From Candidatus Gottesmanbacteria bacterium (GTDB lineage: Bacteria > Patescibacteriota > Microgenomatia > 2-02-FULL-39-11), in NCBI GenBank assembly GCA_016186795.1, contig JACPKY010000002.1, forward strand, positions 465,044 through 529,043: a DNA stretch of 64,000 nucleotides, given 5' to 3'. Within the stretch, counting starts at the first letter, position 1, and every line of letters starts with the position of its first letter. The notes under the pieces were generated by a model. The model searched no databases. It was not told the DNA's origin and was given only the letters and a program-made list of their open reading frames with translations. This document shows positions 1-64,000 of the stretch, piece after piece. The translations under genes were made by a program, and so were the position numbers.

Positions 1-599
1 AAAATACCAATAATAAGAAACGGAAAAAGAACCGGTAAAAATATTCCAACATCAGAAGCCTCGCCACTCCAAAAACTTTGGTTTTTGATAAAGAGCTTTT
101 CAAAAGAAAGAAGCGAAAAAAAATTCTGTAATAATAGCTTTCCATCAACTACACTTATGGGAATACGAAAATTACCTGGTACAAGAAGAAAGCTTAAAAT
201 TGCGATAACACCTACAAAACAAAACGTGGCTAGTTTCCGGATGGTAGAAGACCGAATACGTTGAATAGAAAATGAAAGGATGGTAAGAGCGCATGATGCA
301 TAAAGAAAGGGAGAGAAAATTCGAATTTCCTGGACAAACCAGGGTTGAGTAACCAGAATAAATCCGGAAAGAACTGCGAGAGAAGTTTTTCGAAATACTG
401 ACTTTACCCACAACATACATATACCCACCAAAAATACTCCCAAACAGGCTGAAATGATTCTTTCGGAAAGAAAAGTATTTACTGCCGATGGTGGTATAGT
501 TCCAATCTGCCAGAATGCTGAAAGTAGGGTAAAAAGAAGAATTAGGACCAAGAAAAATATATTTATCCTACCAATATTCTTGATACTCGTTGGTATCAT
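1..599 (-). CDS. Partial (5' part, runs off window start) polytopic membrane protein, probable GT-C glycosyltransferase (ArnT/PMT-like); not in ORF track because it is open at the window edge
   Basis: Minus-strand frame open from ATG at 597-599 to position 1 (about 199 codons) in the same frame as the upstream gene. Hydrophobic multi-TM sequence (...ISACLGVFLVGICMLWVKSVFRKTSLAVLSGFILVTQPWFVQEIRIFSPFLYASCALTILSF...) typical of the ArnT/GT83 core. The listed 172..420 and 454..654 ORFs are low complexity or antisense to it. Confidence 0.45.
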   Translation of the reverse strand, partial: MIPTSIKNIGRINIFFLVLILLFTLLSAFWQIGTIPPSAVNTFLSERIISACLGVFLVGICMLWVKSVFRKTSLAVLSGFILVTQPWFVQEIRIFSPFLYASCALTILSFSIQRIRSSTIRKLATFCFVGVIAILSFLLVPGNFRIPISVVDGKLLLQNFFSLLSFEKLFIKNQSFWSGEASDVGIFLPVLFPFLIIGI

Positions 600-614
600 A
601 CTCTTCTTTGTCGT

Positions 615-2318
615 TTACTCTGCAATTATAATAGCCTTCTCGCCGTTGAGATAGTAAATCGTTTCTTTAATCGCTACTCCTGGTGGAAAATCTCGAGGTA
701 AACCAACATAAAGAATTTTTCCTTCGCTGGGATTTTCAGGGTAGGTAAAATTGCGGAAATAATATTTATCAAAATGATTCCTTTCATCTGCAAATCCTCC
801 AGAGACAGTGCCACCCTGAGCAAGATAGAGAGGTGGAGGATACTTCGTGTAGAAGAGCCAAAACATGTGTGGCATTTCAAGATGGAGAGATACGTAAATC
901 TTTTCATACTCATTTTTGTGACGCTCGGTATATTCCACTGCCTCTTTGCGTCCACTCATCCAAAACTTTGAAAACTCATAGTTTGTATGAACATAATACT
1001 GGTGAAGATAGCTTGCGAGACTAATCACGAATAAAAACGTGATACAGGTAATACCAGTTACTATCGCCCATCGAGATTGCTTTTGAAGTAACATGAAAAC
1101 AACGCTCATACCGAAAGCTGTAAATAGCTGATATGTTGGCAGTATCAACTCTGTACGAACTGCATGGGGAGCTTCCCGAGTGACAGCATTCGTTATTGGA
1201 GCAACTGCCATCCAAAGAAGTGTAAACGCAGAATACCTATTGAATCCTTTCAAAAGGAGGAAAACTATTCCTACAACAAGAAAAGGTAACTCGAGAATAT
1301 ACAAAAGACCAAATCCTGGGGCATGATGAAGGGGTGCATCACCTTTGACGAATAAATACTCAAAGCTGAAATTGGATAGATAATTACCGAGTGCTTTTTT
1401 CAGTGTATCGTAATCGGTATAGATAAGCCGAGCATTATGAAAAATTTTGCCTGCAAAAGCAAATCCTGCATTTTCATCCTTAATTCGTTCTTGTAGGAAC
1501 TGCCGGGGTAGATCTTTTTCATCCAAATACCTCGCACCTGGAGTGAAAATATTCGTCGCGGTAAATCGAATCTGCGCATCTTTGGAGATAAGAATAGGAA
1601 AGACAAGAATGATAAAAAGTATATAAATTGCAAGAAATATGCCAACGATCCTTCTTGGAGGAAGTTTTCTATTAAAAAGGTAAAAAAGGGTAATAAGAAG
1701 AAGTGGAGAAACAACCCGTGTGCTATGATAGGAAAAAAGATCTATTCCAAACAAAAGAGCAGAAATAAAAAAAAGTTTGGGACTAGTAAGACCTCGAAGA
1801 AATAATACTATCGCAGAAATCGTGATAAAAACTGAAACATTTACCTCAAATGCAGCACGGGAGAACTGAAGATGCCAAGGAGAAACCGCAAGAAGAAGAC
1901 TAGAAAGAAGACTAATATAGATGCTATAATTCTTCGTCACGGAGATCTTTGAGAAAATCGTTTGACCCAAAAAAAATGTCATAACGACAGCAAGACTTCC
2001 AAAAACCGCAGATGGCAACCTCGTTGCAAAAGGTGTAAGGCCAAAAATAAAAACTGATGGTACAGTGAGATATTCATAGATTGGTGGTTTGTAGTCATCA
2101 AGGGAGCGAAATGTCGATGGAAGAAATTTCCCAAATTGATCCTTCCCAGTCGTAAGAATTGAATACGCATCATATCCCAAAGCAACCTCATCCCACTCAA
2201 GTGCGAGGGGAGTTTTCCCTAAATAAAAGAGGCGAAGAAGGAATGCGATAATAACAATGCCAAAAAGAATATATCGAGTTTTCACAATTGATATTGTAAC
2301 ATAGAAATAGCCTTGCAA
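615..2318 (-). CDS. Membrane glycosyltransferase, ArnT/PMT (GT39/GT83, PMT_2-like) family
   Basis: 567 aa with about 11 TM segments. The N-terminal region (GKTPLALEWDEVALGYDAYSILTTGKDQFGKFLPSTFRSLDDYKPPIYEYL) is characteristic of 4-amino-arabinose/mannosyl transferases that use polyprenol-P-sugar donors. Confidence 0.65.
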   Translation of the reverse strand: MQGYFYVTISIVKTRYILFGIVIIAFLLRLFYLGKTPLALEWDEVALGYDAYSILTTGKDQFGKFLPSTFRSLDDYKPPIYEYLTVPSVFIFGLTPFATRLPSAVFGSLAVVMTFFLGQTIFSKISVTKNYSIYISLLSSLLLAVSPWHLQFSRAAFEVNVSVFITISAIVLFLRGLTSPKLFFISALLFGIDLFSYHSTRVVSPLLLITLFYLFNRKLPPRRIVGIFLAIYILFIILVFPILISKDAQIRFTATNIFTPGARYLDEKDLPRQFLQERIKDENAGFAFAGKIFHNARLIYTDYDTLKKALGNYLSNFSFEYLFVKGDAPLHHAPGFGLLYILELPFLVVGIVFLLLKGFNRYSAFTLLWMAVAPITNAVTREAPHAVRTELILPTYQLFTAFGMSVVFMLLQKQSRWAIVTGITCITFLFVISLASYLHQYYVHTNYEFSKFWMSGRKEAVEYTERHKNEYEKIYVSLHLEMPHMFWLFYTKYPPPLYLAQGGTVSGGFADERNHFDKYYFRNFTYPENPSEGKILYVGLPRDFPPGVAIKETIYYLNGEKAIIIAE

Positions 2319-2321
2319 AGC

Positions 2322-3236
2322 TTAACTTTTGAATATCTCCAGTATTTTTTGATCATCTATTTTCCAAAGTTTTGAAAGTAGCTTCCGACTTTCAACAACT
2401 TCTGGGAGTTTCTTGATCGCCTCAATAAAACCCGCAAGATGAGCTCTATTTCTTCTCATAAGTGACTTCAAAAGATGAATTGGTAAAAAAAGAATATGTT
2501 CAAAAAGTAATTTTCTATTAGAGATATTTAACCAGACAAATAAGTATTGATTTCTATATACAATACAATTTACCTGAAAAGGCGAATAGACTGTACGAAT
2601 TATGCTTTTATTTTGATCGTGAAAAATGACACATTCAGGATCAAAGCGTATGGAAAATCCAGATTTTAACGCTCTATACGAAATATCAACATCCTCCCAG
2701 TAGAAAGGGCTGTACAACGGGCAAAGTCCACCTAATTTCGTCCAAATATTTTTCCGAAACATTCCGGCTCCACCAAAAACCCACAGTGTCTTATTTGATC
2801 GTACATCCCCTTTTCTATGCAAGAAAAAACCTTTTTCAAAAAAACCAATACCGCTTCCCTCCTCTACGATTTCATCACCAATGTTTGTCTTTTGGAGACA
2901 GCCAACTCCAAAAAGAGAAGGGTCATCGAAATGACGACTGAGTTTCTCAAGAATCTCGTTTTGAAAATATGCGTCGCTATTGAGTAAAAAGATAAAGTCT
3001 CCAGATGCAGCTTGAAATCCATCATTCACGGTCATGGGAAAACCGAGGTTTTGTTGATGTTTGATAAGGTGAACCTGGGGAAACTTTTTTTCTAACAAAA
3101 AAATACTCCCATCAGTTGAAGCATCGTCGACAACTATTATTTCGGCGCTCTGACTATATTTCAAAACATTTGGAAGATGACTTTCCAGTAGTTTCTCACC
3201 ATTGTAATTTGGAATAACAATACTAATTGTTTTCAT
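2322..3236 (-). CDS. Glycosyltransferase family 2
   Basis: N-terminus ISIVIPNYNGEKLL...IIVVDDASTDGS (GT2 DXD-type fold). Its TGA stop overlaps the next start. Confidence 0.75.
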   Translation of the reverse strand: MKTISIVIPNYNGEKLLESHLPNVLKYSQSAEIIVVDDASTDGSIFLLEKKFPQVHLIKHQQNLGFPMTVNDGFQAASGDFIFLLNSDAYFQNEILEKLSRHFDDPSLFGVGCLQKTNIGDEIVEEGSGIGFFEKGFFLHRKGDVRSNKTLWVFGGAGMFRKNIWTKLGGLCPLYSPFYWEDVDISYRALKSGFSIRFDPECVIFHDQNKSIIRTVYSPFQVNCIVYRNQYLFVWLNISNRKLLFEHILFLPIHLLKSLMRRNRAHLAGFIEAIKKLPEVVESRKLLSKLWKIDDQKILEIFKS

Positions 3237-5533
3237 ATGAGATGATTATGAAACTCAACAATATGTTCTCCGTTAGGCACAACTACTCCTCTGAAGGTAA
3301 AATTGATTCGGAGCATTTCACTGCGAAATCCATCAACTGAGACTTGCCATGTAGGATAATACGGATCAGTGAAAACTAAAAGAGCTCTCGCACTTACCTT
3401 AACACGAATACGGATAACGTTTGGCTCATATGAAACGATTACCGTCTGATCTGTGGATACATTTTGAGGAGATTCTAAAAGAATATCTTTTTCAACAACT
3501 GCAACATTTCGAAGGTTCTTACCAAGCTTATACATTTTCTCCATCGAATCCTTCTTTCCACTTGCTACAACTGTGGAGTAAACGATAAATGCTCTCGGAA
3601 AAGCATTCGTATTTCTGTACACATACGTCTCCCCCTCCTTAAAAACTAATTCCAATGAAGGAGACTGTATTTTCTGAAGGCTGAGAATGTATCCTATGCC
3701 TAATAAATTGCCTAAGAAATGTTCGTAATTTTGCGGAGTCAGAATTCTATTGAATGCTCCCGGAGTTATATCCGGAGAATTTCTCTCCCACGCAGCAACA
3801 TATTGCCCATACTCTTGAATATACAAAGGATCGTATCCTGCTACATCAAATATTTTATAGTAAACAGAAAAATTGGGTGGCATTATTCTTCGGTCAATAG
3901 ATTGAATCCGATTAAAAGGTGGGATAGTCTCCAAATAATCTGTAACTTTTGTCCGAGGAAATATCCACTCTCTTTCGGTAAACGGTGTGAATTTCCATCC
4001 AAAACGGAAAAGGTCAAAACCTGTCACCATAATAAGTATGAAAAAAACATGTGTACGATCCACTCTCGGTACTAAAAGAATAAGTGAGGAAAAAATAAAT
4101 AATAGCATTGGAAGGATCGTGTTCCGTTTCGCAATGAGAATCTGACCTTCCGATATACCGAATAGTCCATTTGTAAATCCATATAAAACGGAAAAGACGA
4201 TTAGAAAGAAAATTCCAACAAGGAGAATAATCGATACTATATTTCTTTTATATTTACTCTTTTGGAACTGTTCGATTCCAAAAGCAGCAAGAATGCTCAA
4301 GGCAAAATCAACAATGAAAATAAGTCGAGTCGGTTGAGATGAGGATAGAAATGGAAGATGAAGCGAATATGGAATTGATGAAAGCGGGGTGGGCAACGCA
4401 AATAGAAGAGAAAAAACTGCTAAAAAGCTGAAAAACAATACTCGCTTATTCTTCACGTAGAAGATCGAATAAAGAGCAAAAAGAATTGGAACAATGCCAA
4501 TATATCCCACAAACTCAGCGTAGTTCCAGACTCCCCAGTAGTTTAGTGTTACCGGATTTCCAAAAAAATCAGGAATGAAAAATTGGAGAAGATTCTCCCA
4601 CGGAATAAACCATCCTGGTTTGAGAAAGCTTCCTTGATCAAAATTTCTTGCAGAAAGCGCAATAAACTGTAAAACTGGAATCCAAGAAAATGATGTTATC
4701 AGTATCGCAAGGGTATCTGCACTCAAAAAAGTGATACCTAATTTTCGTAAGGGCCGGTTTGCTTTGTTCTCTTTAAAGAGAAGATACATCTTTGCCAGTA
4801 TATAAAGATGGACAACGATTTGACTGTAAAAAAGTATTTGAAGATGTCCAGCAAGTATTTGAAAAATAGTACCCCCTACAAAGACAAGAAACCATCTCCA
4901 GGTGAATTTTTTGGTGAGTTTCTCAACGGCCAAAAGGATGATGGGCAACCATACCACAACCTGAATTACAGTATTCCATTCAAGCCAAGCAATGGTAAAT
5001 CCAGAAAAGGTAAAAGCAAAAGCACCGAAAAAACTTGAAAGCATCGATAAACGAATACCTCGCAAATAGAGATAGAGGAACACGCTTAAAAGGATTGATT
5101 GGAAAAGTATTTGGATTCCCCAAGAAATATCAAATGGCAATAAAAAAGAAAGAATGTTCATTGGGTAAAACGGTGCTGACTGAATATTTGCCAGAAGCGG
5201 TGTTCCGGAAAAGGAATAAGGATTCCAAAGCGGAAGACTCCCTTTCTTTAACTCCCCTATTGCAAATTTTCTCCATACATATTGTTGCCGAACAGGATCA
5301 GTAATAAGAAAGTTTTTTACGGGTATTCCGCTCTCCCGCAAGTCCCACACCTGATCCTTCCATGGATAGTACATACCGACAATTGTATCTGCCGGTATTG
5401 GAATTTTTCCCCCAAAAATAAGCGGCCAATAAAATGCCAATACTATACTTATAAGAACTGCAACAATATATTTATCCGTTAAGAAGTGTTTCCAGTTTTT
5501 CATGGAATTTGGAGCAAGAAAAATCTTTTGCAC
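3233..5533 (-). CDS. YfhO-family polytopic membrane protein (GT-C type glycosyltransferase, as in LTA/WTA glycosylation)
   Basis: 766 aa. N-terminal motif ...PADTIVGMYYPWKDQVW...FLITDPVRQQYVWRKF...LPLWNPYSFSGTPLLANIQSAPFYP is typical of YfhO; many TM helices; large extracytoplasmic C-terminal domain. Confidence 0.65.
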   Translation of the reverse strand: MQKIFLAPNSMKNWKHFLTDKYIVAVLISIVLAFYWPLIFGGKIPIPADTIVGMYYPWKDQVWDLRESGIPVKNFLITDPVRQQYVWRKFAIGELKKGSLPLWNPYSFSGTPLLANIQSAPFYPMNILSFLLPFDISWGIQILFQSILLSVFLYLYLRGIRLSMLSSFFGAFAFTFSGFTIAWLEWNTVIQVVVWLPIILLAVEKLTKKFTWRWFLVFVGGTIFQILAGHLQILFYSQIVVHLYILAKMYLLFKENKANRPLRKLGITFLSADTLAILITSFSWIPVLQFIALSARNFDQGSFLKPGWFIPWENLLQFFIPDFFGNPVTLNYWGVWNYAEFVGYIGIVPILFALYSIFYVKNKRVLFFSFLAVFSLLFALPTPLSSIPYSLHLPFLSSSQPTRLIFIVDFALSILAAFGIEQFQKSKYKRNIVSIILLVGIFFLIVFSVLYGFTNGLFGISEGQILIAKRNTILPMLLFIFSSLILLVPRVDRTHVFFILIMVTGFDLFRFGWKFTPFTEREWIFPRTKVTDYLETIPPFNRIQSIDRRIMPPNFSVYYKIFDVAGYDPLYIQEYGQYVAAWERNSPDITPGAFNRILTPQNYEHFLGNLLGIGYILSLQKIQSPSLELVFKEGETYVYRNTNAFPRAFIVYSTVVASGKKDSMEKMYKLGKNLRNVAVVEKDILLESPQNVSTDQTVIVSYEPNVIRIRVKVSARALLVFTDPYYPTWQVSVDGFRSEMLRINFTFRGVVVPNGEHIVEFHNHLI

Positions 5534-6533
5534 GCATTGTTGCTTGATATGATAAATCCCTTTGTAAACGAGTGTTATTTACTATTTCAGTCGTTAACCG
5601 TATCAATTCCGAAGGAGTATGCCAGAGATATCCACTCACTCCATTTTCAATAACATCCAATTGTCCCCCAGCGGCAAATGCAAAAGGAATAGCGCCACTT
5701 GCCATCGCCTCAAGTGTTGTAATCCCAAAATGTTCTGCGCGTTCGGGATAAGAACTCAAATCTTCTCCATATCCAGTCGCATGCCAATAAATTGTTGCCT
5801 GTTGATAGTATGATTGAAGAGTAGAAAATGGAACATTTACATGAACCTCAACCGGTAACCCAAGACTTTTCTTTTTCAGTTCTTCAACAATGCGAATTCC
5901 TCCTTTTTCAGAAAGCCCTCCCACGATGATAAATTTCCATCCTGAAAACCCGTGACTTCGAAGTTTTATGAATGCTTCAATAAGAGTATCGTGCTTTTTC
6001 GTATGAGGATGTGGAAAGAATCTACCGACGGTTAATATAATGTTCTTTTTGAGGTTTGATGATATTACTTTTTCCGGTATTTCTATACAGGGAGGAAGTA
6101 CTCTAGCACTTTTTCCTAATCTTTCATAAATGATCTGCTTCATAAATGATGAGTAACAGATAAGTCGCCAATTTCTCATTTTGAATTGTTGAAAAAAAGA
6201 AGTAGAGGGCATGTGCGAAGGAGACTGGATGATAAGAAAATTCTTCCGAGATCCGGGATAAAAAATGCTTCCGTCTGTCATGTAGAAAAAGACATCGAAA
6301 GCAGAGGTCATCTGAAAGCGCGCAAGTAAGTTTTTTCGCACCAGCGAATCTTTGGGTTTTACTAGTACTCCTTTTAATGAAATACGGAAGGCATCTTCTG
6401 CAAGGGAAAGAGTTTGGTGGTCAGAAAAAAGGATCACTTCATGATCATTGGAAAGAAGTGATGCAATAGTCAAAAAGTACTTTTCTCCGCCACCCAGAAT
6501 GGAAAGGTAGGGAGAATACATGCCGATCTTCAT
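5472..6533 (-). CDS. Glycosyltransferase family 4 (GT-B fold)
   Basis: C-terminal EX7E-like region ...FGITTLEAMASGAIPFAFAAGGQLDVIENGVSGYLW. Start trimmed to the internal ATG (MKIGMYSPYLSILGGGEKY) that forms an ATGA overlap with the upstream TGA; the ORF track extends to 6584. Confidence 0.75.
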   Translation of the reverse strand: MKIGMYSPYLSILGGGEKYFLTIASLLSNDHEVILFSDHQTLSLAEDAFRISLKGVLVKPKDSLVRKNLLARFQMTSAFDVFFYMTDGSIFYPGSRKNFLIIQSPSHMPSTSFFQQFKMRNWRLICYSSFMKQIIYERLGKSARVLPPCIEIPEKVISSNLKKNIILTVGRFFPHPHTKKHDTLIEAFIKLRSHGFSGWKFIIVGGLSEKGGIRIVEELKKKSLGLPVEVHVNVPFSTLQSYYQQATIYWHATGYGEDLSSYPERAEHFGITTLEAMASGAIPFAFAAGGQLDVIENGVSGYLWHTPSELIRLTTEIVNNTRLQRDLSYQATMRAKDFSCSKFHEKLETLLNG

Positions 6534-7294
6534 GATCTCATTGAAATAAAACCGTGTCTTAGGCTTTTGTGCTGCTTTTCCCAAAGTTTTGCATATGTAA
6601 TAAACATACTATACGCTTGATATATTGCCTCAATAAGACCATATGTCCCTGCTTTCCATCCTCCATTCACCCAGAAAGACTGCCAAAATGCTACTATCAT
6701 CACCCGGATAAATCTCCACCATGAAATCGGTGGATGATTATTCTTATACCGAAGTCTTGCCTCAATCTCCGACCACTCGTTCGTCTTTTCAACCATAGAG
6801 TGCAATTTTTCGTGAGTGTAGTGAAGAAGAAGAGAGTCGAGACTACCCACTTTTCCAATAACTATCGGAGTTTCATGAAGACTTCCCTGCCAACCTAAGA
6901 GAGCACCTTTTCGTATAAGACGAATCATCCGTTCAGGACTTCCCCAAATTTTTCCGAAAAAATAATTTTGGCGAAGGATCTCAAATGCTGAAAACTTCGT
7001 TTTTTGGATCGCTTGTTGCATCTCGGCAATCAAACCATCTGAGGGCCGTTCATCCGCATCAACATAGAATAGCCATTCGGAGGTTGCCTTTTCTTTTCCA
7101 ACGTTACGAAGGTACGAAAAATCAACTCCGGGAATTCGAAACACCTGAGCTTTGGAAGTTTTGGCAATTTGGGCAGTTAAATCCGAGGAATCATTATCAA
7201 CGACAATAACCTCACGGGCAAACGAAAGCTTACGAATACAACTTTCAATATTTGCCGCTTCATTGCGTGTAATAATAATGGCACTTATACTCAT
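6530..7294 (-). CDS. Glycosyltransferase family 2
   Basis: ISAIIITRNEAANIESCIRKL...VIVVDNDSSDLT...FYVDADER (GT2 DXD); resembles LPS-core/teichoic-type GT2 enzymes. Confidence 0.75.
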   Translation of the reverse strand: MSISAIIITRNEAANIESCIRKLSFAREVIVVDNDSSDLTAQIAKTSKAQVFRIPGVDFSYLRNVGKEKATSEWLFYVDADERPSDGLIAEMQQAIQKTKFSAFEILRQNYFFGKIWGSPERMIRLIRKGALLGWQGSLHETPIVIGKVGSLDSLLLHYTHEKLHSMVEKTNEWSEIEARLRYKNNHPPISWWRFIRVMIVAFWQSFWVNGGWKAGTYGLIEAIYQAYSMFITYAKLWEKQHKSLRHGFISMRS

Positions 7295-8181
7295 ATACTT
7301 CCTCTCCCCATTCTTCCAATATAGTAATCAAAAACAGCTTGTCGCTCGATTGATCCAGAGAGAAGAAATTGGAAACTTTGAAGCATAAGTGACTTGCGCG
7401 TGGTAAACGGTGCAAACTTCTTGGCAAAATATAGTCGATTACGCGTAAGATAATATCGGTGAATACGCGATCCAGGTTTTCCAGATGAGGATGCGTTTTT
7501 ATGACTAATGGGTGATGACGGATCGTACATGATTCGAAAGCCCTCTCTTCTTGCTCTTAGGGAATAATCCACATCTTCAAAGTAGAGAAAATATTTTTCG
7601 TCAAATAGTCCTATTGTCTCTATCACTTCCCTTTTGACAAGCATACAGCACCCAGTTGCAAAATCAGTATCGCAGAAGCGTTCATACTGCCCGTGATCAA
7701 CCTCATCAACACCGTTATGAGAAGGATACATATTATTCCAATCAATGACTCCCCCTGCATACCAAAGAACTTTGCCTTTCTCAAACTCCTTATAGCGATT
7801 TTTATGAAATTCGTATCCCTTAGCAAAGTAAATTTTTGGCGAGACAATTCCAATAGATCTATCGCAATAGGCAAAGGTAATTAATTTCTCAAGTGATTCC
7901 ACCGAAAATATTGTGTCATTATTTATTAGAATTATTGTTTGGCTCCCCAATTCCATCGCTTTTTTTATCCCGAGGTTATTTCCCTGGGAAAATCCAGTAT
8001 TCATACCGGGCTCAATTATATGAATAGAATTATTTTTTTTTATAATTTGACTGCCCTGAAGAGGACTATTTGCAATAATAATTGTTGAAAATTTCTTCTG
8101 GTAGGAAGTTAGAACTGAAACTGCTTCCATTGTATCTTCGGTATTTTTGTAATGAACAATAACGACTGAAACAGTATTCAT
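7291..8181 (-). CDS. Glycosyltransferase family 2
   Basis: VSVVIVHYKNTEDTMEAVSVL...IIINNDT...CCMLVKREV (GT2, rhamnosyltransferase-like). Start trimmed to MNTVSVV with a TAATG overlap; the ORF track runs to 8229. Confidence 0.7.
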   Translation of the reverse strand: MNTVSVVIVHYKNTEDTMEAVSVLTSYQKKFSTIIIANSPLQGSQIIKKNNSIHIIEPGMNTGFSQGNNLGIKKAMELGSQTIILINNDTIFSVESLEKLITFAYCDRSIGIVSPKIYFAKGYEFHKNRYKEFEKGKVLWYAGGVIDWNNMYPSHNGVDEVDHGQYERFCDTDFATGCCMLVKREVIETIGLFDEKYFLYFEDVDYSLRARREGFRIMYDPSSPISHKNASSSGKPGSRIHRYYLTRNRLYFAKKFAPFTTRKSLMLQSFQFLLSGSIERQAVFDYYIGRMGRGSI

Positions 8182-9080
8182 TAGATTTTTAACCGCCTTT
8201 TCAACTTCAGGGATAGTTTTTTTTCCCAAGTATTCGGCTCTTTAAGAAGTTCCGTCACAAACCAATAGTCTTTCTCCTTATATTCCTTCGTGAATAGAGA
8301 GTGGACTTCTGAGACAGTGTATTTATGATCTTTCAGGCCTTCAAGCTCCCACAACTTCAGATATGTAACGAGTTCTGAAAATGATTGAAGAAGTGATAAT
8401 GCCAAGCCGTGTAAACCATCCTTGTATCCCTCCCATACAAAAAAGCGTCTGATGAATTCCTGAGTTGGGAAATCAAAGAGATCTTTTAGACTAAACCGCT
8501 TATTGCCCATATACATTTCTTTCGCGACAACTGTGGTGTAACGATTCATGCGACTAAGATATTGATCAAGTGAAAGATAGTTGTAGTGAATAATACTTAC
8601 TTTTTCGGAAGCTTCTAAATCAGACCCAACACCTTTCGTGAAAGGAACTCCGTGAATCGTATCAACCCATTCAACATTCCCTTTTCGGAAGAGACGAATC
8701 TGATAATCCGGCCACCAGCCTGTATGTTTGATCCACTTTCCCCAGATAATATTCATGCGAGGAATCCGAACGTAATCATATTTATTTCCAGAAACGACCG
8801 CAAGTATTCTTTTCGATAGGTTTTTGGGAACTTCTTCATCCGCATCCAGAATAAATATCCAATCTCCCGTTGCTTTCTCTATTGCGAAATTTCGTGCAGG
8901 CTCAACAAAACCAGTATATGGATGATGGAAAATTTTTGCATGAAATTCCTCCGCAATGGAAAGAGTTTTATCGGTCGATCCCATATCTACAACAACCACT
9001 TCATCTACAAATCCAAGCGATGCAAGGCACCGTTCGATATTTTCCTCTTCATTATAGGTATGTACGATTGCAGAGATCAT
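8181..9080 (-). CDS. Glycosyltransferase family 2
   Basis: MISAIVHTYNEEENIERCLASL...VVVVDMGSTDKT...FILDADEEV. Start trimmed to the ATGA overlap with the upstream TGA; the ORF track runs to 9107. Confidence 0.7.
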   Translation of the reverse strand: MISAIVHTYNEEENIERCLASLGFVDEVVVVDMGSTDKTLSIAEEFHAKIFHHPYTGFVEPARNFAIEKATGDWIFILDADEEVPKNLSKRILAVVSGNKYDYVRIPRMNIIWGKWIKHTGWWPDYQIRLFRKGNVEWVDTIHGVPFTKGVGSDLEASEKVSIIHYNYLSLDQYLSRMNRYTTVVAKEMYMGNKRFSLKDLFDFPTQEFIRRFFVWEGYKDGLHGLALSLLQSFSELVTYLKLWELEGLKDHKYTVSEVHSLFTKEYKEKDYWFVTELLKEPNTWEKKLSLKLKRRLKI

Positions 9081-10759
9081 ATTTGAATTGTACACGGATC
9101 TGGCCAATTTATAAACTTTGAAAGAACAAACGCTGTTGGTGATACGGAAGGAAGCGTCTTGAACCGAGCCAGTACCTGAAAGGGGAAATGAAATACTCCA
9201 AGAAATGGGAAACGAGTTGAAAATCCTACCAGTGTTTCAGGTTCTGCCATAACACCGAAAATAGTCTGGTCATGAAGTGTTGTGAACCGTAAACCTGCCT
9301 GAAATTGTTCCGGATTTCGAAGTTTTGCTTGAATATAAACTTTATAGAGGAATCTTACTACGGAATTTTTAAGACTCGGCCGTGGGATAAGACTTATACG
9401 CCGGTTATTCATTTTGATGTAATTAGTCCCCAGTTCAACTGTAACGGTGTCCCCCAGTTCCTCATAAAAAGAAAGGAATACTTTTTCCCCATCTCGTTTA
9501 ACGGTCACATCTTTCACGTTTTCCGAGAGCATGAAACGATTACCGCTATTTAATTCGTCAATACAGGCGGGAATAATTCGAGAAAGAGGAAACTTCCTAT
9601 CACCTCTTAGAAGATCAGGAAACGGCCTGTCAGTGTATTGTCGTAGATCACGTATATATACGCGATGATCATCCTTTAGAATTCCAATTCGATATACGGC
9701 AGTGGAAAACCACCACGCGCGCATTTTCCCATCCTGAAAATCTTCTCCTGTTATAAGAAAATTTTTTGTGGTATTTCCTTTTGCTACGTTATAGAAAGCG
9801 GCAAACTCAGACATGGTGACAAACTTTGGCGTATTGGTAAACATACCTCCCTTGATTATGGCAATTTGCTTTTTCAACTCTGGTAAATACGTTGTCCCCT
9901 CTTGTCCTACTTCAAGACCGATGGTCAGCTGGTGAATAAAATTTTCGCTATCTAAATAACTTCTTGCTAGATGAAAAAAATAAGATGAGCTTAGATTATG
10001 ATGCCCACGGTAATCATTCGCCTGAACACTGTATGTTGAATCAAAAACCTCTGACCCATAGCCATGAACAGGATCTCTCGCTGCCCATTGGGTAATCACA
10101 ATATTGTTAGAGTCAGATTCTTCCACTCCAGATGGAAGAAGAGAATTAAGAAATTTTGGGGTAAATGGTGTCCCCCATGGTTGTCCCCATATTCCATAGC
10201 CATCAGTTTTGAATTGATCACTTACAACCAATGCAGCTTTGACTGAATACTTTTCTTGCATATATGCAAGTGAAAATGCATCGATATACCAAGCGCCTAC
10301 TGCGGTTGGATTTTTCCCAAATACTTTTCGAAAAACAAAAAATGCCCTGTCAATGAGCCGCTTTCTATCTTCTATGCTGTACCCGGAAAGCAAAACTTTG
10401 TCTGCTCGGTAGTAGTCACCATCTCCAACAAGATATGGAACAAGGGCATCGGTTGCAAATTTTTCGCTTACCTCCATAAAGAGACCGACTTCCTGATTTG
10501 TAGGAAGAGTTTTCAACTTATAAACAATAGGCAGGTCAAGTAAATTTTCGTATTGTAGTAACCAAGTACTCGCAATTTGTTCCTGCTGAACCATCTCTAA
10601 AAATTCGTCGAGATTTTTTTGGTTTGAGATCTGTTCTTGCGAACGAAGTGGATGTACAAGAGTAATATACGAGGTGGAGGCCTGAGCAAGAGAAGGAAAA
10701 GAAAAACTGCTCAAAAGAACAAAAAAGATTATTACCCAAAAGCTGCGAAAACGGTTCAT
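9077..10759 (-). CDS. Secreted protein of unknown function (signal peptide), possibly carbohydrate-active (deacetylase or glycoside-hydrolase-like)
   Basis: Signal peptide MNRFRSFWVIIFFVLLSSFSFPSLAQA. It is soluble and sits between glycan genes. I recognise no confident family. Confidence 0.45.
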   Translation of the reverse strand: MNRFRSFWVIIFFVLLSSFSFPSLAQASTSYITLVHPLRSQEQISNQKNLDEFLEMVQQEQIASTWLLQYENLLDLPIVYKLKTLPTNQEVGLFMEVSEKFATDALVPYLVGDGDYYRADKVLLSGYSIEDRKRLIDRAFFVFRKVFGKNPTAVGAWYIDAFSLAYMQEKYSVKAALVVSDQFKTDGYGIWGQPWGTPFTPKFLNSLLPSGVEESDSNNIVITQWAARDPVHGYGSEVFDSTYSVQANDYRGHHNLSSSYFFHLARSYLDSENFIHQLTIGLEVGQEGTTYLPELKKQIAIIKGGMFTNTPKFVTMSEFAAFYNVAKGNTTKNFLITGEDFQDGKMRAWWFSTAVYRIGILKDDHRVYIRDLRQYTDRPFPDLLRGDRKFPLSRIIPACIDELNSGNRFMLSENVKDVTVKRDGEKVFLSFYEELGDTVTVELGTNYIKMNNRRISLIPRPSLKNSVVRFLYKVYIQAKLRNPEQFQAGLRFTTLHDQTIFGVMAEPETLVGFSTRFPFLGVFHFPFQVLARFKTLPSVSPTAFVLSKFINWPDPCTIQI

Positions 10760-10763
10760 CCTA

Positions 10764-12203
10764 TCAAGAAACTATGAGTCTCATATATGTTAGTAGATCT
10801 TGTCTATACCACTTGATGAGAAAAAGCCCATAAAGGATTGTAAATACTACCACAGAAAGTATGACTCCAAAAATATTGGAAAAACTTTGCTGTAGCAAAT
10901 ACGACCCGGTAAGAAGTAGCATTGATACAAAAAATGGCTTGTATACATGAGCAATAAAGGTGAAATGCACAATTTGTTTTGTAATGAAAATGGGAATAAA
11001 ACTTGTTACGGCAATAAGGAGAAATGCTACAGAAACACCGTTAAATCCAAATATCGGGACGAGTCCTGGAATAAGAGTCCAGGTAAGAACGGTCCAGAGA
11101 ACCATGAGTATAAGCGTAATCTTAATTTTTCCAAGTGCATTCATCGCATTTACAGAAGTGGTTGAAAATGCTGCAATGATGCTAACAATCGTAAATATAT
11201 AGAATGAAAATATGGCTGGCTCCCATTTCTGATACTTTGGGATGATGTATATCAAAGGATGAACGGTAAGGATAAGAAGCGAAGAAGCAGGAAATATTAC
11301 CAGAGAGAGTGCAAAAAAAGACTTCTCTAAGGCGCTTTTTAAAACAGCAGAATTCTCTCTAAGGCGAGAATAGGCTGGAAATGTTACTCTGATAATACTA
11401 TCCATGATAAGTCGAAGTGGTACTTCCGCCCATTTTTTGGCCCATCCTATATACCCAATCTCTGTAAATGGAAGTATTTTACCCAAAAATATGGTCATTA
11501 AATCGTCCTTCACAAGGGCCAAAATTGAGTTCGTTTGGAACGGAACACCAAACGTCAATAACTGTTTTATTGCGTTAATGTTTACTCCCAGTCTAATTTT
11601 CCATGGGGATACTATGTATATGGCAAGAAGACCGATGATTCCCCGAGTAAGTGCGGCCCAAGCAAAACTGTCAACCCCAAAGCCACGGTATGCCAACACT
11701 ATTGCAACAAGATAAAATCCGACCGTTTCCAATAACTGTGGAATAACAAGAAGGGAAAACTCTAATTTCCGTTCAAGCAGAACCGATGAAATAGTTTTCA
11801 AAGACGATAGAAAAAAAGCGATAATTAGTGCACGCAAAAGAAATACGCCACTTGAAGAAAGATTGTAAAAATTTGCAAAAAATGGCGCTAGGATAAACGC
11901 GGTGAGAACGAGTGATCCGACAAGTAATTGTTGAATTGTAAAAACTGTTGCTAATTCATCATCGCTTGGCTCTTCCTTCTTCTGAATAAGAGCTGCAGCA
12001 AAACCAATATCAGAAAAATATGCAAGGAAGGCTATAACTGCAGATACCACATAGTAGATTCCGAATATTTCTGGAGTAAGAAGAATTGTTAAAACGACTG
12101 TTGCAGAAAACGAAATGATTTGAAGAAGAAATGTCCGTGTTGTGAGAGCAAAAATGCCTCCTACGATTTTCCCCTTGATGGCAAAAATTTCACTTTCCTG
12201 CAT
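10764..12203 (-). CDS. Wzx-like polysaccharide/oligosaccharide flippase (MOP superfamily)
   Basis: 479 aa with 12-14 TM segments. N-terminal FAIKGKIVGGIFALTTRTFLLQIISFSATVVLTILLTPEIFGIYYVVSAVIAFLAYFSDIGFAAALIQ is a typical polysaccharide biosynthesis (PF01943/PF13440) signature. Confidence 0.75.
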   Translation of the reverse strand: MQESEIFAIKGKIVGGIFALTTRTFLLQIISFSATVVLTILLTPEIFGIYYVVSAVIAFLAYFSDIGFAAALIQKKEEPSDDELATVFTIQQLLVGSLVLTAFILAPFFANFYNLSSSGVFLLRALIIAFFLSSLKTISSVLLERKLEFSLLVIPQLLETVGFYLVAIVLAYRGFGVDSFAWAALTRGIIGLLAIYIVSPWKIRLGVNINAIKQLLTFGVPFQTNSILALVKDDLMTIFLGKILPFTEIGYIGWAKKWAEVPLRLIMDSIIRVTFPAYSRLRENSAVLKSALEKSFFALSLVIFPASSLLILTVHPLIYIIPKYQKWEPAIFSFYIFTIVSIIAAFSTTSVNAMNALGKIKITLILMVLWTVLTWTLIPGLVPIFGFNGVSVAFLLIAVTSFIPIFITKQIVHFTFIAHVYKPFFVSMLLLTGSYLLQQSFSNIFGVILSVVVFTILYGLFLIKWYRQDLLTYMRLIVS

Positions 12204-13297
12204 CTTCTTATTATACTATGAAGATCCTCAACTGTACCCAAAGCAAGCACAATAATAAGCGGGTAAACGGGCATGATAAATTTTTGCAACCCATTGGTGA
12301 GAAACGTCACGTATAGAAGGTAAAGTAAGCACAAACCATAGACAAAACCTTTTTTGCTTTGCCAAAAGGTCAACTGAAACTTAAATGACGCAAGTGCAAG
12401 AACAAATATAACTGGAAGAATTATATTCCAATGTGTATTTGCGACAAATACTCCACTTGGATCGAAATAAAAGCCTGTAAATATATTTCTCCAAATGTTT
12501 CCAAAATATATTGTTGTACCAGTAAACCAGGAAAGCATCCAAATCTTATGCTTCATAAATTCAAAAAATGAAGGGTGATAGAAGAAAAATGCAATGTGGG
12601 TTAAAAGATAAATACCAGGAATAAAGACTGCAGACTGGTAAAATATTTTCTTCTGTATCGATTTATTGAAATACAACCAAAAAAGAATGTAACAGTAGAT
12701 AGGTACAAATGAAGGGAAAAAACGTATAGAAAATGCAACTCCCCATGCAATGTTTGATACCAGAAACCAACTCCTATTTTCTTGTCCTTTCAAAACTGTT
12801 ACAACAGCAAGCACAAAAAATAGGGCAAAAGGAAGATCAAGAAGGGAGTAAAAAAGTTGATTCGTAAAAAGTGAGTCAAAGGAAAGTATTGCTGGGGCAA
12901 AAGATGCCAAAATTCTATTCTTAAGCAAAATAACTCCTAATTCGTACGTAACGATCAAAAGGCCCCCAAAATAAAAAATATTAATGACTCGTTCGTTTTC
13001 AAAAAGTGCAATTGATACACCAATGAGGTATTTCCCGAGAGGCGGATGCTCAAAATTGACACTGGAGATATCACCTTTTTTAAGCAAGTAATAATATCCA
13101 GCATACGCGTAAAGCCCATCATCTCCGATTCCTCTTCTTGAGAGAGGTCCTAAAATGTACTGTGACTCAGAATATATTTTGCCGTAATACGCATAATCAA
13201 AGGTTCTCAAAAATGTTGATCTTCCAAAATAGATCAAAAGTACTATCCAAAATATACTTCCCAATAAAATTGCTGTTGCTTTCGAGAATGGATTCAT
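12161..13297 (-). CDS. GT39/PMT-like membrane glycosyltransferase (protein O-mannosyltransferase-like)
   Basis: Contains the HPPLGK motif (FEHPPLGKYLIGVSIALF) after an extracytoplasmic Asp loop (GDDGLYAYAGYYY), with multiple TM segments. Start trimmed to MNPFSKATAILLG (ATG 13295-13297), overlapping the upstream TGA; the ORF track runs to 13381. Confidence 0.6.
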   Translation of the reverse strand: MNPFSKATAILLGSIFWIVLLIYFGRSTFLRTFDYAYYGKIYSESQYILGPLSRRGIGDDGLYAYAGYYYLLKKGDISSVNFEHPPLGKYLIGVSIALFENERVINIFYFGGLLIVTYELGVILLKNRILASFAPAILSFDSLFTNQLFYSLLDLPFALFFVLAVVTVLKGQENRSWFLVSNIAWGVAFSIRFFPSFVPIYCYILFWLYFNKSIQKKIFYQSAVFIPGIYLLTHIAFFFYHPSFFEFMKHKIWMLSWFTGTTIYFGNIWRNIFTGFYFDPSGVFVANTHWNIILPVIFVLALASFKFQLTFWQSKKGFVYGLCLLYLLYVTFLTNGLQKFIMPVYPLIIVLALGTVEDLHSIIRRCRKVKFLPSRGKS

Positions 13298-13953
13298 TTC
13301 TGAGCGCAAAGGAAGAATTGTTTTCCAAAAATGTACTGAAACGGTCGCACGGCAAGATAAATCTTTAAAATAATCGGCCATAAAGGAAGGTATTTCACTT
13401 TCGTACTATATGGCAGAAATGGGTGTCGTAGATACGTAATCTGAAATTGATTTGCGTTAAGTGCTTCCGTTAAACTTGCGCACGTTAATGGTACTTTGTG
13501 GTCAAAAAAATCCCAATACGCATGACCAATAAGTCCAATATCAGGTTGCATAATAAGAAGACGCCCGCCATGTCTTAATACGAGATATTATTCATGTAAT
13601 AACCGGAAAACTTCTTCTTTTGATTCCAGATGTTCCAGAAGATTACTCATGAAAATCACATCCGCACTCCCCTGCCGCAGAGATTCTTTGATATGCTTTA
13701 TTGACGATATAATAACGCGGACATCCGAATCTGCAAACGTCTTTGTATCGGGATTAATATCGATGACGATTTTTTTCCGGCAGGAAATATTATTGATAAA
13801 TTCGCACTGTCCAGCTCCTACATCAACAACAGTATCTGACGCATTGATAAATTGCTGCAGAAAATCTTGACAAAGTCTCTTCCAGAGCTTTTGTTTTTTT
13901 ACCCGCTCCAAAGCGCTAAAGCGAGTATCATAGAGTTTTTTTATATCAATCAT
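13294..13953 (-). pseudogene. Class I SAM-dependent methyltransferase interrupted by a single in-frame TAA (13588-13590); the two listed ORFs 13588..13953 and 13294..13551 are halves of one gene
   Basis: The N-terminal half carries motif I (VVDVGAGQCEFI) and post-I (ADVIFMSNLLEHL). Reading through the TAA in the same frame gives ...RLLHE*YLVLRHGGRLLIMQPD..., restoring the conserved L(K/R)PGGRLLI motif. Both halves are in the same frame, 12 codons apart. Confidence 0.6.
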
Positions 13954-13970
13954 ATGGTTTTACTGCTATA

Positions 13971-15341
13971 TCAATCTTGTATTCTTTTGTCATATAATAC
14001 ATATATAGTTTCTATACGTCTATTATCAAAAACAACTTGGAAAGCATCCTGATCGTTTAAGGCTAAACGATTTTCGGAAGAGTCGGGAATAAAAATGACA
14101 TCAGGTGGCTTCCTTTCATATCTTTCTTTGGCATGAGTGATAAATTCTCTTGAAATATCTGCCCTCCTTGGAGCCCAGTGAATCTTCGTGTTAAATTCAA
14201 TCGTGGTAGCAGCTTGTAAAATCCATAGAAACGCGATGATGCTAATAAAGAGATTTTTAGTAGATTTTCTTTTTACGGTACTCTCAATTATCGAGATAAT
14301 ACCCAAAATCCAAAATATCTGACTTATGGTAAGGTAATATGGAAATTTATGCTGAGTAAAAAAAAGAACAGGTGAAAGACTAATGACATATCCTAATAAA
14401 CAAAAAATGAACAGTCTCAATTTTTGCTTCTTACGATTAAATATACCGAGAATAAATGGTAAAAGAAACAGAAGTATCATAAATGCTATAAAGCACACCA
14501 TTGTGACTGACACTACGAAAGGATATGCATCTAATTGGTAATTAAATGCAAATAAATGAACCATTTGTTCGGTAAGAACCTCTGACCAGTTAAAACTCCA
14601 AAGGAGGTACGTTTTAAGATTAGAAAATAGATGGAATCCGGCCCTAATGGAATAGTTTCCATGAGCTGGAATTGGAAAAAATATAAATCGAGCTGAAAAC
14701 CACACGAAACCGATTGCTCCATATGGTATTATCCATGTTACAAACTTCTTCCCTTTATAAAAAATTAAAAAAATAAATAAAACAACAGGTAGCGTAATAA
14801 TCATTTCATTTGTTAATAAACCGAGAATAAACAAGCCTAAACTTAGCCAATAACATCTTCTATTTCCCCGAGTAAATCTTATAAATAATATAAAAGCTAA
14901 AAGATAAAATGTAGTACCGAGAACGAATGAATACGTTGCCATCCAGTAGAATAGAATAAAGTGAAGAGTAGAGGTAGAGTAAAAAAATGATCCAATTGCA
15001 GATAAGAGTTTGCTTTTAATAAATTGATTTAATACCACATACACCAGAAAAACGTTTAAAAGAAAAGTGAAAAACATTACCACATGAAACCAAAGAGAAT
15101 CTTGCCTAAATAGGATCCTGTTTATAAAAAATGGCATCTGCATACCTAGTGGTCGATAATAAATTACATCTTTTCGAGGAATAAAAAAACTCCATATCTC
15201 TTGGAGAGTCTCTACCTTACTTATCTTTATGGTGAACCAATCATCTTGGAAAAAATATGCAGTGAATGACGATCGAAAGAGGTAAAAAGACGTTAAAATA
15301 GAGAAGAGTAGAAATACTATTTTGGGAATATTTCTACTCAT
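13971..15341 (-). CDS. Polytopic membrane protein, probable GT-C glycosyltransferase
   Basis: About 12 TM helices with an early extracytoplasmic acidic loop (YFFQDDWFTI). Start trimmed to MSRNIPKIVFLLF; the ORF track runs to 15383. Confidence 0.45.
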   Translation of the reverse strand: MSRNIPKIVFLLFSILTSFYLFRSSFTAYFFQDDWFTIKISKVETLQEIWSFFIPRKDVIYYRPLGMQMPFFINRILFRQDSLWFHVVMFFTFLLNVFLVYVVLNQFIKSKLLSAIGSFFYSTSTLHFILFYWMATYSFVLGTTFYLLAFILFIRFTRGNRRCYWLSLGLFILGLLTNEMIITLPVVLFIFLIFYKGKKFVTWIIPYGAIGFVWFSARFIFFPIPAHGNYSIRAGFHLFSNLKTYLLWSFNWSEVLTEQMVHLFAFNYQLDAYPFVVSVTMVCFIAFMILLFLLPFILGIFNRKKQKLRLFIFCLLGYVISLSPVLFFTQHKFPYYLTISQIFWILGIISIIESTVKRKSTKNLFISIIAFLWILQAATTIEFNTKIHWAPRRADISREFITHAKERYERKPPDVIFIPDSSENRLALNDQDAFQVVFDNRRIETIYVLYDKRIQD

Positions 15342-15741
15342 GAGCGTTCCTCGAAGTTTTTTCAACAATAATTGTCTTCCCATTCTCTCCTAGTGATATA
15401 CCAATAACGATATATTCAATCGTATCATCTGTCACGTTTTCCATTGTATGAACAGCTCCTATTGGAACAATTACAACGTCTCCTTTTCTCATTATTTCTT
15501 CTTCACCGTCTACGATTATCTTTGCCCGACCAGATATAAGCAGAAACAACTCCTCCATGTCTTCATGGTAATGGGAAGCAAATTTTCTTTTGGGCAAAAG
15601 CCGCGCCCAATTAACCATCTGGATTCTCCCGTCAATAAGATCCTGATAAGAAAGTAGTATTTTCCTGAGGTTTGCTGGATCTTTTTTGTCCTCATGACTT
15701 GCCGGAACAAAGGGAATAGCATCAAATGATACCTTTTTCAT
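15334..15741 (-). CDS. Cupin domain protein
   Basis: Cupin_2 motifs ASHYHEDMEELFLLISGRAKIIVDGEEEIMRKGDVVIVPIGAVHTMEN. Confidence 0.7.
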   Translation of the reverse strand: MKKVSFDAIPFVPASHEDKKDPANLRKILLSYQDLIDGRIQMVNWARLLPKRKFASHYHEDMEELFLLISGRAKIIVDGEEEIMRKGDVVIVPIGAVHTMENVTDDTIEYIVIGISLGENGKTIIVEKTSRNAHE

Positions 15742-15748
15742 ATCATCC

Positions 15749-16474
15749 TTAAGATTTCTTATCTGAAGAAAAAAGAAGTGATACGTAGAGACGTAAATAA
15801 CTCTTTGTCATCTGAAATAGTCGAAAATTTGATACCCCCTCGACACGATTTGTATACGTTGTTGGAACTTCACTAAGCCGAAATCCAACCCGGTGTGCCC
15901 GAATTGCAAACTCTGGCGATATACTAAATCCGGATGAGGTAAGTGCTATTTCATCAAAAACTTCTTTTCTAAAAGCACGAAATGCATTCGTAATATCATG
16001 AACCTTTATCTGAAAAATAATCTTTGCGAGTTTTGTGCCCCAAGAACTCAAAAATGCTTTCACTAGATCGAGATTTCCTTTTGATCCACCTAGCATATAT
16101 CGCGAACCAAAAACCATATCATACCCTCTCTTGATCTCATCAACTAATGCTCCAAAGGTTTTCGGATCATCTGCTAAATCTCCCATCGTCCATATGATAA
16201 TATCCCCAGATGCCTTCCTTGTCCCTTCAACGAGAGCTTTTCCCATCGTATTTCCTTTTGAAGATGGATCGTCTTTGCGAAAGAGCGGTTTTACCTGGGC
16301 GAACCGTTTCTGAAGTGATTTTAGAATTTTACCTGTTGAGTCACTACTTCTATCATCAACCGGAATTACCTCAAATTTCCAACCTTCTTTTTTACAATAC
16401 GCAATAATTCTCTCGACTGCTAATTTCGCGTTCTTTTCTTCGTTATGAAGAGGGATAACAAAGGAAATTTTCAT
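15749..16474 (-). CDS. GT2 polyprenol-phosphate sugar synthase (DPM1/GtrB-like)
   Basis: KISFVIPLHNEEKN...VIPVDDRSSDSTGKIL...; short soluble GT2 of the dolichyl-phosphate mannose/glucose synthase type. Confidence 0.65.
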   Translation of the reverse strand: MKISFVIPLHNEEKNAKLAVERIIAYCKKEGWKFEVIPVDDRSSDSTGKILKSLQKRFAQVKPLFRKDDPSSKGNTMGKALVEGTRKASGDIIIWTMGDLADDPKTFGALVDEIKRGYDMVFGSRYMLGGSKGNLDLVKAFLSSWGTKLAKIIFQIKVHDITNAFRAFRKEVFDEIALTSSGFSISPEFAIRAHRVGFRLSEVPTTYTNRVEGVSNFRLFQMTKSYLRLYVSLLFSSDKKS

Positions 16475-17595
16475 CGAAGTCCCCTCTTCTCCAACTGATG
16501 CAAGGCATACTCCATGTGGTCAACAGCAACTTCTCCTTTCCCCCAATCGATAACATCACGAAGTCCTTCTCGGAACGAAATTTGTGGGTTCCAGCCGATA
16601 TCAGTTGAAATCCGAGAAATATCTGCAAAACAATGTCGGACATCAAGTTTCCGTACTTTATTCGTAATATCCAAAGGTTGGTTACTTCCGAGTAATTGTA
16701 CAATTGTTTGTGCGACTTCGCTGATTGTAATTGGGTTACCAGTCCCAACATTATAGACTTTGTAGTTTGCCCGACTATTTTCCAATGCGGAAATATTTGC
16801 CCTTGTGACATCACTCACATGTACAAAATCTCTCGTTTGTAAACCGTCCTCATTGATTACTGGCTTTTTCCCGTTTTTAATTCGGCTGATAAAAATTGCG
16901 GCAACCCCGTTATAGGGATTTGAAAGGCTTTGTCGTTGCCCGTATACATTGAAGTATCTTAAAGCAACGGCAGGTATTGAATACGCAAGTCCGATATTTA
17001 GAACCATCTCTTCTTGATTCTTTTTCCCTATTGCATAGATGGAGTTTGAGTGTTGCTTTGCATCCTCGCGGGTTGGGATAGCTTTGACATAGGCCTTACA
17101 GTTTGGGCAATGAACCTCCCAATCGCGAATTTTTAGCTGTGACTCTGGACGAAGTAATGGACGAACACGGCCACACTTTTTGCATTCGTATTCGCCTTCC
17201 CCATATGAACTCATCGATGCTGCTACAATTATTTTTTTCACTGTATGCTTGGTATTGGCAAGATAATCCAAAAGTAACGCTGTTCCGAAACTATTTACTT
17301 TTACATAGCGTTCAACTTCATACATGCTTTGTCCAACACCAACGGCTGCAGCAAAATGATATACAGCATCAACTCCGAATAGAGCCTTTTTCCAATCTGA
17401 CTTTCTTGTCACATCACCTTTCATAAATTCAGCTTTCTTGTTAAAGTAAGAAGGAAGTTTTTTTGTTGGATGAATTTGCGGATCGAGGTTATCCAATACT
17501 CGGACACGATAACCACGATTGACGAGTCCATCAACCAAATGGGATCCGATGAAACCTGCTCCGCCTGTCACTAAAATAGTGCGTAAACTTCGCAT
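16471..17595 (-). CDS. NAD-dependent epimerase/dehydratase (UDP-sugar 4-epimerase-like) with an inserted Cys4 zinc ribbon
   Basis: Rossmann TGGAGFIGSHL, catalytic YAIGK-type motif, and a 40-aa insert YECKKCGRVRPLLRPESQLKIRDWEVHCPNCKAYV (CxxC...CxxC). Confidence 0.8.
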   Translation of the reverse strand: MRSLRTILVTGGAGFIGSHLVDGLVNRGYRVRVLDNLDPQIHPTKKLPSYFNKKAEFMKGDVTRKSDWKKALFGVDAVYHFAAAVGVGQSMYEVERYVKVNSFGTALLLDYLANTKHTVKKIIVAASMSSYGEGEYECKKCGRVRPLLRPESQLKIRDWEVHCPNCKAYVKAIPTREDAKQHSNSIYAIGKKNQEEMVLNIGLAYSIPAVALRYFNVYGQRQSLSNPYNGVAAIFISRIKNGKKPVINEDGLQTRDFVHVSDVTRANISALENSRANYKVYNVGTGNPITISEVAQTIVQLLGSNQPLDITNKVRKLDVRHCFADISRISTDIGWNPQISFREGLRDVIDWGKGEVAVDHMEYALHQLEKRGLR

Positions 17596-17597
17596 TG

Positions 17598-18626
17598 TTA
17601 GATATGAGAAAAAAGATTCTTATTATCCTGTATCCAGTTGTAAAGCATTGCAACTCCTTTTTGCACTGAAATCTGAGGCGACCATCCAAGCATCTTTTCC
17701 ACCTTACTGATATTACTGACATATACCTTCTGATCTCCTGGACGCCAATCGGCCCATTTAACTTCAATTGATCTATCAAATAATTTTTCAAGAAGAGGAC
17801 CGAACTCTGTCCAGACCGCAAGAGTGTTCTTGTATCCTCCCCCAACATTTACTATCTCGCCTTTCACTTTCTCGATGTTGTCAACTGCTAATTCAAATAA
17901 ACGGACAAGATCGTCAATGTAAAGAACATCTCGTACTTGTTTCCCATCACCGTAGACGGTAATTTGCTTACCCATTGTGAGAGCAATAATAAACCATGCA
18001 ATCCAACCTTGATCTTCGACACCAAATTGTCTCGGCCCATAAATGCATGATTGACGAAAAACAACTGTCGGTATATTGTATATCCGAAAATAATCTCGCA
18101 TGTACTGATCAGCTGCACCTTTTGAACACCCATAGGGAGAATGAAAATCAAGACACATTGTTTCTGAAATACCTTGGGGGTAGTCACGGTATTGATACCG
18201 CGTTTTCGTTTCTTGAATACGAATATCCTCCATCCCTCCGTAGACTTTGTTGGTTGAGGCAAAAATTATAATCGGTTTCTTGGATAGAAGTCTTACCTCT
18301 TCTAATAGGTTAAATGTACCTCGGGCATTAATTTCAAAATCTGTTTCGGGATCTGTTACTGACGTTGTAACAGCCACTTGGGCTGCGAGATGAAAAATAA
18401 TATCTTTTCCTTTCACAGCTTTTGATACGTCATTTTTATCCCGAATATCGGCCTCAATCACATTTATCTTTGGATCGCTTTCCTTCAACCAGGCGAGATT
18501 TGCCCTCGTTCCTAAACGCTTGAAATTATCAAAAATTGTTACTTCGGCACCTTTTTTTAAGAAGTAGTAGGTAAGATTGGACCCGATAAAACCTGCTCCT
18601 CCTGTGATCAATATGCTTTTCTTCAT
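17598..18626 (-). CDS. NAD-dependent epimerase/dehydratase (CDP-paratose 2-epimerase-like)
   Basis: ILITGGAGFIGSNL...YGCSKGAADQY...; resembles RfbE/CDP-tyvelose epimerase. Start set at MKKSIL (ATG 18624-18626), which overlaps the upstream TGA stop as ATGA; the ORF track begins at 18647. Confidence 0.8.
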   Translation of the reverse strand: MKKSILITGGAGFIGSNLTYYFLKKGAEVTIFDNFKRLGTRANLAWLKESDPKINVIEADIRDKNDVSKAVKGKDIIFHLAAQVAVTTSVTDPETDFEINARGTFNLLEEVRLLSKKPIIIFASTNKVYGGMEDIRIQETKTRYQYRDYPQGISETMCLDFHSPYGCSKGAADQYMRDYFRIYNIPTVVFRQSCIYGPRQFGVEDQGWIAWFIIALTMGKQITVYGDGKQVRDVLYIDDLVRLFELAVDNIEKVKGEIVNVGGGYKNTLAVWTEFGPLLEKLFDRSIEVKWADWRPGDQKVYVSNISKVEKMLGWSPQISVQKGVAMLYNWIQDNKNLFSHI

Positions 18627-19381
18627 GTAGACGTTTTCAACTCCCATGGGCGGGAAAAAAATAATCTAGCAAGGCCTAAAAGATCGCCCGTTACGGTTCG
18701 CAGCACCCGCACTGTCGAACCAGGATTATCTACCCAGTGGACAGGTTCTTCATATATTTTATACCCTAATTTCTCACTAACTATAAGAAGTTCACTATCA
18801 AAAAACCACGCATCATCTTTGATATATGGAAGAAGATTCTTCACAGCCTTTTTTGTAATCCCTTTAAAACCACATTGAGCATCAGAAAAATGTGTTTGAA
18901 AAAATAATTTTATCAAAATATTATACCCTCGAGAAAGAATTTCCCTTTTTAATGGTCTATTTGCTACTTTGGCTTTTTTCGATAACCGCGAGCCGATAGC
19001 AATATCGTATCCTGATTCTAAAGCCCGAATAAGCCCATGGAGGTTGTGAAGATCTGTTGATAAATCAACATCCATATAGAGAAGAATTTTTCCCTTACTT
19101 TCTTTCCATGCTTTTTTGACTGCTCTCCCTCTCCCCTTCTCATTTAAATGGATATAAGAAACATTTGGCAAATCTTTTGTGAGTTTTTTGGCAATTGAGA
19201 GACTATTATCGGTTGAAGCATTGTCTGCGATTGTTATCCGCCAGGCAAATTGTGGATGGAGGTTTTTTGACAGATATGTGTGAAGTTTTTTTATATTTGC
19301 AGCTAATTCCAATTCCTCATTGTAGATAGGAATCACTACATCTATAGATGTCTTTGTAGCCATACCCAAACGCGTTTCCAA
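18623..19381 (-). CDS. Glycosyltransferase family 2 (polyprenol-phosphate sugar synthase-like)
   Basis: IDVVIPIYNEELEL...ITIADNASTDNS...LYMDVDLS. Confidence 0.75.
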   Translation of the reverse strand: METRLGMATKTSIDVVIPIYNEELELAANIKKLHTYLSKNLHPQFAWRITIADNASTDNSLSIAKKLTKDLPNVSYIHLNEKGRGRAVKKAWKESKGKILLYMDVDLSTDLHNLHGLIRALESGYDIAIGSRLSKKAKVANRPLKREILSRGYNILIKLFFQTHFSDAQCGFKGITKKAVKNLLPYIKDDAWFFDSELLIVSEKLGYKIYEEPVHWVDNPGSTVRVLRTVTGDLLGLARLFFSRPWELKTST

Positions 19382-21063
19382 AACAATGTTACATATAGTA
19401 GCAAAAACACAGTGAAAATGGAAATGGCATTCCCAACTGTTTGAATCGGAGTACTCACTAGCTTTACCTTCACAACGGTCTGCCCTCTCGATATATCAAA
19501 AGCAACTCTCCCTGAGGAATTTTGAGTTCTGACGATTTCTTCTCCAACGTAAACCATCCATCCGGGGAAATATGCAATATTTGTTACAATTTTTTGTGGA
19601 GTAAGAGTATCCATCTGAAACGTTTTTTCGGTTGGAGTATTCATCATAATGGTACCTACACCTTTTGGTGAAGAGATAAGATTGAATGATTCAGAGATAA
19701 AACCATCTGGTCGTATGAATTCTTTTGGCATATATTCATCAGATATTTTTGAGTAGGTATTTCGTAGCATAAATGGATCTTTGTACTGGTTAGAAGTTAC
19801 GGTAACTATAGTTTTCGGACGAAAATACTTTCCGTTGACACCAATAATCAGACTACACGCGAGAATCAAAAATACGTAATCTACCCTTGTCTTCCTGGAT
19901 AAAAATATCAAGGAAGAAAAAACGGAAAGAGCAAAAAGTGTAAAAACAAGAAACCTCCAAGGGTATTGTATGAAGGGAAAAAACGGCACCGTCTCATACA
20001 TGGGGAGGGAAATATCAAGCATACTGTATATAGATGCAAGGAATAGACCACACATAATAATATAGAAGATTGTCTGTCGGATAGATAATTGAATCCTTCG
20101 TTTATTTACAAGAAATAAGGTAAAAGAAAGAAGGCCAAAAAAAAGATGGACCTTCCCTATTTTAAATGACATTCCATCAGAATATCCCATCGCTGATCCA
20201 CCATACCCCCACGGACTGTCCCACAGCTGGGAGAGGAAAACGAAATGTTGGCGAAAGTTAGATCCACCTTGGATCAACTCCTCTACTTTGGTAAGGTGCT
20301 TTTCCGCAAAGGCGGGAAGCACAAAAAATGCTGACAGCCCAAACGCAAGAAGTACTATTGTAAAAATAGGAATACAATAAAAAAGTTTACGCCGAAAGAT
20401 TCCGTACAGCAAAACCGCGAGTATAAAAATACTTGTGAAAAGAAGTGTAATAAATCCTATAACATTATGGGAAAGAAGTACCGCCGAAAGACCAAGACTC
20501 CCAATAAGTACTCCCTGCTGCAATCGTTGCCCTCCTTCATCTTCACGAAATAACTGCCTATAGGAAAGTACAACTCCCCAAACAAAAAGTGGAAGAAATG
20601 CGTATGCGTACAGTTCTCCTATTGCGCCGCGAACATACACCTGAACTGCATGGTACGGTCCGTAAAGATAGAGCATTGAGGAAAGAAATCCACCGAGCTC
20701 TGATCCTGATATCTCTCTTGCCAATAAATACATAAATACTGCTGCAAGAACTACACCAATTGCGATCATGAGTTTTGTTGCGACCAACAAATCGATCCCT
20801 AGAAAGGTAAATGCAGCACCGATATAGTATGGAAGTGGTGCATAGAAATTAAAAAGTGGATAACCCATGCCATATCCAAGATCAGCAACCCACCGAACGG
20901 GAAACTGACCAAATGAAAGAGATTTCGCCATTTCATAGATTCGCGCCGGTTGTGTATCATCGTGCATGGGAAAAAAGCCAGGAGAAAAAAGTTCCCTAAC
21001 TGATAGGCTTGATAGTAGAAGGAGTACGAAAAAAATTAGACGTATTCTTTTAATGTTTCTCAT
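19342..21063 (-). CDS. Polytopic membrane protein, GT-C-like; tandem paralog of the next gene
   Basis: N-terminal periplasmic-loop motif FFPMHDDTQPARIYEMAKSL..FPVRWVADLGYGMGYPLFNFYAPLPYY is shared with 21050..22678 (FFETHDGEWAIIRLAEMQREL..IPARWSDYLNHGYGYPLFQFTYPLPFY). Start trimmed to MRNIKRIRLIFFVLL; the ORF track runs to 21114. Confidence 0.55.
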   Translation of the reverse strand: MRNIKRIRLIFFVLLLLSSLSVRELFSPGFFPMHDDTQPARIYEMAKSLSFGQFPVRWVADLGYGMGYPLFNFYAPLPYYIGAAFTFLGIDLLVATKLMIAIGVVLAAVFMYLLAREISGSELGGFLSSMLYLYGPYHAVQVYVRGAIGELYAYAFLPLFVWGVVLSYRQLFREDEGGQRLQQGVLIGSLGLSAVLLSHNVIGFITLLFTSIFILAVLLYGIFRRKLFYCIPIFTIVLLAFGLSAFFVLPAFAEKHLTKVEELIQGGSNFRQHFVFLSQLWDSPWGYGGSAMGYSDGMSFKIGKVHLFFGLLSFTLFLVNKRRIQLSIRQTIFYIIMCGLFLASIYSMLDISLPMYETVPFFPFIQYPWRFLVFTLFALSVFSSLIFLSRKTRVDYVFLILACSLIIGVNGKYFRPKTIVTVTSNQYKDPFMLRNTYSKISDEYMPKEFIRPDGFISESFNLISSPKGVGTIMMNTPTEKTFQMDTLTPQKIVTNIAYFPGWMVYVGEEIVRTQNSSGRVAFDISRGQTVVKVKLVSTPIQTVGNAISIFTVFLLLYVTLFWKRVWVWLQRHL

Positions 21064-22678
21064 GATTTTTTTTGATGAAAAAAATCGAAACCGCCATAAA
21101 AAAAATAACTCCAAGTCCTACAAGAGATATGAAATTTGAGACCATACGTATGAATGTATTTCCCAATACTCCATCCACTTTCGTAATTCCTGCTGGGATC
21201 GTAAGCCTCATCAGTCCATCCCCATTACCAAGGGTGGGCAAAACAGGTACCCCGTTTAGAGTAAATTCCCACCCGGGGAAATAAATAATATTTACTTTAA
21301 TAACTGATTGTTCTTGGCTTTCCACCAGGAATGATATCTGTTTTGAATTGAAGAAGGTATTAGAAAGAGTTGCAAATCCGGTTTCTACTTCGACCTTTTC
21401 GTCATAACGCTTTTCTGGTTTTTGCCTAACCCATATAGGCATAAGCTCATCGGCTGATGTGGTGGTAGCATCATTTGTTTGATAATAAGAATCTTCTCGA
21501 TTGATTCGATTCTGTACTGAAACATAAGGAAGTGTCATAAAAATAGCAAGAACAATAAGAAACGTCCCAAGAATTTTCGTGAACGTCCGGATTGGAAGGA
21601 AAATAGTAAGAAACGATATCATAAACGTGAGTGGCGTTAAAAACCTCCAGGGAAAGTCAACCCAAGAAAGGGGAGGGTACTTCCAAAGAAAATAGGAAAA
21701 TGAGTTGGAAAAAAATATCATGACCGCAATTGAAAATAAGCCGTACAAGACAAAAATCCGATATTTCTTCACTTTGGTCCAAGATGTGAAGAAAAGACTA
21801 ATAAATAAGAGAGAGACTGCTACCAGGTGTGCCAATCCAAGTTGAAATGATGGTATCCCGTTATAACCCCGGGCAGAATTAAGAAAATCGGCAAACGCAA
21901 CAAAGTGACGAGCAGTATCAGCAATCGGAATTTGGGAAAGAAGGACAAATTTCTTTTCAAAAAGAACAGGCAAAATAAAAAACGCCGATACACTTACTCC
22001 CAAAAAAATAAGTGGAAGGAAGTACTTCAATGTATACATCATTTTGTTCTTTCGGAGTGAAAGTGTAACCACATACAAAAAACCTATCCAAAAAGGAAAC
22101 ACAAGAAGTGCCGAAACATTATGAGTTAGGATTAGTGATCCAAGAAGGAGTGCTCCAAGAATAAACGTCTTACGATCAGGTCTTTCTATATATCGATAAG
22201 AAACATAAAATAACCACGGGAATATGGCAAAACTAAGAGATTCTCCGAGTGAACCACGTACATAAAGATCTGTAAGGCGAAACGGTGATGCAATATAAAA
22301 AAGTGTACCAAGAAGTCCACCAAATGAACTAGATATTTTTCTCCCAAGAAAGTACATCCCTACTCCTGATAAAAAGACTGACGCGACAAAAAGTATTTTT
22401 ATGGTAGTCGTAAGGCCAATATTGGAAAGAGAAATGAGTGCGCCGAGGTAAAATGGAAGTGGGTAGGTGAATTGAAACAAGGGATATCCGTACCCGTGAT
22501 TTAGATAATCTGACCAGCGAGCTGGAATCTGGAAATCACGGAGTTCCCGTTGCATTTCCGCAAGACGAATAATTGCCCATTCCCCGTCATGGGTTTCAAA
22601 AAAACCTGCCTGGAAAAATGGGAAGGTATAGACAAACCCTATAAAAAGAAGGATGACGATGGGAATAATCCGTCTCAT
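21050..22678 (-). CDS. Polytopic membrane protein, GT-C-like; paralog of 19342..21063
   Basis: See the previous feature for the shared motif. Has 13+ TM segments, and its ATGA overlaps the upstream stop. Confidence 0.55.
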   Translation of the reverse strand: MRRIIPIVILLFIGFVYTFPFFQAGFFETHDGEWAIIRLAEMQRELRDFQIPARWSDYLNHGYGYPLFQFTYPLPFYLGALISLSNIGLTTTIKILFVASVFLSGVGMYFLGRKISSSFGGLLGTLFYIASPFRLTDLYVRGSLGESLSFAIFPWLFYVSYRYIERPDRKTFILGALLLGSLILTHNVSALLVFPFWIGFLYVVTLSLRKNKMMYTLKYFLPLIFLGVSVSAFFILPVLFEKKFVLLSQIPIADTARHFVAFADFLNSARGYNGIPSFQLGLAHLVAVSLLFISLFFTSWTKVKKYRIFVLYGLFSIAVMIFFSNSFSYFLWKYPPLSWVDFPWRFLTPLTFMISFLTIFLPIRTFTKILGTFLIVLAIFMTLPYVSVQNRINREDSYYQTNDATTTSADELMPIWVRQKPEKRYDEKVEVETGFATLSNTFFNSKQISFLVESQEQSVIKVNIIYFPGWEFTLNGVPVLPTLGNGDGLMRLTIPAGITKVDGVLGNTFIRMVSNFISLVGLGVIFFMAVSIFFIKKNHEKH

Positions 22679-24153
22679 TGAGCTATTCCAACAACTTGGT
22701 AAAAAAGAAGATACGTATCTCCCCCTCCCCGACGGTATTTTGCCAGAAGTTTAAGTGGCCAACTTTCTGGTATTTTCTGCTTTTCTTTAAAAACTAAATA
22801 TGTTGGATAACTTTGTGCTTTTAGAAGAAGTTCAGCCGGCACTTCTGAAACCGGCCAATACCCATAGATTTCAATATTTGGGTTTGATTTTAGATAGATT
22901 TCAAATACAGCCGGAAATAATCCAAAAGTACCTTCCGTTCCGATTACAACTTTACCGTATTTCGATTGTTGATCAAGAAATGAAACAACTTCCCTTACAC
23001 CATAACCGGATGGCCAATCATCCATAAGCTGATTTCGATCGTTTTTCGGAATATCTGCCTTCACAGGGTCAGTAATAAGAAGAAAGCTGTCAATGAGAGG
23101 ATAGACAATAATAAGTGAGAAAAAAAGAATCCGAACTATTTTTTTCTTTTTCAATATCTCAAGTATGGAAAAGAATTCATTTGCTCCAATAATAAGAAGT
23201 GGATACGACATGAAAAGTAAAAATCTAGGGAATATAACTTTCCCAAATGCAGCAAGGAAAACAAATGGTATAAAAAACCAGAAAAAGAGATAGAGTAAAG
23301 CTTTATCCCGCTTATAGAAACCAATAACAATACCTAAAAAGATAAGAATACTTATAGGAATTGTTAGGTAACCGAAAATCCACGGAATAAGACCGTGGAG
23401 ATTTGAAACAAAAAGAGAGAAGGGATTTTGCAAAAACTCACTAATGGTCAAAACAAACGAATAGTTCTTTTGCCGAATGAGATAAAACCATGGGGAAAGT
23501 CTTAACAGATTATACATAAGTTGAACAATCAGAATTGAAATAAGAGAAAGACCAATAAATTTGAGAATTCCTTTCCCTCTATTTGATGTATGCTTAGGAA
23601 AAAGAAGATAGGCTAACGGGAGATTAAAAATGAAAAAAAATGCAGATGATTTTGTTAGTGCTCCAAAACCTGAAACTATCCCCAGAAGGAGTGCAACATC
23701 AAGCCGTAACTTTTTGGCAAGAAAGATAGATAAGAAAATACTCCATATCCCAAACATTCCAAGCAAACTATCCATGAGTGCCAGACGATCATAGACAAGG
23801 GTAAAAGGAGAAAGAAGATAAAAAAGGGCAGACAGTATCCCAACGGTTCTTCCAAAAAGTACTTTTCCTACAAAATACATGCCAATACATGCAAAAGATG
23901 CGGCAATTACTGAAACCATCCGTCCCGAAACGAGAGGATCGGAGAAAATTGGCAGAAGTGGGTACATGAACCAGGTAAGAAGTGGCTGCTTTCCATCTGT
24001 CAATGCAATAAACCGATGTGCTGGATCGGCAAGTCCAATCTGTGCCCACCGGATATAAATTGCTTCATCGGTAAATATTGGGATAGAGAGAAGATTTCCG
24101 ATGCGGGTGAGAAATGTCAGCACAAAAAATCCGATTGCAATAGCGAAATCCAT
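22675..24153 (-). CDS. ArnT-like (GT83) membrane glycosyltransferase
   Basis: FTDEAIYIRWAQ...GKQPLLTWFMYPLL...SGRMVSVIAASFACIGMYFVGKVLFGRTVGILSALFYLLSPFTLVYDRLALMDS is a classic ArnT signature. Start trimmed to MDFAIAIGFF (ATG 24151-24153); the ORF-track N-terminal extension to 24411 is not protein-like. Confidence 0.65.
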   Translation of the reverse strand: MDFAIAIGFFVLTFLTRIGNLLSIPIFTDEAIYIRWAQIGLADPAHRFIALTDGKQPLLTWFMYPLLPIFSDPLVSGRMVSVIAASFACIGMYFVGKVLFGRTVGILSALFYLLSPFTLVYDRLALMDSLLGMFGIWSIFLSIFLAKKLRLDVALLLGIVSGFGALTKSSAFFFIFNLPLAYLLFPKHTSNRGKGILKFIGLSLISILIVQLMYNLLRLSPWFYLIRQKNYSFVLTISEFLQNPFSLFVSNLHGLIPWIFGYLTIPISILIFLGIVIGFYKRDKALLYLFFWFFIPFVFLAAFGKVIFPRFLLFMSYPLLIIGANEFFSILEILKKKKIVRILFFSLIIVYPLIDSFLLITDPVKADIPKNDRNQLMDDWPSGYGVREVVSFLDQQSKYGKVVIGTEGTFGLFPAVFEIYLKSNPNIEIYGYWPVSEVPAELLLKAQSYPTYLVFKEKQKIPESWPLKLLAKYRRGGGDTYLLFYQVVGIAQ

Positions 24154-24173
24154 GGTTCTTTGTATTATAGCAT

Positions 24174-25362
24174 TTATGCCTGTTTGATATGGTATTTCCG
24201 CAGGAAAGATTTGATGAGGTACATACTCATAAACACAAGAGGTACCCAAAATAATATATCTTGGATTCGGGCTGTTTGAAGTGAATAATCTCCGATCAGA
24301 AGATATGGAATATATCGCAAAAGTGAAGAGATACTTATAGTTGTAATAAATAGTATCGAATTTCGCGTTGGGAGAAGGGCAAGAATACCAATGAGCATGA
24401 CAAAATACCATGGATACGGCTCCCTGATATATATCTCATACCCGATTCCGATACCAAGCATTATCAAAGCAAGATACATATAAGTTTTAAACGTCAAAGA
24501 TTTACGCATTATCAAAGAAAGAAAAAGCGGTAGAGCAGGCAGGAATGTTATGAATTTCACACCAATTGAAAGAAGCATAAACCCAATCGCCAAAATTTTC
24601 CTCTCAACCACAAAGAATACATAGAGAGAACCGAGGAGAAAAAAGAGCATCAATGATTCATTATGAGGACTCACCAACGTCTCAATAAGAATAAGCGGAT
24701 TTAAGGCAAAGAGGATGAGTCCACGATATGCTTGTTTTGGTGATATTTTTTTCAAAATTTGATACGTCAATAAACTATTTCCGAGGTACGCTAGTATAAA
24801 TAGGAGTTTAAAAAACACAAATGTCAAAACAAATTTTCCACTCCCTATGAAAGAAAAAGGGAGCGTTACCACTAACCATACCGGTCCGTATGGATAGGTT
24901 CTATGTGTCCAATGCATGAATCTTACCCAAAGATCATCAGGAAACTGAAGAGCTGTAAATTCATACGGATTTAAAGAGTATTTTGTGACAATGCGAGCAT
25001 CAAACATGTAATTAAAAAGGTCGTGGGAAAAAGCTGTATAGGCGAAAAAGAGAATACATGCAGATCCCAAAATTAGTAACTTTAGATCACTTGCAGAAAC
25101 GTTTGAGCGTTTCTCTTTATATAAGATAAGAAAGTAACAGAAAAAAAGGGCAAAGAGAATGAATGCAAAAAGGCTTACTGATAAAAAACGATTGAAATAC
25201 CCAACCCAGAGAAGAAACGATTGAAATGATTGGTACATTGGGTTAGCCCAGAGAGTTAAATTAAGATCCACTTGGGTATAGGAGTAGAGAGAAAGGAATA
25301 GAAGAACGGCAAAATACAAAAGAGGAAAACCGAAGATCCATCTCAAGTTCTTCGAAGTCATA
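24174..25362 (-). CDS. Polytopic membrane protein, possible GT-C (DUF2029/PIG-M-like) glycosyltransferase
   Basis: About 11 TM segments with a conserved loop HDLFNYMFDARIVTKYSLNPYEF...RFMHWTHRTYPYGPVW. The ORF-track start at 25382 is a TTG, so start set to the first ATG (MTSKNL). Confidence 0.45.
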
Positions 25363-25368
25363 TTACTC

Positions 25369-26130
25369 TCAATACCGGCCAAAAAGACTATTGAAGCGTA
25401 TTCGGAGTAAATCCCTTAAACCATCCCAAGAGTCTTTTAAAGGATTGACTCGTCTTGTTTCTTGATAATGCCATTCAACAGGAACTTCTGCGATTTTGTA
25501 CCCAAGTTTTTTGGCAATGTACAGAAGCTCAACATCAAATCCTGCAGTAACAGTTGATCCATGAACAGACGCGCGGGAGTGAAAAACTCGAAGTTTAGGA
25601 ATTATTGTTTGAATAACCCCTTTTCGAAACATTTTAAATCCGCACTGAGTATCGCGAATTCCAAGATTTAATATGATATTACGAAGAAGAATAAATCCCA
25701 TTGCCATGGCATGTCTAAGGAATGGAGCTCCGCGCCTATACGTATCACGAGATCCTATGACAATATCATATCCTTTTGCAAAAAAAGGCAATAACGTACT
25801 TAGTTGATGAATTGGTGTTGCTTGATCAAGGTCAGTAAAGAGAATATATGATCCAGATGCCTCAAGCATACCAGCAAGAACTGTTGCTGCTTTGCCCTGA
25901 TGTTTATTTGAAAGAAGTTTGAAGTGCTTATGATCGGAAAGGAACTCTTTTATGAGTTTCCGGCTCTCATCGAAACTTCCATCATCAACAATCAACACTT
26001 CGTAGCGAAATGATTCTTTCTCAAGGAAATGCGCAACCGTTTCTAGCGCTCCAAGACGGATATTGCGCTCCTCATTGAAACAAGGGATAACAACTGATAT
26101 GTAAATACTATTTGTTGTCATTTTCCTCAC
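25369..26130 (-). CDS. GT2 polyprenol-phosphate sugar synthase (GtrB/DPM1-like)
   Basis: IYISVVIPCFNEERNIRLGALETV...VLIVDDGSFDESRKLI. Confidence 0.75.
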   Translation of the reverse strand: MRKMTTNSIYISVVIPCFNEERNIRLGALETVAHFLEKESFRYEVLIVDDGSFDESRKLIKEFLSDHKHFKLLSNKHQGKAATVLAGMLEASGSYILFTDLDQATPIHQLSTLLPFFAKGYDIVIGSRDTYRRGAPFLRHAMAMGFILLRNIILNLGIRDTQCGFKMFRKGVIQTIIPKLRVFHSRASVHGSTVTAGFDVELLYIAKKLGYKIAEVPVEWHYQETRRVNPLKDSWDGLRDLLRIRFNSLFGRY

Positions 26131-27619
26131 TATAGCGGGTCAAGTGAAAAACCTCCGCTGTTGAAACTTTCCACTCACCCACAATCTGAGCCCTACCAAA
26201 TCCGGCAATTTCCCATAAAGGATGACCCAGCGGTTTGCATACCTTTTCTTCGCAAACCACAAAAAGATCACGGGTTACAGTTTGACGAGTAGGATCAATA
26301 GCTGGATTTTCAATCGTAACAGGCTTATTATTCCACGCTTCCAAGAAATAGCGATAGGCGTGGTCAGAATTCCCTTGGGCAATAAGAGCAAAATTGTACT
26401 TCTGCCCTTTTGTTTTTTCATATATAAACTTGGCCACTTCCCTCGTATTGGCAAGCAAATTATTTGGCTCGGTTTTCAATGGGGATTTCTCGCCATGCGC
26501 AAATGTTAAAAAGATAACAAAAAAAACTACAAGTCCCCTTCCTAAAATATTACTTTTTATTAAAAGGAACGATACTACTCCAAAAAGAAGAAAGGGTAAG
26601 GGAAAGAATGAACCGAGGTAATAATCGTAGATTAATCCTTTGTACACACTTAAAAATCCAAGCCCAACAAATAACCAAATAAATAGAATCGTGCACCCTT
26701 GGAAAAAAATTTGATTTTTTCGGATGTCATTTCGCTTGAGCCAAAAAATTACAAACATTACCAAAACAGCTAATTTTGTAATTCTGGCATCAAAAACAAT
26801 CAATAGTCGCCAGAAAATACGGATAAATACATCAAGAAATGTTTCCCCCCACAATGGTAACGTAGGAGATTGACTGGAATTTTTCCCCTCTAAAAAGAAT
26901 CGAAAAATTCCGTTGATATTCACAAATTGATGACGAAACTCAAAAAGTAAAAAAGGAGAATAGGAAAGTAAAAAAGAGAGAAAACCAAATCCTAACACAC
27001 GTACTGAAAAGCGGGATCGATAAAAAACGAGAATAATGAAAATTATAGGAAGAAAAACAAATGTCACGTAATGCAACTGCAGTAAAACTCCCAAACTAAA
27101 TCCAGCAATAATGAACCAATTTTTTTTATTTTGGATAACCACTTTACTGAGGGAGTACATTAAAAGTAGTGCGAAAAATGGAACAATATTTGGATTCCAA
27201 GAAGATCTCCCATACAAAATAGTCAATGGTGAAGTAGCGTAAAAGAACGATGAAAGAAGTCCAACTGAGGGGTGGAAAAATTCAGAACCGAACCGGTAAA
27301 GAAGAAAAATGGTGGCGAGTGAAAAAAATACCACCATTACAGCCGGACCAACGGGATCAAGCTGCCACGCCCATAAAAATGGGACCATAAAGTAATAGTA
27401 AATAGGTCCCATGTAGACAGAGCCGACACTTGTAATTGGTCCAAGAAGAGTAAATTCATGATCTACAATTATACGCTTGACCACTAAGACATCTCTTCCT
27501 TCATCACCTAAAAATGTTATGTACTCTGGGAGCCGATAGAGTCGAAAAATCGCTCCGGTAACGAGAATGAAAAAAAGGAGCATGAAAGACAGATACTGTC
27601 TTTTTATTGTGGTATTCAT
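26108..27619 (-). CDS. ArnT/PMT-like GT-C membrane glycosyltransferase
   Basis: RLYRLPEYITFLGDEGRDVLVVKRI...GPITSVGSVYMGPIYYYF...SPLTILYGRSSWNPN; ArnT-family arrangement with multiple TM segments. Confidence 0.6.
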   Translation of the reverse strand: MNTTIKRQYLSFMLLFFILVTGAIFRLYRLPEYITFLGDEGRDVLVVKRIIVDHEFTLLGPITSVGSVYMGPIYYYFMVPFLWAWQLDPVGPAVMVVFFSLATIFLLYRFGSEFFHPSVGLLSSFFYATSPLTILYGRSSWNPNIVPFFALLLMYSLSKVVIQNKKNWFIIAGFSLGVLLQLHYVTFVFLPIIFIILVFYRSRFSVRVLGFGFLSFLLSYSPFLLFEFRHQFVNINGIFRFFLEGKNSSQSPTLPLWGETFLDVFIRIFWRLLIVFDARITKLAVLVMFVIFWLKRNDIRKNQIFFQGCTILFIWLFVGLGFLSVYKGLIYDYYLGSFFPLPFLLFGVVSFLLIKSNILGRGLVVFFVIFLTFAHGEKSPLKTEPNNLLANTREVAKFIYEKTKGQKYNFALIAQGNSDHAYRYFLEAWNNKPVTIENPAIDPTRQTVTRDLFVVCEEKVCKPLGHPLWEIAGFGRAQIVGEWKVSTAEVFHLTRYSEENDNK

Positions 27620-27656
27620 GTAAAGAAACCTTTATTTACGGTTATCGAGAAAATAC

Positions 27657-28778
27657 TTATCTCCAAATGAAGTGGTTGTATGCAAAGTAACTATATGGTA
27701 CCACGAGAAAGATGATCGACAAAACCATAAAGGTGAACCATGTTGAGGGACCAAATAGTGTTATTCCTGCTTTTACCGAAACGAATTGGATAAGAATTGC
27801 ACCAAAAGCTACACCATTAAAATGTATAAATTTCGAAAGTATTCGTCTTCCAGTAATGCGCTTATGAGAAAACGTCCAGAGGTTATTAAAGAGAAAATTT
27901 GAAATTATTGCACTTTCAGCTCCAACTGATACTGCGATACTCGGATCAACTCGAAAGACTGTTAGTGTCTTGGCGATAACAGTTTGAATTGTAAATCCCG
28001 TACCACCGACTATAACGTATTGGAAGAAACTCTTTGAACGATCTGCCCGAATTAGAAAACTACTCAAAATATATTCAACGACATCTCGAAAGTAGTGCTT
28101 ATTGAAACCGATTTTTGATTTTCCCCGTTTCCGTTCGTGAAAAACTGCAGGCACTTCTACAAATCGTGCTCCAGTTTTTGAAAGTTCATATAAAATTCTT
28201 AGTTGAAAAGAAAATCCCACATCCTTCATCCGCGAAAGAGGTATTTTATCCAAAACACCCTTTACCCGAATAGCTTTAAAGTTACCGGCGTGATCACGAA
28301 CCTCCTTAACTCCTGCAATCCACCATGCCAGAAATGTGTTGGATATTTCATGGTTAATACGTCGGAAAATGTTCCATCCAGACGTATTCCCTCCAGTCAC
28401 ATGCCGAGATGCAACTACCACGTCATATCCTTCTTGTATTTTTTTCACAAGCCGCGGGTAATCTTTTGGATCCCATTGAAAATCAGCATCATTTGGTATA
28501 ACAATATCAGCATTCAACTTTCTCATTGCATATTCAAAACCGGCAACGAGAGCACTTCCTAGTCCTACTTTCTTTTTCGAAAGTAAATACACTTTCCCCT
28601 CAAAACGCTTCTGGTATTTTTTGATAACCTCAGAAGTCCCATCTGGTGATGAATCGTCTACAACCAGAATCGACGTCTTCCATTGAGGATAGTTTTTTCC
28701 AATATGGAAAATTTCCTCAATCATAAGCCCTATATTTTCCTTTTCATTAAACGTTGGAATAATATGGACGATGTTCAT
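27657..28778 (-). CDS. GT2 polyprenol-phosphate sugar synthase fused to a C-terminal GtrA-like membrane domain
   Basis: N-terminus IVHIIPTFNEKENIGLMIEEI...ILVVDDSSPDGT (GT2). C-terminus FFQYVIVGGTGFTIQTVIAKTLTVFRVDPSIAVSVGAESAIISNFLFNNLWTF is the GtrA family signature. Confidence 0.75.
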   Translation of the reverse strand: MNIVHIIPTFNEKENIGLMIEEIFHIGKNYPQWKTSILVVDDSSPDGTSEVIKKYQKRFEGKVYLLSKKKVGLGSALVAGFEYAMRKLNADIVIPNDADFQWDPKDYPRLVKKIQEGYDVVVASRHVTGGNTSGWNIFRRINHEISNTFLAWWIAGVKEVRDHAGNFKAIRVKGVLDKIPLSRMKDVGFSFQLRILYELSKTGARFVEVPAVFHERKRGKSKIGFNKHYFRDVVEYILSSFLIRADRSKSFFQYVIVGGTGFTIQTVIAKTLTVFRVDPSIAVSVGAESAIISNFLFNNLWTFSHKRITGRRILSKFIHFNGVAFGAILIQFVSVKAGITLFGPSTWFTFMVLSIIFLVVPYSYFAYNHFIWR

Positions 28779-29734
28779 AGGGAGCGGAAGTAGTTGATTG
28801 TATGAGAAAGACCGATTGTTAAAGATACACTAGGATCCCACCCGAGGAGTTTTTTGGCCTTGGTTATATCTGGTTTTCTTCTTTCTGGATCGTCTTCTTG
28901 AGGAGGATATCTCTTAATCTCCGAAGACGATTTCGTAAGATCAACAATGATCTTGCCAATTTCTGAAATTGTATACTCTTTTGGGTATCCTAGATTTATT
29001 ACCTCACTATTGGCGCCTTTGCTTTCCATAGCGCGACTGAGTCCATCAACCATATCAGACACGTAACAGAAAGACCGTGTTTGGGTGCCATCTCCATGCA
29101 TAGTCAGTGGAATATCCCGGAGAGCTTGGTTGATAAAGTTGGCAATCACTCGACCGTCTTCTCTATCCATCTTGGGTCCATACGTATTAAATATCCTGAT
29201 AATCCGAGTATCTACCTGGTATTTGCGATGATAATTCATGGTAATACTTTCAGCAAACCGCTTTCCCTCATCGTAACAAGACCGTACGCCGATCGGGTTG
29301 ACATTGCCGAAATACCCCTCCTTTTGTGGATGCACCAAAGGATTACCATACACTTCGCTCGTCGATGCTAAAAGAAATTTTGCCCGCTCCTCTTTTGCCA
29401 CTTCAAGCATGTTATAGGTCCCTATGGAGTTAACCAGGAGCGTTTCGATTGCATATTTTTTGTACTGAGGAGGACTTGCAGGGGAGGCTAAATGGTATAG
29501 TCTCGTAATGCCATGAATTTTTTGACGGATTTCTTTTTTTAAAGGTTGAATAATATCGTATTTGAAGAGGCGAAAGTTTTTCCTTCCCAAAAACTCCTCT
29601 ATGTTTTCTTTTTTTCCTGTTAGAAAGTTATCAATGCAAATAACCTCGTTCCCTTTTGCCAAAAGCGATTCAACAAGATGAGATCCTATAAAGCCGGCAC
29701 CACCCGTGATGAGAATTTTGCTTGGTGTTTTCAT
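28775..29734 (-). CDS. uxs: UDP-glucuronate decarboxylase (UDP-xylose synthase)
   Basis: KILITGGAGFIGSHLVESLLAKGNEVICIDNFLTGKKENIEEFLGRKNFRLFKYDIIQP aligns near-colinearly with the UXS1 core. Confidence 0.8.
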   Translation of the reverse strand: MKTPSKILITGGAGFIGSHLVESLLAKGNEVICIDNFLTGKKENIEEFLGRKNFRLFKYDIIQPLKKEIRQKIHGITRLYHLASPASPPQYKKYAIETLLVNSIGTYNMLEVAKEERAKFLLASTSEVYGNPLVHPQKEGYFGNVNPIGVRSCYDEGKRFAESITMNYHRKYQVDTRIIRIFNTYGPKMDREDGRVIANFINQALRDIPLTMHGDGTQTRSFCYVSDMVDGLSRAMESKGANSEVINLGYPKEYTISEIGKIIVDLTKSSSEIKRYPPQEDDPERRKPDITKAKKLLGWDPSVSLTIGLSHTINYFRSL

Positions 29735-29760
29735 GATTTACAAATATTGGGGGAAAACCT

Positions 29761-30735
29761 TTAGACCTTGACTCTCCAATAATTGAGAAGGTCTTCCATT
29801 GTTTTGGTAAAGGGGATTTCGGGTTTCCATCCTGTTTGCTTTTTAAATTTCGTCGCGTCTCCAACTAAGACTTCTACATCTGAAGGCCTCATCCGTTCTT
29901 TATCTTTTACAACTTTTATTTTAACTCGACTCATCGAGAGAAGAAGTTTTAGAACATCCCCAATTTTCCAAACATTCCCGCTTGCAATATTGTATACTTC
30001 TCCGGCAGAACAGCGCTCTACCGAAAGATAATATGCCCTAACCATATCCCGAACATCGGTATAGTCCCTCCGTGCCTCTAAATTCCCAACGTACACAACT
30101 GGAACTTTTTTCCCTTTCTCGATTTCTGCAATCTGTTTGGCAAATGTTGACTCTGCAAATACATCCCCACGTCTGGGACCTGTGTGATTGAACCCTCGGG
30201 TTCGAATAATTTTTACCCCGTAACTCTCATAGTATTGGTAGCCAAGATAGTCCATGGCAAGTTTGGAAACCGCATATGGCGAGAGAGGACGAAGAGCGTT
30301 TGTCTCCCGAATAGGAAGCTCGGATGGTAAAACTTTCCCGTACTCCTCAGAAGAGCAAGCAATCTGCATGACAATATCTAAACCGCTTTTTCTAACCGCT
30401 TCAAAGAGATGAACTGAACCAATAATGTTTACTTCAAGGGTATTGGAAGGTGATGCCCATGATGACTGAACATATGACTGAGCCGCAAGATGAAAGACAT
30501 ATTGAGGTCGAACCTCACCAATCACTTTGTAGAGGGAATGTGCATCTAAAAGATCTGCTTCATGAAAGCGGATCTTATTTGTTATATGTTCGATATTATC
30601 GTTTTTCGATCTCCACCTTTGAATCCCATGCACCTCAACATTTTCATTCAATAGAAGCTCCGCTAAATGGCTTCCGGCAAATCCAGTTATACCCGTCACG
30701 AGTGCTTTCTTCTTCTGTTTCTTGATCGTAGGCAT
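29761..30735 (-). CDS. GDP-mannose 4,6-dehydratase/Rmd-family SDR
   Basis: ALVTGITGFAGSHLAELLL..VEVHGI.R; ...SPYAVSKLAMDY...FNHTGPRRGDVF mirrors Gmd FNHESPRRGETF. Confidence 0.65.
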   Translation of the reverse strand: MPTIKKQKKKALVTGITGFAGSHLAELLLNENVEVHGIQRWRSKNDNIEHITNKIRFHEADLLDAHSLYKVIGEVRPQYVFHLAAQSYVQSSWASPSNTLEVNIIGSVHLFEAVRKSGLDIVMQIACSSEEYGKVLPSELPIRETNALRPLSPYAVSKLAMDYLGYQYYESYGVKIIRTRGFNHTGPRRGDVFAESTFAKQIAEIEKGKKVPVVYVGNLEARRDYTDVRDMVRAYYLSVERCSAGEVYNIASGNVWKIGDVLKLLLSMSRVKIKVVKDKERMRPSDVEVLVGDATKFKKQTGWKPEIPFTKTMEDLLNYWRVKV

Positions 30736-30738
30736 GTG

Positions 30739-32031
30739 TTATTCCCTCCCGACACCAACATAAGTAAAACCCAAGTTTTTGATTTTCTTTGGATCATAGA
30801 TATTTCTCCCATCAAAAAGGTACGGTTTCTTCATCACTTTTTTAAGTTTCAAAAGGTCAATCTGCTTGAATTCATTCCACTCAGTCAAAACAAGCAAAGC
30901 CCACACACCACGTGCTGCATGGATTGGATCCTTACAAAACGTCACATCACTCATATAGTGTTGGGCATTCTCCATCGCCACCGGATCAAATGCCTGAATT
31001 TTTGCGCCTTTCGCTTGAAGTTTCGCTATTATATCAATTGAGGGTGCTTCTCGCATATCATCAGTGTTTGGCTTAAAAGCAAGACCCAATACACCTATTG
31101 TTTTTCCCTTCACTCCGTTTAATTTTTTCATGACCTTAACGACGAATCGTTCTCGAGCTTCCTGATTGATTTCATGAACCGCACGGAGAAGTTGGAAATT
31201 GTATCCGTGCTTTTTTGAAATTGCAATAAGTGCTTTGACATCTTTTGGGAAACAACTTCCGCCGTACCCCACACCTGGATACAGAAATGATCTTCCCAGT
31301 CTTTTATCGAGTCCAACTCCAGTAAGCACCTCTTCAACGTCAGCTCCAACTGCATCGCATATAAATGACATTGCGTTGGCAAACGAAATTTTTGTTGAAA
31401 GAAGTGAATTGGAGGCATATTTTATCATCTCTGCAGTTTCAATTCCTGTTATAACGCGCTCACCATCAATTGGTTTATGAAGGTCAAGTAGAAGTTCTTT
31501 TGCCTTAAGGCTTTCACACCCGATAACTATTCTATCGGGATTTAAGCTGTCAGATATCGCACTTCCTTCACGCAAGAACTCTGGACAGGATGCGACGTCA
31601 AAAGGAATTTTCCCTGAGACAATCCTTTTAATAATTTTTGCGACCTCTCTGTTTGTCCCAACCGGTACAGTACTTTTGGTTACTACCACAGCGTACCTTT
31701 TCAGCGTCTGTCCGATCTTTTTGGCAGCCTGGTATACCGATGTCAGATCAGCCTCACCTGTTGAAGTTGAAGGCGTCCCAACGGAGATAAAGATAATCTG
31801 TGCGTCGGAAACTGCATCTTCGTAGTTTAAGGTAAATACCAGTCTGTCGGCTACAATATTTCTTTTTACGAGTTCATCAAGACCTGGTTCAAAAAACGGT
31901 GTAATCCCCTTTTTTAGCTTTTCAATTTTCGAAGGAGTCCTTCCCACGACCCAAACAGTATTACCAAGATCGGCAAATATGGAAGCTGTGACAAGGCCAA
32001 CATATCCGTGTCCAATGATTGCAATTGTCAT
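30739..32031 (-). CDS. ugd: UDP-glucose 6-dehydrogenase
   Basis: MTIAIIGHGYVGLVTASIFADLGNTVWVVG...; UDPG/MGDP dehydrogenase N-terminal, central and C-terminal signatures, with catalytic Cys in GGSCFPKD. Confidence 0.85.
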   Translation of the reverse strand: MTIAIIGHGYVGLVTASIFADLGNTVWVVGRTPSKIEKLKKGITPFFEPGLDELVKRNIVADRLVFTLNYEDAVSDAQIIFISVGTPSTSTGEADLTSVYQAAKKIGQTLKRYAVVVTKSTVPVGTNREVAKIIKRIVSGKIPFDVASCPEFLREGSAISDSLNPDRIVIGCESLKAKELLLDLHKPIDGERVITGIETAEMIKYASNSLLSTKISFANAMSFICDAVGADVEEVLTGVGLDKRLGRSFLYPGVGYGGSCFPKDVKALIAISKKHGYNFQLLRAVHEINQEARERFVVKVMKKLNGVKGKTIGVLGLAFKPNTDDMREAPSIDIIAKLQAKGAKIQAFDPVAMENAQHYMSDVTFCKDPIHAARGVWALLVLTEWNEFKQIDLLKLKKVMKKPYLFDGRNIYDPKKIKNLGFTYVGVGRE

Positions 32032-32912
32032 GTTTTTTTCTCTTGAAAGGTTAGCTGTTTTTTCATCTCTGAAAGTCCCTCAGCAAACCCCAGCATTTTA
32101 ACGCCCAATCGGGCTATTTTATCATTTTTCAAAGCTAAACGACAAGGACGAAACGCTCGATCATGGAAAAACACCTCCCGCGTTGTTTTTTCTACATCAC
32201 CCGTCAATTGAAATACGTCCATTATTCGTTTCGTAGCCTCATCAGGAGTGAGGCTTTCACTCCCAACCGCATGAAAAATGCCCTCTGCATTTTGGCGAAT
32301 AACCTCATCAATCGCAATTGCGAAGTCATCGATAAATGTCGGTGTAAAAATATGGTCTGTGAGAGAAAAAATCTTTTCTTTATGAGTTAATTTTTCAATT
32401 ATTCTTCTGACAAAATCCATTTTCTCGGAAAATTCTGCTCGGTATGGATAGGCTAGCCTAAAGATGACAAATTCTACACCCGAATCTGTTACTATACTCT
32501 CCCCCATGTACTTGGTATATCCATACCAGTTTAGAGGATTTGGAGTATCGGTCTCTATATAGAACTCTTTCGTCCCATCAAAAACAAAGTCGGTAGAAAT
32601 GTAAATAACTTTTTTCCCTGTTTTTCTTGCCGCATCAATAATATTTCTTGTTCCTTCGACGTTTACTCTCCACGCAGCTCCTTCTTCACCCAAGATTTTA
32701 TCATCCTCACACGCATCAACATCTGTTATCGCTGCCATGTGGAGGATCGTAGATGCCAAAGACTCTCCAACGCGTTTCTGCACCTGTTCAACGTTGGTTA
32801 TATCAACATGTGTTTTCAAGCTTAAATCTTCAAACGTATAGTACTCACGAAGAAGTTCTTGTATACGTGTGCCAACCAATCCGGATAGTCCAGTTCCAAC
32901 AATTGCGTTCAT
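32028..32912 (-). CDS. rmlD: dTDP-4-dehydrorhamnose reductase
   Basis: ...HMAAITDVDACEDD...YISTDFVFDG...NPLNWYGYTKYMGE matches the RmlD substrate-binding domain. Confidence 0.7.
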   Translation of the reverse strand: MNAIVGTGLSGLVGTRIQELLREYYTFEDLSLKTHVDITNVEQVQKRVGESLASTILHMAAITDVDACEDDKILGEEGAAWRVNVEGTRNIIDAARKTGKKVIYISTDFVFDGTKEFYIETDTPNPLNWYGYTKYMGESIVTDSGVEFVIFRLAYPYRAEFSEKMDFVRRIIEKLTHKEKIFSLTDHIFTPTFIDDFAIAIDEVIRQNAEGIFHAVGSESLTPDEATKRIMDVFQLTGDVEKTTREVFFHDRAFRPCRLALKNDKIARLGVKMLGFAEGLSEMKKQLTFQEKKT

Positions 32913-33916
32913 TGTTTATACTGCTTTCTGTAGTAGTCCTGAAATTCCCCCTTCTTAACTTTCTTCCACCATGAAGTATTTTCTTTATACCATTCGACTG
33001 TTTTTCCAAGCCATGTTTCAAAGTCATGCTCCGGCTTCCATCCAAACTCTTTTTCTATCTTTCTAAAGTCCATTGCGTATCGCCGATCGTGCCCAGGTCT
33101 ATCTTTTACATACTCAATCCACGAGTCATCTTTGTCCATAAGAGAAAGAATCTTTTTGACAACTTCAAGATTGGTTATATCTTTTGTCATTCCTCCAACA
33201 CAATACGTTTCTCCTATTTTTCCATTCCGAAGTACTTGATCAATTGCCCGGCAGTGATCCTCTACATACAACCAATCTCTCACATATCTTCCATCACCAT
33301 ACACTGGGATTTTTTTTCCTTCTAAAATGTTCGTTATTGCAAGGGGAATAAGTTTCTCCGGATGTTGAAACGGACCAAAGTTATTTGAGCAATTGGTAAT
33401 CGTTACCGGTAGCCCATACGTTATACAGTAAACCCGTACCATGTAATCGGCTGCAGCTTTGCTTGCTGCATACGGACTTCTGGGATTATAGGGCGTACTT
33501 TCCCGAAATTTCTCCTTTGATTCGATTTCAAGAGACCCGAATACTTCATCAGTCGATATGTGATGAAACCTTTTAACCTTTTTTCTTAAAGCTGCATCAA
33601 GAAGGACCTGGGTACCAATGATGTTGGTTCGAAGAAATACGGGAGGATCGACAATTGACCTATCAACATGACTTTCTGCAGCAAAGTGGACAACGGTATC
33701 GACCCCATCCATAATCTCCGAAACGAGTTTAACGTCGCAGATATCTCCCTGTATGAATGAATACGTGGGTGAAGAAATTGAGGCTAAATTGGCAAGGTTT
33801 CCAGCATATGTCAGTTTATCAAGATTGATAATCTGATCATTTGGATGGTACTTGAGCCAATAGAGAAGAAAGTTACTTCCGATAAATCCAGCTCCACCAG
33901 TTACAAGTAGTTTCAT
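32909..33916 (-). CDS. rmlB: dTDP-glucose 4,6-dehydratase
   Basis: MKLLVTGGAGFIGSNFLLYWLKYHPNDQIINLDKLTYAGNLANL...YAASKAAADY. Confidence 0.85.
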   Translation of the reverse strand: MKLLVTGGAGFIGSNFLLYWLKYHPNDQIINLDKLTYAGNLANLASISSPTYSFIQGDICDVKLVSEIMDGVDTVVHFAAESHVDRSIVDPPVFLRTNIIGTQVLLDAALRKKVKRFHHISTDEVFGSLEIESKEKFRESTPYNPRSPYAASKAAADYMVRVYCITYGLPVTITNCSNNFGPFQHPEKLIPLAITNILEGKKIPVYGDGRYVRDWLYVEDHCRAIDQVLRNGKIGETYCVGGMTKDITNLEVVKKILSLMDKDDSWIEYVKDRPGHDRRYAMDFRKIEKEFGWKPEHDFETWLGKTVEWYKENTSWWKKVKKGEFQDYYRKQYKQ

Positions 33917-33918
33917 AC

Positions 33919-34437
33919 TTAGCTCTTTCGTGGAAGTTGTTGCAGCCAGTCATACCCAATAGTTGGATCATCATGGTCAATTCTTCCCTCTTCTTGGGTG
34001 CTATATACTCCGGAAGTCACGTAAAAAAGTTCCGAGGTCGGCGTCAATACTTTACACCCATGGGCAACACCCGGAGGAATCTTCAGAATAATATCCTCCC
34101 CATCTTCCCCAAGTACAAACTCATTGATCCTCAAATACGTTTTTGAGACTTTGCGCATATCACAAAGTGCCACCCAAAGCGACCCTTTCGCAACATACCA
34201 CCAGTCAGTTTGTGTTTTATGGATATGCCAGGCTTTAGTAACTCCCTCTTTCATAAAAGAGTGAGAAAGCTGTCCAAATCCTTCTTTGAAAAACTCGTCA
34301 GTTACTCGTATGAGTTCTTCAAAGAATCCTCGTTCGTCGTAATTACGAGTAAGGTTTTTTACCTTTACCCCCTCAATAAGGGTTTGAGAGGAAGGAGCAG
34401 GATATTTCACACCCTTCCAACCTCCTTTTTCGCCCAA
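33919..34437 (-). CDS. rmlC: dTDP-4-dehydrorhamnose 3,5-epimerase
   Basis: RmlC-type cupin: ...RNYDERGFFEELIRV...SHSFMKEGVTKAWHIHK...GVAHGCKVL. Confidence 0.8.
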   Translation of the reverse strand: MGEKGGWKGVKYPAPSSQTLIEGVKVKNLTRNYDERGFFEELIRVTDEFFKEGFGQLSHSFMKEGVTKAWHIHKTQTDWWYVAKGSLWVALCDMRKVSKTYLRINEFVLGEDGEDIILKIPPGVAHGCKVLTPTSELFYVTSGVYSTQEEGRIDHDDPTIGYDWLQQLPRKS

Positions 34438-35147
34438 TATTTATTGGCTTGGAATAATGTCTCAAATGTACCACAATCTGACCAAAATCCGGTGAGTTCA
34501 GTCCAGGAAAGGCTGACATCTTTGATATATTGGTTGTTCACATCAGAAATTTCCAGTTCATTTCTCCAAGACGGTTTACAAGACCTAATGTAGTCAAAAA
34601 CTTTTGCATCATACAGGTAAAGACCTGTTGCCACATAGTTACTTTTGGGAATTTTGGGCTTTTCTTCAATCGCTGCAATTTTTTTGGGATCTTTAGCATC
34701 AAAAACAACAACGCCAAACCGTTTCAACTGATGAGGATCATCTATTTTTTTAATAAAAAGGAGAGCTCCTTTTTGGAAACTCTTTACTGCACTTTTCAGG
34801 TCCATATCGGTGGTGTTGTCCCCAAGTATTACGGCAATATTGCCATTATCGGCAAAATCTTCAGAAAGGCTCAGTGCATCGGCAATTCCCCCGTCAGGTT
34901 TTTCCTGGTAAGCAAATTCAAGATGTTTGACCCCCAATTCTTTCCCATTTTTCAAAACACGGATGAAATGCCCGGCATGAGGTCCGCTTACAACGACGAG
35001 AATCTCTGTAATACCACTATTTACAAGTGTAGCTATGGGATAAAAAATCATGGGTTTATCATAGACAGGAAGAAGGTGTTTGTTGGTGGCGTAGGTAAGA
35101 GGATAGAGCCGGGTTCCAAGTCCTCCGGCAAGAATGACACCTTTCAT
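34407..35147 (-). CDS. rmlA: Glucose-1-phosphate thymidylyltransferase
   Basis: MKGVILAGGLGTRLYPLTYATNKHLLPVYDKPMIFYPIATL. Confidence 0.85.
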   Translation of the reverse strand: MKGVILAGGLGTRLYPLTYATNKHLLPVYDKPMIFYPIATLVNSGITEILVVVSGPHAGHFIRVLKNGKELGVKHLEFAYQEKPDGGIADALSLSEDFADNGNIAVILGDNTTDMDLKSAVKSFQKGALLFIKKIDDPHQLKRFGVVVFDAKDPKKIAAIEEKPKIPKSNYVATGLYLYDAKVFDYIRSCKPSWRNELEISDVNNQYIKDVSLSWTELTGFWSDCGTFETLFQANKYWAKKEVGRV

Positions 35148-35431
35148 AATCGCGTGAAGAGCGCTCCTCGCAACAGTATAACGGAAAGTAGCGACATAAG
35201 TAGATATTCTACCACAATCTTGGGATGGAGATCACCTTCGAGAGTATGATAGAGAACGCCCCATAGAAAATACATGCCTGCCATTATTGTTCCAATGAAA
35301 AATTGTTGCGATGGTTTTCCCTGATTTGCCCAAAATAGACTTACCCCAATCCCAAGAATAAGGGCTAAAACTAGAAAACGAAGCACTTGTGACGTAGATG
35401 GATGGATACTTTTTGTTGTATGATTTGGCAT
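35144..35431 (-). CDS. Small membrane protein (2-3 TM), unknown function
   Basis: Hydrophobic ORF starting at the internal ATG (MPNHTTKSIHP...). The upstream part of the ORF-track entry (to 35551) is Cys/Trp-rich and not protein-like. Confidence 0.35.
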   Translation of the reverse strand: MPNHTTKSIHPSTSQVLRFLVLALILGIGVSLFWANQGKPSQQFFIGTIMAGMYFLWGVLYHTLEGDLHPKIVVEYLLMSLLSVILLRGALFTRL

Positions 35432-35442
35432 GGTTTTCCCTA

Positions 35443-36336
35443 TTATAAAATAACTCCAATACCAGCCGCACTCATAGCACCAATTATTGCGGCTAAGAAA
35501 ATAAAGTGTGCAAGACTGTGACTTACAAGACGCTGGGTACGGTGTCGCCACATGTAAATGCTATCGACAAAAAGGACAACAAGAAGAAATTCAGAAAGAA
35601 CGAGCGATGTCGTTTTTGCATTTATACCGAAGATTAAACTCTGTGATATGGGGGAAATCTCTTCTCTATCATCTAGTTCTCCCTCTATGCTTGGTAATTG
35701 ACTAATTTCAATGATTTCCTTCTCTGATGTGGTTGTGGGTTTATCTTGACTAGCAGTTTCCTTGGCAAGACGAGCCCCAAACTCCTGAACAACAAGCGTC
35801 GTATCTTGACCGTTTAGCCTTCCGTTGACCACCGCTACCCCAATTTCTTTATACTCTGGTTTCAAAAGATTTGCCCTATGGGTTGGAGATTTCATCCAGG
35901 CATCGACAACATCTTGCGAATAATCAAAATCTTTGGCGAGATTTTCCCCTGCATAGATATATTTATATCCAGTTGAAGTAATAAATACCCACGGAGTCTG
36001 ACCCGAAGGTGATATATGAGCCCAGTAATTATAGCTAAACATGTCAGAGGCTTTGTTGGTTGCAGCTGATGATAACTCCAAAGACTCAGAAAGCGGGGGG
36101 AGATTACTCTCCTGCCTTTTTTGATTTACCAACTCAATGATTTTTTGTGATGAAATATCTGTAGCAAACCCAAGGACATTTCGTTGGTAGTGATAGAGAA
36201 ATGTCGCACCAATCTGGAAGGCAAAAAGAAGAACAATATAGAAAAGGATCGAACTTGCATGAAGTGTTTTCGCACGGAAATTATTGGACTCGTGGGGATA
36301 GAAATAATGGTGGAAAATCCCTCTGATAGAACCCAT
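35443..36336 (-). CDS. CAP/SCP (PR-1-like, YkwD-type) domain protein with N- and C-terminal TM segments
   Basis: N-terminal TM, then a CAP-domain core ...LSSAATNKASDMFSYNYWAHISPSG...YIYAGENLAKDFDYSQDVVDAWMKSPTHRANLLKPEYKEIGVAV; C-terminal hydrophobic region. Confidence 0.7.
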   Translation of the reverse strand: MGSIRGIFHHYFYPHESNNFRAKTLHASSILFYIVLLFAFQIGATFLYHYQRNVLGFATDISSQKIIELVNQKRQESNLPPLSESLELSSAATNKASDMFSYNYWAHISPSGQTPWVFITSTGYKYIYAGENLAKDFDYSQDVVDAWMKSPTHRANLLKPEYKEIGVAVVNGRLNGQDTTLVVQEFGARLAKETASQDKPTTTSEKEIIEISQLPSIEGELDDREEISPISQSLIFGINAKTTSLVLSEFLLVVLFVDSIYMWRHRTQRLVSHSLAHFIFLAAIIGAMSAAGIGVIL

Positions 36337-36403
36337 ATTCCAATTGTGTCAAACAAGCGGGAGAAATTCAAGGAAAAGGAGAAATAATAACTTGACAGAC
36401 TTA

Positions 36404-38290
36404 TTAACAAACACCCGTGTTTGTATTACCTTGAGAGGGGACGCCACATGTCTTCCAGGATCCACCATCTGGTTCTCTCCCAATTGCTGTATCTTCTCCT
36501 GGATCAGAAAGGTATTGATGTTGATCGATTAGTGTCCCATCTCCTGCAAATAGAACGACAAAATCTCCACCATCATTAAGAAAACCTGTACCGAGAAGTT
36601 GAAAAGGGTAGAGAGGATTTGAAGTATTAAGAGATGTTAGTGGAATTTTATCACTACTCCCTGCATCGCTATCAAAATTGGTATCATCATCAATATAAAA
36701 TGAAGAAAGATCGATGCTACCCGGATTGTAAAACTCGACCCATTCCTGCGGAAATGTTGACCCAACATGGGCAACAAATTCATTGATAAGAACCTGAGAA
36801 CCTGTTGGAGACGGCGTGGGAGTCTCTGATGGGGTAGGAGTTGGGGTATCAATTGGAGTTGGAGTTTGGGTAGGGGTAGTTAATGGTGTTACCCCGGCAT
36901 CAACTGCTATTTCTCCATCGGAACGAACTGTATTGTAAATTTTTACTTCGTCGATAAAGCCGTTGAAGTTACGACCATCTCCTTTTTTTCCGATAACAAC
37001 TGGTTGTCCGGAAGAACTTGGTATTAATTGAGCTTCGGTATGCTGTAATAACCCATTTATATAAATTTTTGTTTGAGCTCCATCATTTGTAAATGCAATA
37101 TGGTACCAATTGCCTATCGTTAAAGGTAGAGATGTTGCGCATACTTGAGTATTTGCAAACATAAATACACTTCCGCTTGTGCCACATCGGCTCCCATCAT
37201 CTACCCCAAACGCCCATGAACTTCCAATGTTACTTTTTGCAATTGGATACCGAAAATCATCAAGTGAGTTTGGTTTTATCCATAATGCAACAGTTAAAGG
37301 AGCACTATCGGGCAGACTTGTAGAATCCAAAACATTTATAAAATCATCATTACCATCATTAATTATTGCTCCATTCACTTGGCCACTTCCTGTCCAACCT
37401 GATGAAACTGTTGGTGGATCACCATAGAAATTTAGTGCTCCATTATTACCATTCCCCGAGGAATCATTTGCTGTCGTTCCGGTTCCTTCATCCAAATTTA
37501 AATATAGGACCAATGGCCCTATTGGACCTGTTGTGGGACTTGGTGTTGGAATCGGGGTCTCTGTTGGAGTTGGAGTATCTGTGGGAGTAGGCGTTTCGGT
37601 AGGAGTAACTGTTGGAGTTTCGGTTGGTGTGGGAGTATCTGTTGGAGTCGGTGTTAATGTTTCTGTTGGTGTAAGAGTTGGGGTTGGAGTATCTGTCGGA
37701 ATCTCTGGAGGTGTCGGAGTGATGGTCTCGGTTGGAGTTGGAGTCTCTGTTGGGGTTTCTGTTGGAGTCAATGTCGGTGTCGGTGTTTCGGTGTGAAGAG
37801 GGGTAGAACTTGGTGTTGGCGTCACGGTCTCTGTTGGTGTTGGTGTTTCGGAAGGAGTAGGTGTTGGCGTATCACTCGGAGTGGGAGATGGAGTTTCTGT
37901 CGGTGTCGGCGTTTCTGTCGGAGTTGCCGTTGGTGTTTCGGTTGGTGTGGGAGTAATTGTTTCAGTTGGAGTGGGAGTTTCAGTTGCGGTAGGGGTTGGC
38001 GTTTCTGTTAAAGTGGGGGTTGGCGTTTCGGTGGACGTCGCAGTTGGAGTAATAGTAGGTGTTGGAGTTACTGTAGGCGTAGAGCCACCGAGCGGCTGCA
38101 ATGGGGCAAGTGTCGGAAGTGGTACAAGTGTAGGAAGAGGATTAAGTCGGGGAAATGGCAAAAGTCTTGATAAATTCGGTAGAGGAAGAAATGGAAACTG
38201 AAAAGCGTATGTTGTCGTTGGGGTAACAAAAAGTGTTGCTAATCCTAAAAAGCAACCTATAAGAAAAAGGCGAATATTGAATAATTTCAT
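36404..38290 (-). CDS. Secreted surface protein: signal peptide, long Thr-Pro-Glu repeat linker, LamG-like (concanavalin-A-like lectin) domain, second TP linker, lamin-tail domain (LTD)
   Basis: Signal peptide [22 protein letters not shown], then about 250 aa of TPTPTETP repeats. The LamG_3-like core is [22 protein letters not shown]...LWIKPNSL...[25 protein letters not shown]...[12 protein letters not shown]. The C-terminal LTD is [37 protein letters not shown]. The ORF track extends to 38392 (MHICTCLPP...), but that extension contains a complete intrinsic terminator hairpin. Confidence 0.7.
37500..38110 (-). repeat. Coding tandem repeat array (ACN-CCN-ACN-GAR units) encoding the TPTPTETP linker
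   Basis: Visible nucleotide periodicity (ggagt-/gttgg-/gtcgg-type units). Gives rise to spurious GVGV ORFs on the opposite strand (37533..37796, 37881..38201). Confidence 0.6.
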
Positions 38291-38305
38291 CTTTGTATTC
38301 CGAAA

Positions 38306-38331
38306 TAAAAAATCCACCGGTGACGGTGGAC
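38306..38331 (-). terminator. Intrinsic terminator (CCACCG-TCAC-CGGTGG + U6) inside the leader / N-terminal extension of the LamG-LTD gene
   Basis: Minus-sense GGTCCACCGTCACCGGTGGATTTTTTATTTCGG: a perfect 6-bp GC-rich stem with a tetraloop followed by a U-tract. Confidence 0.5.
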
Positions 38332-38394
38332 CTGCATCAATGGTAATTAAAAGATTCTTCGATAACGGAGGTAGGCAAGTGCATATATGCATTC

Positions 38395-38421
38395 ATTGAC
38401 CTCCGTGTGCGGTTGGTCAAT
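38395..38421 (-). promoter_or_regulatory. Conserved leader RNA stem-loop, copy A (lower stem ATTGACC/GGTCAAT, loop AACCGCACACGGA) embedding an SD-like GGAGG
   Basis: Minus-sense ATTGACCAACCGCACACGGAGGTCAAT. ACGGAGGT can alternatively pair with ACCTCCGT (38365-38372). Confidence 0.45.
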
Positions 38422-38437
38422 ACTTTAGATTAATTTC

Positions 38438-38465
38438 ATTCTACTTGGGGACTATCATCTGTCAA
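38438..38465 (-). promoter_or_regulatory. Sigma70-like promoter TTGACA-16-TAGAAT for the LamG-LTD leader
   Basis: Minus-sense CTAGTTGACAGATGATAGTCCCCAAGTAGAATG, located between the sortase stop and the leader motif. Confidence 0.35.
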
Positions 38466-38531
38466 CTAGGAGTATGTATACTAAAGTACGAAGAACTGGA
38501 TCAGAGGAAAATTGAATGAAACCCAAACGTA

Positions 38532-39194
38532 TCAGACCTTTCCGGCAGTAATAATCAGACGTTTTTTGTCTGCAAATCCAGAACATGTATAGAGGGTTAG
38601 AATTGATTCTTTGGTTGGAGCGATAACCTCAACTTGTGTGGGGAGCACTTCTTTAATATCCTTCACGAAATATCCATACCAGGAATCTTTCGTAAATACG
38701 TAAATCTTTTGCCCGATTTTTGCCTGTTTAAGAGGAAGGAATAATCCGGCACGAGCGTGAGCAAAAATGACTTGATTACCTATATCTTGCGGATAGGAAG
38801 AACCAAGTCCAAATCCAGCACTATCGGCAAATACCTCCCAGTATCCTTTTATAACTTTTGCTTCTCGAACTTGTACATCAATACTTAAATCGGGAATAAC
38901 AAGACGCGTCGGTGGACTTTTTGTAACTTTTTTCGAGGTATCAACGCGGAGTAAATTTTCATCTATTTTTACTGGCTCTTGTGCAAATGTGGTAACACTT
39001 TCTGCGCTTTCTGTTTTTTCTTCTTTTCGCTCATTATTTCCACCAGCTGGAGTTGAAAGTACCGATCCTACAATCAGCAAAAAAAACCCTCCGACTAAAA
39101 GGATCAGTCGCGTGCGACGCCTTTCGTCTTGAAGGATTTTTTTTACGCTCTTTGGATTTTTCCGAATTTTGATTTTGCGTAGAGAAGAAGACAT
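38532..39194 (-). CDS. Sortase (transpeptidase) with N-terminal membrane anchor
   Basis: N-terminal TM (LILLVGGFFLLIVGSVL), His motif VIFAHARAG, catalytic Cys in LTLYTCSGF (TLxTC), and a downstream Arg. Confidence 0.8.
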   Translation of the reverse strand: MSSSLRKIKIRKNPKSVKKILQDERRRTRLILLVGGFFLLIVGSVLSTPAGGNNERKEEKTESAESVTTFAQEPVKIDENLLRVDTSKKVTKSPPTRLVIPDLSIDVQVREAKVIKGYWEVFADSAGFGLGSSYPQDIGNQVIFAHARAGLFLPLKQAKIGQKIYVFTKDSWYGYFVKDIKEVLPTQVEVIAPTKESILTLYTCSGFADKKRLIITAGKV

Positions 39195-39637
39195 AACACT
39201 CCTGATAGGAGTATTATATCAGAAAGCCCCAAATCGAAACTTCCGGTTGCGGATAAACCTTTAACAATTGGTTGTGGCTCTCCTGGTTGTCCACCTGATT
39301 CACCCCCAATTCGAGGTGTCCATCCACAATATGGTCCTACGTATGATTTCCCGGCAGCACACGCATCTTCACCATCTCCTTCCCCTCCTCCACCATTTGA
39401 TGGCGGATTTGTTGGCGTCGGTCCCCCTATCCGCGGTGTTGGTGTTGGCTGGGTAGTTGTGGGCTGTGGCGTACTTGTTGGTTCTTCTGGTGGAGATGTC
39501 GGATGTTCGTCACTTGGTTGTGTTGGTCTTGTAGTTGGCCTCTCCCACCAGTCTGCATATACGCTTGTTGAGTTTGACATCACAATCCACAAAAGAATGA
39601 TTAATAAGCTTCCGAAAACAGCAATTTTTCTTTTCAC
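39143..39637 (-). CDS. Small secreted Pro/Thr-rich protein with C-terminal hydrophobic anchor and basic tail (candidate sortase substrate)
   Basis: GTG start with SD AGGAGGTGA 9 nt upstream. Signal peptide; PTTRPTQPSDEHPTSPPEEPTSTPQPTTTQPTPTP; C-terminus KGLSATGSFDLGLSDIILLSGVLCLLLYAKSKFGKIQRA. Confidence 0.5.
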   Translation of the reverse strand: MKRKIAVFGSLLIILLWIVMSNSTSVYADWWERPTTRPTQPSDEHPTSPPEEPTSTPQPTTTQPTPTPRIGGPTPTNPPSNGGGGEGDGEDACAAGKSYVGPYCGWTPRIGGESGGQPGEPQPIVKGLSATGSFDLGLSDIILLSGVLCLLLYAKSKFGKIQRA

Positions 39638-39659
39638 TTCTGACTATTCACCTCCTTTT

Positions 39660-41969
39660 CTATAAAATAACCTCCAATAATGCATGAACGTACTTTGAGA
39701 TATCATATTTCTTTCGGCGTCTGATGATAAAGAGAAAAAGAGCGACCGGCACAATCCAAAGCCAAGAGTTGGTAACACGAATTGAGGCTCCACCCAAAAG
39801 CATTGCCGCAATGCTACTTTGTGTTGCCTTGGCAAATGCTGGAGAAAGGAATATTCCACGCTTCACTTCTTTGATTTGATTGATTTGATTTTCTACCTGT
39901 TGCTGCTCTGGAACACCCTGAGAATAATATTGGCGCGTTGTGTAAGTCTTTTGTCTTGCAGTATTAACAGTATTTACTGCTTGGGTATAAGTCTCGGGAT
40001 AATAATAGTAATATATTTCATTTGTCTGAGATGTCTGATCTTGGTAGTATGAATCTGCATACTCATTGGATTCTCCATTGTAACTGTCAAAATTGTCGGC
40101 TGATCCAAGTGGTGGAATGGTCGGAAGTGGGGCAATAGTAGGAAGTTCCGCTACTCCCCCAGTTGCAGATGTAGTATTTCCTGATGCGTTTTGTCCAGGC
40201 GTTACGACATCACCAGCCCAGGATCCGAGAATATTTACTAAGATCGCAACAAACTTTTTGGCAACAACATTGGTATTTGCCATGTTAACGAGATTCAAAC
40301 CTACATTTGCATCGCCTGTTTCTATGACACCTGCTCCTGTGTTATAGGCAGCTTGGTTATTGCCGGTATCGGCAGTGGCTGTGACATTATTCGTTATCTT
40401 TGCGGTATTCTCGTTTGACAGCTGAGTATTTGTTGTCGTATTTTGAGAAGCAACGTTATCAGAAAAGGCCCCTGTTCCGGCATTGGTTGTCGTAAATGTC
40501 TGAAATCCGGCGCCTGTCGTTGTTTGAGCTATCGGAAGTGCATTGGAAGCGCTTGTTGCACCCCATGGGGAACCAAGAATATGACCAACCCACTTCCCTG
40601 CTTCATTGACAATAACCATCCATACAGTCTCTTCTTCCTGTACGGTATTTATATTGGCAATTGTTGAGTTACTCACAGCAACATCGGTATTTCCTGTTGC
40701 GACATACCCTCCACCGGTATTTACCGATGCAGTATTATTTCCACTATTTGCCGATGTATTTACTGCACTTACAATATCTGCATTGTTTGTGTTCTCAAAC
40801 GAAGCAGTCGTGTTGCTTGTATAATTTGCAGTGTTATTTGACATCGCTCCAGTATTACTATTCCCACTAAGTAGAGTTGATCCACCTGACCCACTACTGT
40901 CTCCTTGAGGAAGAATAATATTGCCGACATACTCACCAAAGATATTCACGACACCAAAAAGCCAGTTGGAGACATTGAGGTTGGTATTCGCAAGATTGAT
41001 GACGTTACCAATTGCACTTGCATCACCTGTTGAGACCACACCATTTCCAGTATTGAATGATGCACTGTTACTTCCTGTAATTGCTGCAAGGTTAATATCA
41101 TTGACAATTTCTGCATCATTTCCATTTGCTTCTTTCACCGTAAACTGGCTATCGGCAATAGCAGTATTATCAGATCCATAACCAGTCACGGCATTTTTGG
41201 ATACTGTCCCTGAAGCTTGGGAAAACCCTTGATTGATACTATTTCCGGGAAGATTGAAAACAATATCTCCTAAGTAGTTATCGTAGATATTAAATACAGA
41301 AAACGCGCCAACTCCTGTCATGGTGCTATTGAGCTTATTTAAAAGATTCAGTTTGGCTTGGGTATCGCCAGTAAAAACTTGCCCATCTAATGTATTGAGA
41401 TTTGCGTAGTTAAATCCAGTTGAGGAAATTTGGTCAATTTTATTTTGCATCTGGGCTAAATTTTGATTCATCACCTCAAGCTTCTGGTTCACTATTTCTT
41501 CAGCGTAGTTCGTCGACAGAGCCCCAGTGGCAATATTAGCTGGATCATTGATTTCTCCACTAGAATTCGTACTCGTACCACTTGCGTTACCCTCGGATGA
41601 GTATCCATTAGGATTACTCTGATTTGTCGGATCTTCTAAGCTTCCTCCAGTAGGCGTTATCCCTGAAAGGGAATCGATCTGATCTGAAGTTGGTAATGGA
41701 TCCCCACCTGAACTGGTCGGAAGTGGTGGAACGGTTGGGACATCCGCCGGAGGAGGCGGATTTGTCGGTGGAGGCGCAGCTGTCGGTAATGTGTAACTCG
41801 TATCAGGTGGCGGAGGAACTGTCGGTACTGAGGAGAGTGTATCTGGCATCGGAGGCGGAGGTGGAACTGTCGGTACCTCCTGGGCCAATACGGGTACAAC
41901 CGATAAAACTCTCAGAAAAATGAGAGTTACAATAAGACTTGTACTAATAAATTTTTTCAACCTATTCAT
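39660..41969 (-). CDS. Large secreted Asn/Thr/Ser/Gly-rich repeat protein (paralog family) with Pro-rich N-terminal region and C-terminal TM plus basic anchor
   Basis: Signal peptide MNRLKKFISTSLIVTLIFLRVLSVVPVLAQE, then PPPPPMPDTLSSVPTVPPPPD. Repeated modules include ADTGNNQAAYNTGAGVIETGDANVGLNLVNMANTNV, ANSGNNTASVNTGGGYVATGNTDVAVSNS and ITGSNSASFNTGNGVVSTGDASAIGNVINLANTNLNV. C-terminus WLWIVPVALFLFIIRRRKK. Confidence 0.7.
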   Translation of the reverse strand: MNRLKKFISTSLIVTLIFLRVLSVVPVLAQEVPTVPPPPPMPDTLSSVPTVPPPPDTSYTLPTAAPPPTNPPPPADVPTVPPLPTSSGGDPLPTSDQIDSLSGITPTGGSLEDPTNQSNPNGYSSEGNASGTSTNSSGEINDPANIATGALSTNYAEEIVNQKLEVMNQNLAQMQNKIDQISSTGFNYANLNTLDGQVFTGDTQAKLNLLNKLNSTMTGVGAFSVFNIYDNYLGDIVFNLPGNSINQGFSQASGTVSKNAVTGYGSDNTAIADSQFTVKEANGNDAEIVNDINLAAITGSNSASFNTGNGVVSTGDASAIGNVINLANTNLNVSNWLFGVVNIFGEYVGNIILPQGDSSGSGGSTLLSGNSNTGAMSNNTANYTSNTTASFENTNNADIVSAVNTSANSGNNTASVNTGGGYVATGNTDVAVSNSTIANINTVQEEETVWMVIVNEAGKWVGHILGSPWGATSASNALPIAQTTTGAGFQTFTTTNAGTGAFSDNVASQNTTTNTQLSNENTAKITNNVTATADTGNNQAAYNTGAGVIETGDANVGLNLVNMANTNVVAKKFVAILVNILGSWAGDVVTPGQNASGNTTSATGGVAELPTIAPLPTIPPLGSADNFDSYNGESNEYADSYYQDQTSQTNEIYYYYYPETYTQAVNTVNTARQKTYTTRQYYSQGVPEQQQVENQINQIKEVKRGIFLSPAFAKATQSSIAAMLLGGASIRVTNSWLWIVPVALFLFIIRRRKKYDISKYVHALLEVIL

Positions 41970-42010
41970 CTACTTTATCCATTTTGATTTCCTATAAATA
42001 AGTCTTTCTC

Positions 42011-42045
42011 GGTGGGGACCCAATTTCCTAGGATGGATCCCCACC
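42011..42045 (-). other. Stem-loop GGTGGGGA-N19-TCCCCACC immediately downstream of the 419-aa repeat-protein gene (possible weak terminator or RNA processing site)
   Basis: Perfect 8-bp GC-rich stem; no strong U-tract. Confidence 0.3.
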
Positions 42046-42068
42046 ATAAGAAAGGGATGGCTACTGTT

Positions 42069-43265
42069 TTACAGGGAGAGTGTATTCAGGACATCGTTAA
42101 GATGTGTCTGAACCGCTTCCATGAGTGATGCCCATCCTGCCATCACGCTACCACCACCGGTATTGTAGTCTCCGGCGTTATTCCCAGCATCAACAACACT
42201 ATTTACAGTATTGAAGACTCCGAGATACTCAGGTTCACACCCATCGGTCTCACTCCATGGTCTCCATGGATTTCGAATCCGATCAGCGTTGTGAGACTGG
42301 CACTTGTTATTCCAGTTATCTACAGTTACGTTTTTATTGTTATTCACGTACTGTGCATTATTGGAATACGGACCTGTTACACTACTTGAAGCATCATTGG
42401 CGAATCCGCCCATGGCTGTTGCAATCATAGTCGTGTTGATATTCCCTTCGGTATTGACACCAACTCCGGCTGTTGCATTTCCTGTTGTAATATCGCCTCC
42501 CAACGTGTTGTAGGATGCGCTATTATTCCCAGTTAATGCACGTGCGTTCACTCTGTTTTTGACTTGGAGGTCATTCACATTGTTCACGTACGCGTAGATG
42601 TCGTTGTTGATGACTGCCGCATTGTTAGAGAATGGTCCAGTTGTGCTATTGAATGCAGTGTTGTTCCCAGTACCACCTGCCCCAAGGTTAAGGTCTGTCA
42701 AACTGTCATTCACATGTGTCAGTACTCCAAGATTTAACCATGAATTTCCAGTTTGAACGGTTGCTGGACCGGTATTGTAGTCTGCACTATTATTCCCAGT
42801 ATCAGCTGTTGCATTCACACTATTCTTCACTGTGGCGGTATTACTGTTGTATACATCGACTCTCGTTCGATTGTTGATGTATGCAGCGTTATTGGAGTAA
42901 GGTCCGGTAATTTCGTTACCAGCGATGTTGTTTGAACCTCCAGATCCAATTGTCAGATTGGTCGTACTGATGTTTGCAACTGAAGACACGGTTGTGTTGT
43001 TGGTCGCATTCCCAGTGACGATTGAGCCTCCCAGCGTATTGTAGGAAGCACTGTTGTTCCCAGTGTTAGACGTAGAATTCACTCTATTGATGATTTGAGC
43101 ATCATTGACGTTATTGACCGTCACATTGCTAGTGTTGTTTACAGTGCAGGTGTTGTTTGAAAACGGTCCTGTGGTACTGTTTGTACAACTGTTTGCAGCA
43201 AATGCCGGTACTAAGGTTGCAGCGAGTAAAACTGCTGCCCCTGTTAACGTTGCAATTTTTTTCAT
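42069..43265 (-). CDS. Secreted Asn/Thr-rich protein with four tandem ~90-aa repeats (paralog family)
   Basis: SD AAAGGAGGTG 9 nt before ATG. Signal peptide MKKIATLTGAAVLLAATLVPAFA. Four modules share TGP[FY]SNN...[VI]NN...VN...TGNNSA[SD]YNT.GG.I.TGNAT. Confidence 0.7.
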   Translation of the reverse strand: MKKIATLTGAAVLLAATLVPAFAANSCTNSTTGPFSNNTCTVNNTSNVTVNNVNDAQIINRVNSTSNTGNNSASYNTLGGSIVTGNATNNTTVSSVANISTTNLTIGSGGSNNIAGNEITGPYSNNAAYINNRTRVDVYNSNTATVKNSVNATADTGNNSADYNTGPATVQTGNSWLNLGVLTHVNDSLTDLNLGAGGTGNNTAFNSTTGPFSNNAAVINNDIYAYVNNVNDLQVKNRVNARALTGNNSASYNTLGGDITTGNATAGVGVNTEGNINTTMIATAMGGFANDASSSVTGPYSNNAQYVNNNKNVTVDNWNNKCQSHNADRIRNPWRPWSETDGCEPEYLGVFNTVNSVVDAGNNAGDYNTGGGSVMAGWASLMEAVQTHLNDVLNTLSL

Positions 43266-43365
43266 TAAGTTTTCACCTCCTTTCTTTTGTGTGATAACAA
43301 AACTGTCATTCTGCCTAGGAAAGAACACACAGCTTTGTCCAATCCAGTAAGTCAGTAATCACTCC

Positions 43366-43416
43366 AAAAAAATGAGGTAAGTCTCCTCCCGATAATATCG
43401 GGAGAATCCTTACCTC
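43366..43416 (-). terminator. Intrinsic terminator in the 5' leader of the repeat-protein operon (GAGGTAAG...CTTACCTC stem with nested TCCCGATATTATCGGGA hairpin, + U7)
   Basis: Minus-sense GGAGGTAAGGATTCTCCCGATATTATCGGGAGGAGACTTACCTCATTTTTTT. Shares GGTAA with the upstream motif stem, so the two structures are mutually exclusive. Confidence 0.55.
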
Positions 43417-43432
43417 CGTGTGCGGTCGGTAA
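43410..43432 (-). promoter_or_regulatory. Conserved leader RNA stem-loop, copy B (stem TTACC/GGTAA, loop GACCGCACACGGA); candidate antiterminator
   Basis: Minus-sense TTACCGACCGCACACGGAGGTAA. The loop sequence is conserved with copies A and C, while the lower stem differs but remains complementary. Confidence 0.5.
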
Positions 43433-43455
43433 TTAAAATTATTTTTCCAGCGCGC

Positions 43456-43620
43456 CTAAATTTGGTGGCTGGTTTTTCTGATATTTCTCTCTGTAATCTG
43501 TGTCACTTTGTTGTTTTGCACGTAAATCTCTACGGATCCCCAGCCGCGAATATTTTTGAGTGCTTGCTTTATTTCCTCAAGTAAATCCCTAGTAATTTTT
43601 TTGGTTGAGTAGTCAACCAT
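43456..43620 (-). CDS. Small protein, DUF2292/YezD family (54 aa), embedded in the 5' leader upstream of the conserved motif; absent from the ORF track (<60 aa)
   Basis: Translation MVDYSTKKITRDLLEEIKQALKNIRGWGSVEIYVQNNKVTQITERNIRKTSHQI*. The core GSVEIyVQNgKVTQIt.R matches the YezD-like family as I recall it. Confidence 0.5.
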   Translation of the reverse strand: MVDYSTKKITRDLLEEIKQALKNIRGWGSVEIYVQNNKVTQITERNIRKTSHQI

Positions 43621-43701
43621 TGGGCATTGTAGGCAGTTGCGGGCAGACTGTGAATGATGAGCAGATTTTGGGGCAGAAGTACGGGCTTTTTTCTAAGTCG
43701 C

Positions 43702-43731
43702 ACTATAAAAGATATACTCTTACCTTGTCAA
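43702..43731 (-). promoter_or_regulatory. Promoter TTGACAAGG-N15-TATAGT driving the leader of the repeat-protein operon
   Basis: Minus-sense CTCTTGACAAGGTAAGAGTATATCTTTTATAGTG; near-identical architecture to the promoter at 49891..49920. Confidence 0.4.
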
Positions 43732-44342
43732 GAGGGCAATTTTATTGGTATTTCCTCTTTCTTCCCGTCAAGTTCTCCAACATAGAGCTTAAATTCCTTC
43801 GCATCTTGGGGGATTACAAATCCGATTCGATCAGGTTTCGTCGAGATTGCGGCAACATACACCAGATTGTTATGCAAATCTGGCGCAAACTTGTTCTCTT
43901 CATCACCGTTAACAGTCAGGCGAACGAGATCTCCTGGCAAAATATTTAATGGAATTGTGGCATCGTTTTTCAGGTCAAGTTGCAGAATTAGAAAGGTTTT
44001 GTTGTTTTTGGCAACGAACGTCTGGTCTTTCACAAGGACTTGATTTGTTTTCTCAACTGTTGTTGCGGTAACTTTTATTTTCTGTATCACTGGTTTTCCC
44101 TGGTTATTGAGAGCGGTAAACTCAAAGCTTCTATTCACCGGTTGCGAAACAGATTTAGCCGATGCCGTCTGACCAACCCTTGAAGAAATAAATCGTGCAC
44201 CTCCGATACCAATGACAAAAAGAACTATAAGCGCAATAACTATCCGTTTTTTGGAGGATAAAATGGATCGTAGAAAAAGTCCACCGGTTTTCGCAAGTTG
44301 CGAAGCTTTTTCTAGACCCAGAATATTTTTTTCTTTTGCCAT
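43728..44342 (-). CDS. Membrane-anchored protein with beta-rich extracytoplasmic domain (DUF4352-like)
   Basis: N-terminal TM (IVIALIVLFVIGIGGA) followed by ...TFLILQLDLKNDATIPLNILPGDLVRLTVNGDEENKF...; resembles DUF4352 proteins. Confidence 0.45.
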   Translation of the reverse strand: MAKEKNILGLEKASQLAKTGGLFLRSILSSKKRIVIALIVLFVIGIGGARFISSRVGQTASAKSVSQPVNRSFEFTALNNQGKPVIQKIKVTATTVEKTNQVLVKDQTFVAKNNKTFLILQLDLKNDATIPLNILPGDLVRLTVNGDEENKFAPDLHNNLVYVAAISTKPDRIGFVIPQDAKEFKLYVGELDGKKEEIPIKLPS

Positions 44343-44343
44343 A

Positions 44344-44372
44344 AGAAAAGCCCAAAGCAGACAGCTTTGGGC
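44344..44372 (-). terminator. Hairpin GCCCAAAGC-TGTCTG-CTTTGGGC + UUUUCUU (terminator / 5'UTR structure) directly upstream of the 43728..44342 start
   Basis: Minus-sense GCCCAAAGCTGTCTGCTTTGGGCTTTTCTTATG, preceded by a TTGACA-15-TATAGT promoter-like sequence (44387..44413). Confidence 0.4.
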
Positions 44373-44481
44373 AGAAGTAAACAGATACTATACTGGTCAA
44401 ATCACATTGTCAAGATATCGAAATATATCAAACTATCTCTTTTCCAGTACATTGATCAATTTTTCTTATTACCACGTACTG

Positions 44482-45663
44482 TCATGCGATGAATAATCCC
44501 ACTACAAACAAGGCAAAGTAGAGAGAAAAGAAGAGAACTGATGCTCCCAGATACATGATTTTATAGGTAGGCTGAATGCGAAACGAGACGACAGAAAGAA
44601 ATAGCGGAAAAAGAATAAGTGCATACCGAGAGAAAGAGAAAAATGGAACCATACTGTATTTCGTACTAGTAACGGTAAAGACGAGATAGAGAAGGAGAGA
44701 AAGAATCCAGATATCAGTCCGGAGAAGCCTTTTTGACAGGACAACAAGAATTCCTCCTGATGTTGCCAAAAACAAATTCACATGATTTGGAAGAGTATAC
44801 CCGAGAGAAAAAAGGTAGTTCCACTCGGCAGTAATAAGATCCCAAGGCAAGGTGTATTTTATCCCCCAAAAGTTTTGCGCTTTAATGGAAGAAAAGGGGA
44901 CACCAGTCATCGAATCTTGGAAAAAGGTAGAAAAGATATATGCTAGTGGAATAAGAAAAAGAGAAATAAACCGTGGGAGAAAATTTCGAAGGTTTACTGA
45001 GCTCTTATAGTACGTATACAAAAGAGGAAGAAAAACAACGATCGCAAATGGCTTTGTTGAAGCGGCCAAAGCTGCAACGAACGATGCCCAAAAATACTTC
45101 TTCTTCCTCAACAAAAGAAACAATCCAATCAGAAGAACTAAGAGAAGCGACTCCGCATAGGGCGCAAGAAGGAAAAAACTTGTGGGAAAAAACGCATACA
45201 TCGTAACGAGCGGAAGAGATGTTCTTTCTCCTTTCTCTTCTTTAGCAAATAGATAAAGAAGGAAAAATACCAAAAAGACTAGAAACGTATTTAAAACAAA
45301 AGCTCCTTGCTCAAAAGTAAATCCAGTAAGAAGAAACACCCGTAGGACAAGTGGATACAAAGGGAAAAATGCTGCGCTTTGCGGACTGTCTTGATATAGA
45401 AAAATTGCTATATTTTTATACCAGAGAGCATCAAAACGCATGAGAGGTTGCATAATAATATACAAAGGGGATGATTTTTCTGGAATACGCTCTACAAAGT
45501 CCATACCACTTACAAAATACGGAATAGGACTAACAAGTGAAAGTAGTATCCAGCCGATTAAAAAGGTCGATAATCTGAGCCAAACGGTAAAGAGAATTGC
45601 CGTCACAAAAGCCCGTTTTGTCACCGGTGAAATTTTCATGAGGCAAACTATACACCGAAACAA
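44482..45663 (-). CDS. GT-C membrane mannosyltransferase, PIG-V/Mannosyl_trans2-like
   Basis: Motif RFDALWYKNIA in an extracytoplasmic loop (D..WY..IA signature); about 10 TM segments. Confidence 0.5.
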   Translation of the reverse strand: MFRCIVCLMKISPVTKRAFVTAILFTVWLRLSTFLIGWILLSLVSPIPYFVSGMDFVERIPEKSSPLYIIMQPLMRFDALWYKNIAIFLYQDSPQSAAFFPLYPLVLRVFLLTGFTFEQGAFVLNTFLVFLVFFLLYLFAKEEKGERTSLPLVTMYAFFPTSFFLLAPYAESLLLVLLIGLFLLLRKKKYFWASFVAALAASTKPFAIVVFLPLLYTYYKSSVNLRNFLPRFISLFLIPLAYIFSTFFQDSMTGVPFSSIKAQNFWGIKYTLPWDLITAEWNYLFSLGYTLPNHVNLFLATSGGILVVLSKRLLRTDIWILSLLLYLVFTVTSTKYSMVPFFSFSRYALILFPLFLSVVSFRIQPTYKIMYLGASVLFFSLYFALFVVGLFIA

Positions 45664-45727
45664 GAAATAGAGTCAAGGAGGAACATCTTGTTGATTCCCT
45701 ACCTCTACGCTATCATCCACTCATACT

Positions 45728-47365
45728 ATGAAGAAATGGACTATTCTCGTTTCTATTCTTATCATATCGGCTCTATTGCTTTTCAGTACTGTTGCCAATC
45801 TTTCCTATCCCCTTTTATGGAACGATGAAGCGCTTGGAATCATGCTAACGAAGTCTACACTTCATGGTGGCTATCCGCGCGTTTATTTTCAAGGTAACAT
45901 TCTCAATCAATTCCATAGAGATCTCCTGAAACCACTCGTAGATCAAGAAACTGGTGCCTCAAAAGAAAATGGTTGGCTGGCGTATTACATTGGAGCACCG
46001 TTTGTAGCGCTTTCTGAAAGAATCGATAATATATATCTTCAAACAGGAATAGTTAGGCTCCCATTTGCTATCATTGGTTTTGCAAGCATATTTATTTTTG
46101 GAGCTATTGCCCGACTTTTTTTCTCACAAGGGGGCCAAAAACGGAATAGTTTTTTCCTCGTTCTTTTTCTCTCTCTTATTGATATACCACTCCTTCTCCA
46201 TATCCGGGAAGCCAGATATTACTCAGTTCTCCTTTTTATTGTCGGATTCTACTGGTATGTGCTTCTAAGGTACGTACTCTTCAATACTATTTCCTACCGT
46301 TTATTCCTTTTTCTCATGCCGGTTGTTTGTCTTGCCATTTTCCTAACCTATCCCCCGGCAGTGTTCCCATCTCTAGGCATACTTTTTATTGCATCTGGTA
46401 TTTTCCAGAGACGCATCCGTAAACCGACACTCAAGTCTCTCTTGCCATTCATGGCAGCAATAGTTGTAACATCTCCGGCTTTTTTGTTTTTTGACATCTT
46501 CCACCTTGCCGAATTGACTGCCAAAATATACCATGTCACACCGCTTATGGTTTACAAAAATATTGTCACTATCACTTCACGAATTTATGCCGATACTCTC
46601 CTTATGTTTGTCGGTTTAGGGATTGGGGTTGCTATTCTTTTGGTTAAGACGAATAGAGCAAGTACTTCTCTTCGGTTTTTCCTCCTCTTCTCATTTCTGG
46701 TTGCTATATTTGGTGTCGGAACTCTCGCAACACTTTCCCGGATACCTTTCGTTTTCACCAGATATTATATTTATCTGTATCCACTTGTCACAATCAGTGC
46801 AGTTATCGCTATAATAACGATCAGAGAACTTCCTTTGCCGAAAAAATCTCTCATCTGGAAAAAAAGTACCCTTTTTTTCCTTCTTTGCATCATGGTCTTT
46901 AACCTCACTATCCATAACGGAGGAGAGAAAGCCCGTCGCATTGCAGGTTACATCTTTCAACTTACCCATCGCTATGAAGGTCCACTGGACGTTATTATTC
47001 CCTATATCCTCGCCCACTTTTCAACGCCACAAAAACTTATTATCGCCACAAACTACGAAGAGTTCTCTTACATGTACTACCTTCGCAGCCGAGTGACAGT
47101 AGGATTCATGGGAATCAATTTGGAGGAAGATCTGAAGACAACTGCGGATATTATCGTATACCGGCCAGGATGGGGGACAGACCCAAATATTTTTCGATAT
47201 TTCCTCTCAAAAGATACTTACGATGAGGTGACGTTCCCGATTTTCAACTACCCACTAAACAATATTCCTGAGTTTTATTTTGGCTATCCGCACCAATTCC
47301 GAACGCTTTATGCGAAAAAAGAGGAAGAAAAGGTAAGAATTTTTGTCCGCAGGGGGAGTATTTAA
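45728..47365 (+). CDS. Polytopic membrane protein, probable GT-C glycosyltransferase
   Basis: 545 aa with 12+ TM segments, an early acidic loop (LLWNDEALGIMLTKSTLHGGYPRVYF), and a C-terminal soluble domain. Confidence 0.45.
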   Translation: MKKWTILVSILIISALLLFSTVANLSYPLLWNDEALGIMLTKSTLHGGYPRVYFQGNILNQFHRDLLKPLVDQETGASKENGWLAYYIGAPFVALSERIDNIYLQTGIVRLPFAIIGFASIFIFGAIARLFFSQGGQKRNSFFLVLFLSLIDIPLLLHIREARYYSVLLFIVGFYWYVLLRYVLFNTISYRLFLFLMPVVCLAIFLTYPPAVFPSLGILFIASGIFQRRIRKPTLKSLLPFMAAIVVTSPAFLFFDIFHLAELTAKIYHVTPLMVYKNIVTITSRIYADTLLMFVGLGIGVAILLVKTNRASTSLRFFLLFSFLVAIFGVGTLATLSRIPFVFTRYYIYLYPLVTISAVIAIITIRELPLPKKSLIWKKSTLFFLLCIMVFNLTIHNGGEKARRIAGYIFQLTHRYEGPLDVIIPYILAHFSTPQKLIIATNYEEFSYMYYLRSRVTVGFMGINLEEDLKTTADIIVYRPGWGTDPNIFRYFLSKDTYDEVTFPIFNYPLNNIPEFYFGYPHQFRTLYAKKEEEKVRIFVRRGSI

Positions 47366-47368
47366 TAT

Positions 47369-48922
47369 TTAATTTACGATATTTCGAACGTCATAAAGAA
47401 GAATCCCGCTATTGGATGCTACAGTCGGAAAGTATGAGAAGGGATTTTCCAATGGAAGGCGCTCCAATTTGCGAGTACTCATTTCTTCCAAACCATAATA
47501 GACAAAGTCGATAGTGTTATTCCTTATAAATTCCAGCTGTCTCTCTTTATCCATTTTCGAGTAAAATGCCTTCGCAAGGGTTTCCTTCTCTAAACTATTC
47601 GGCGTTTGGAATTTGTGCCCGAAATAGACTCGATTATTGGAGTGGGCAGGAATATAGTTCCCTATCCGATATAAAGAAAGTATCGAACTACCTTGAGGTA
47701 ACCTCTCTATCTTTGACAACATATCACCTTCACTTTCACTTAGGAAGAAAAACGAGTTGTTTTTCTCTATTTTTATCAATTTCTGAAATACATAGAAACG
47801 AGGTAAGAGTGAGAAAAGGGTAACAAAGGTTACGGCAATAAGAAGATATCTCCGATTAGGAATTAGATCGGGAAACATAAGAAAGGCAAGTGTCACAGCC
47901 CATATGAAAACCCCTTTCATGAAATACAAATGGAATCCGAATGGGGAAAGTGCGAAAAAAAGTTGACTCAGGAAAAAAATTTTTACAAGACTCATTTTGA
48001 GACTATTTTTTCCAAAAACAAGCCCAATAAATAAAGGAATGGACAATAAACCAAATCCAGAAACAAGCGATAACGAATCAACGTTAAAAAGCTTCTGATT
48101 TATAAGACCAGAAAATCCTGGATTATCTAAAAGAGCTGAAAGAGCAGAAAGATAGTAGATTCCAAAGAAAAGTACTATAGCAATTGGATACAAAACCGTT
48201 ATTTTTATCTTTTTGATTACATATATCCAAAGACTCACAATAAGTCCTATGAGAAGATAAACAACTGCAAAAGGAGGGTGAAGCAGTATACTTATGCAGC
48301 TGAAAACCCCCGCCCAATACAGGCTGGAACGGCTAAATGTTTGAAAAAACTTATGTAAGAATACAAATGTTAAAAGAAGACATACAGTACTTAATGCATC
48401 ATGTCCTCGTTCTAAAGCATTAACCAGTGTAAATCCGGCAATCTTTAGATCTGCTGAAAAACTAAGTAATGATAAGAAACCAAATCCTCCCCCAAGAACC
48501 ATAACAACAAAAGCAGAAAGACGGATAATCTGGTCGGAAAATAGTTCCTTTGCCACCATATAGCATGCAACGATAAGCACAATCCCAGTAACAATCGAAG
48601 CAATATGGAACAGAATAAATGGATCAAGATTGAATAATCTGTTTATGACACCAAGAAATGTGTAGTATTGATAAATATAAACTGGTCCATGAGGAATTGT
48701 TGCATAGGTATTAACCAATCCCATTCCATAAAGTTGGCCGTACCGCATATATGACACTTGGAAATTGGTATCCCACGCGTCGAACCATGAAGTTTGTTTT
48801 GGATACCAATATCCTTCCGGAGTATTGAACCAGTGGTAGAGGGTTGGAAATTTAGCAAAGAAAATGGCAAGGAAGATCACTCCTGCCACAAACATTGCTT
48901 CTCGTGTAAAAAGGCGCTTCAT
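47369..48922 (-). CDS. Polytopic membrane protein, probable GT-C glycosyltransferase
   Basis: 517 aa with multiple TM segments and a C-terminal soluble domain. Convergent with the previous gene across only a 3-nt gap. Confidence 0.45.
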   Translation of the reverse strand: MKRLFTREAMFVAGVIFLAIFFAKFPTLYHWFNTPEGYWYPKQTSWFDAWDTNFQVSYMRYGQLYGMGLVNTYATIPHGPVYIYQYYTFLGVINRLFNLDPFILFHIASIVTGIVLIVACYMVAKELFSDQIIRLSAFVVMVLGGGFGFLSLLSFSADLKIAGFTLVNALERGHDALSTVCLLLTFVFLHKFFQTFSRSSLYWAGVFSCISILLHPPFAVVYLLIGLIVSLWIYVIKKIKITVLYPIAIVLFFGIYYLSALSALLDNPGFSGLINQKLFNVDSLSLVSGFGLLSIPLFIGLVFGKNSLKMSLVKIFFLSQLFFALSPFGFHLYFMKGVFIWAVTLAFLMFPDLIPNRRYLLIAVTFVTLFSLLPRFYVFQKLIKIEKNNSFFFLSESEGDMLSKIERLPQGSSILSLYRIGNYIPAHSNNRVYFGHKFQTPNSLEKETLAKAFYSKMDKERQLEFIRNNTIDFVYYGLEEMSTRKLERLPLENPFSYFPTVASNSGILLYDVRNIVN

Positions 48923-49044
48923 TATCTTTTGTCCTGGCCGGATTCTATATCAAGCGCCTTGGTGTTTGCAATACGTTCCCCCAAATACCATTGAACTCCC
49001 CTTCTAGAAAGGAGAGTTCGAAATGGCAGAAAATACTTCGTGGT

Positions 49045-49635
49045 TTACAGTCTAACTTTGAGCCACAGAGTATTCAGTTTGGTCGTGATAAGTGTCGTGA
49101 TACTTGCATCCCCACCGGCTGCTGTTCCATTGCCGGTATTATTGTTGGCAGTATTTCCTCCGGTATTGACGATTGAAGAGAACGTATTTGTTACATTACC
49201 GCTATTGGTTAGAGTAAACGTAAAGTTTTTGGTTGCATTGATATCAGCATTGACCGTTGAGTTTTGTCCGGTCATGTTGACAGTTATATTGTCACAATCG
49301 CATGTTGCATTATCATCACTAAGATCGACATCTACGTTGGATGTATTCATTTCCACTTCTTGTGTCTGATTTTGTGTGCTATTGCCGGCAATTGCTGTAC
49401 CATCTTTGGTGTTGTTATCCGCAGAATTATTTCCGGTTGTTGCATTGTACGTCACATTTTGCGTGAGCGTGTTGGCATTCGTTACTGTCAATAGATGATT
49501 CTTAATACGATCAATTCGTGCATTGACAACAGATTGCTGACCGGTGTTACTGATACTTATTCCTGCAAATGCCGGTACGGTACTTGCAAGGATCATCCCG
49601 ATACCCACTGCACCAGTTAAAAGTTTCTTTATCAT
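49045..49635 (-). CDS. Secreted Asn/Thr-rich repeat protein (short member of the paralog family)
   Basis: SD GGAGGTGAAAA + ATG. Signal peptide MIKKLLTGAVGIGMILASTVPAFA is conserved with the 42069 gene (…LTGA…VPAFA). Modules include NATTGNNSADNNTKDGTAIAGNST and NTGGNTANNNTGNGTAAGGDAS. Confidence 0.65.
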   Translation of the reverse strand: MIKKLLTGAVGIGMILASTVPAFAGISISNTGQQSVVNARIDRIKNHLLTVTNANTLTQNVTYNATTGNNSADNNTKDGTAIAGNSTQNQTQEVEMNTSNVDVDLSDDNATCDCDNITVNMTGQNSTVNADINATKNFTFTLTNSGNVTNTFSSIVNTGGNTANNNTGNGTAAGGDASITTLITTKLNTLWLKVRL

Positions 49636-49697
49636 TTTTTCACCTCCTTTCCCTTCGGCTACCCTCAGGGCAAGCCGGGCAGAGTATTTTGCTGCAT

Positions 49698-49735
49698 AAA
49701 AAACACTCTCTCCCGACTTAGTCGGGATTGAGTGT
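49698..49735 (-). terminator. Second terminator-like hairpin in leader C (CACTC-A-ATCCCGAC-TAA-GTCGGGA-GAGAGTG + U6) containing the TCCCGAY-N3-RTCGGGA palindrome
   Basis: Minus-sense ACACTCAATCCCGACTAAGTCGGGAGAGAGTGTTTTTTATG. Confidence 0.4.
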
Positions 49736-49831
49736 GGTTTGAGAGATGGGCAGACTACAATACATATTAGGCAGTAATCAAATTAAGATGAAAAATGATA
49801 CACCGGGCAGGTGTACATATTTTCCTTCGAT

Positions 49832-49860
49832 AAAAAAAGCAATCCTATCCTTTGGATTGC
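49832..49860 (-). terminator. Intrinsic terminator (GCAATCC-AAAGGATA-GGATTGC + U7) in leader C
   Basis: Minus-sense GGAGGCAATCCAAAGGATAGGATTGCTTTTTTTATCG. Shares GCAA with the 3' strand of the motif stem. Confidence 0.55.
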
Positions 49861-49880
49861 CTCCGTTTGCGGTGAGCAAA
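49861..49880 (-). promoter_or_regulatory. Conserved leader RNA stem-loop, copy C (stem TTGCTC/GAG(G)CAA, loop ACCGCAAACG)
   Basis: Minus-sense TTTGCTCACCGCAAACGGAGGCAA. The apical CCG-CAAA-CGG corresponds to CCG-CACA-CGG in copies A and B. Confidence 0.5.
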
Positions 49881-49890
49881 CTCTATATCC

Positions 49891-49920
49891 ACTGTAAAAC
49901 ATTTTTCGAACCCTTGTCAA
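49891..49920 (-). promoter_or_regulatory. Promoter TTGACAAGG-N15-TACAGT for leader C (divergent from the 49954 gene)
   Basis: Minus-sense TTGACAAGGGTTCGAAAAATGTTTTACAGTGG. Confidence 0.4.
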
Positions 49921-49953
49921 GTACCTATCTGTAACGATAGTATTTGTCTTGGT

Positions 49954-51495
49954 ATGATATACTCGTATCCGTTTCCAAAGAAATATATCGATATGAAAGC
50001 ATTCGTTTCTCTCGGTAAACTCTTTCTATTCCAATTTTTCCCATATGTGGTAGTTTTTACCGCATCGCTTTATTTCCCAAATGATTCTGACCTTGGCTGG
50101 CATCTTGCATACGGCGAATACTTCTTCCAAATAGGAACAATACTAAAAGAAAATATTTTCTCAACCACGATGGTTGGCTTTCCGTGGGTAAATAGTTCAT
50201 GGGGGACAGATCTAGTTACCTATTCTATTTTTTCTCAATTTGGATTCGTGGGTCTTTCTGTTGCAGCAGCACTTGTTATTACACTTATTTTCTTTTTCCT
50301 CTCACGGGCTTTCCGTCTCACTTTTTGGGAACGAGCCCTCCTTTTCCCAATCATGCTTTTTATGGAAATGCCCATGTTTGAAGTATCGTTTCGCGGTCAT
50401 CTCCTAACACTTCTTTTTGTTGCAATCCTCTATTTTCTCCTACGTCGATATGAGGAAGGAAAGTGGAAATTCCTCCTTCTTATCCCAGCTCTTTTTACTC
50501 TCTGGGCAAATATCCACGGTGCGTTTATCCTCGGACTTGGACTGGTCGGTATTTGGCACGGATTATATGTCGTCCGCACGTTTCTCAACACGGACAAAAA
50601 GGATCGGGTACGAAAAACACTCTCAGCAATCCGAACTGGTTTTCTCCTTCTTAGTGCCTCAATTGCGGGAACACTTATCCATCCGTTTGGAATAAAAATC
50701 TATGAAGAATCACTCAAACACTTCGGCAATCCCCTGCAAAGGTTTATTATCGAATGGCTCCCGTTTGATAGATTCTCACTTCTGTGGTGGACGCTTATCG
50801 CCTGGGAACTTCTCATATTCGTGAGTTTCGCAGTTATTATCAAAGAGAAAAAATTTACAAAACTCCTTCCGTGGATTGGAGCACCAGTCCTTCTTCTCAT
50901 TCTTTCTTTTTTCGTTCGGCGCTATACCTGGCCGCTTATCCTTATCTCACTCCCCCTTATCCGGCAAACAGCACGTATCATCAAACCAACGCTTGATGAT
51001 GTGTCTACTTCTATTGCAGTTTTTATCTTTGTTAGCCTCTACGGATACTATCTATTTTTTAACCCCTCGAAAGCTTTTCTTGCCCAACCCACTTGGAATA
51101 TGTACTGTGAATTCATAAAGTGCTCACCACAATCGGCAGAGTTTCTTCGCTCCCAAATCCTTCGGCAAAGCTCAGGACAAGCAGACTACTCCGGAAAGCT
51201 TATGACATTTTATAACTGGGGCGGGTGGATTATATGGAACTACTTTCCTGATATACAACCCTCAATTGATGGCAGAATGCATCTTTGGCAAGATGAAAAG
51301 GGCTATAGCGCATTTATCGAGTACTACCCGTATGAACAAAACTGGAAGGATATCGATGAGTCTTCCTACGATATTGTGTATATGACGACCGCAAAACCAG
51401 TACACAGGAGGCTTATGGAGCTGGTTTCTGAAAATAAATGGAGTGCTCCCTATTCTGATCCCTACGCCACAGTTTTTGTACGAAACAAGAAATAG
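49954..51495 (+). CDS. Polytopic membrane protein, probable GT-C glycosyltransferase
   Basis: 513 aa with 12+ TM segments, an early loop DLGWHLAYGEYFF, and a C-terminal soluble domain. Confidence 0.45.
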   Translation: MIYSYPFPKKYIDMKAFVSLGKLFLFQFFPYVVVFTASLYFPNDSDLGWHLAYGEYFFQIGTILKENIFSTTMVGFPWVNSSWGTDLVTYSIFSQFGFVGLSVAAALVITLIFFFLSRAFRLTFWERALLFPIMLFMEMPMFEVSFRGHLLTLLFVAILYFLLRRYEEGKWKFLLLIPALFTLWANIHGAFILGLGLVGIWHGLYVVRTFLNTDKKDRVRKTLSAIRTGFLLLSASIAGTLIHPFGIKIYEESLKHFGNPLQRFIIEWLPFDRFSLLWWTLIAWELLIFVSFAVIIKEKKFTKLLPWIGAPVLLLILSFFVRRYTWPLILISLPLIRQTARIIKPTLDDVSTSIAVFIFVSLYGYYLFFNPSKAFLAQPTWNMYCEFIKCSPQSAEFLRSQILRQSSGQADYSGKLMTFYNWGGWIIWNYFPDIQPSIDGRMHLWQDEKGYSAFIEYYPYEQNWKDIDESSYDIVYMTTAKPVHRRLMELVSENKWSAPYSDPYATVFVRNKK

Positions 51496-51499
51496 GTCC

Positions 51500-52903
51500 T
51501 CATCTACAGAGGAAAGAAAATCGACTACAGAATCTACTCCAGGGGTTTTTTGAATAAGAAGGCGTTGGCGTGGGTGTCGGAGTTTTTATTGTTGGAGTAG
51601 GAGTAGAAGTAGGCACTTTCGTTGGAGTAAGTGTAGGTGTCGGAGTTGGAACCGAGGTTGGAGTTGGGGTAATTGTCTGAGTTGGAGTAGGAGAGGGGAC
51701 AAAATTATTTGAAAATGACGCCATTGTTTTATAGGCATTTATCCTCCCATACACCCAAGAGACGTTTGTTCCCGCGATTCTATCCGTATTAGCAAAAATT
51801 GCATTTTCCACATCTTGAGCTGATAAACCAGAAATACTATAAACAAGTGCTGCAAGTCCTGCTACGTGAGGAGAAGCCATAGATGTTCCTGACAAACTCC
51901 CGTAACTCACCTTATTCATAGAATTTTGATAGTGGGGGAGTGTCGAATAGATAGAAACCCCAGGCGCTGCAACATCGACCCAATTTCCGAAATTTGACCA
52001 ACTCGGCTTCACATCGTTTTGATCAACAGCGGCAACAGAAATAACTCCTGGCAAATAAGCAGGATAACTTGGAGAATTTGTACCAGAATTCCCCGCTGCT
52101 GCAACGAGAACGACTCCCTTCCCCCGTGCGTAGTTGACACTATCGGCAAGCATCTGCGAAGAAGATCCGCCACCCAAACTCATATTGATTACGTTGGCGC
52201 CGTTATCTGCAGCCCACACAATACAATCCGCAATCCACGAATAATACCCAGATCCGGAATCTCCTAATGCTTTTGCATTGAGAAGACTTGTTTTATAACC
52301 AACGCCAGCTACCCCAATTCCATTATTTGTACTGGCGGCAACAATGCCTGCAACATGTGTCCCATGCCCGTAAAGATCCTCAACAGTTGAACTATCTGTA
52401 CAGTTCTTGGAACCAACTACTTTTCCCACCAAATCTTCATGAGTACTATCAATTCCTGTATCAACGATTGCAACTGATATATTGGAATTCCCTTCCGAAA
52501 TGTCCCACGCACGCCTTTGTCCTCCATACAACTCAACTTTTGGAAATCCCCACTGCAGATTATTTACAACCCCAGGATCGTTTATTAACACATCAGCCGT
52601 TGCCACGTAGTCTTTCTCGACATATTTCACTCGTGGATCTTGAGAAAGCTCCTCGCGAAAACTTCTCTCCTCTTCTGTGGGAACCTCAACGACTGCAATA
52701 TTCAGCTGATCAATAGTTGTAACCGGTGAGAGAGAAATACCTCTATGAAATTCCAGTCTGTTAAGGAAATTTCGATCTTCACTTTTTACAACTATTCTTT
52801 GTGATGTTTCACTAGCGTAAGTGGGTAAACGAGTTAAAAGAAGAAACGGGGAAAGAAAAAGGAGAATCAGGACAAGAAATTTATTCCAACTCCGTTTATT
52901 CAT
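51500..52903 (-). CDS. Secreted subtilisin-like serine protease (peptidase S8) with C-terminal Thr/Pro linker
   Basis: Signal peptide; catalytic triad motifs VAIVDTGID, HGTHVAGIVAA, GTSMASPHVAG; C-terminal [46 protein letters not shown]. Confidence 0.85.
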   Translation of the reverse strand: MNKRSWNKFLVLILLFLSPFLLLTRLPTYASETSQRIVVKSEDRNFLNRLEFHRGISLSPVTTIDQLNIAVVEVPTEEERSFREELSQDPRVKYVEKDYVATADVLINDPGVVNNLQWGFPKVELYGGQRRAWDISEGNSNISVAIVDTGIDSTHEDLVGKVVGSKNCTDSSTVEDLYGHGTHVAGIVAASTNNGIGVAGVGYKTSLLNAKALGDSGSGYYSWIADCIVWAADNGANVINMSLGGGSSSQMLADSVNYARGKGVVLVAAAGNSGTNSPSYPAYLPGVISVAAVDQNDVKPSWSNFGNWVDVAAPGVSIYSTLPHYQNSMNKVSYGSLSGTSMASPHVAGLAALVYSISGLSAQDVENAIFANTDRIAGTNVSWVYGRINAYKTMASFSNNFVPSPTPTQTITPTPTSVPTPTPTLTPTKVPTSTPTPTIKTPTPTPTPSYSKNPWSRFCSRFSFLCR

Positions 52904-53210
52904 AGTGTGGGTAAACAGGTTTAAACGTTCCGTTCACCTTGATGTGCCACAACCATCCTAGCACATTTACAATAGCAATACCAACCCGAAGTCCAGTAAA
53001 TGATCCAGGACCGGGATTGACGTGTATTTCCGAAATTTCAGACATCGTTAGATTTTCTGTTTTAAGTGCTTTATCAATAAGGGGAAGGACAATTTGTGAA
53101 GAGTATGTATTCTCCTTCTCAAATCTGATTTTTTCTTTCCCTCTTTCAACAATTCTCACTATCGTTTTTTTGCTGTTACTGGTATCGATATCAAGAAGGT
53201 AGTTTCTCAT
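52896..53210 (-). CDS. tsaB: tRNA t6A biosynthesis protein TsaB, truncated form (104 aa)
   Basis: MRNYLLDIDTSNSKKTIVRIV... through the C-terminal GPGSFTGLRVGIAIVNVLGW signature. Start at ATG 53208-53210; the ORF-track entry extends to 53321. Confidence 0.6.
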   Translation of the reverse strand: MRNYLLDIDTSNSKKTIVRIVERGKEKIRFEKENTYSSQIVLPLIDKALKTENLTMSEISEIHVNPGPGSFTGLRVGIAIVNVLGWLWHIKVNGTFKPVYPHYE

Positions 53211-53211
53211 A

Positions 53212-53796
53212 TCAATGTTTAGGAAATGTAATGTATCCTTGACGTTCAATAAAAAAGGGGTTTCTCGTACAGTTGACAACAGTTGAGGCCATTTTATATG
53301 TACATTCCCCTTCCAATACATAATCTACTTTGGCTAAAAGTTCATGGTCCAAATCCTGAAATGAATACGGAGTCTTCTGACCGTGAAAATTTGCTGATGG
53401 TCCGAGTAGGGGAATGCCTACCCTCTTAATAAGCGCAAGAGGTATTGGGTGATCTGGTTGGCGCATCCCAACAGTCTTCCCACCACCTCGAACCAGAGAT
53501 GGTACTAAATCTTGTTTACACCAGTAAATAATTGTTAAAGGACCCGGCCAATATGTTTTCATAAGATGTCGCACATTATTGGGGAGGGGAGAGGTGTAAT
53601 ATTTCTCTGCCAAAGAAATTGTATCGATAAGTACTGGCACTGCTTTTGTTTCTGGACGTCTGCGCAGAGTGAAGAGCCTTTTCACCGAATTAGGCTGGTC
53701 CATCCGGCAACCCATTCCGTATACTGTGTCGGTTGGATACACGACGATTCCTCCATCGTGGAATACTCTAATAGCTTCTTCTAATTTTTTTTCCAT
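53212..53796 (-). CDS. tsaC: L-threonylcarbamoyladenylate synthase (YrdC/Sua5 family)
   Basis: IRVFHDGGIVVYPTDTVYGMGCRMDQPNSVKRLFTLRRRPETKAVPVLI is the classic YrdC motif. Confidence 0.8.
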   Translation of the reverse strand: MEKKLEEAIRVFHDGGIVVYPTDTVYGMGCRMDQPNSVKRLFTLRRRPETKAVPVLIDTISLAEKYYTSPLPNNVRHLMKTYWPGPLTIIYWCKQDLVPSLVRGGGKTVGMRQPDHPIPLALIKRVGIPLLGPSANFHGQKTPYSFQDLDHELLAKVDYVLEGECTYKMASTVVNCTRNPFFIERQGYITFPKH

Positions 53797-54239
53797 ATCG
53801 TCACAATTCTTTCCTCTTCGTTTATCCGATTCATACGGATATCAATTCTTTTCTTTGGGAGATATTGACCCATTCGATCGGCCCATTCAATAGCAACAAT
53901 TGTATCAGGACGATGAAAAAGATCAACAATGCCCAGAGTTGGAATATCTTCTCCACTTACTCGATACAGGTCAAGATGGTAGAACACATGAATAGGTTTT
54001 TTTGCTATTTCATAATGTCGCACAATAATGAAAGTAGGGGAGAGAACACGTTTTTTGGGGAGGAAAAAGTGAATGATACTTTGAATAAACAGTGTTTTCC
54101 CAGCTCCCAATTCACCGTAGAAGCAGAGTACTTCCCCTCCCTGGAGCGTTCGGGCAAGTCTCTCCCCTAGATCTTTCGTTTTTTCAACTGATTTAAGCCG
54201 ATATGTGCCATTCATAGGATACCTTTGTGTTGTAAACAA
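53781..54239 (-). CDS. tsaE: tRNA t6A biosynthesis ATPase TsaE (YjeE)
   Basis: P-loop VLCFYGELGAGKTLFIQSII and an overall length of about 150 aa. Confidence 0.75.
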   Translation of the reverse strand: MFTTQRYPMNGTYRLKSVEKTKDLGERLARTLQGGEVLCFYGELGAGKTLFIQSIIHFFLPKKRVLSPTFIIVRHYEIAKKPIHVFYHLDLYRVSGEDIPTLGIVDLFHRPDTIVAIEWADRMGQYLPKKRIDIRMNRINEEERIVTIWKKN

Positions 54240-54302
54240 TGGTAGTCCAATTATAATAGAGCGTATACCCTCCGCACTTGAAAATGCTCCGGGTATAACT
54301 CC

Positions 54303-54319
54303 TTCTAGACTGATCCCGA
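54303..54319 (+). promoter_or_regulatory. Inverted repeat TCCCGAT-TTA-ATCGGGA about 30 nt upstream of the GNAT start (candidate operator); same palindrome family as 43387..43403 and 49711..49727
   Basis: Perfect 7-3-7 palindrome in the divergent tsaE/GNAT intergenic region. Confidence 0.35.
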
Positions 54320-54349
54320 TTTAATCGGGATGCAGTAAGAAGGGTATAT

Positions 54350-54832
54350 ATGATAATACGAGTCATGCAAGAAACTGACATACAAGAACTTGCCATCTTA
54401 GGAAAACAACTCCTTGATATTCATACGACATTTGACAGTATGTATTATACGCTTGAGGAAAATTTCACCACCCTTTTCTCTGACTGGCTTAGAAATCAAC
54501 TCTCTGCATCGAGCCAAATAGTCTTCGTGGCGGAGGAAGGTAGCGGAAATTCCAAAGGGGAAATTATCGGTTTTATTTCCGGGTTTATCAAATCGCTCTA
54601 TCCATGGTTTAAAGTGAAAGCTGTTGGACATGTATCGTATCTTGTTGTTGACCATAAGTATCGGAAACAACATATAGGAAAACAGTTAGAAGTTGCACTC
54701 ACCTCTTGGTTTTGCAAGAAAGGAGTCTCGTATATTGAGGTCTATACGGATGAAAAAAATCAGATTGGAGTCTACGCATGGTCATCGTATGGCTATGAAC
54801 CATTCAAAAAATACCTGCGGAAAAGAATCTAG
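54350..54832 (+). CDS. GNAT family N-acetyltransferase
   Basis: Motif A region VGHVSYLVVDHKYRKQHIGKQLEVAL. Confidence 0.7.
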   Translation: MIIRVMQETDIQELAILGKQLLDIHTTFDSMYYTLEENFTTLFSDWLRNQLSASSQIVFVAEEGSGNSKGEIIGFISGFIKSLYPWFKVKAVGHVSYLVVDHKYRKQHIGKQLEVALTSWFCKKGVSYIEVYTDEKNQIGVYAWSSYGYEPFKKYLRKRI

Positions 54833-55674
54833 CTCTCTTGATTTTTTTTGCGAACTATATAGAAAGATAACGCTCCTGCCAGAAACACAATTCCCAATCC
54901 CAAAATAATTAGCCCGACTGCACGAGTTAATGTTGATGGCGAAGAACTTTCTGCGTCTTTCGTAGAAGAATCTGAACTGGTTTGTAAACCAAGAAATTCA
55001 CCTATAACTGTTCCTGAATATGATGAATCGGTAAGTAAATTTTTAGAAATAAAAGAGGAAGGTGATGGTCTTCCTGTACCTGTAAATGGAGGCGAAGAGT
55101 TCAAAGGAATGGGAGTTTTTGACAAAGGAGGTTTTGGTGTGGAACTCGGCGATTTTGGGGAAGGGGTAGGTGTTGAGAATGTGGTAGGAGTAGGGATATG
55201 AATAAAAACATCCTGTTCGTTTTGATCGTCAAATGTACTTGATCCCCCTTCGGTAAATCGTTGCACCTTGAACTTGTAAGTACCTGCCTCTTTACACCCA
55301 CTATCATCTATATCGACTTTTGCAAGTAGTGTTGTTGAAGCTGACTGCGATGAAATAGTAACTTCCAGGAAATTTTTCCACCCGTTATTTCCCGTATACG
55401 GGCCTTTGAACCAACTTGTCCCATTCCATGTGTAGCCGCAGTAATTTGTCGATCCGCTCTTATAAAAGACTCCCCGTAGATAGTATGTTTTCCCATCACT
55501 ATTTTCCATAGTTAATTGCACATTTACCTCTACTTCCTCTTCTGAATTCGTTATTTGGGAAGTTGAAGGATTACCAAGTAAAATTGAAGATTTTGCATAT
55601 ACAGGAAGAAGGAAAAAGTGAGATAGAAAAAAAATTATTATTGCAGGGAAGAAGAGCAGACTGCGACGACTCAT
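54829..55674 (-). CDS. Surface protein with signal peptide, Ser/Thr/Pro-rich stalk and C-terminal TM anchor
   Basis: Start at MSRRSLLFFPAIIIFFLSHFFLLPVYA (ATG 55672-55674). C-terminus ...STLTRAVGLIILGLGIVFLAGALSFYIVRKKNQES. Confidence 0.5.
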   Translation of the reverse strand: MSRRSLLFFPAIIIFFLSHFFLLPVYAKSSILLGNPSTSQITNSEEEVEVNVQLTMENSDGKTYYLRGVFYKSGSTNYCGYTWNGTSWFKGPYTGNNGWKNFLEVTISSQSASTTLLAKVDIDDSGCKEAGTYKFKVQRFTEGGSSTFDDQNEQDVFIHIPTPTTFSTPTPSPKSPSSTPKPPLSKTPIPLNSSPPFTGTGRPSPSSFISKNLLTDSSYSGTVIGEFLGLQTSSDSSTKDAESSSPSTLTRAVGLIILGLGIVFLAGALSFYIVRKKNQES

Positions 55675-55698
55675 AGTCTTACTGTAGCATAAGTGGAT

Positions 55699-55746
55699 CC
55701 CTCGGCCTGAGGGCTTCGGGATGAAAGCGGGAAAATTTCCCGCTTT
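55699..55746 (-). terminator. Two adjacent hairpins (CCCTC-AGGCC-GAGGG and palindrome AAAGCGGGAAA/TTTCCCGCTTT) after the ftsEX-M23 operon
   Basis: Perfect 11-bp palindrome overlapping the M23 stop codon, with T-rich flanks on both strands. Confidence 0.4.
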
Positions 55747-56966
55747 CAATTTTGCAGATGCCAGTAGAGCGTCATTTTCCCGTTTTTGTGGAAAATAAAT
55801 GCTCCATTTCCTGCAGATTGTCCCCCATGGTAAAAGTATGCATTCCCGTCATCAACTGTCCGAACCACAATATCATTGTCATCATACATATCAAGACCGT
55901 CATGAACGCCTGATTGGTACCGCCATGACCATGGAGTATGACCATAGCATTGAGACATCGCGGGGTTAGACATTGGCCAATTCCAAGAACCACTTCCAAC
56001 AGTTTTGGTTTGACGAGATGAAACATCATCACATGAATTTGCATCAAATGGGAGTGATTTTGATTTAAGCATATTGAGAGGATTTTCTGTTCCTTTCCCG
56101 AAAGTAAATTTATTGTAGTCTGACTCATTGAGCGAATAAACAGAGAAATGAAGATGTGGACCCGTGGAAAATCCAGTGTTTCCCATGAGCCCTATTGCAT
56201 CGCCTGCTTTTACAGCCTTGGAAACACCGGCTTGTGAAAGAATAGATGCCGCTTTTTGGATTTCTGCTGCCTCTTTTTTGGCCGAAGCTAGTTCCTGCTG
56301 GTATCTTGCTTCGTTGTTTTTGGTAGCACTTAAGAAAAGTTCTTTCTCTCTTTTCTGATTTGCTAAGGTTACTTCCTCTTTTTCCAATTGCTTTTTCAGA
56401 TCGGCTAGTTCCAGCTTTTTTTCTTCCCGAAGATTTTTCTGTTCCTGGAAGTTTACCTTGCTGTTTTGCAGTTGGAAAAGAAGTCTCCTGTCGTGTGCTT
56501 GAACAATTTGGAAATACTTGAATCGGTTAAATAGGTCGGAGAATTTACTACTTCCTACAAATAAATTGAAGTAGGAAATCTCGCCACGTTTATACGTTGC
56601 AACGATCCTATCAATGAAAAGACTTGTAATTCTTGTCAGTGACAGTTCAAGATTATCAATTTTCCCAGTTATCTCTTCTATTTCTTTCTCTGTTTGAACA
56701 ATTTTTTCCTTCGTAGATTCAATTTTGGCATTTGTCAGTGAGATTTTCCCATTAAGATAAGTAATTTGTGCAACCATGCTCTGTCGTTGCGTCGCACAGG
56801 TATTGACAACTTCCGAATAACAGGTAACCCTATCAAATGGGCTTGATTTACTTTTACAGGGATCGTCTCCTGAACAGGAAACACTAGCGAAGATACCGTT
56901 TACGTGAAAAAACGGTAAGAGGAGGGAAAATGTTATGAAGAAAAACAGCGTCCATAGCTTAGACAT
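55746..56966 (-). CDS. M23 (LytM) family metallopeptidase with N-terminal coiled coil (EnvC/PcsB-like FtsEX partner); catalytic motifs in apparently permuted order
   Basis: Signal/TM, then an approximately 170-aa coiled coil. GDAIGLMGNTGFSTGPHLHFSVY (normally C-terminal in the M23 domain) precedes WNWPM...GVHDGLDMYDDNDIVVRTVDDG...FIFHKNGKMTLYWHL (normally N-terminal: HxxxD and HL motifs). Confidence 0.7.
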   Translation of the reverse strand: MSKLWTLFFFITFSLLLPFFHVNGIFASVSCSGDDPCKSKSSPFDRVTCYSEVVNTCATQRQSMVAQITYLNGKISLTNAKIESTKEKIVQTEKEIEEITGKIDNLELSLTRITSLFIDRIVATYKRGEISYFNLFVGSSKFSDLFNRFKYFQIVQAHDRRLLFQLQNSKVNFQEQKNLREEKKLELADLKKQLEKEEVTLANQKREKELFLSATKNNEARYQQELASAKKEAAEIQKAASILSQAGVSKAVKAGDAIGLMGNTGFSTGPHLHFSVYSLNESDYNKFTFGKGTENPLNMLKSKSLPFDANSCDDVSSRQTKTVGSGSWNWPMSNPAMSQCYGHTPWSWRYQSGVHDGLDMYDDNDIVVRTVDDGNAYFYHGGQSAGNGAFIFHKNGKMTLYWHLQN

Positions 56967-56972
56967 ACGTCG

Positions 56973-57884
56973 TCATATGTAATACTTCATATATCGGGAG
57001 ACGGCCAGTAGACTTCCGAGAAGTCCGATCGTAATACCTGCAAGCTCTAGTGTAAGGAAAAGCCCAAGAAAAAGATATATGTTTGGAGGCCAGATATGGA
57101 AGGAAAAAGTTGAGATGGAAAAAAGCGCCAAGGGAGGAATTCCCTGTAAGAAAGACGTCATGTATGGCTGTGCATACAAAACAATACCGGATGCGATGAT
57201 CCAGGAGATAAAAGCTCCCATCACACCATACGCCAAACCTTCGGCTATAAATGGTCTGCGAATATACCATGGTGTTGCTCCAACGAGCTTTAATATTTCT
57301 ATCTCATCCTTCCGATTTGCAATCTTCATACCAATACTAGTAAGGAGTATGAAAAATGTGGCGGCGAGTAAAAAGACTAAAAATACAATACCCATTTTCC
57401 GAATGGTTGAGGTCCAGGATATCAGCGTATCGACGACATCTTTCTGAAAGACAACCTCATCGATCCCTTTTTCACTTTTCAGTATTTCTGCAATCTCCGT
57501 CAGTTGGGAAGGCGAATACGTCGATACTTCAATTGATTCCGGAAGTATATCAGCTGTTACCATTTCCAGAAGAAGTGGATCATTTTTGTTCTGTTCTTGG
57601 TAGATTTTTAACGCTTCATCTTTGGAGACATAGATAAGACTCGCCACTTTCCCTGTTCCTTGAAGACGCCCCGAAATTGCATCAATCTGTGATTTATCAA
57701 CAGTTTCTTGAAAAAAAACGGTAATCTGAGGCTTGGATTCGAAATAGGAAATAACAGCAGAGGATATTGCGGCAATCAGAAGGAAGATCGACAGAACAAA
57801 AAGTGTTATCGCAATCATAAAAATTGCGGCAAGCGTCTGATACGGAGTCCGACGAATACGTTTCCAGTTTGATAGTGCTTTCAT
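56973..57884 (-). CDS. ftsX: Cell division permease FtsX
   Basis: Four TM segments with an extracellular loop; C-terminal KLVGATPWYIRRPFIAEGLAYGVMGAFISWII. Confidence 0.8.
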   Translation of the reverse strand: MKALSNWKRIRRTPYQTLAAIFMIAITLFVLSIFLLIAAISSAVISYFESKPQITVFFQETVDKSQIDAISGRLQGTGKVASLIYVSKDEALKIYQEQNKNDPLLLEMVTADILPESIEVSTYSPSQLTEIAEILKSEKGIDEVVFQKDVVDTLISWTSTIRKMGIVFLVFLLAATFFILLTSIGMKIANRKDEIEILKLVGATPWYIRRPFIAEGLAYGVMGAFISWIIASGIVLYAQPYMTSFLQGIPPLALFSISTFSFHIWPPNIYLFLGLFLTLELAGITIGLLGSLLAVSRYMKYYI

Positions 57885-57887
57885 AGG

Positions 57888-58565
57888 TTATGAATACTTA
57901 CTTTTCTTCTCATCACGAGTTTTTTTACCGTAACTTAGTGCGATGACTCGTTTTTTCAAGCTATTGACGATATCAACATTATGGGTAGCCATAATAATTG
58001 TTATTTCTTTCTTATTTATCTCATTTATAATCTTGAGAATTTCCCATGAAGTTTTCGGGTCAAGGTTTCCCGTAGGCTCATCTGCTAAAAGCACCTCTAT
58101 ATCCCCTGCAATTGCTCTTCCGACTGCTACGCGTTGTTGTTCGCCAAGGGATAACTGTCGAGGAAAATACAATGCTTTCTTCTCAAGATGGACAGTATCC
58201 AAGATCTCCTTAATTCTTTCTTGTATTTCTTCTTTCGATTTTCCTAAAATTTCCAGGGCGACTGATATATTTTCGAAAACAGTTCGGTCTTGCAACAGTT
58301 TAAAATCCTGAAAAACAAATCCTATTTTTCGTCGAAGGTATGGCACTTTGTTTGAGGGAAGTGTATTTAGCTCCCAATCATGGAAAAAAATTGATCCTTT
58401 GGTAGGCATTAGATCGTGAATGAGAAGTCGAAGTACCGTTGATTTTCCGGCGCCACTTGGACCGACAAGAAATACAAACTCACCTTTATCTATTGTGCAG
58501 GAGAAATCATCCAATGCAATTACATTACTAGGGTATTTCTTGCTAACATCATCAAAACGGATCAT
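57888..58565 (-). CDS. ftsE: Cell division ATP-binding protein FtsE
   Basis: Walker A GPSGAGKST, ABC signature LSLGEQQRVAVGRAI, Walker B LLADEPTGNLD. Confidence 0.85.
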   Translation of the reverse strand: MIRFDDVSKKYPSNVIALDDFSCTIDKGEFVFLVGPSGAGKSTVLRLLIHDLMPTKGSIFFHDWELNTLPSNKVPYLRRKIGFVFQDFKLLQDRTVFENISVALEILGKSKEEIQERIKEILDTVHLEKKALYFPRQLSLGEQQRVAVGRAIAGDIEVLLADEPTGNLDPKTSWEILKIINEINKKEITIIMATHNVDIVNSLKKRVIALSYGKKTRDEKKSKYS

Positions 58566-58580
58566 ACGAAGAAGAGGAAA

Positions 58581-59063
58581 TTATTGTATCACTTCTACTT
58601 TCCCAACATCCATAAGCCACCCGGCTTTTTGTGCTGCAAACGTTGCTCCCCAAATTCTAACCTTCTTCCCTTCGAATTCTTTGAGATCTAACACAGATGA
58701 GGTTAAATAGACTGTCTGACTTTCTCCCCCTGGGCGGACAAGATGATGTGTTCCTTCTCCATCAATTCCACCTGCTTCCAGTGTTCCCTCTGCCGTATCC
58801 GGAAATGTTTTTGTATCAGAAGAACCAACTGTCTTTTTTTCTTCCGTAGTTCCAGTTCTATCACTTACTAATCCAACTCCTCCTCCACCTCTTGTGAGAA
58901 GAAAGCCACTTAAAACCCCAAGCACCACAATAACTACTCCTGCAATTATTGTGGGTTTATTCATGAAATTTTTTGATTCCTCCATGGTATGAATCATCAT
59001 GTCAGGAGGTAGTTCGCTTATTTTCACTTTGGAGACCGGTTTTTTATCAATTACCATATACAT
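58581..59063 (-). CDS. Membrane-anchored hypothetical protein
   Basis: Single TM (IIAGVVIVVLGVLSGFLL) followed by a Gly/Thr-rich linker and a small C-terminal domain. Confidence 0.4.
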   Translation of the reverse strand: MYMVIDKKPVSKVKISELPPDMMIHTMEESKNFMNKPTIIAGVVIVVLGVLSGFLLTRGGGGVGLVSDRTGTTEEKKTVGSSDTKTFPDTAEGTLEAGGIDGEGTHHLVRPGGESQTVYLTSSVLDLKEFEGKKVRIWGATFAAQKAGWLMDVGKVEVIQ

Positions 59064-59065
59064 TA

Positions 59066-60082
59066 CTATACCTGGATCGAGAATTTTTTCAAGTAGGCGA
59101 TTATATAGGGTTCTATCCTTCCATCAAGAACTCCTTTGCTATCGGAGCTCTCATACCCTGTCCGCAAATCTTTGACCAGATGATACGGGTGAAGAACGTA
59201 CGAGCGAATTTGATTTCCCCATGAAGCCATTTTATGTGCGCCTCTAAGCTCTGATAAGTGTTTGACTTTCTGTTCTTCCATCATCTGCCAAAGTTTTCCC
59301 CGAAGGATTTTCAAAGCTGTTTCGCGGTTTTGTCCCTGATACCGCTGCTCCTGACATTCAACCACGATACCTGTTGGTTTATGATGGAGTCGAACAGCTG
59401 TTGAAACTTTATTCACGTTTTGTCCACCCTTTCCCCCACTTCGGAAAAAGTTCCATTCCAACTCATCATCCCGAATTTCTAACTCCTTGGTATTTTCCAA
59501 TATCGGCAAAACCTCAACCAAAGCAAAAGATGTCTGTCGAAGTTTATCTGCATTAAATGGAGACTGCCTGACAAGTCGGTGAACTCCCGCTTCACCTTTT
59601 AGATAACCGAATGATAGATAGTTCGGAACATTTATAGTGATACTTTTAATTCCCGCCTCATCTCCGGCAACCCGATCAATAATCTCCGTACTCCATCCTT
59701 TCGATTCAAAAAAACGAAGATACATGCGGGTAAGCATTTCTGCCCAATCCATCGCCTCCGTTCCACCCTGTCCGGCGTGTATAGAAACAATTGCACCATC
59801 CTCATCATGGGGTCCTGAAAAATACAGTCGGAACTCCAACTCGCCCAGTTCATCTTCGACCTCCTTCGTTTTCCCCTCTTCAATACGCTTCCTTACCTCT
59901 TCTATTTTCCCGACTGTTTTTGTAAGCTCTGATAATTCTTTCATGATCTTGGTAGACTCCTCATGATTTTGCCAAAATTGAGGATCGGAAGATTGCCTTT
60001 CAATCTCCGCAATACGTTTCTTCTTTTTCTCAATTCCAAGTTTACCCGAGAGTTCTTCTAATCGTTTTATTTGATCATCCAT
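59066..60082 (-). CDS. prfB: Peptide chain release factor 2
   Basis: SPF tripeptide ([10 protein letters not shown]), GGQ motif ([20 protein letters not shown]), colinear with E. coli RF2 from residue ~25. It is a single uninterrupted ORF with no CTT-TGA frameshift site. Confidence 0.85.
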
Positions 60083-60170
60083 AAGGTACTATTTTCTCAT
60101 ACTACCACCCAGGTGTAAAATAAAAACTCCTTGTAAAAATAATCTTTTTGATAGTAGACTGAAAGTATCC

Positions 60171-61445
60171 ATGCAATCATTCATCGCATTTGTACGGCGT
60201 TCTTTTAATCGATTGGGACCAGGATTTATCACGGGCGCTGCTGCCGACGATCCGTCAGGTATTACCACATACTCTATTGCTGGAGCACAATTCGGGTATA
60301 CCCTGAACTGGCTATCACTTTTTTTGACGCCTCTTATGATATCTATCCAAGAAATGTGCGGAAGAATTGGGATGGTATCCGGTAGCGGCTTGGCAGGTGT
60401 TATCCGTAAATACTATCCGAAGAAACTTCTCTACCTTACAATAAGCCTTCTTTTTATCGCCAATACAGTCAATATTGGAGCAGATCTCGGTATGATGGCA
60501 GCATCAATTCGGATGCTTGTTGGTCTTCCTTTTTTCTTTTGGCTTATCGTTGTCACTATTTTTACTATCGCAATGGAAACGTTCGTTCCCTACGATAAAT
60601 ATTCACGCTACTTAAAATGGATGGGCTTAACACTTTTTGCCTACGGCCTCACAGCAATTCTGTCCAACCAGAATTGGCTGGAGGTTTTAAAATCCACAGT
60701 TATCCCTCATATTGAATTTAATGCCGAGTATCTCATGATTGTTGTTGCTTGTCTGGGAACAACAATTTCCCCTTATCTTTATTTTTGGCAGGCAGCAGAA
60801 CAGGTAGAAGAAGAAATAAGCGGAGGAAAAATCAGTGAGTTTGAGGAGTCTCCACAAATTGTAGAGGCCGAAATACGCCATATGCGGAAAGACACAACAG
60901 TTGGAATGGCTTTCTCCAATCTCATTGCGATGAGTATTATTCTCACAACTGCCTCAACTCTTTTTAGAAACGGCATCTATAATATCGAAACTCCTGAACA
61001 GGTGGCACTCGCATTAAGACCACTTGCCGGGGACTTCGCTTCCTTACTCTTTGCTTTTGGGATTATTGCCATAGGACTTCAATCTGTACCCATCTTAGCA
61101 GCAAGCGCAGCCTATGCATTTGCCGAAGCATTTGGATTTAAAGAAGGTCTCGCCAAGAAACTTACCGAAGCAAAAGCATTTTACATCACCATTGCAGCTT
61201 CTACACTAATTGGAGCTTTGATAAATCTTATTGGTATTAATCCCATCAAAGCCCTTTACTACACTGCAATTCTTAATGGAATTATTGCCGTACCACTCAT
61301 CGCCATTATTATTAGGCTTGCTGATGATGAACGAATTGTGGGAAGGTATAAAAGTGATAAAAAATTAAAAATATTAGCTTGGATGACGTTTGCGTTTATG
61401 GCGATATCATCTTTTCTTATGATTGCGTATTTGCTTCGATCGTAG
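60171..61445 (+). CDS. mntH: NRAMP-family divalent metal (Mn2+/Fe2+) transporter
   Basis: GPGFITGAAADDPSGITTYSIAGAQFGY and MPH-like motifs; 11 TM segments. Confidence 0.85.
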   Translation: MQSFIAFVRRSFNRLGPGFITGAAADDPSGITTYSIAGAQFGYTLNWLSLFLTPLMISIQEMCGRIGMVSGSGLAGVIRKYYPKKLLYLTISLLFIANTVNIGADLGMMAASIRMLVGLPFFFWLIVVTIFTIAMETFVPYDKYSRYLKWMGLTLFAYGLTAILSNQNWLEVLKSTVIPHIEFNAEYLMIVVACLGTTISPYLYFWQAAEQVEEEISGGKISEFEESPQIVEAEIRHMRKDTTVGMAFSNLIAMSIILTTASTLFRNGIYNIETPEQVALALRPLAGDFASLLFAFGIIAIGLQSVPILAASAAYAFAEAFGFKEGLAKKLTEAKAFYITIAASTLIGALINLIGINPIKALYYTAILNGIIAVPLIAIIIRLADDERIVGRYKSDKKLKILAWMTFAFMAISSFLMIAYLLRS

Positions 61446-62823
61446 TTTTGGTCTTCCACAGATCTGTCACCCATTTGGACAGCGTGTGCTTTTTCGTAAG
61501 TACTTCCCGTTTTGTCTCCATTCTGGCATGTTCACTTGCTTGTGCTTTGTCATTCTTTCTTATAAAGATATACTCATCATCGGAAAGCAATTCCGGATGA
61601 TAATCGTATCGAATGGGTACGGTTTTCTCTAAAGAATATACACCGTACTCTTTGGTATTTGACATACGATCTACAGTTTGTTTGTTTCGGAAAATCAGTT
61701 GTGAACCAACGATTCCTTCTCCATCGTACGATGTATCCAATGAAGGGAAAGAAAGGAATTCGGCAATGTGATATGCAAGAAGAGAAGTTTTACCAAGTCC
61801 CCTTTCAAGTTTAGTATAGAAGGGAATTGAGGCCGTCATTCTGGCATTCACTTCCGAAAGATACACTCTGTCTTTTTCTTCATCCATAATAAAATCCAAT
61901 CCGAATAATCCTCGGTATCCATTCGTATGCAGAAGCTTCCCTACTTTCAAAGATATATCACGGATACGAAGTGTATTTTTCTTCTCAAATTTCGGTACTG
62001 GCCACTGCCTTCCGCAGGTTGCGGCAGGATTTTTTGATAACGCCGAGATTCCATCAATTTGAATTGCGGGATCGCTTTGGAGTACCGACCCTTGGTAAAT
62101 ACAGCAGTTATTTAATACTGCAAATCCCGGTATAAACTTTGATACTTTCACCACTGTGTAGGGAAAACGTGTTGTAAGATCTTTCAGCTGATCTTTCCCT
62201 GAAATACGAAATGTGGTATTTCCTGCCCACCCATGACCAAATTGCACAACGAACGGAATTCCAAGATGATCTTTAATTTTCTGAAATGGTAGCTCTCCTA
62301 GTTTTCCAACAATTGAGGGAATCAGAACATTTGGCAATACTTTTTCAAAAAGCAAATGAAATTGTACTTTATTTTCAAACTGTTCGTTCAACTCCCAAGA
62401 ATTTCCAATTGGGGTAAATCCAAAACCCTCCAAAAGGTTATCAAGTTTGAGTGATGGCTTGAAGAAAAGAATGGCAGGAGTCCCCTTTGCGGTTCGACGA
62501 ATAAATGCCAACACTTTCGGATGCTCAATAAGTTTTGCGGAATTGGAATAACGTTGTGCTTCACTTCCGATTTCCTCTTCAAGGCAGAAAATTGTACCTC
62601 CTTGATTTCGAAGTATGGGAATAATTGGATCAGTCAATGCACAAATAATGAAATACTGAGGTAAAAGATCTTCAAGTCCAACTCCCCTCCACACATCAGG
62701 TGTGACAAAATATATCGATCTATTTTCCATAATACGTACCGGTAAGAAGGCAAAGCGGATTTTTATATGTATATCCCTTGTCTTTTGCTTTCCAAAGTCC
62801 CGCAAGAGCAGCAGCTCCTTCAT
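61417..62823 (-). CDS. ATP-grasp domain protein (carboxylate-amine ligase-like), unknown specificity
   Basis: ATP-grasp C-terminal motifs GYRGLFGLDFIMDEEKDRVYLSEVNARM. The likely true start is an internal Met (MENRSIYFV) near 62730, which reduces overlap with the upstream gene. Convergently overlaps mntH by 29 nt. Confidence 0.6.
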   Translation of the reverse strand: MKELLLLRDFGKQKTRDIHIKIRFAFLPVRIMENRSIYFVTPDVWRGVGLEDLLPQYFIICALTDPIIPILRNQGGTIFCLEEEIGSEAQRYSNSAKLIEHPKVLAFIRRTAKGTPAILFFKPSLKLDNLLEGFGFTPIGNSWELNEQFENKVQFHLLFEKVLPNVLIPSIVGKLGELPFQKIKDHLGIPFVVQFGHGWAGNTTFRISGKDQLKDLTTRFPYTVVKVSKFIPGFAVLNNCCIYQGSVLQSDPAIQIDGISALSKNPAATCGRQWPVPKFEKKNTLRIRDISLKVGKLLHTNGYRGLFGLDFIMDEEKDRVYLSEVNARMTASIPFYTKLERGLGKTSLLAYHIAEFLSFPSLDTSYDGEGIVGSQLIFRNKQTVDRMSNTKEYGVYSLEKTVPIRYDYHPELLSDDEYIFIRKNDKAQASEHARMETKREVLTKKHTLSKWVTDLWKTKTTIEANTQS

Positions 62824-63637
62824 AAGAACATAAAAGATTCTTTTGGGTAAGCCATTCGTGTGCTTTTACAATCTCCTGATCAGAAACAACCCATCCTGAA
62901 CCGCCAAATTTTTTAATTGTATCCAAGATTTCTTCCGCTCTTGGGGTGCTTCGAGCAACGATAGCATCAGCGATACTTCGATCGGTTTTTATAAAATCGG
63001 TGTCGAAAAGAGATGCTAAAGAATGAATTGAGGTTGTCTGTACGATATGAATTGCCGGATAGATACCTTTCTGCCGAAGTCCTTCGGCCATACCAACAAG
63101 GGTCGTAGCGCTACTTACTGGAATAAAAATTGCATCAATGGAATTACTCAATTCCCCTATTTCATACCCCAATGTCTGAAATCCGACTGCTCCGATCTCT
63201 TCTTTTGATTGTCGAAGGTTATACAATGCATTGGCTTTGGAAAATTTAATTGCATCAGATTTCGGACGAAGACTCTTCTGAATAGTTACGTTGAGTTTAT
63301 TTAGTCTTTCTAATTTCTTAGGGTGAATACGAGTACTTACAAATACTGTAAGGTCAATACCGGCAAGTGAACAATAAGAAGCAGCAGAGATTGCGGCATT
63401 CCCCGATGAAGAAAGAACCGCACGATTTATTCCTTTTTCTTTCAGTGCAGAAATCTGGTATGCAAACCCGCGATCCTTCACAGATCCTGTGGGATTAGTG
63501 TATTCAAGCTTGAACAAGGAAGAATCATGTTTTTCCACCGGTGTATTTCCTTCACCGAGGGTAACACGAAATTGTGGGGCAACTTTGGGAAGTACATCTT
63601 CGTATTGCCAGATGCCCCGTTTTTCTTGATTGACCAT
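62720..63637 (-). CDS. PLP-dependent enzyme of the tryptophan-synthase-beta superfamily (threonine synthase-like)
   Basis: Lys motif NPTGSVKDRGFAYQISALKEKG and Gly-rich SSSGNAAISAASYC. Confidence 0.7.
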   Translation of the reverse strand: MVNQEKRGIWQYEDVLPKVAPQFRVTLGEGNTPVEKHDSSLFKLEYTNPTGSVKDRGFAYQISALKEKGINRAVLSSSGNAAISAASYCSLAGIDLTVFVSTRIHPKKLERLNKLNVTIQKSLRPKSDAIKFSKANALYNLRQSKEEIGAVGFQTLGYEIGELSNSIDAIFIPVSSATTLVGMAEGLRQKGIYPAIHIVQTTSIHSLASLFDTDFIKTDRSIADAIVARSTPRAEEILDTIKKFGGSGWVVSDQEIVKAHEWLTQKNLLCSYEGAAALAGLWKAKDKGYTYKNPLCLLTGTYYGK

Positions 63638-63665
63638 AAAAAGTGTGGTTTAATTATATCTTGCC

Positions 63666-63839
63666 GTGACTGATAAACCAAAAACGCTTTCCATCCCCTG
63701 CCCCGAATGTGACACACCGATTGAAATTCCACAAAATTCAAAGGTAGGTACAATAATCGAATGTCCCGCGTGCGGAATTGATTGCGAAGTGATCAATCTC
63801 TCCCCTCCTACTCTTGCGCCTTTGGAAGAAGAGAAGTAG
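63666..63839 (+). CDS. Small zinc-ribbon protein resembling the LysW/ArgW amino-group carrier family (57 aa, GTG start); not in ORF track
   Basis: Translation (V/M)TDKPKTLSIPCPECDTPIEIPQNSKVGTIIECPACGIDCEVINLSPPTLAPLEEEK*. The CPEC-x17-CPxCG-x-[ED]-x-EV-x-L-x-P...EE pattern parallels T. thermophilus LysW, but the C-terminus is EEEK, not Glu. Confidence 0.35.
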   Translation: MTDKPKTLSIPCPECDTPIEIPQNSKVGTIIECPACGIDCEVINLSPPTLAPLEEEK

Positions 63840-64000
63840 CAAGCTTCCTTATGGACTTTTTTCCGGCGATAAAATCTCGATAAAAAAAAGCAGCTGCCGG
63901 AGAAACAACAATACATTCGCCGCTTTTTGCCCGTCCATTGGCAACTCTAAAAGCATCCTCTAAAGTAGAAGACTTATGGAGCTGACTTTTGGGAAGATTA
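63811..64000 (-). CDS. Partial (3' end only) gene, possibly the C-terminus of a Mur ligase (MurD-like)
   Basis: Frame ending at TAG 63808-63810 reads ...RVANGRAKSGECIVVSPAAAFFYRDFIAGKKSIRKL..., reminiscent of the Mur ligase C-terminal (LLSPACASFDQF) region. The ORF-track frame 63650..63916 is low complexity. Confidence 0.25.

What the first reader, a model, noticed from the sequence alone, without database searches (positions are those of the whole stretch)
49698..49920. Leader motif copy C in a divergent intergenic region, carrying two terminator-like hairpins before the 196-aa Asn/Thr-rich protein gene
Minus-sense layout:
- Promoter TTGACAAGG-N15-TACAGT, near-identical to the copy-B promoter.
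- TTTGCTC-ACCGCAAACG-GAGGCAA motif hairpin.
- Terminator GCAATCC-AAAGGATA-GGATTGC-U7, which shares GCAA with the motif stem.
- Repeated CUGCCC elements.
- A second hairpin+U6 (49698-49735) containing the TCCCGAC-TAA-GTCGGGA palindrome.
- SD GGAGGTG and ATG.

No minus-strand gene lies upstream, because the neighbour is divergent. These terminators therefore cannot be 3' terminators of another gene, so they must act on this gene's own leader. That makes a cis-regulatory attenuator the most economical reading.
Basis: seen in the sequence. Interest (0 to 1): 0.7.

Follow-up and report, generated by a model that had tools for sequence, protein, structure and literature searches.

The report
Conserved hairpin-versus-terminator leader RNA switch
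The roughly 290 bases upstream of a secreted surface-protein gene in this Gottesmanbacteria (CPR) genome form a conserved regulatory leader in which a small hairpin competes with a transcription terminator; the design recurs at two other genes here and across Microgenomates, and matches no Rfam RNA family.

Summary
The region is conserved: I collected 22 orthologous "C-type" leaders and 10 "B-type" leaders from Gottesmanbacteria, Curtissbacteria and other Microgenomates.

- **HP1:** the motif is a real RNA hairpin with a covarying 5-6 bp outer stem, an invariant NA/A internal loop and an invariant CCG-N4-CGG inner stem. It is 87% paired, against 14-45% in slid controls.
- **T1:** in 24 of 34 distinct instances, the window copy included, the 3' arm of HP1 is also the 5' arm of a strong terminator. 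That terminator fold is 4-16 kcal/mol more stable than HP1.
- **T2:** the second terminator is present in all 22 C-type leaders. In some leaders only 8-25 nt separate it from the Shine-Dalgarno (SD) site, so the gene must be transcribed through it.
- **Databases:** no Rfam family matches.

Best reading: a factor-dependent transcription attenuator in which HP1 acts as the antiterminator. The factor is unknown. The leading candidate is the highly conserved small YezD/DUF2292 protein encoded just upstream of HP1 in the B-type leader. Live rivals are uORF-coupled read-through of T2, a leader-derived sRNA and a small riboswitch. The mechanism class is known; the element itself has not been described.

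The parts
49891..49920 (-). Sigma-70-type promoter: TTGACA, 18-nt spacer, TACAGT
   Evidence: 10 of 12 consensus matches. Conserved as CTTGACAAsCGTGAAAAAAATGTTyTACAGT in the orthologous leaders.
49856..49880 (-). HP1, the 'leader motif' hairpin. P1 UUUGCU/GGCAAU; internal loop CA/A; P2 CCG/CGG; loop CAAA. It lies within a few nt of the predicted 5' end of the transcript.
   Evidence: Covariance-model hit at 42.3 bits. Covariation on 28 distinct sequences: 87% paired, 24 double-sided changes, 0 of 500 shuffles reach the score. RNAalifold recovers it independently.
49832..49860 (-). T1: intrinsic terminator GCAAUCC-AAAGGAUA-GGAUUGC-U7. Its 5' arm is the 3' arm of HP1, so the two folds are mutually exclusive.
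   Evidence: The terminator conformation is 9.6 kcal/mol more stable than the HP1 conformation. The same overlap occurs in 13 of 22 C-type leaders, 10 of 10 B-type leaders and 1 orphan unit.
49800..49814 (-). HP2: ACACC-UGCCC-GGUGU, followed by a U-rich run. The sequence is essentially invariant in orthologues. Its 5' half CACCU(G)CC is complementary to the SD.
   Evidence: It is the best SD partner in the whole leader (-9.6 kcal/mol, against -5.0 for its own hairpin). No covariation test is possible.
49769..49779 (-). Conserved GAUUACUGCC(U) box (second CUGCC unit)
49718..49765 (-). Conserved AUG-led short ORF (MYCSLPISQTTLNPD*) that runs into the T2 loop. Coding status is unresolved.
   Evidence: The AUG is present in 21 of 21 leaders and is in frame with the C-rich block in 20 of 21. 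There is no SD, and the C-terminal part is not conserved.
49741..49753 (-). C-rich block CUGCCCAUCUCUC (CUGCCCUCUGCCC in most orthologues), immediately 5' of T2
49698..49735 (-). T2: intrinsic terminator ACACUC-AA-UCCCGAC-UAA-GUCGGGA-GA-GAGUGU-U6
   Evidence: Present in 22 of 22 C-type leaders at -18 to -34 kcal/mol with U5-U9. The inner helix varies in sequence but is always paired. No consistent competing fold exists.
49677..49682 (-). Fourth CUGCCC unit, between T2 and the SD
49633..49647 (-). SD GGAGGUG and the start codon of the regulated gene
49045..49635 (-). Regulated gene: a 196-aa secreted, Asn/Thr-rich, all-beta protein with 16 N-x-S/T sequons
43366..43436 (-). Copy B: HP1 (UUACC/GGUAA) plus an overlapping terminator GAGGUAAG...CUUACCUC-A-U7
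   Evidence: (32.8 bits).
43456..43620 (-). yezD-like gene (DUF2292, 54 aa) embedded in the copy-B leader; candidate trans-acting factor
   Evidence: 74-89% identity across Microgenomates. HP1 follows its stop codon in every locus.
43626..43731 (-). Copy-B promoter (43731-43702) and the yezD 5'UTR carrying three CUGCC units
38310..38465 (-). Copy A: promoter (38465-38438), HP1 (38423-38393), anti-HP1 segment ACCUCCGU, and terminator (38333-38310), all ahead of the LamG/LTD surface-protein gene
   Evidence: (33.7 bits).

Best explanation
The region is the 5' leader of the 196-aa surface-protein mRNA, and it works as a factor-dependent transcription attenuator.

Transcription starts a few nt upstream of HP1. 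HP1 and the first terminator (T1) share a strand, so only one of them can form. T1, usually together with a small alternative 5' hairpin, is the thermodynamically preferred fold, so termination is the default.

A trans-acting factor that recognises the invariant core of HP1 (the A/A internal loop plus CCG-N4-CGG) would hold HP1 closed and let RNA polymerase pass T1. I consider an RNA-binding protein the most likely factor. Polymerase must then also pass T2, a stand-alone terminator with no encoded antiterminator, to reach the gene. It could do this by leakiness, through the same factor acting processively, through a factor bound to the adjacent CUGCC repeats, or through a ribosome on the short ORF.

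The same HP1/terminator module gates two other surface-protein genes in the window. The small, highly conserved YezD/DUF2292 protein is encoded directly upstream of the module in the copy-B leader and is the leading, unproven candidate for the factor.

Shown: the structures, their conservation and covariation, their mutual exclusivity, and the need for read-through. Inferred: termination activity in vivo, the existence and identity of the factor, and the direction of regulation.
For: - HP1 covaries: on 28 distinct sequences it is 87% paired against 14-45% in slid controls, with 24 double-sided changes and 0 of 500 shuffles reaching its covariation score. The inner CCG/CGG and the flanking A residues are invariant.
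- The module is specific: only three window hits exceed 30 bits and the next scores 12. Untrained hits turned up in other genomes.
- The 3' arm of HP1 is the 5' arm of a strong terminator in 24 of 34 distinct instances.
- The terminator conformation is favoured by 4-16 kcal/mol in 15 of 16 leaders tested.
- T2 is present in 22 of 22 C-type leaders, with a freely covarying inner helix and a U5-9 run.
- Only 8-25 nt separate the T2 U-run from the SD in L009, L011 and L023, and no promoter is predicted there in the window.
- The neighbour is divergent in all syntenic loci.
- The leader nucleotide sequence is much better conserved than the 55-65%-identical protein it precedes.
- yezD is immediately followed by HP1 plus a terminator in all 10 distinct B-type leaders, and YezD is 74-89% identical across class-level lineages.
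- Precedents exist for this logic: LicT/RAT (PMC5393181), HutP (PMC12591593) and LoaP (PMC12691694).
Against: - No transcript, 3'-end or binding data exist for this organism.
- Nine of 22 C-type leaders lack T1 yet keep HP1. HP1 therefore must do something besides blocking T1, or it acts processively.
- T2, the only universal terminator, has no competing fold, so its regulation is conjecture.
- The YezD model is low confidence (pLDDT 68) and gave no fold or sequence link to any RNA-binding protein. Its only family link is a sub-threshold hit to OscA, whose mechanism is unknown.
- No known antiterminator family is encoded in the window.
- The simple consensus scan did not flag T1 or T2.
Confidence: 0.6

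Rival explanations
1. Translation-coupled attenuation at T2. The conserved AUG 12 nt upstream of the C-rich block starts a short leader ORF (M-Y/N-C-C-L-P-S-A-Q...) that runs into or past the 5' arm of T2. A ribosome translating it would melt T2 and allow read-through. Stalling or failure to initiate would allow termination.
For: - The AUG is present in 21 of 21 leaders, and the spacing to the block keeps the frame in 20 of 21.
- Every ORF (13-52 codons) reaches the 5' arm of T2. The window ORF stops in the T2 loop.
- The block variants CCC>CCU and GCC>GCU are synonymous third-position changes.
- T2 has no RNA-encoded antiterminator.
- yezD shows that SD-less initiation, with CUGCC upstream of the start codon, occurs in these genomes.
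Against: - There is no SD, although the main genes have a strong one.
- The peptide beyond residue 10 is conserved in neither sequence nor length.
- The Cys-Cys pair is absent from 8 of 21 leaders.
- L025 is out of frame.
- The same C>U changes are also neutral for RNA pairing, and the partner box covaries in L036.
- The homologous ACUGAC-UUUAUGA motif in B leaders starts ORFs that are not conserved, so the AUG may be conserved at the RNA level.
Confidence: 0.2
2. The promoter-to-terminator unit is also, or mainly, an sRNA gene. Transcripts ending at T1 (about 55 nt) or T2 (about 190 nt) would act in trans. Their C-rich CUGCC(C) boxes would pair with G-rich GGCAG boxes, such as the one displayed in a hairpin loop just upstream of the SD of the copy-B gene. 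This would couple expression of the paralogous surface proteins.
For: - The C-block and B-box are complementary over 12-15 nt in 5 of 8 genomes (z -3 to -5.8; 0 of 300 shuffles do as well).
- There are compensatory differences: L019 CUGCCCUCUGCC/GGCAGAGGGCAG; L032 ...CUGUCC/GACAG...; L036 GUCUGCCUUCUGCUC/GAGCAGAAGGCAGAC. The observed mismatches are G.U, not C.A.
- The B-box sits in the loop of a covarying hairpin.
- An orphan promoter-HP1-T1 unit with no downstream gene exists in L038.
Against: - The complementarity is not significant in the window genome itself, nor in L017 and L038 (z about 0).
- The gene still has to be transcribed through these terminators, so a cis role is needed in any case.
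- The same data fit one double-stranded DNA site present in two orientations.
Confidence: 0.2
3. HP1 is a very small metabolite- or ion-binding riboswitch aptamer, with T1 as its expression platform (an ON switch).
For: - The architecture is aptamer-like: the 3' strand of P1 is shared with a terminator.
- The internal loop and inner helix are invariant while the outer stem covaries.
- A precedent exists for a tiny, terminator-embedded aptamer (HMP-PP riboswitch, PMC6478431).
Against: - Only about 8 nucleotides are invariant within a 25-nt hairpin, and the apical loop varies (CAAA, CACA, UAAA, CCAU, CAAU, CCAA, CUAA).
- The regulated genes are surface proteins, not metabolic genes or transporters.
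- No Rfam family matches.
- HP1 is retained where there is no T1.
Confidence: 0.1
4. Constitutive elements only. HP1 would be a 5' stabilising hairpin of highly expressed surface-protein mRNAs, and T1 and T2 would be leaky terminators that merely set expression level. Nothing is sensed.
For: - In the C- and A-type leaders HP1 sits at or near the predicted 5' end.
- HP1 is retained, and extended by GAG/CUC pairing, in the 9 leaders without T1.
- From general knowledge, S-layer and ompA mRNAs use 5' hairpins as stabilisers.
Against: - In all B-type leaders HP1 is internal, lying after yezD.
- A stabiliser needs no invariant internal loop or core.
- Exact strand-sharing with a stronger terminator in 24 of 34 instances is not expected for a stabiliser.
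Confidence: 0.1

Closest known systems
BglG/SacY/LicT antiterminators and their RAT hairpin
   Same: A short (about 25-30 nt) imperfect hairpin with internal loops lies in a 5' leader. Its 3' part overlaps the 5' arm of a more stable intrinsic terminator. Protein binding to the hairpin prevents terminator formation (PMC5393181, PMC12591593). HP1/T1 has this geometry and the same energy relation.
   Different: The sequence is unrelated to the RAT consensus as I recall it. No CAT/PRD protein is encoded in the window. The regulated genes encode surface proteins, not sugar-utilisation functions. The lineage is CPR. HP1 also occurs without an overlapping terminator.
HutP and the Bacillus subtilis hut operon
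   Same: The regulator gene is the first gene after the promoter. A terminator lies between it and the structural genes. The protein recognises short repeated RNA motifs (PMC12591593). The copy-B leader reads promoter, (CUGCC)2-4, yezD, HP1/terminator, structural gene.
   Different: YezD/DUF2292 is unrelated to HutP and has no demonstrated RNA binding. The repeats lie upstream of yezD, not within the terminator.
LoaP (NusG paralogue) with the dfn leader hairpin; lambda N with boxB
   Same: A small hairpin near the start of the leader is required for read-through of one or more intrinsic terminators further downstream (PMC12691694). This would explain why HP1 is kept in leaders lacking T1, and how T2 is passed.
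   Different: The LoaP hairpin has a UNCG tetraloop, whereas the HP1 loop is YNMW. No NusG paralogue is encoded in the window. The strand-sharing between HP1 and T1 points to passive rather than processive antitermination.
Classical leader-peptide attenuators (trp, his, pheA)
   Same: A short ORF in the leader overlaps terminator-forming RNA, and tandem codons (UGU UGU) occur in most copies.
   Different: There is no SD, no conserved alternative antiterminator hairpin, and the Cys codons are not universal. The regulated gene is not a biosynthetic gene.
Terminator-embedded small riboswitches (HMP-PP/thiS)
   Same: A tiny conserved element is fused to a terminator (PMC6478431).
   Different: The gene context is not metabolic and no ligand is suggested. 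No Rfam family matches.

Membership tests
Intrinsic (Rho-independent) terminator (T1, T2) | A G+C-containing hairpin immediately followed by a U-run | tested here: met
   T1: 7-11 bp followed by U7. T2: -21 kcal/mol followed by U6, and present in 22 of 22 orthologues with covarying inner helices. The simple scan did not list either.
Intrinsic (Rho-independent) terminator (T1, T2) | Termination of transcription demonstrated | not testable with these tools
   No transcript data are available.
Terminator/antiterminator attenuator | Two mutually exclusive RNA folds that share a strand, one of which is the terminator | tested here: met
   The 3' arm of HP1 is the 5' arm of T1 in 24 of 34 instances. 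The energy gap is 4-16 kcal/mol in favour of T1.
Terminator/antiterminator attenuator | The elements lie in the gene's own leader, with no other route of transcription into the gene | tested here: met
   The neighbour is divergent. Only 8-25 nt separate T2 from the SD in several orthologues. No internal promoter is predicted. This rests on prediction only.
BglG/SacY RAT element | A cognate CAT-domain (PF03123) antiterminator protein | tested here: not met
   No such protein appears among about 64 window ORFs scanned against Pfam. The rest of the genome was not searched.
BglG/SacY RAT element | RAT consensus sequence and structure | not tested
   Only a comparison from memory was made. There is no RAT model among the Rfam hits.
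ANTAR target RNA | Two tandem hairpins with hexaloops (A at position 1, G at position 4), the second overlapping the terminator | tested here: not met
   HP1 is a single hairpin with a 4-nt loop. No ANTAR-domain protein is encoded in the window.
LoaP leader hairpin | A UNCG-tetraloop hairpin plus a NusG-paralogue gene | tested here: not met
   The loops are CAAA, CACA, UAAA, CCAU, CAAU, CCAA and CUAA. No NusG/KOW protein is encoded in the window.
Any Rfam 15 family (riboswitches, leaders, sRNAs) | A score at or above the family's gathering threshold | tested here: not met
   There were no hits in the window or in 10 related loci. Permissive scans returned only chance microRNA matches.
Leader-peptide attenuator | A translated short ORF with regulatory codons, positioned to control alternative hairpins | tested here: inconclusive
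   The AUG and the frame are conserved and the ORF reaches T2. However, there is no SD, the C-terminus is not conserved, and no alternative hairpin exists.
DUF2292 / YezD / OscA (the embedded protein) | Pfam PF10055 at or above the gathering score | tested here: met
   32 bits against a cut-off of 22. The OscA equivalog model is matched only below threshold, at 27 bits against 85.

The most novel reading that the evidence does not exclude
YezD/DUF2292 is a widespread small protein family of unknown mechanism that includes the sulfur-starvation protein OscA. In Microgenomates it may be an RNA-binding antiterminator that recognises HP1 and/or the CUGCC repeats. It would be encoded inside one of the leaders it controls, as in the HutP or lambda-N layout. 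In addition, the terminated leader transcripts may act as C-rich sRNAs that pair with the GGCAG loop box of the paralogous gene's leader. Together these would form a small RNA-protein circuit that decides which glycosylated surface proteins an ultrasmall CPR cell displays.
Probability: 0.15. Interest if true: 0.85.

Novelty: new variant of a known kind. Interest (0 to 1): 0.62.

Why it matters
My literature searches found no described cis-regulatory RNAs specific to CPR/Patescibacteria. These are organisms with tiny genomes and few recognisable regulators, whose surface structures mediate their episymbiotic lifestyle. This leader would be a lineage-wide, multi-copy regulatory RNA that controls secreted, sequon-rich surface proteins located inside a large glycosylation island.

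It also offers a concrete, testable hypothesis for the function of the DUF2292/YezD/OscA family. The HP1/T1 module is small enough for direct biochemical tests, and for use as a native expression switch in the emerging genetic systems for Patescibacteria.

Tried and rejected
- **Rfam.** Gathering thresholds on the window and on 10 loci, and permissive E-value scans on the three leaders, found nothing real.
- **YezD function.**
  - PDB sequence search gave only a spurious coiled-coil match.
  - The AlphaFold model had pLDDT 68, and Foldseek against PDB gave a best E-value of about 1.
  - NCBIfam gave only a sub-threshold OscA hit.
  - Literature searches on YezD, DUF2292 and OscA gave no mechanism.
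- **Protein C structure.** pLDDT was 52, too poor for a fold search. There were no Pfam or NCBIfam hits for the N/T-rich proteins.
- **Cis bracket around T2.** Pairing of CUGCCC with the G(G/U)(G/A)CAG that follows T2 is rejected. Only CUG/CAG is constant and the middle positions mismatch without compensation (by eye).
- **HP2 3' arm as antiterminator of T2.** Rejected. The HP2 closing pair changes without a matching change in T2, and no consistent alternative partner appears.
- **Alternative 5' hairpin GUUUGC/GCAAAC as the conserved fold.** Weaker than HP1: 73% paired with 3 double-sided changes, against 87% and 24. It may be the partner state of T1 in a subset of leaders.
- **Internal promoter between T1 or T2 and the gene.** None was predicted in the window.
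- **C-block to B-box pairing for the window genome itself.** Not significant.
- **DNA operator reading of HP1.** Disfavoured, because the stem covaries while keeping complementarity and shares a strand with a terminator.
Full report
**Observation**

- a TTGACA-N18-TACAGT promoter;
- the motif TTTGCTCACCGCAAACGGAGGCAA;
- a hairpin GCAATCC-AAAGGATA-GGATTGC followed by seven T (T1);
- three CTGCCC and one CTGCCT;
- a second hairpin plus T6 at 49735-49698 (T2);
- GGAGGTG and ATG.

The upstream neighbour, a 513-aa membrane protein at 49954..51495, is on the other strand. The 14-nt core ACCGCA[AC]ACGGAGG occurs three times on the minus strand, at 38400, 43413 and 49860, where about 0.5 matches are expected even with two mismatches allowed. 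CTGCC is enriched in the leader: 4 in 255 nt against 0.66 per kb for that strand, Poisson P about 3e-5. No Rfam family matches the window at gathering thresholds. Permissive scans of the three leaders return only chance microRNA hits.

**Organism and context**

The 196-aa product has 18 orthologues at 55-65% identity and a distant named relative in Candidatus Gottesmanbacteria. A small protein of the window is 100% identical to an NCBI Gottesmanbacteria protein on a 1.12-Mb contig.

Pfam annotation shows that the window is largely a cell-envelope glycosylation island. It holds many GT2 glycosyltransferases, PMT_2/YfhO-type membrane transferases, nucleotide-sugar enzymes, a flippase, a sortase, an S8 peptidase and a LamG/LTD protein. 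The products of the genes downstream of copies B and C are secreted, Asn/Thr-rich and have no Pfam family. Protein C has 16 N-x-S/T sequons against about 7.6 expected from composition, and a low-confidence all-beta model.

**The leader is conserved**

Contigs encoding the orthologues, together with a pattern scan for the most conserved leader block in genome and metagenome collections, gave 17 distinct leaders. Loci retrieved through the small YezD protein added five more from other Microgenomates lineages.

Synteny is constant: a divergent membrane-protein gene, a 200-340-nt leader, then the gene. Blocks of the leader are nearly invariant at the nucleotide level even though the proteins are only 55-65% identical.

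**HP1**

All copies fit one hairpin:
- an outer stem of 5-6 bp whose sequence changes while complementarity is kept, for example UUUGCU/AGUAAA, UUUACU/AGUGAA, GUAGUU/AACGAC, UUGACC/GGUCAA and UUACC/GGUAA;
- an internal loop NA on the 5' side and A on the 3' side;
- an invariant inner stem CCG/CGG;
- a variable 4-nt loop.

On 28 distinct sequences, 87% of cells are paired, against 14-45% when partners are slid. Five of six outer pairs show changes on both sides (24 cells), and none of 500 shuffles reaches the covariation score (the first set is). RNAalifold finds the same hairpin unaided.

A covariance model built from it finds only the three known copies in the window (42, 34 and 33 bits; the next hit is 12 bits). 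It also finds copies on which it was not trained in other genomes. The hairpin that single-sequence folding prefers in the window copy (GUUUGC/GCAAAC) is less well supported: 73% paired with three double-sided cells. It may be the companion of T1 in the terminated state.

**HP1 against T1**

In the window copy the 3' arm of HP1 (GGCAA) lies inside the 5' arm of T1. The same strand-sharing is found in 13 of 22 C-type leaders, in all 10 distinct B-type leaders and in an orphan unit. That makes 24 of 34 distinct HP1 instances (with five parser errors corrected by eye).

When HP1 is forced to form, the best structure is 4-16 kcal/mol less stable than the terminator-containing minimum in 15 of 16 leaders, and 9.6 kcal/mol less stable in the window copy. 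This is the geometry and energy relation of a protein- or ligand-stabilised antiterminator, as described for LicT and its RAT hairpin (PMC5393181; review PMC12591593).

Nine C-type leaders have no T1. In these, HP1 is lengthened by a GAG/CUC extension.

**T2**

The second hairpin of the finding is present in all 22 C-type leaders, at -18 to -34 kcal/mol and followed by 5-9 U. Its outer pairs are mostly ACACUC/GAGUGU, with compensated variants CACCUU/AAGGUG and GGCACUC/GAGUGCC. Its inner helix differs in sequence in almost every leader.

In L009 only 8 nt separate the U-run from the SD, and in L011 and L023 about 20-25 nt. No promoter is predicted between T1 and the gene in the window. Transcription of the gene must therefore pass T2.

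I found no encoded antiterminator for T2. Forbidding T2 costs 6-14.5 kcal/mol, and the alternative partners of its 5' arm differ between leaders.

**Further layers in the leader**

1. *HP2 and the SD.* HP2 (CACC-UGCCC-GGUG) never varies. Its 5' half, CACCU(G)CC, can pair with the SD GGAGGUG. RNAalifold proposes this pairing in 17 of 17 sequences. It is the best SD partner anywhere in the leader, at -9.6 kcal/mol against -5.0 for the HP2 hairpin itself, and the SD is predicted to be 85-98% paired in full-length leaders. Both partners are invariant, so this is an inference without a covariation test.
2. *A conserved AUG.* An AUG (49765-49763) opens a short ORF, M-(Y/N)-C-C-L-P-S-A-Q..., that always runs into or past the 5' arm of T2. 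The frame is kept in 20 of 21 leaders, and two block variants are synonymous. Against this, there is no SD, the rest of the peptide is not conserved, and the homologous AUG in B-type leaders opens unrelated ORFs.
3. *The CUGCC repeats.* They recur in both leader types.

**The B-type leader and YezD**

Copy B reads: promoter, three CUGCC units, a 54-aa DUF2292/YezD gene without an SD, HP1, an overlapping terminator, a hairpin displaying a GGCAG box in its loop, the SD, then the 398-aa gene. This order is kept in Gottesmanbacteria, Curtissbacteria and other Microgenomates. HP1 lies 8-85 nt after the yezD stop codon in every locus.

YezD is 74-89% identical across these lineages, far more conserved than the surface proteins. 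The layout recalls the hut operon, where the antiterminator gene comes first and a terminator follows it (PMC12591593).

I could not obtain independent support for RNA binding. The model is of modest confidence and has no structural or sequence relatives of known function. The only family link is a sub-threshold match to OscA.

**Block-to-box complementarity**

In five of eight genomes the most conserved block of the C-type leader (CUGCCCUCUGCC) is complementary over 12-15 nt to the loop box of the B-type leader. There are compensatory differences between genomes, and the mismatches are G.U rather than C.A. In the window genome, in L017 and in L038 the complementarity is no better than for shuffled sequence. 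I therefore report it as a family-level observation and not as a property of this copy. A single double-stranded DNA site present in two orientations would explain it equally well.

**Conclusion**

The best-supported mechanism is a two-state HP1/T1 switch held in the read-through state by a trans-acting factor, followed by a second obligatory terminator.

The factor's identity, with YezD as candidate, is open. So is the way T2 is passed, and so are the roles of the CUGCC repeats, the short ORF and the SD-complementary segment. The mechanism class is well known. The RNA element, its multi-copy use at surface-protein genes, its lineage and its link to DUF2292 appear not to have been described: there is no Rfam family, and nothing turned up in the literature searched.

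Noticed in passing
window 38310-38465 (-): In copy A, HP1 is not overlapped by a terminator. Instead its ACGGAGGU is perfectly complementary to ACCUCCGU about 40 nt downstream, and a separate terminator (38333-38310) precedes the signal-peptide ATG at 38288. The GGAGG of HP1 lies 7 nt upstream of an in-frame ATG (38392) that would add 35 residues ahead of the signal peptide, so the true start is ambiguous.
   Followed up: partly
L019, L025, L032/L033, L035, L036 (C-type block against B-type loop box); window 49741-49753 against 43310-43330: The conserved C-leader block and a box in the B-leader hairpin loop are reverse complements over 12-15 nt, with compensatory differences between genomes. 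This does not hold in the window genome. It could reflect trans RNA pairing, a shared DNA site, or inverted repeats for recombination.
   Followed up: partly
L038:60-140 (+): An orphan promoter-HP1-T1 unit lies between the 3' ends of two convergent genes, with no downstream ORF on its strand. It may be a tiny stand-alone RNA or a remnant.
   Followed up: no
window 43456-43700 (-) and all B-type loci: yezD (DUF2292) has no Shine-Dalgarno sequence in any lineage, yet it is 74-89% conserved. A CUGCC unit usually lies 10-14 nt upstream of its start codon, and a CUGCC also lies 4-6 nt upstream of the conserved AUG in C-type leaders.
   Followed up: partly
window 49800-49814 and 49641-49647 (-): The invariant HP2 5' half, CACCU(G)CC, mimics the anti-SD and could sequester the gene's SD. 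The HP2 3' arm, GGUG, mimics the SD.
   Followed up: partly
window 49891-49954: Back-to-back divergent promoters: a plus-strand TTGTCA-N16-GATAGT (49914-49941) overlaps the -35 region of the leader promoter. Only 33 nt separate that -35 box from the ATG of the divergent gene.
   Followed up: no
window 37521-38093 and 51561-51700: Long degenerate 6- to 24-nt periodic repeats encode Pro/Thr-rich linkers in the LamG/LTD protein and in the S8 peptidase.
   Followed up: no
window 42156-43095 (-): Protein B contains internal repeats of about 265 nt (about 88 aa) that carry the TGNNSA.YNT motif shared with protein C (31% identity).
   Followed up: no
window 1-34500: About half of the window is a glycan and protein-glycosylation island: at least 8 GT2 enzymes, 2 PMT_2, YfhO, a flippase, and rhamnose, GDP-mannose and UDP-glucose dehydrogenase enzymes. 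This fits the sequon-rich surface proteins being glycoproteins.
   Followed up: partly
L017 (CAYIFB010000008.1): This contig is labelled 'uncultured Gammaproteobacteria' MAG, yet it carries the full Gottesmanbacteria-type cluster with both leader types. The contig is probably mis-binned.
   Followed up: no
L010:5336-5769; L011:2579-5676: Some orthologous loci carry insertions next to the leader-gene unit: a HicAB toxin-antitoxin pair in L010, and in L011 a block of small ORFs that includes a sigma-70 region-4 protein. The leader itself remains intact.
   Followed up: no
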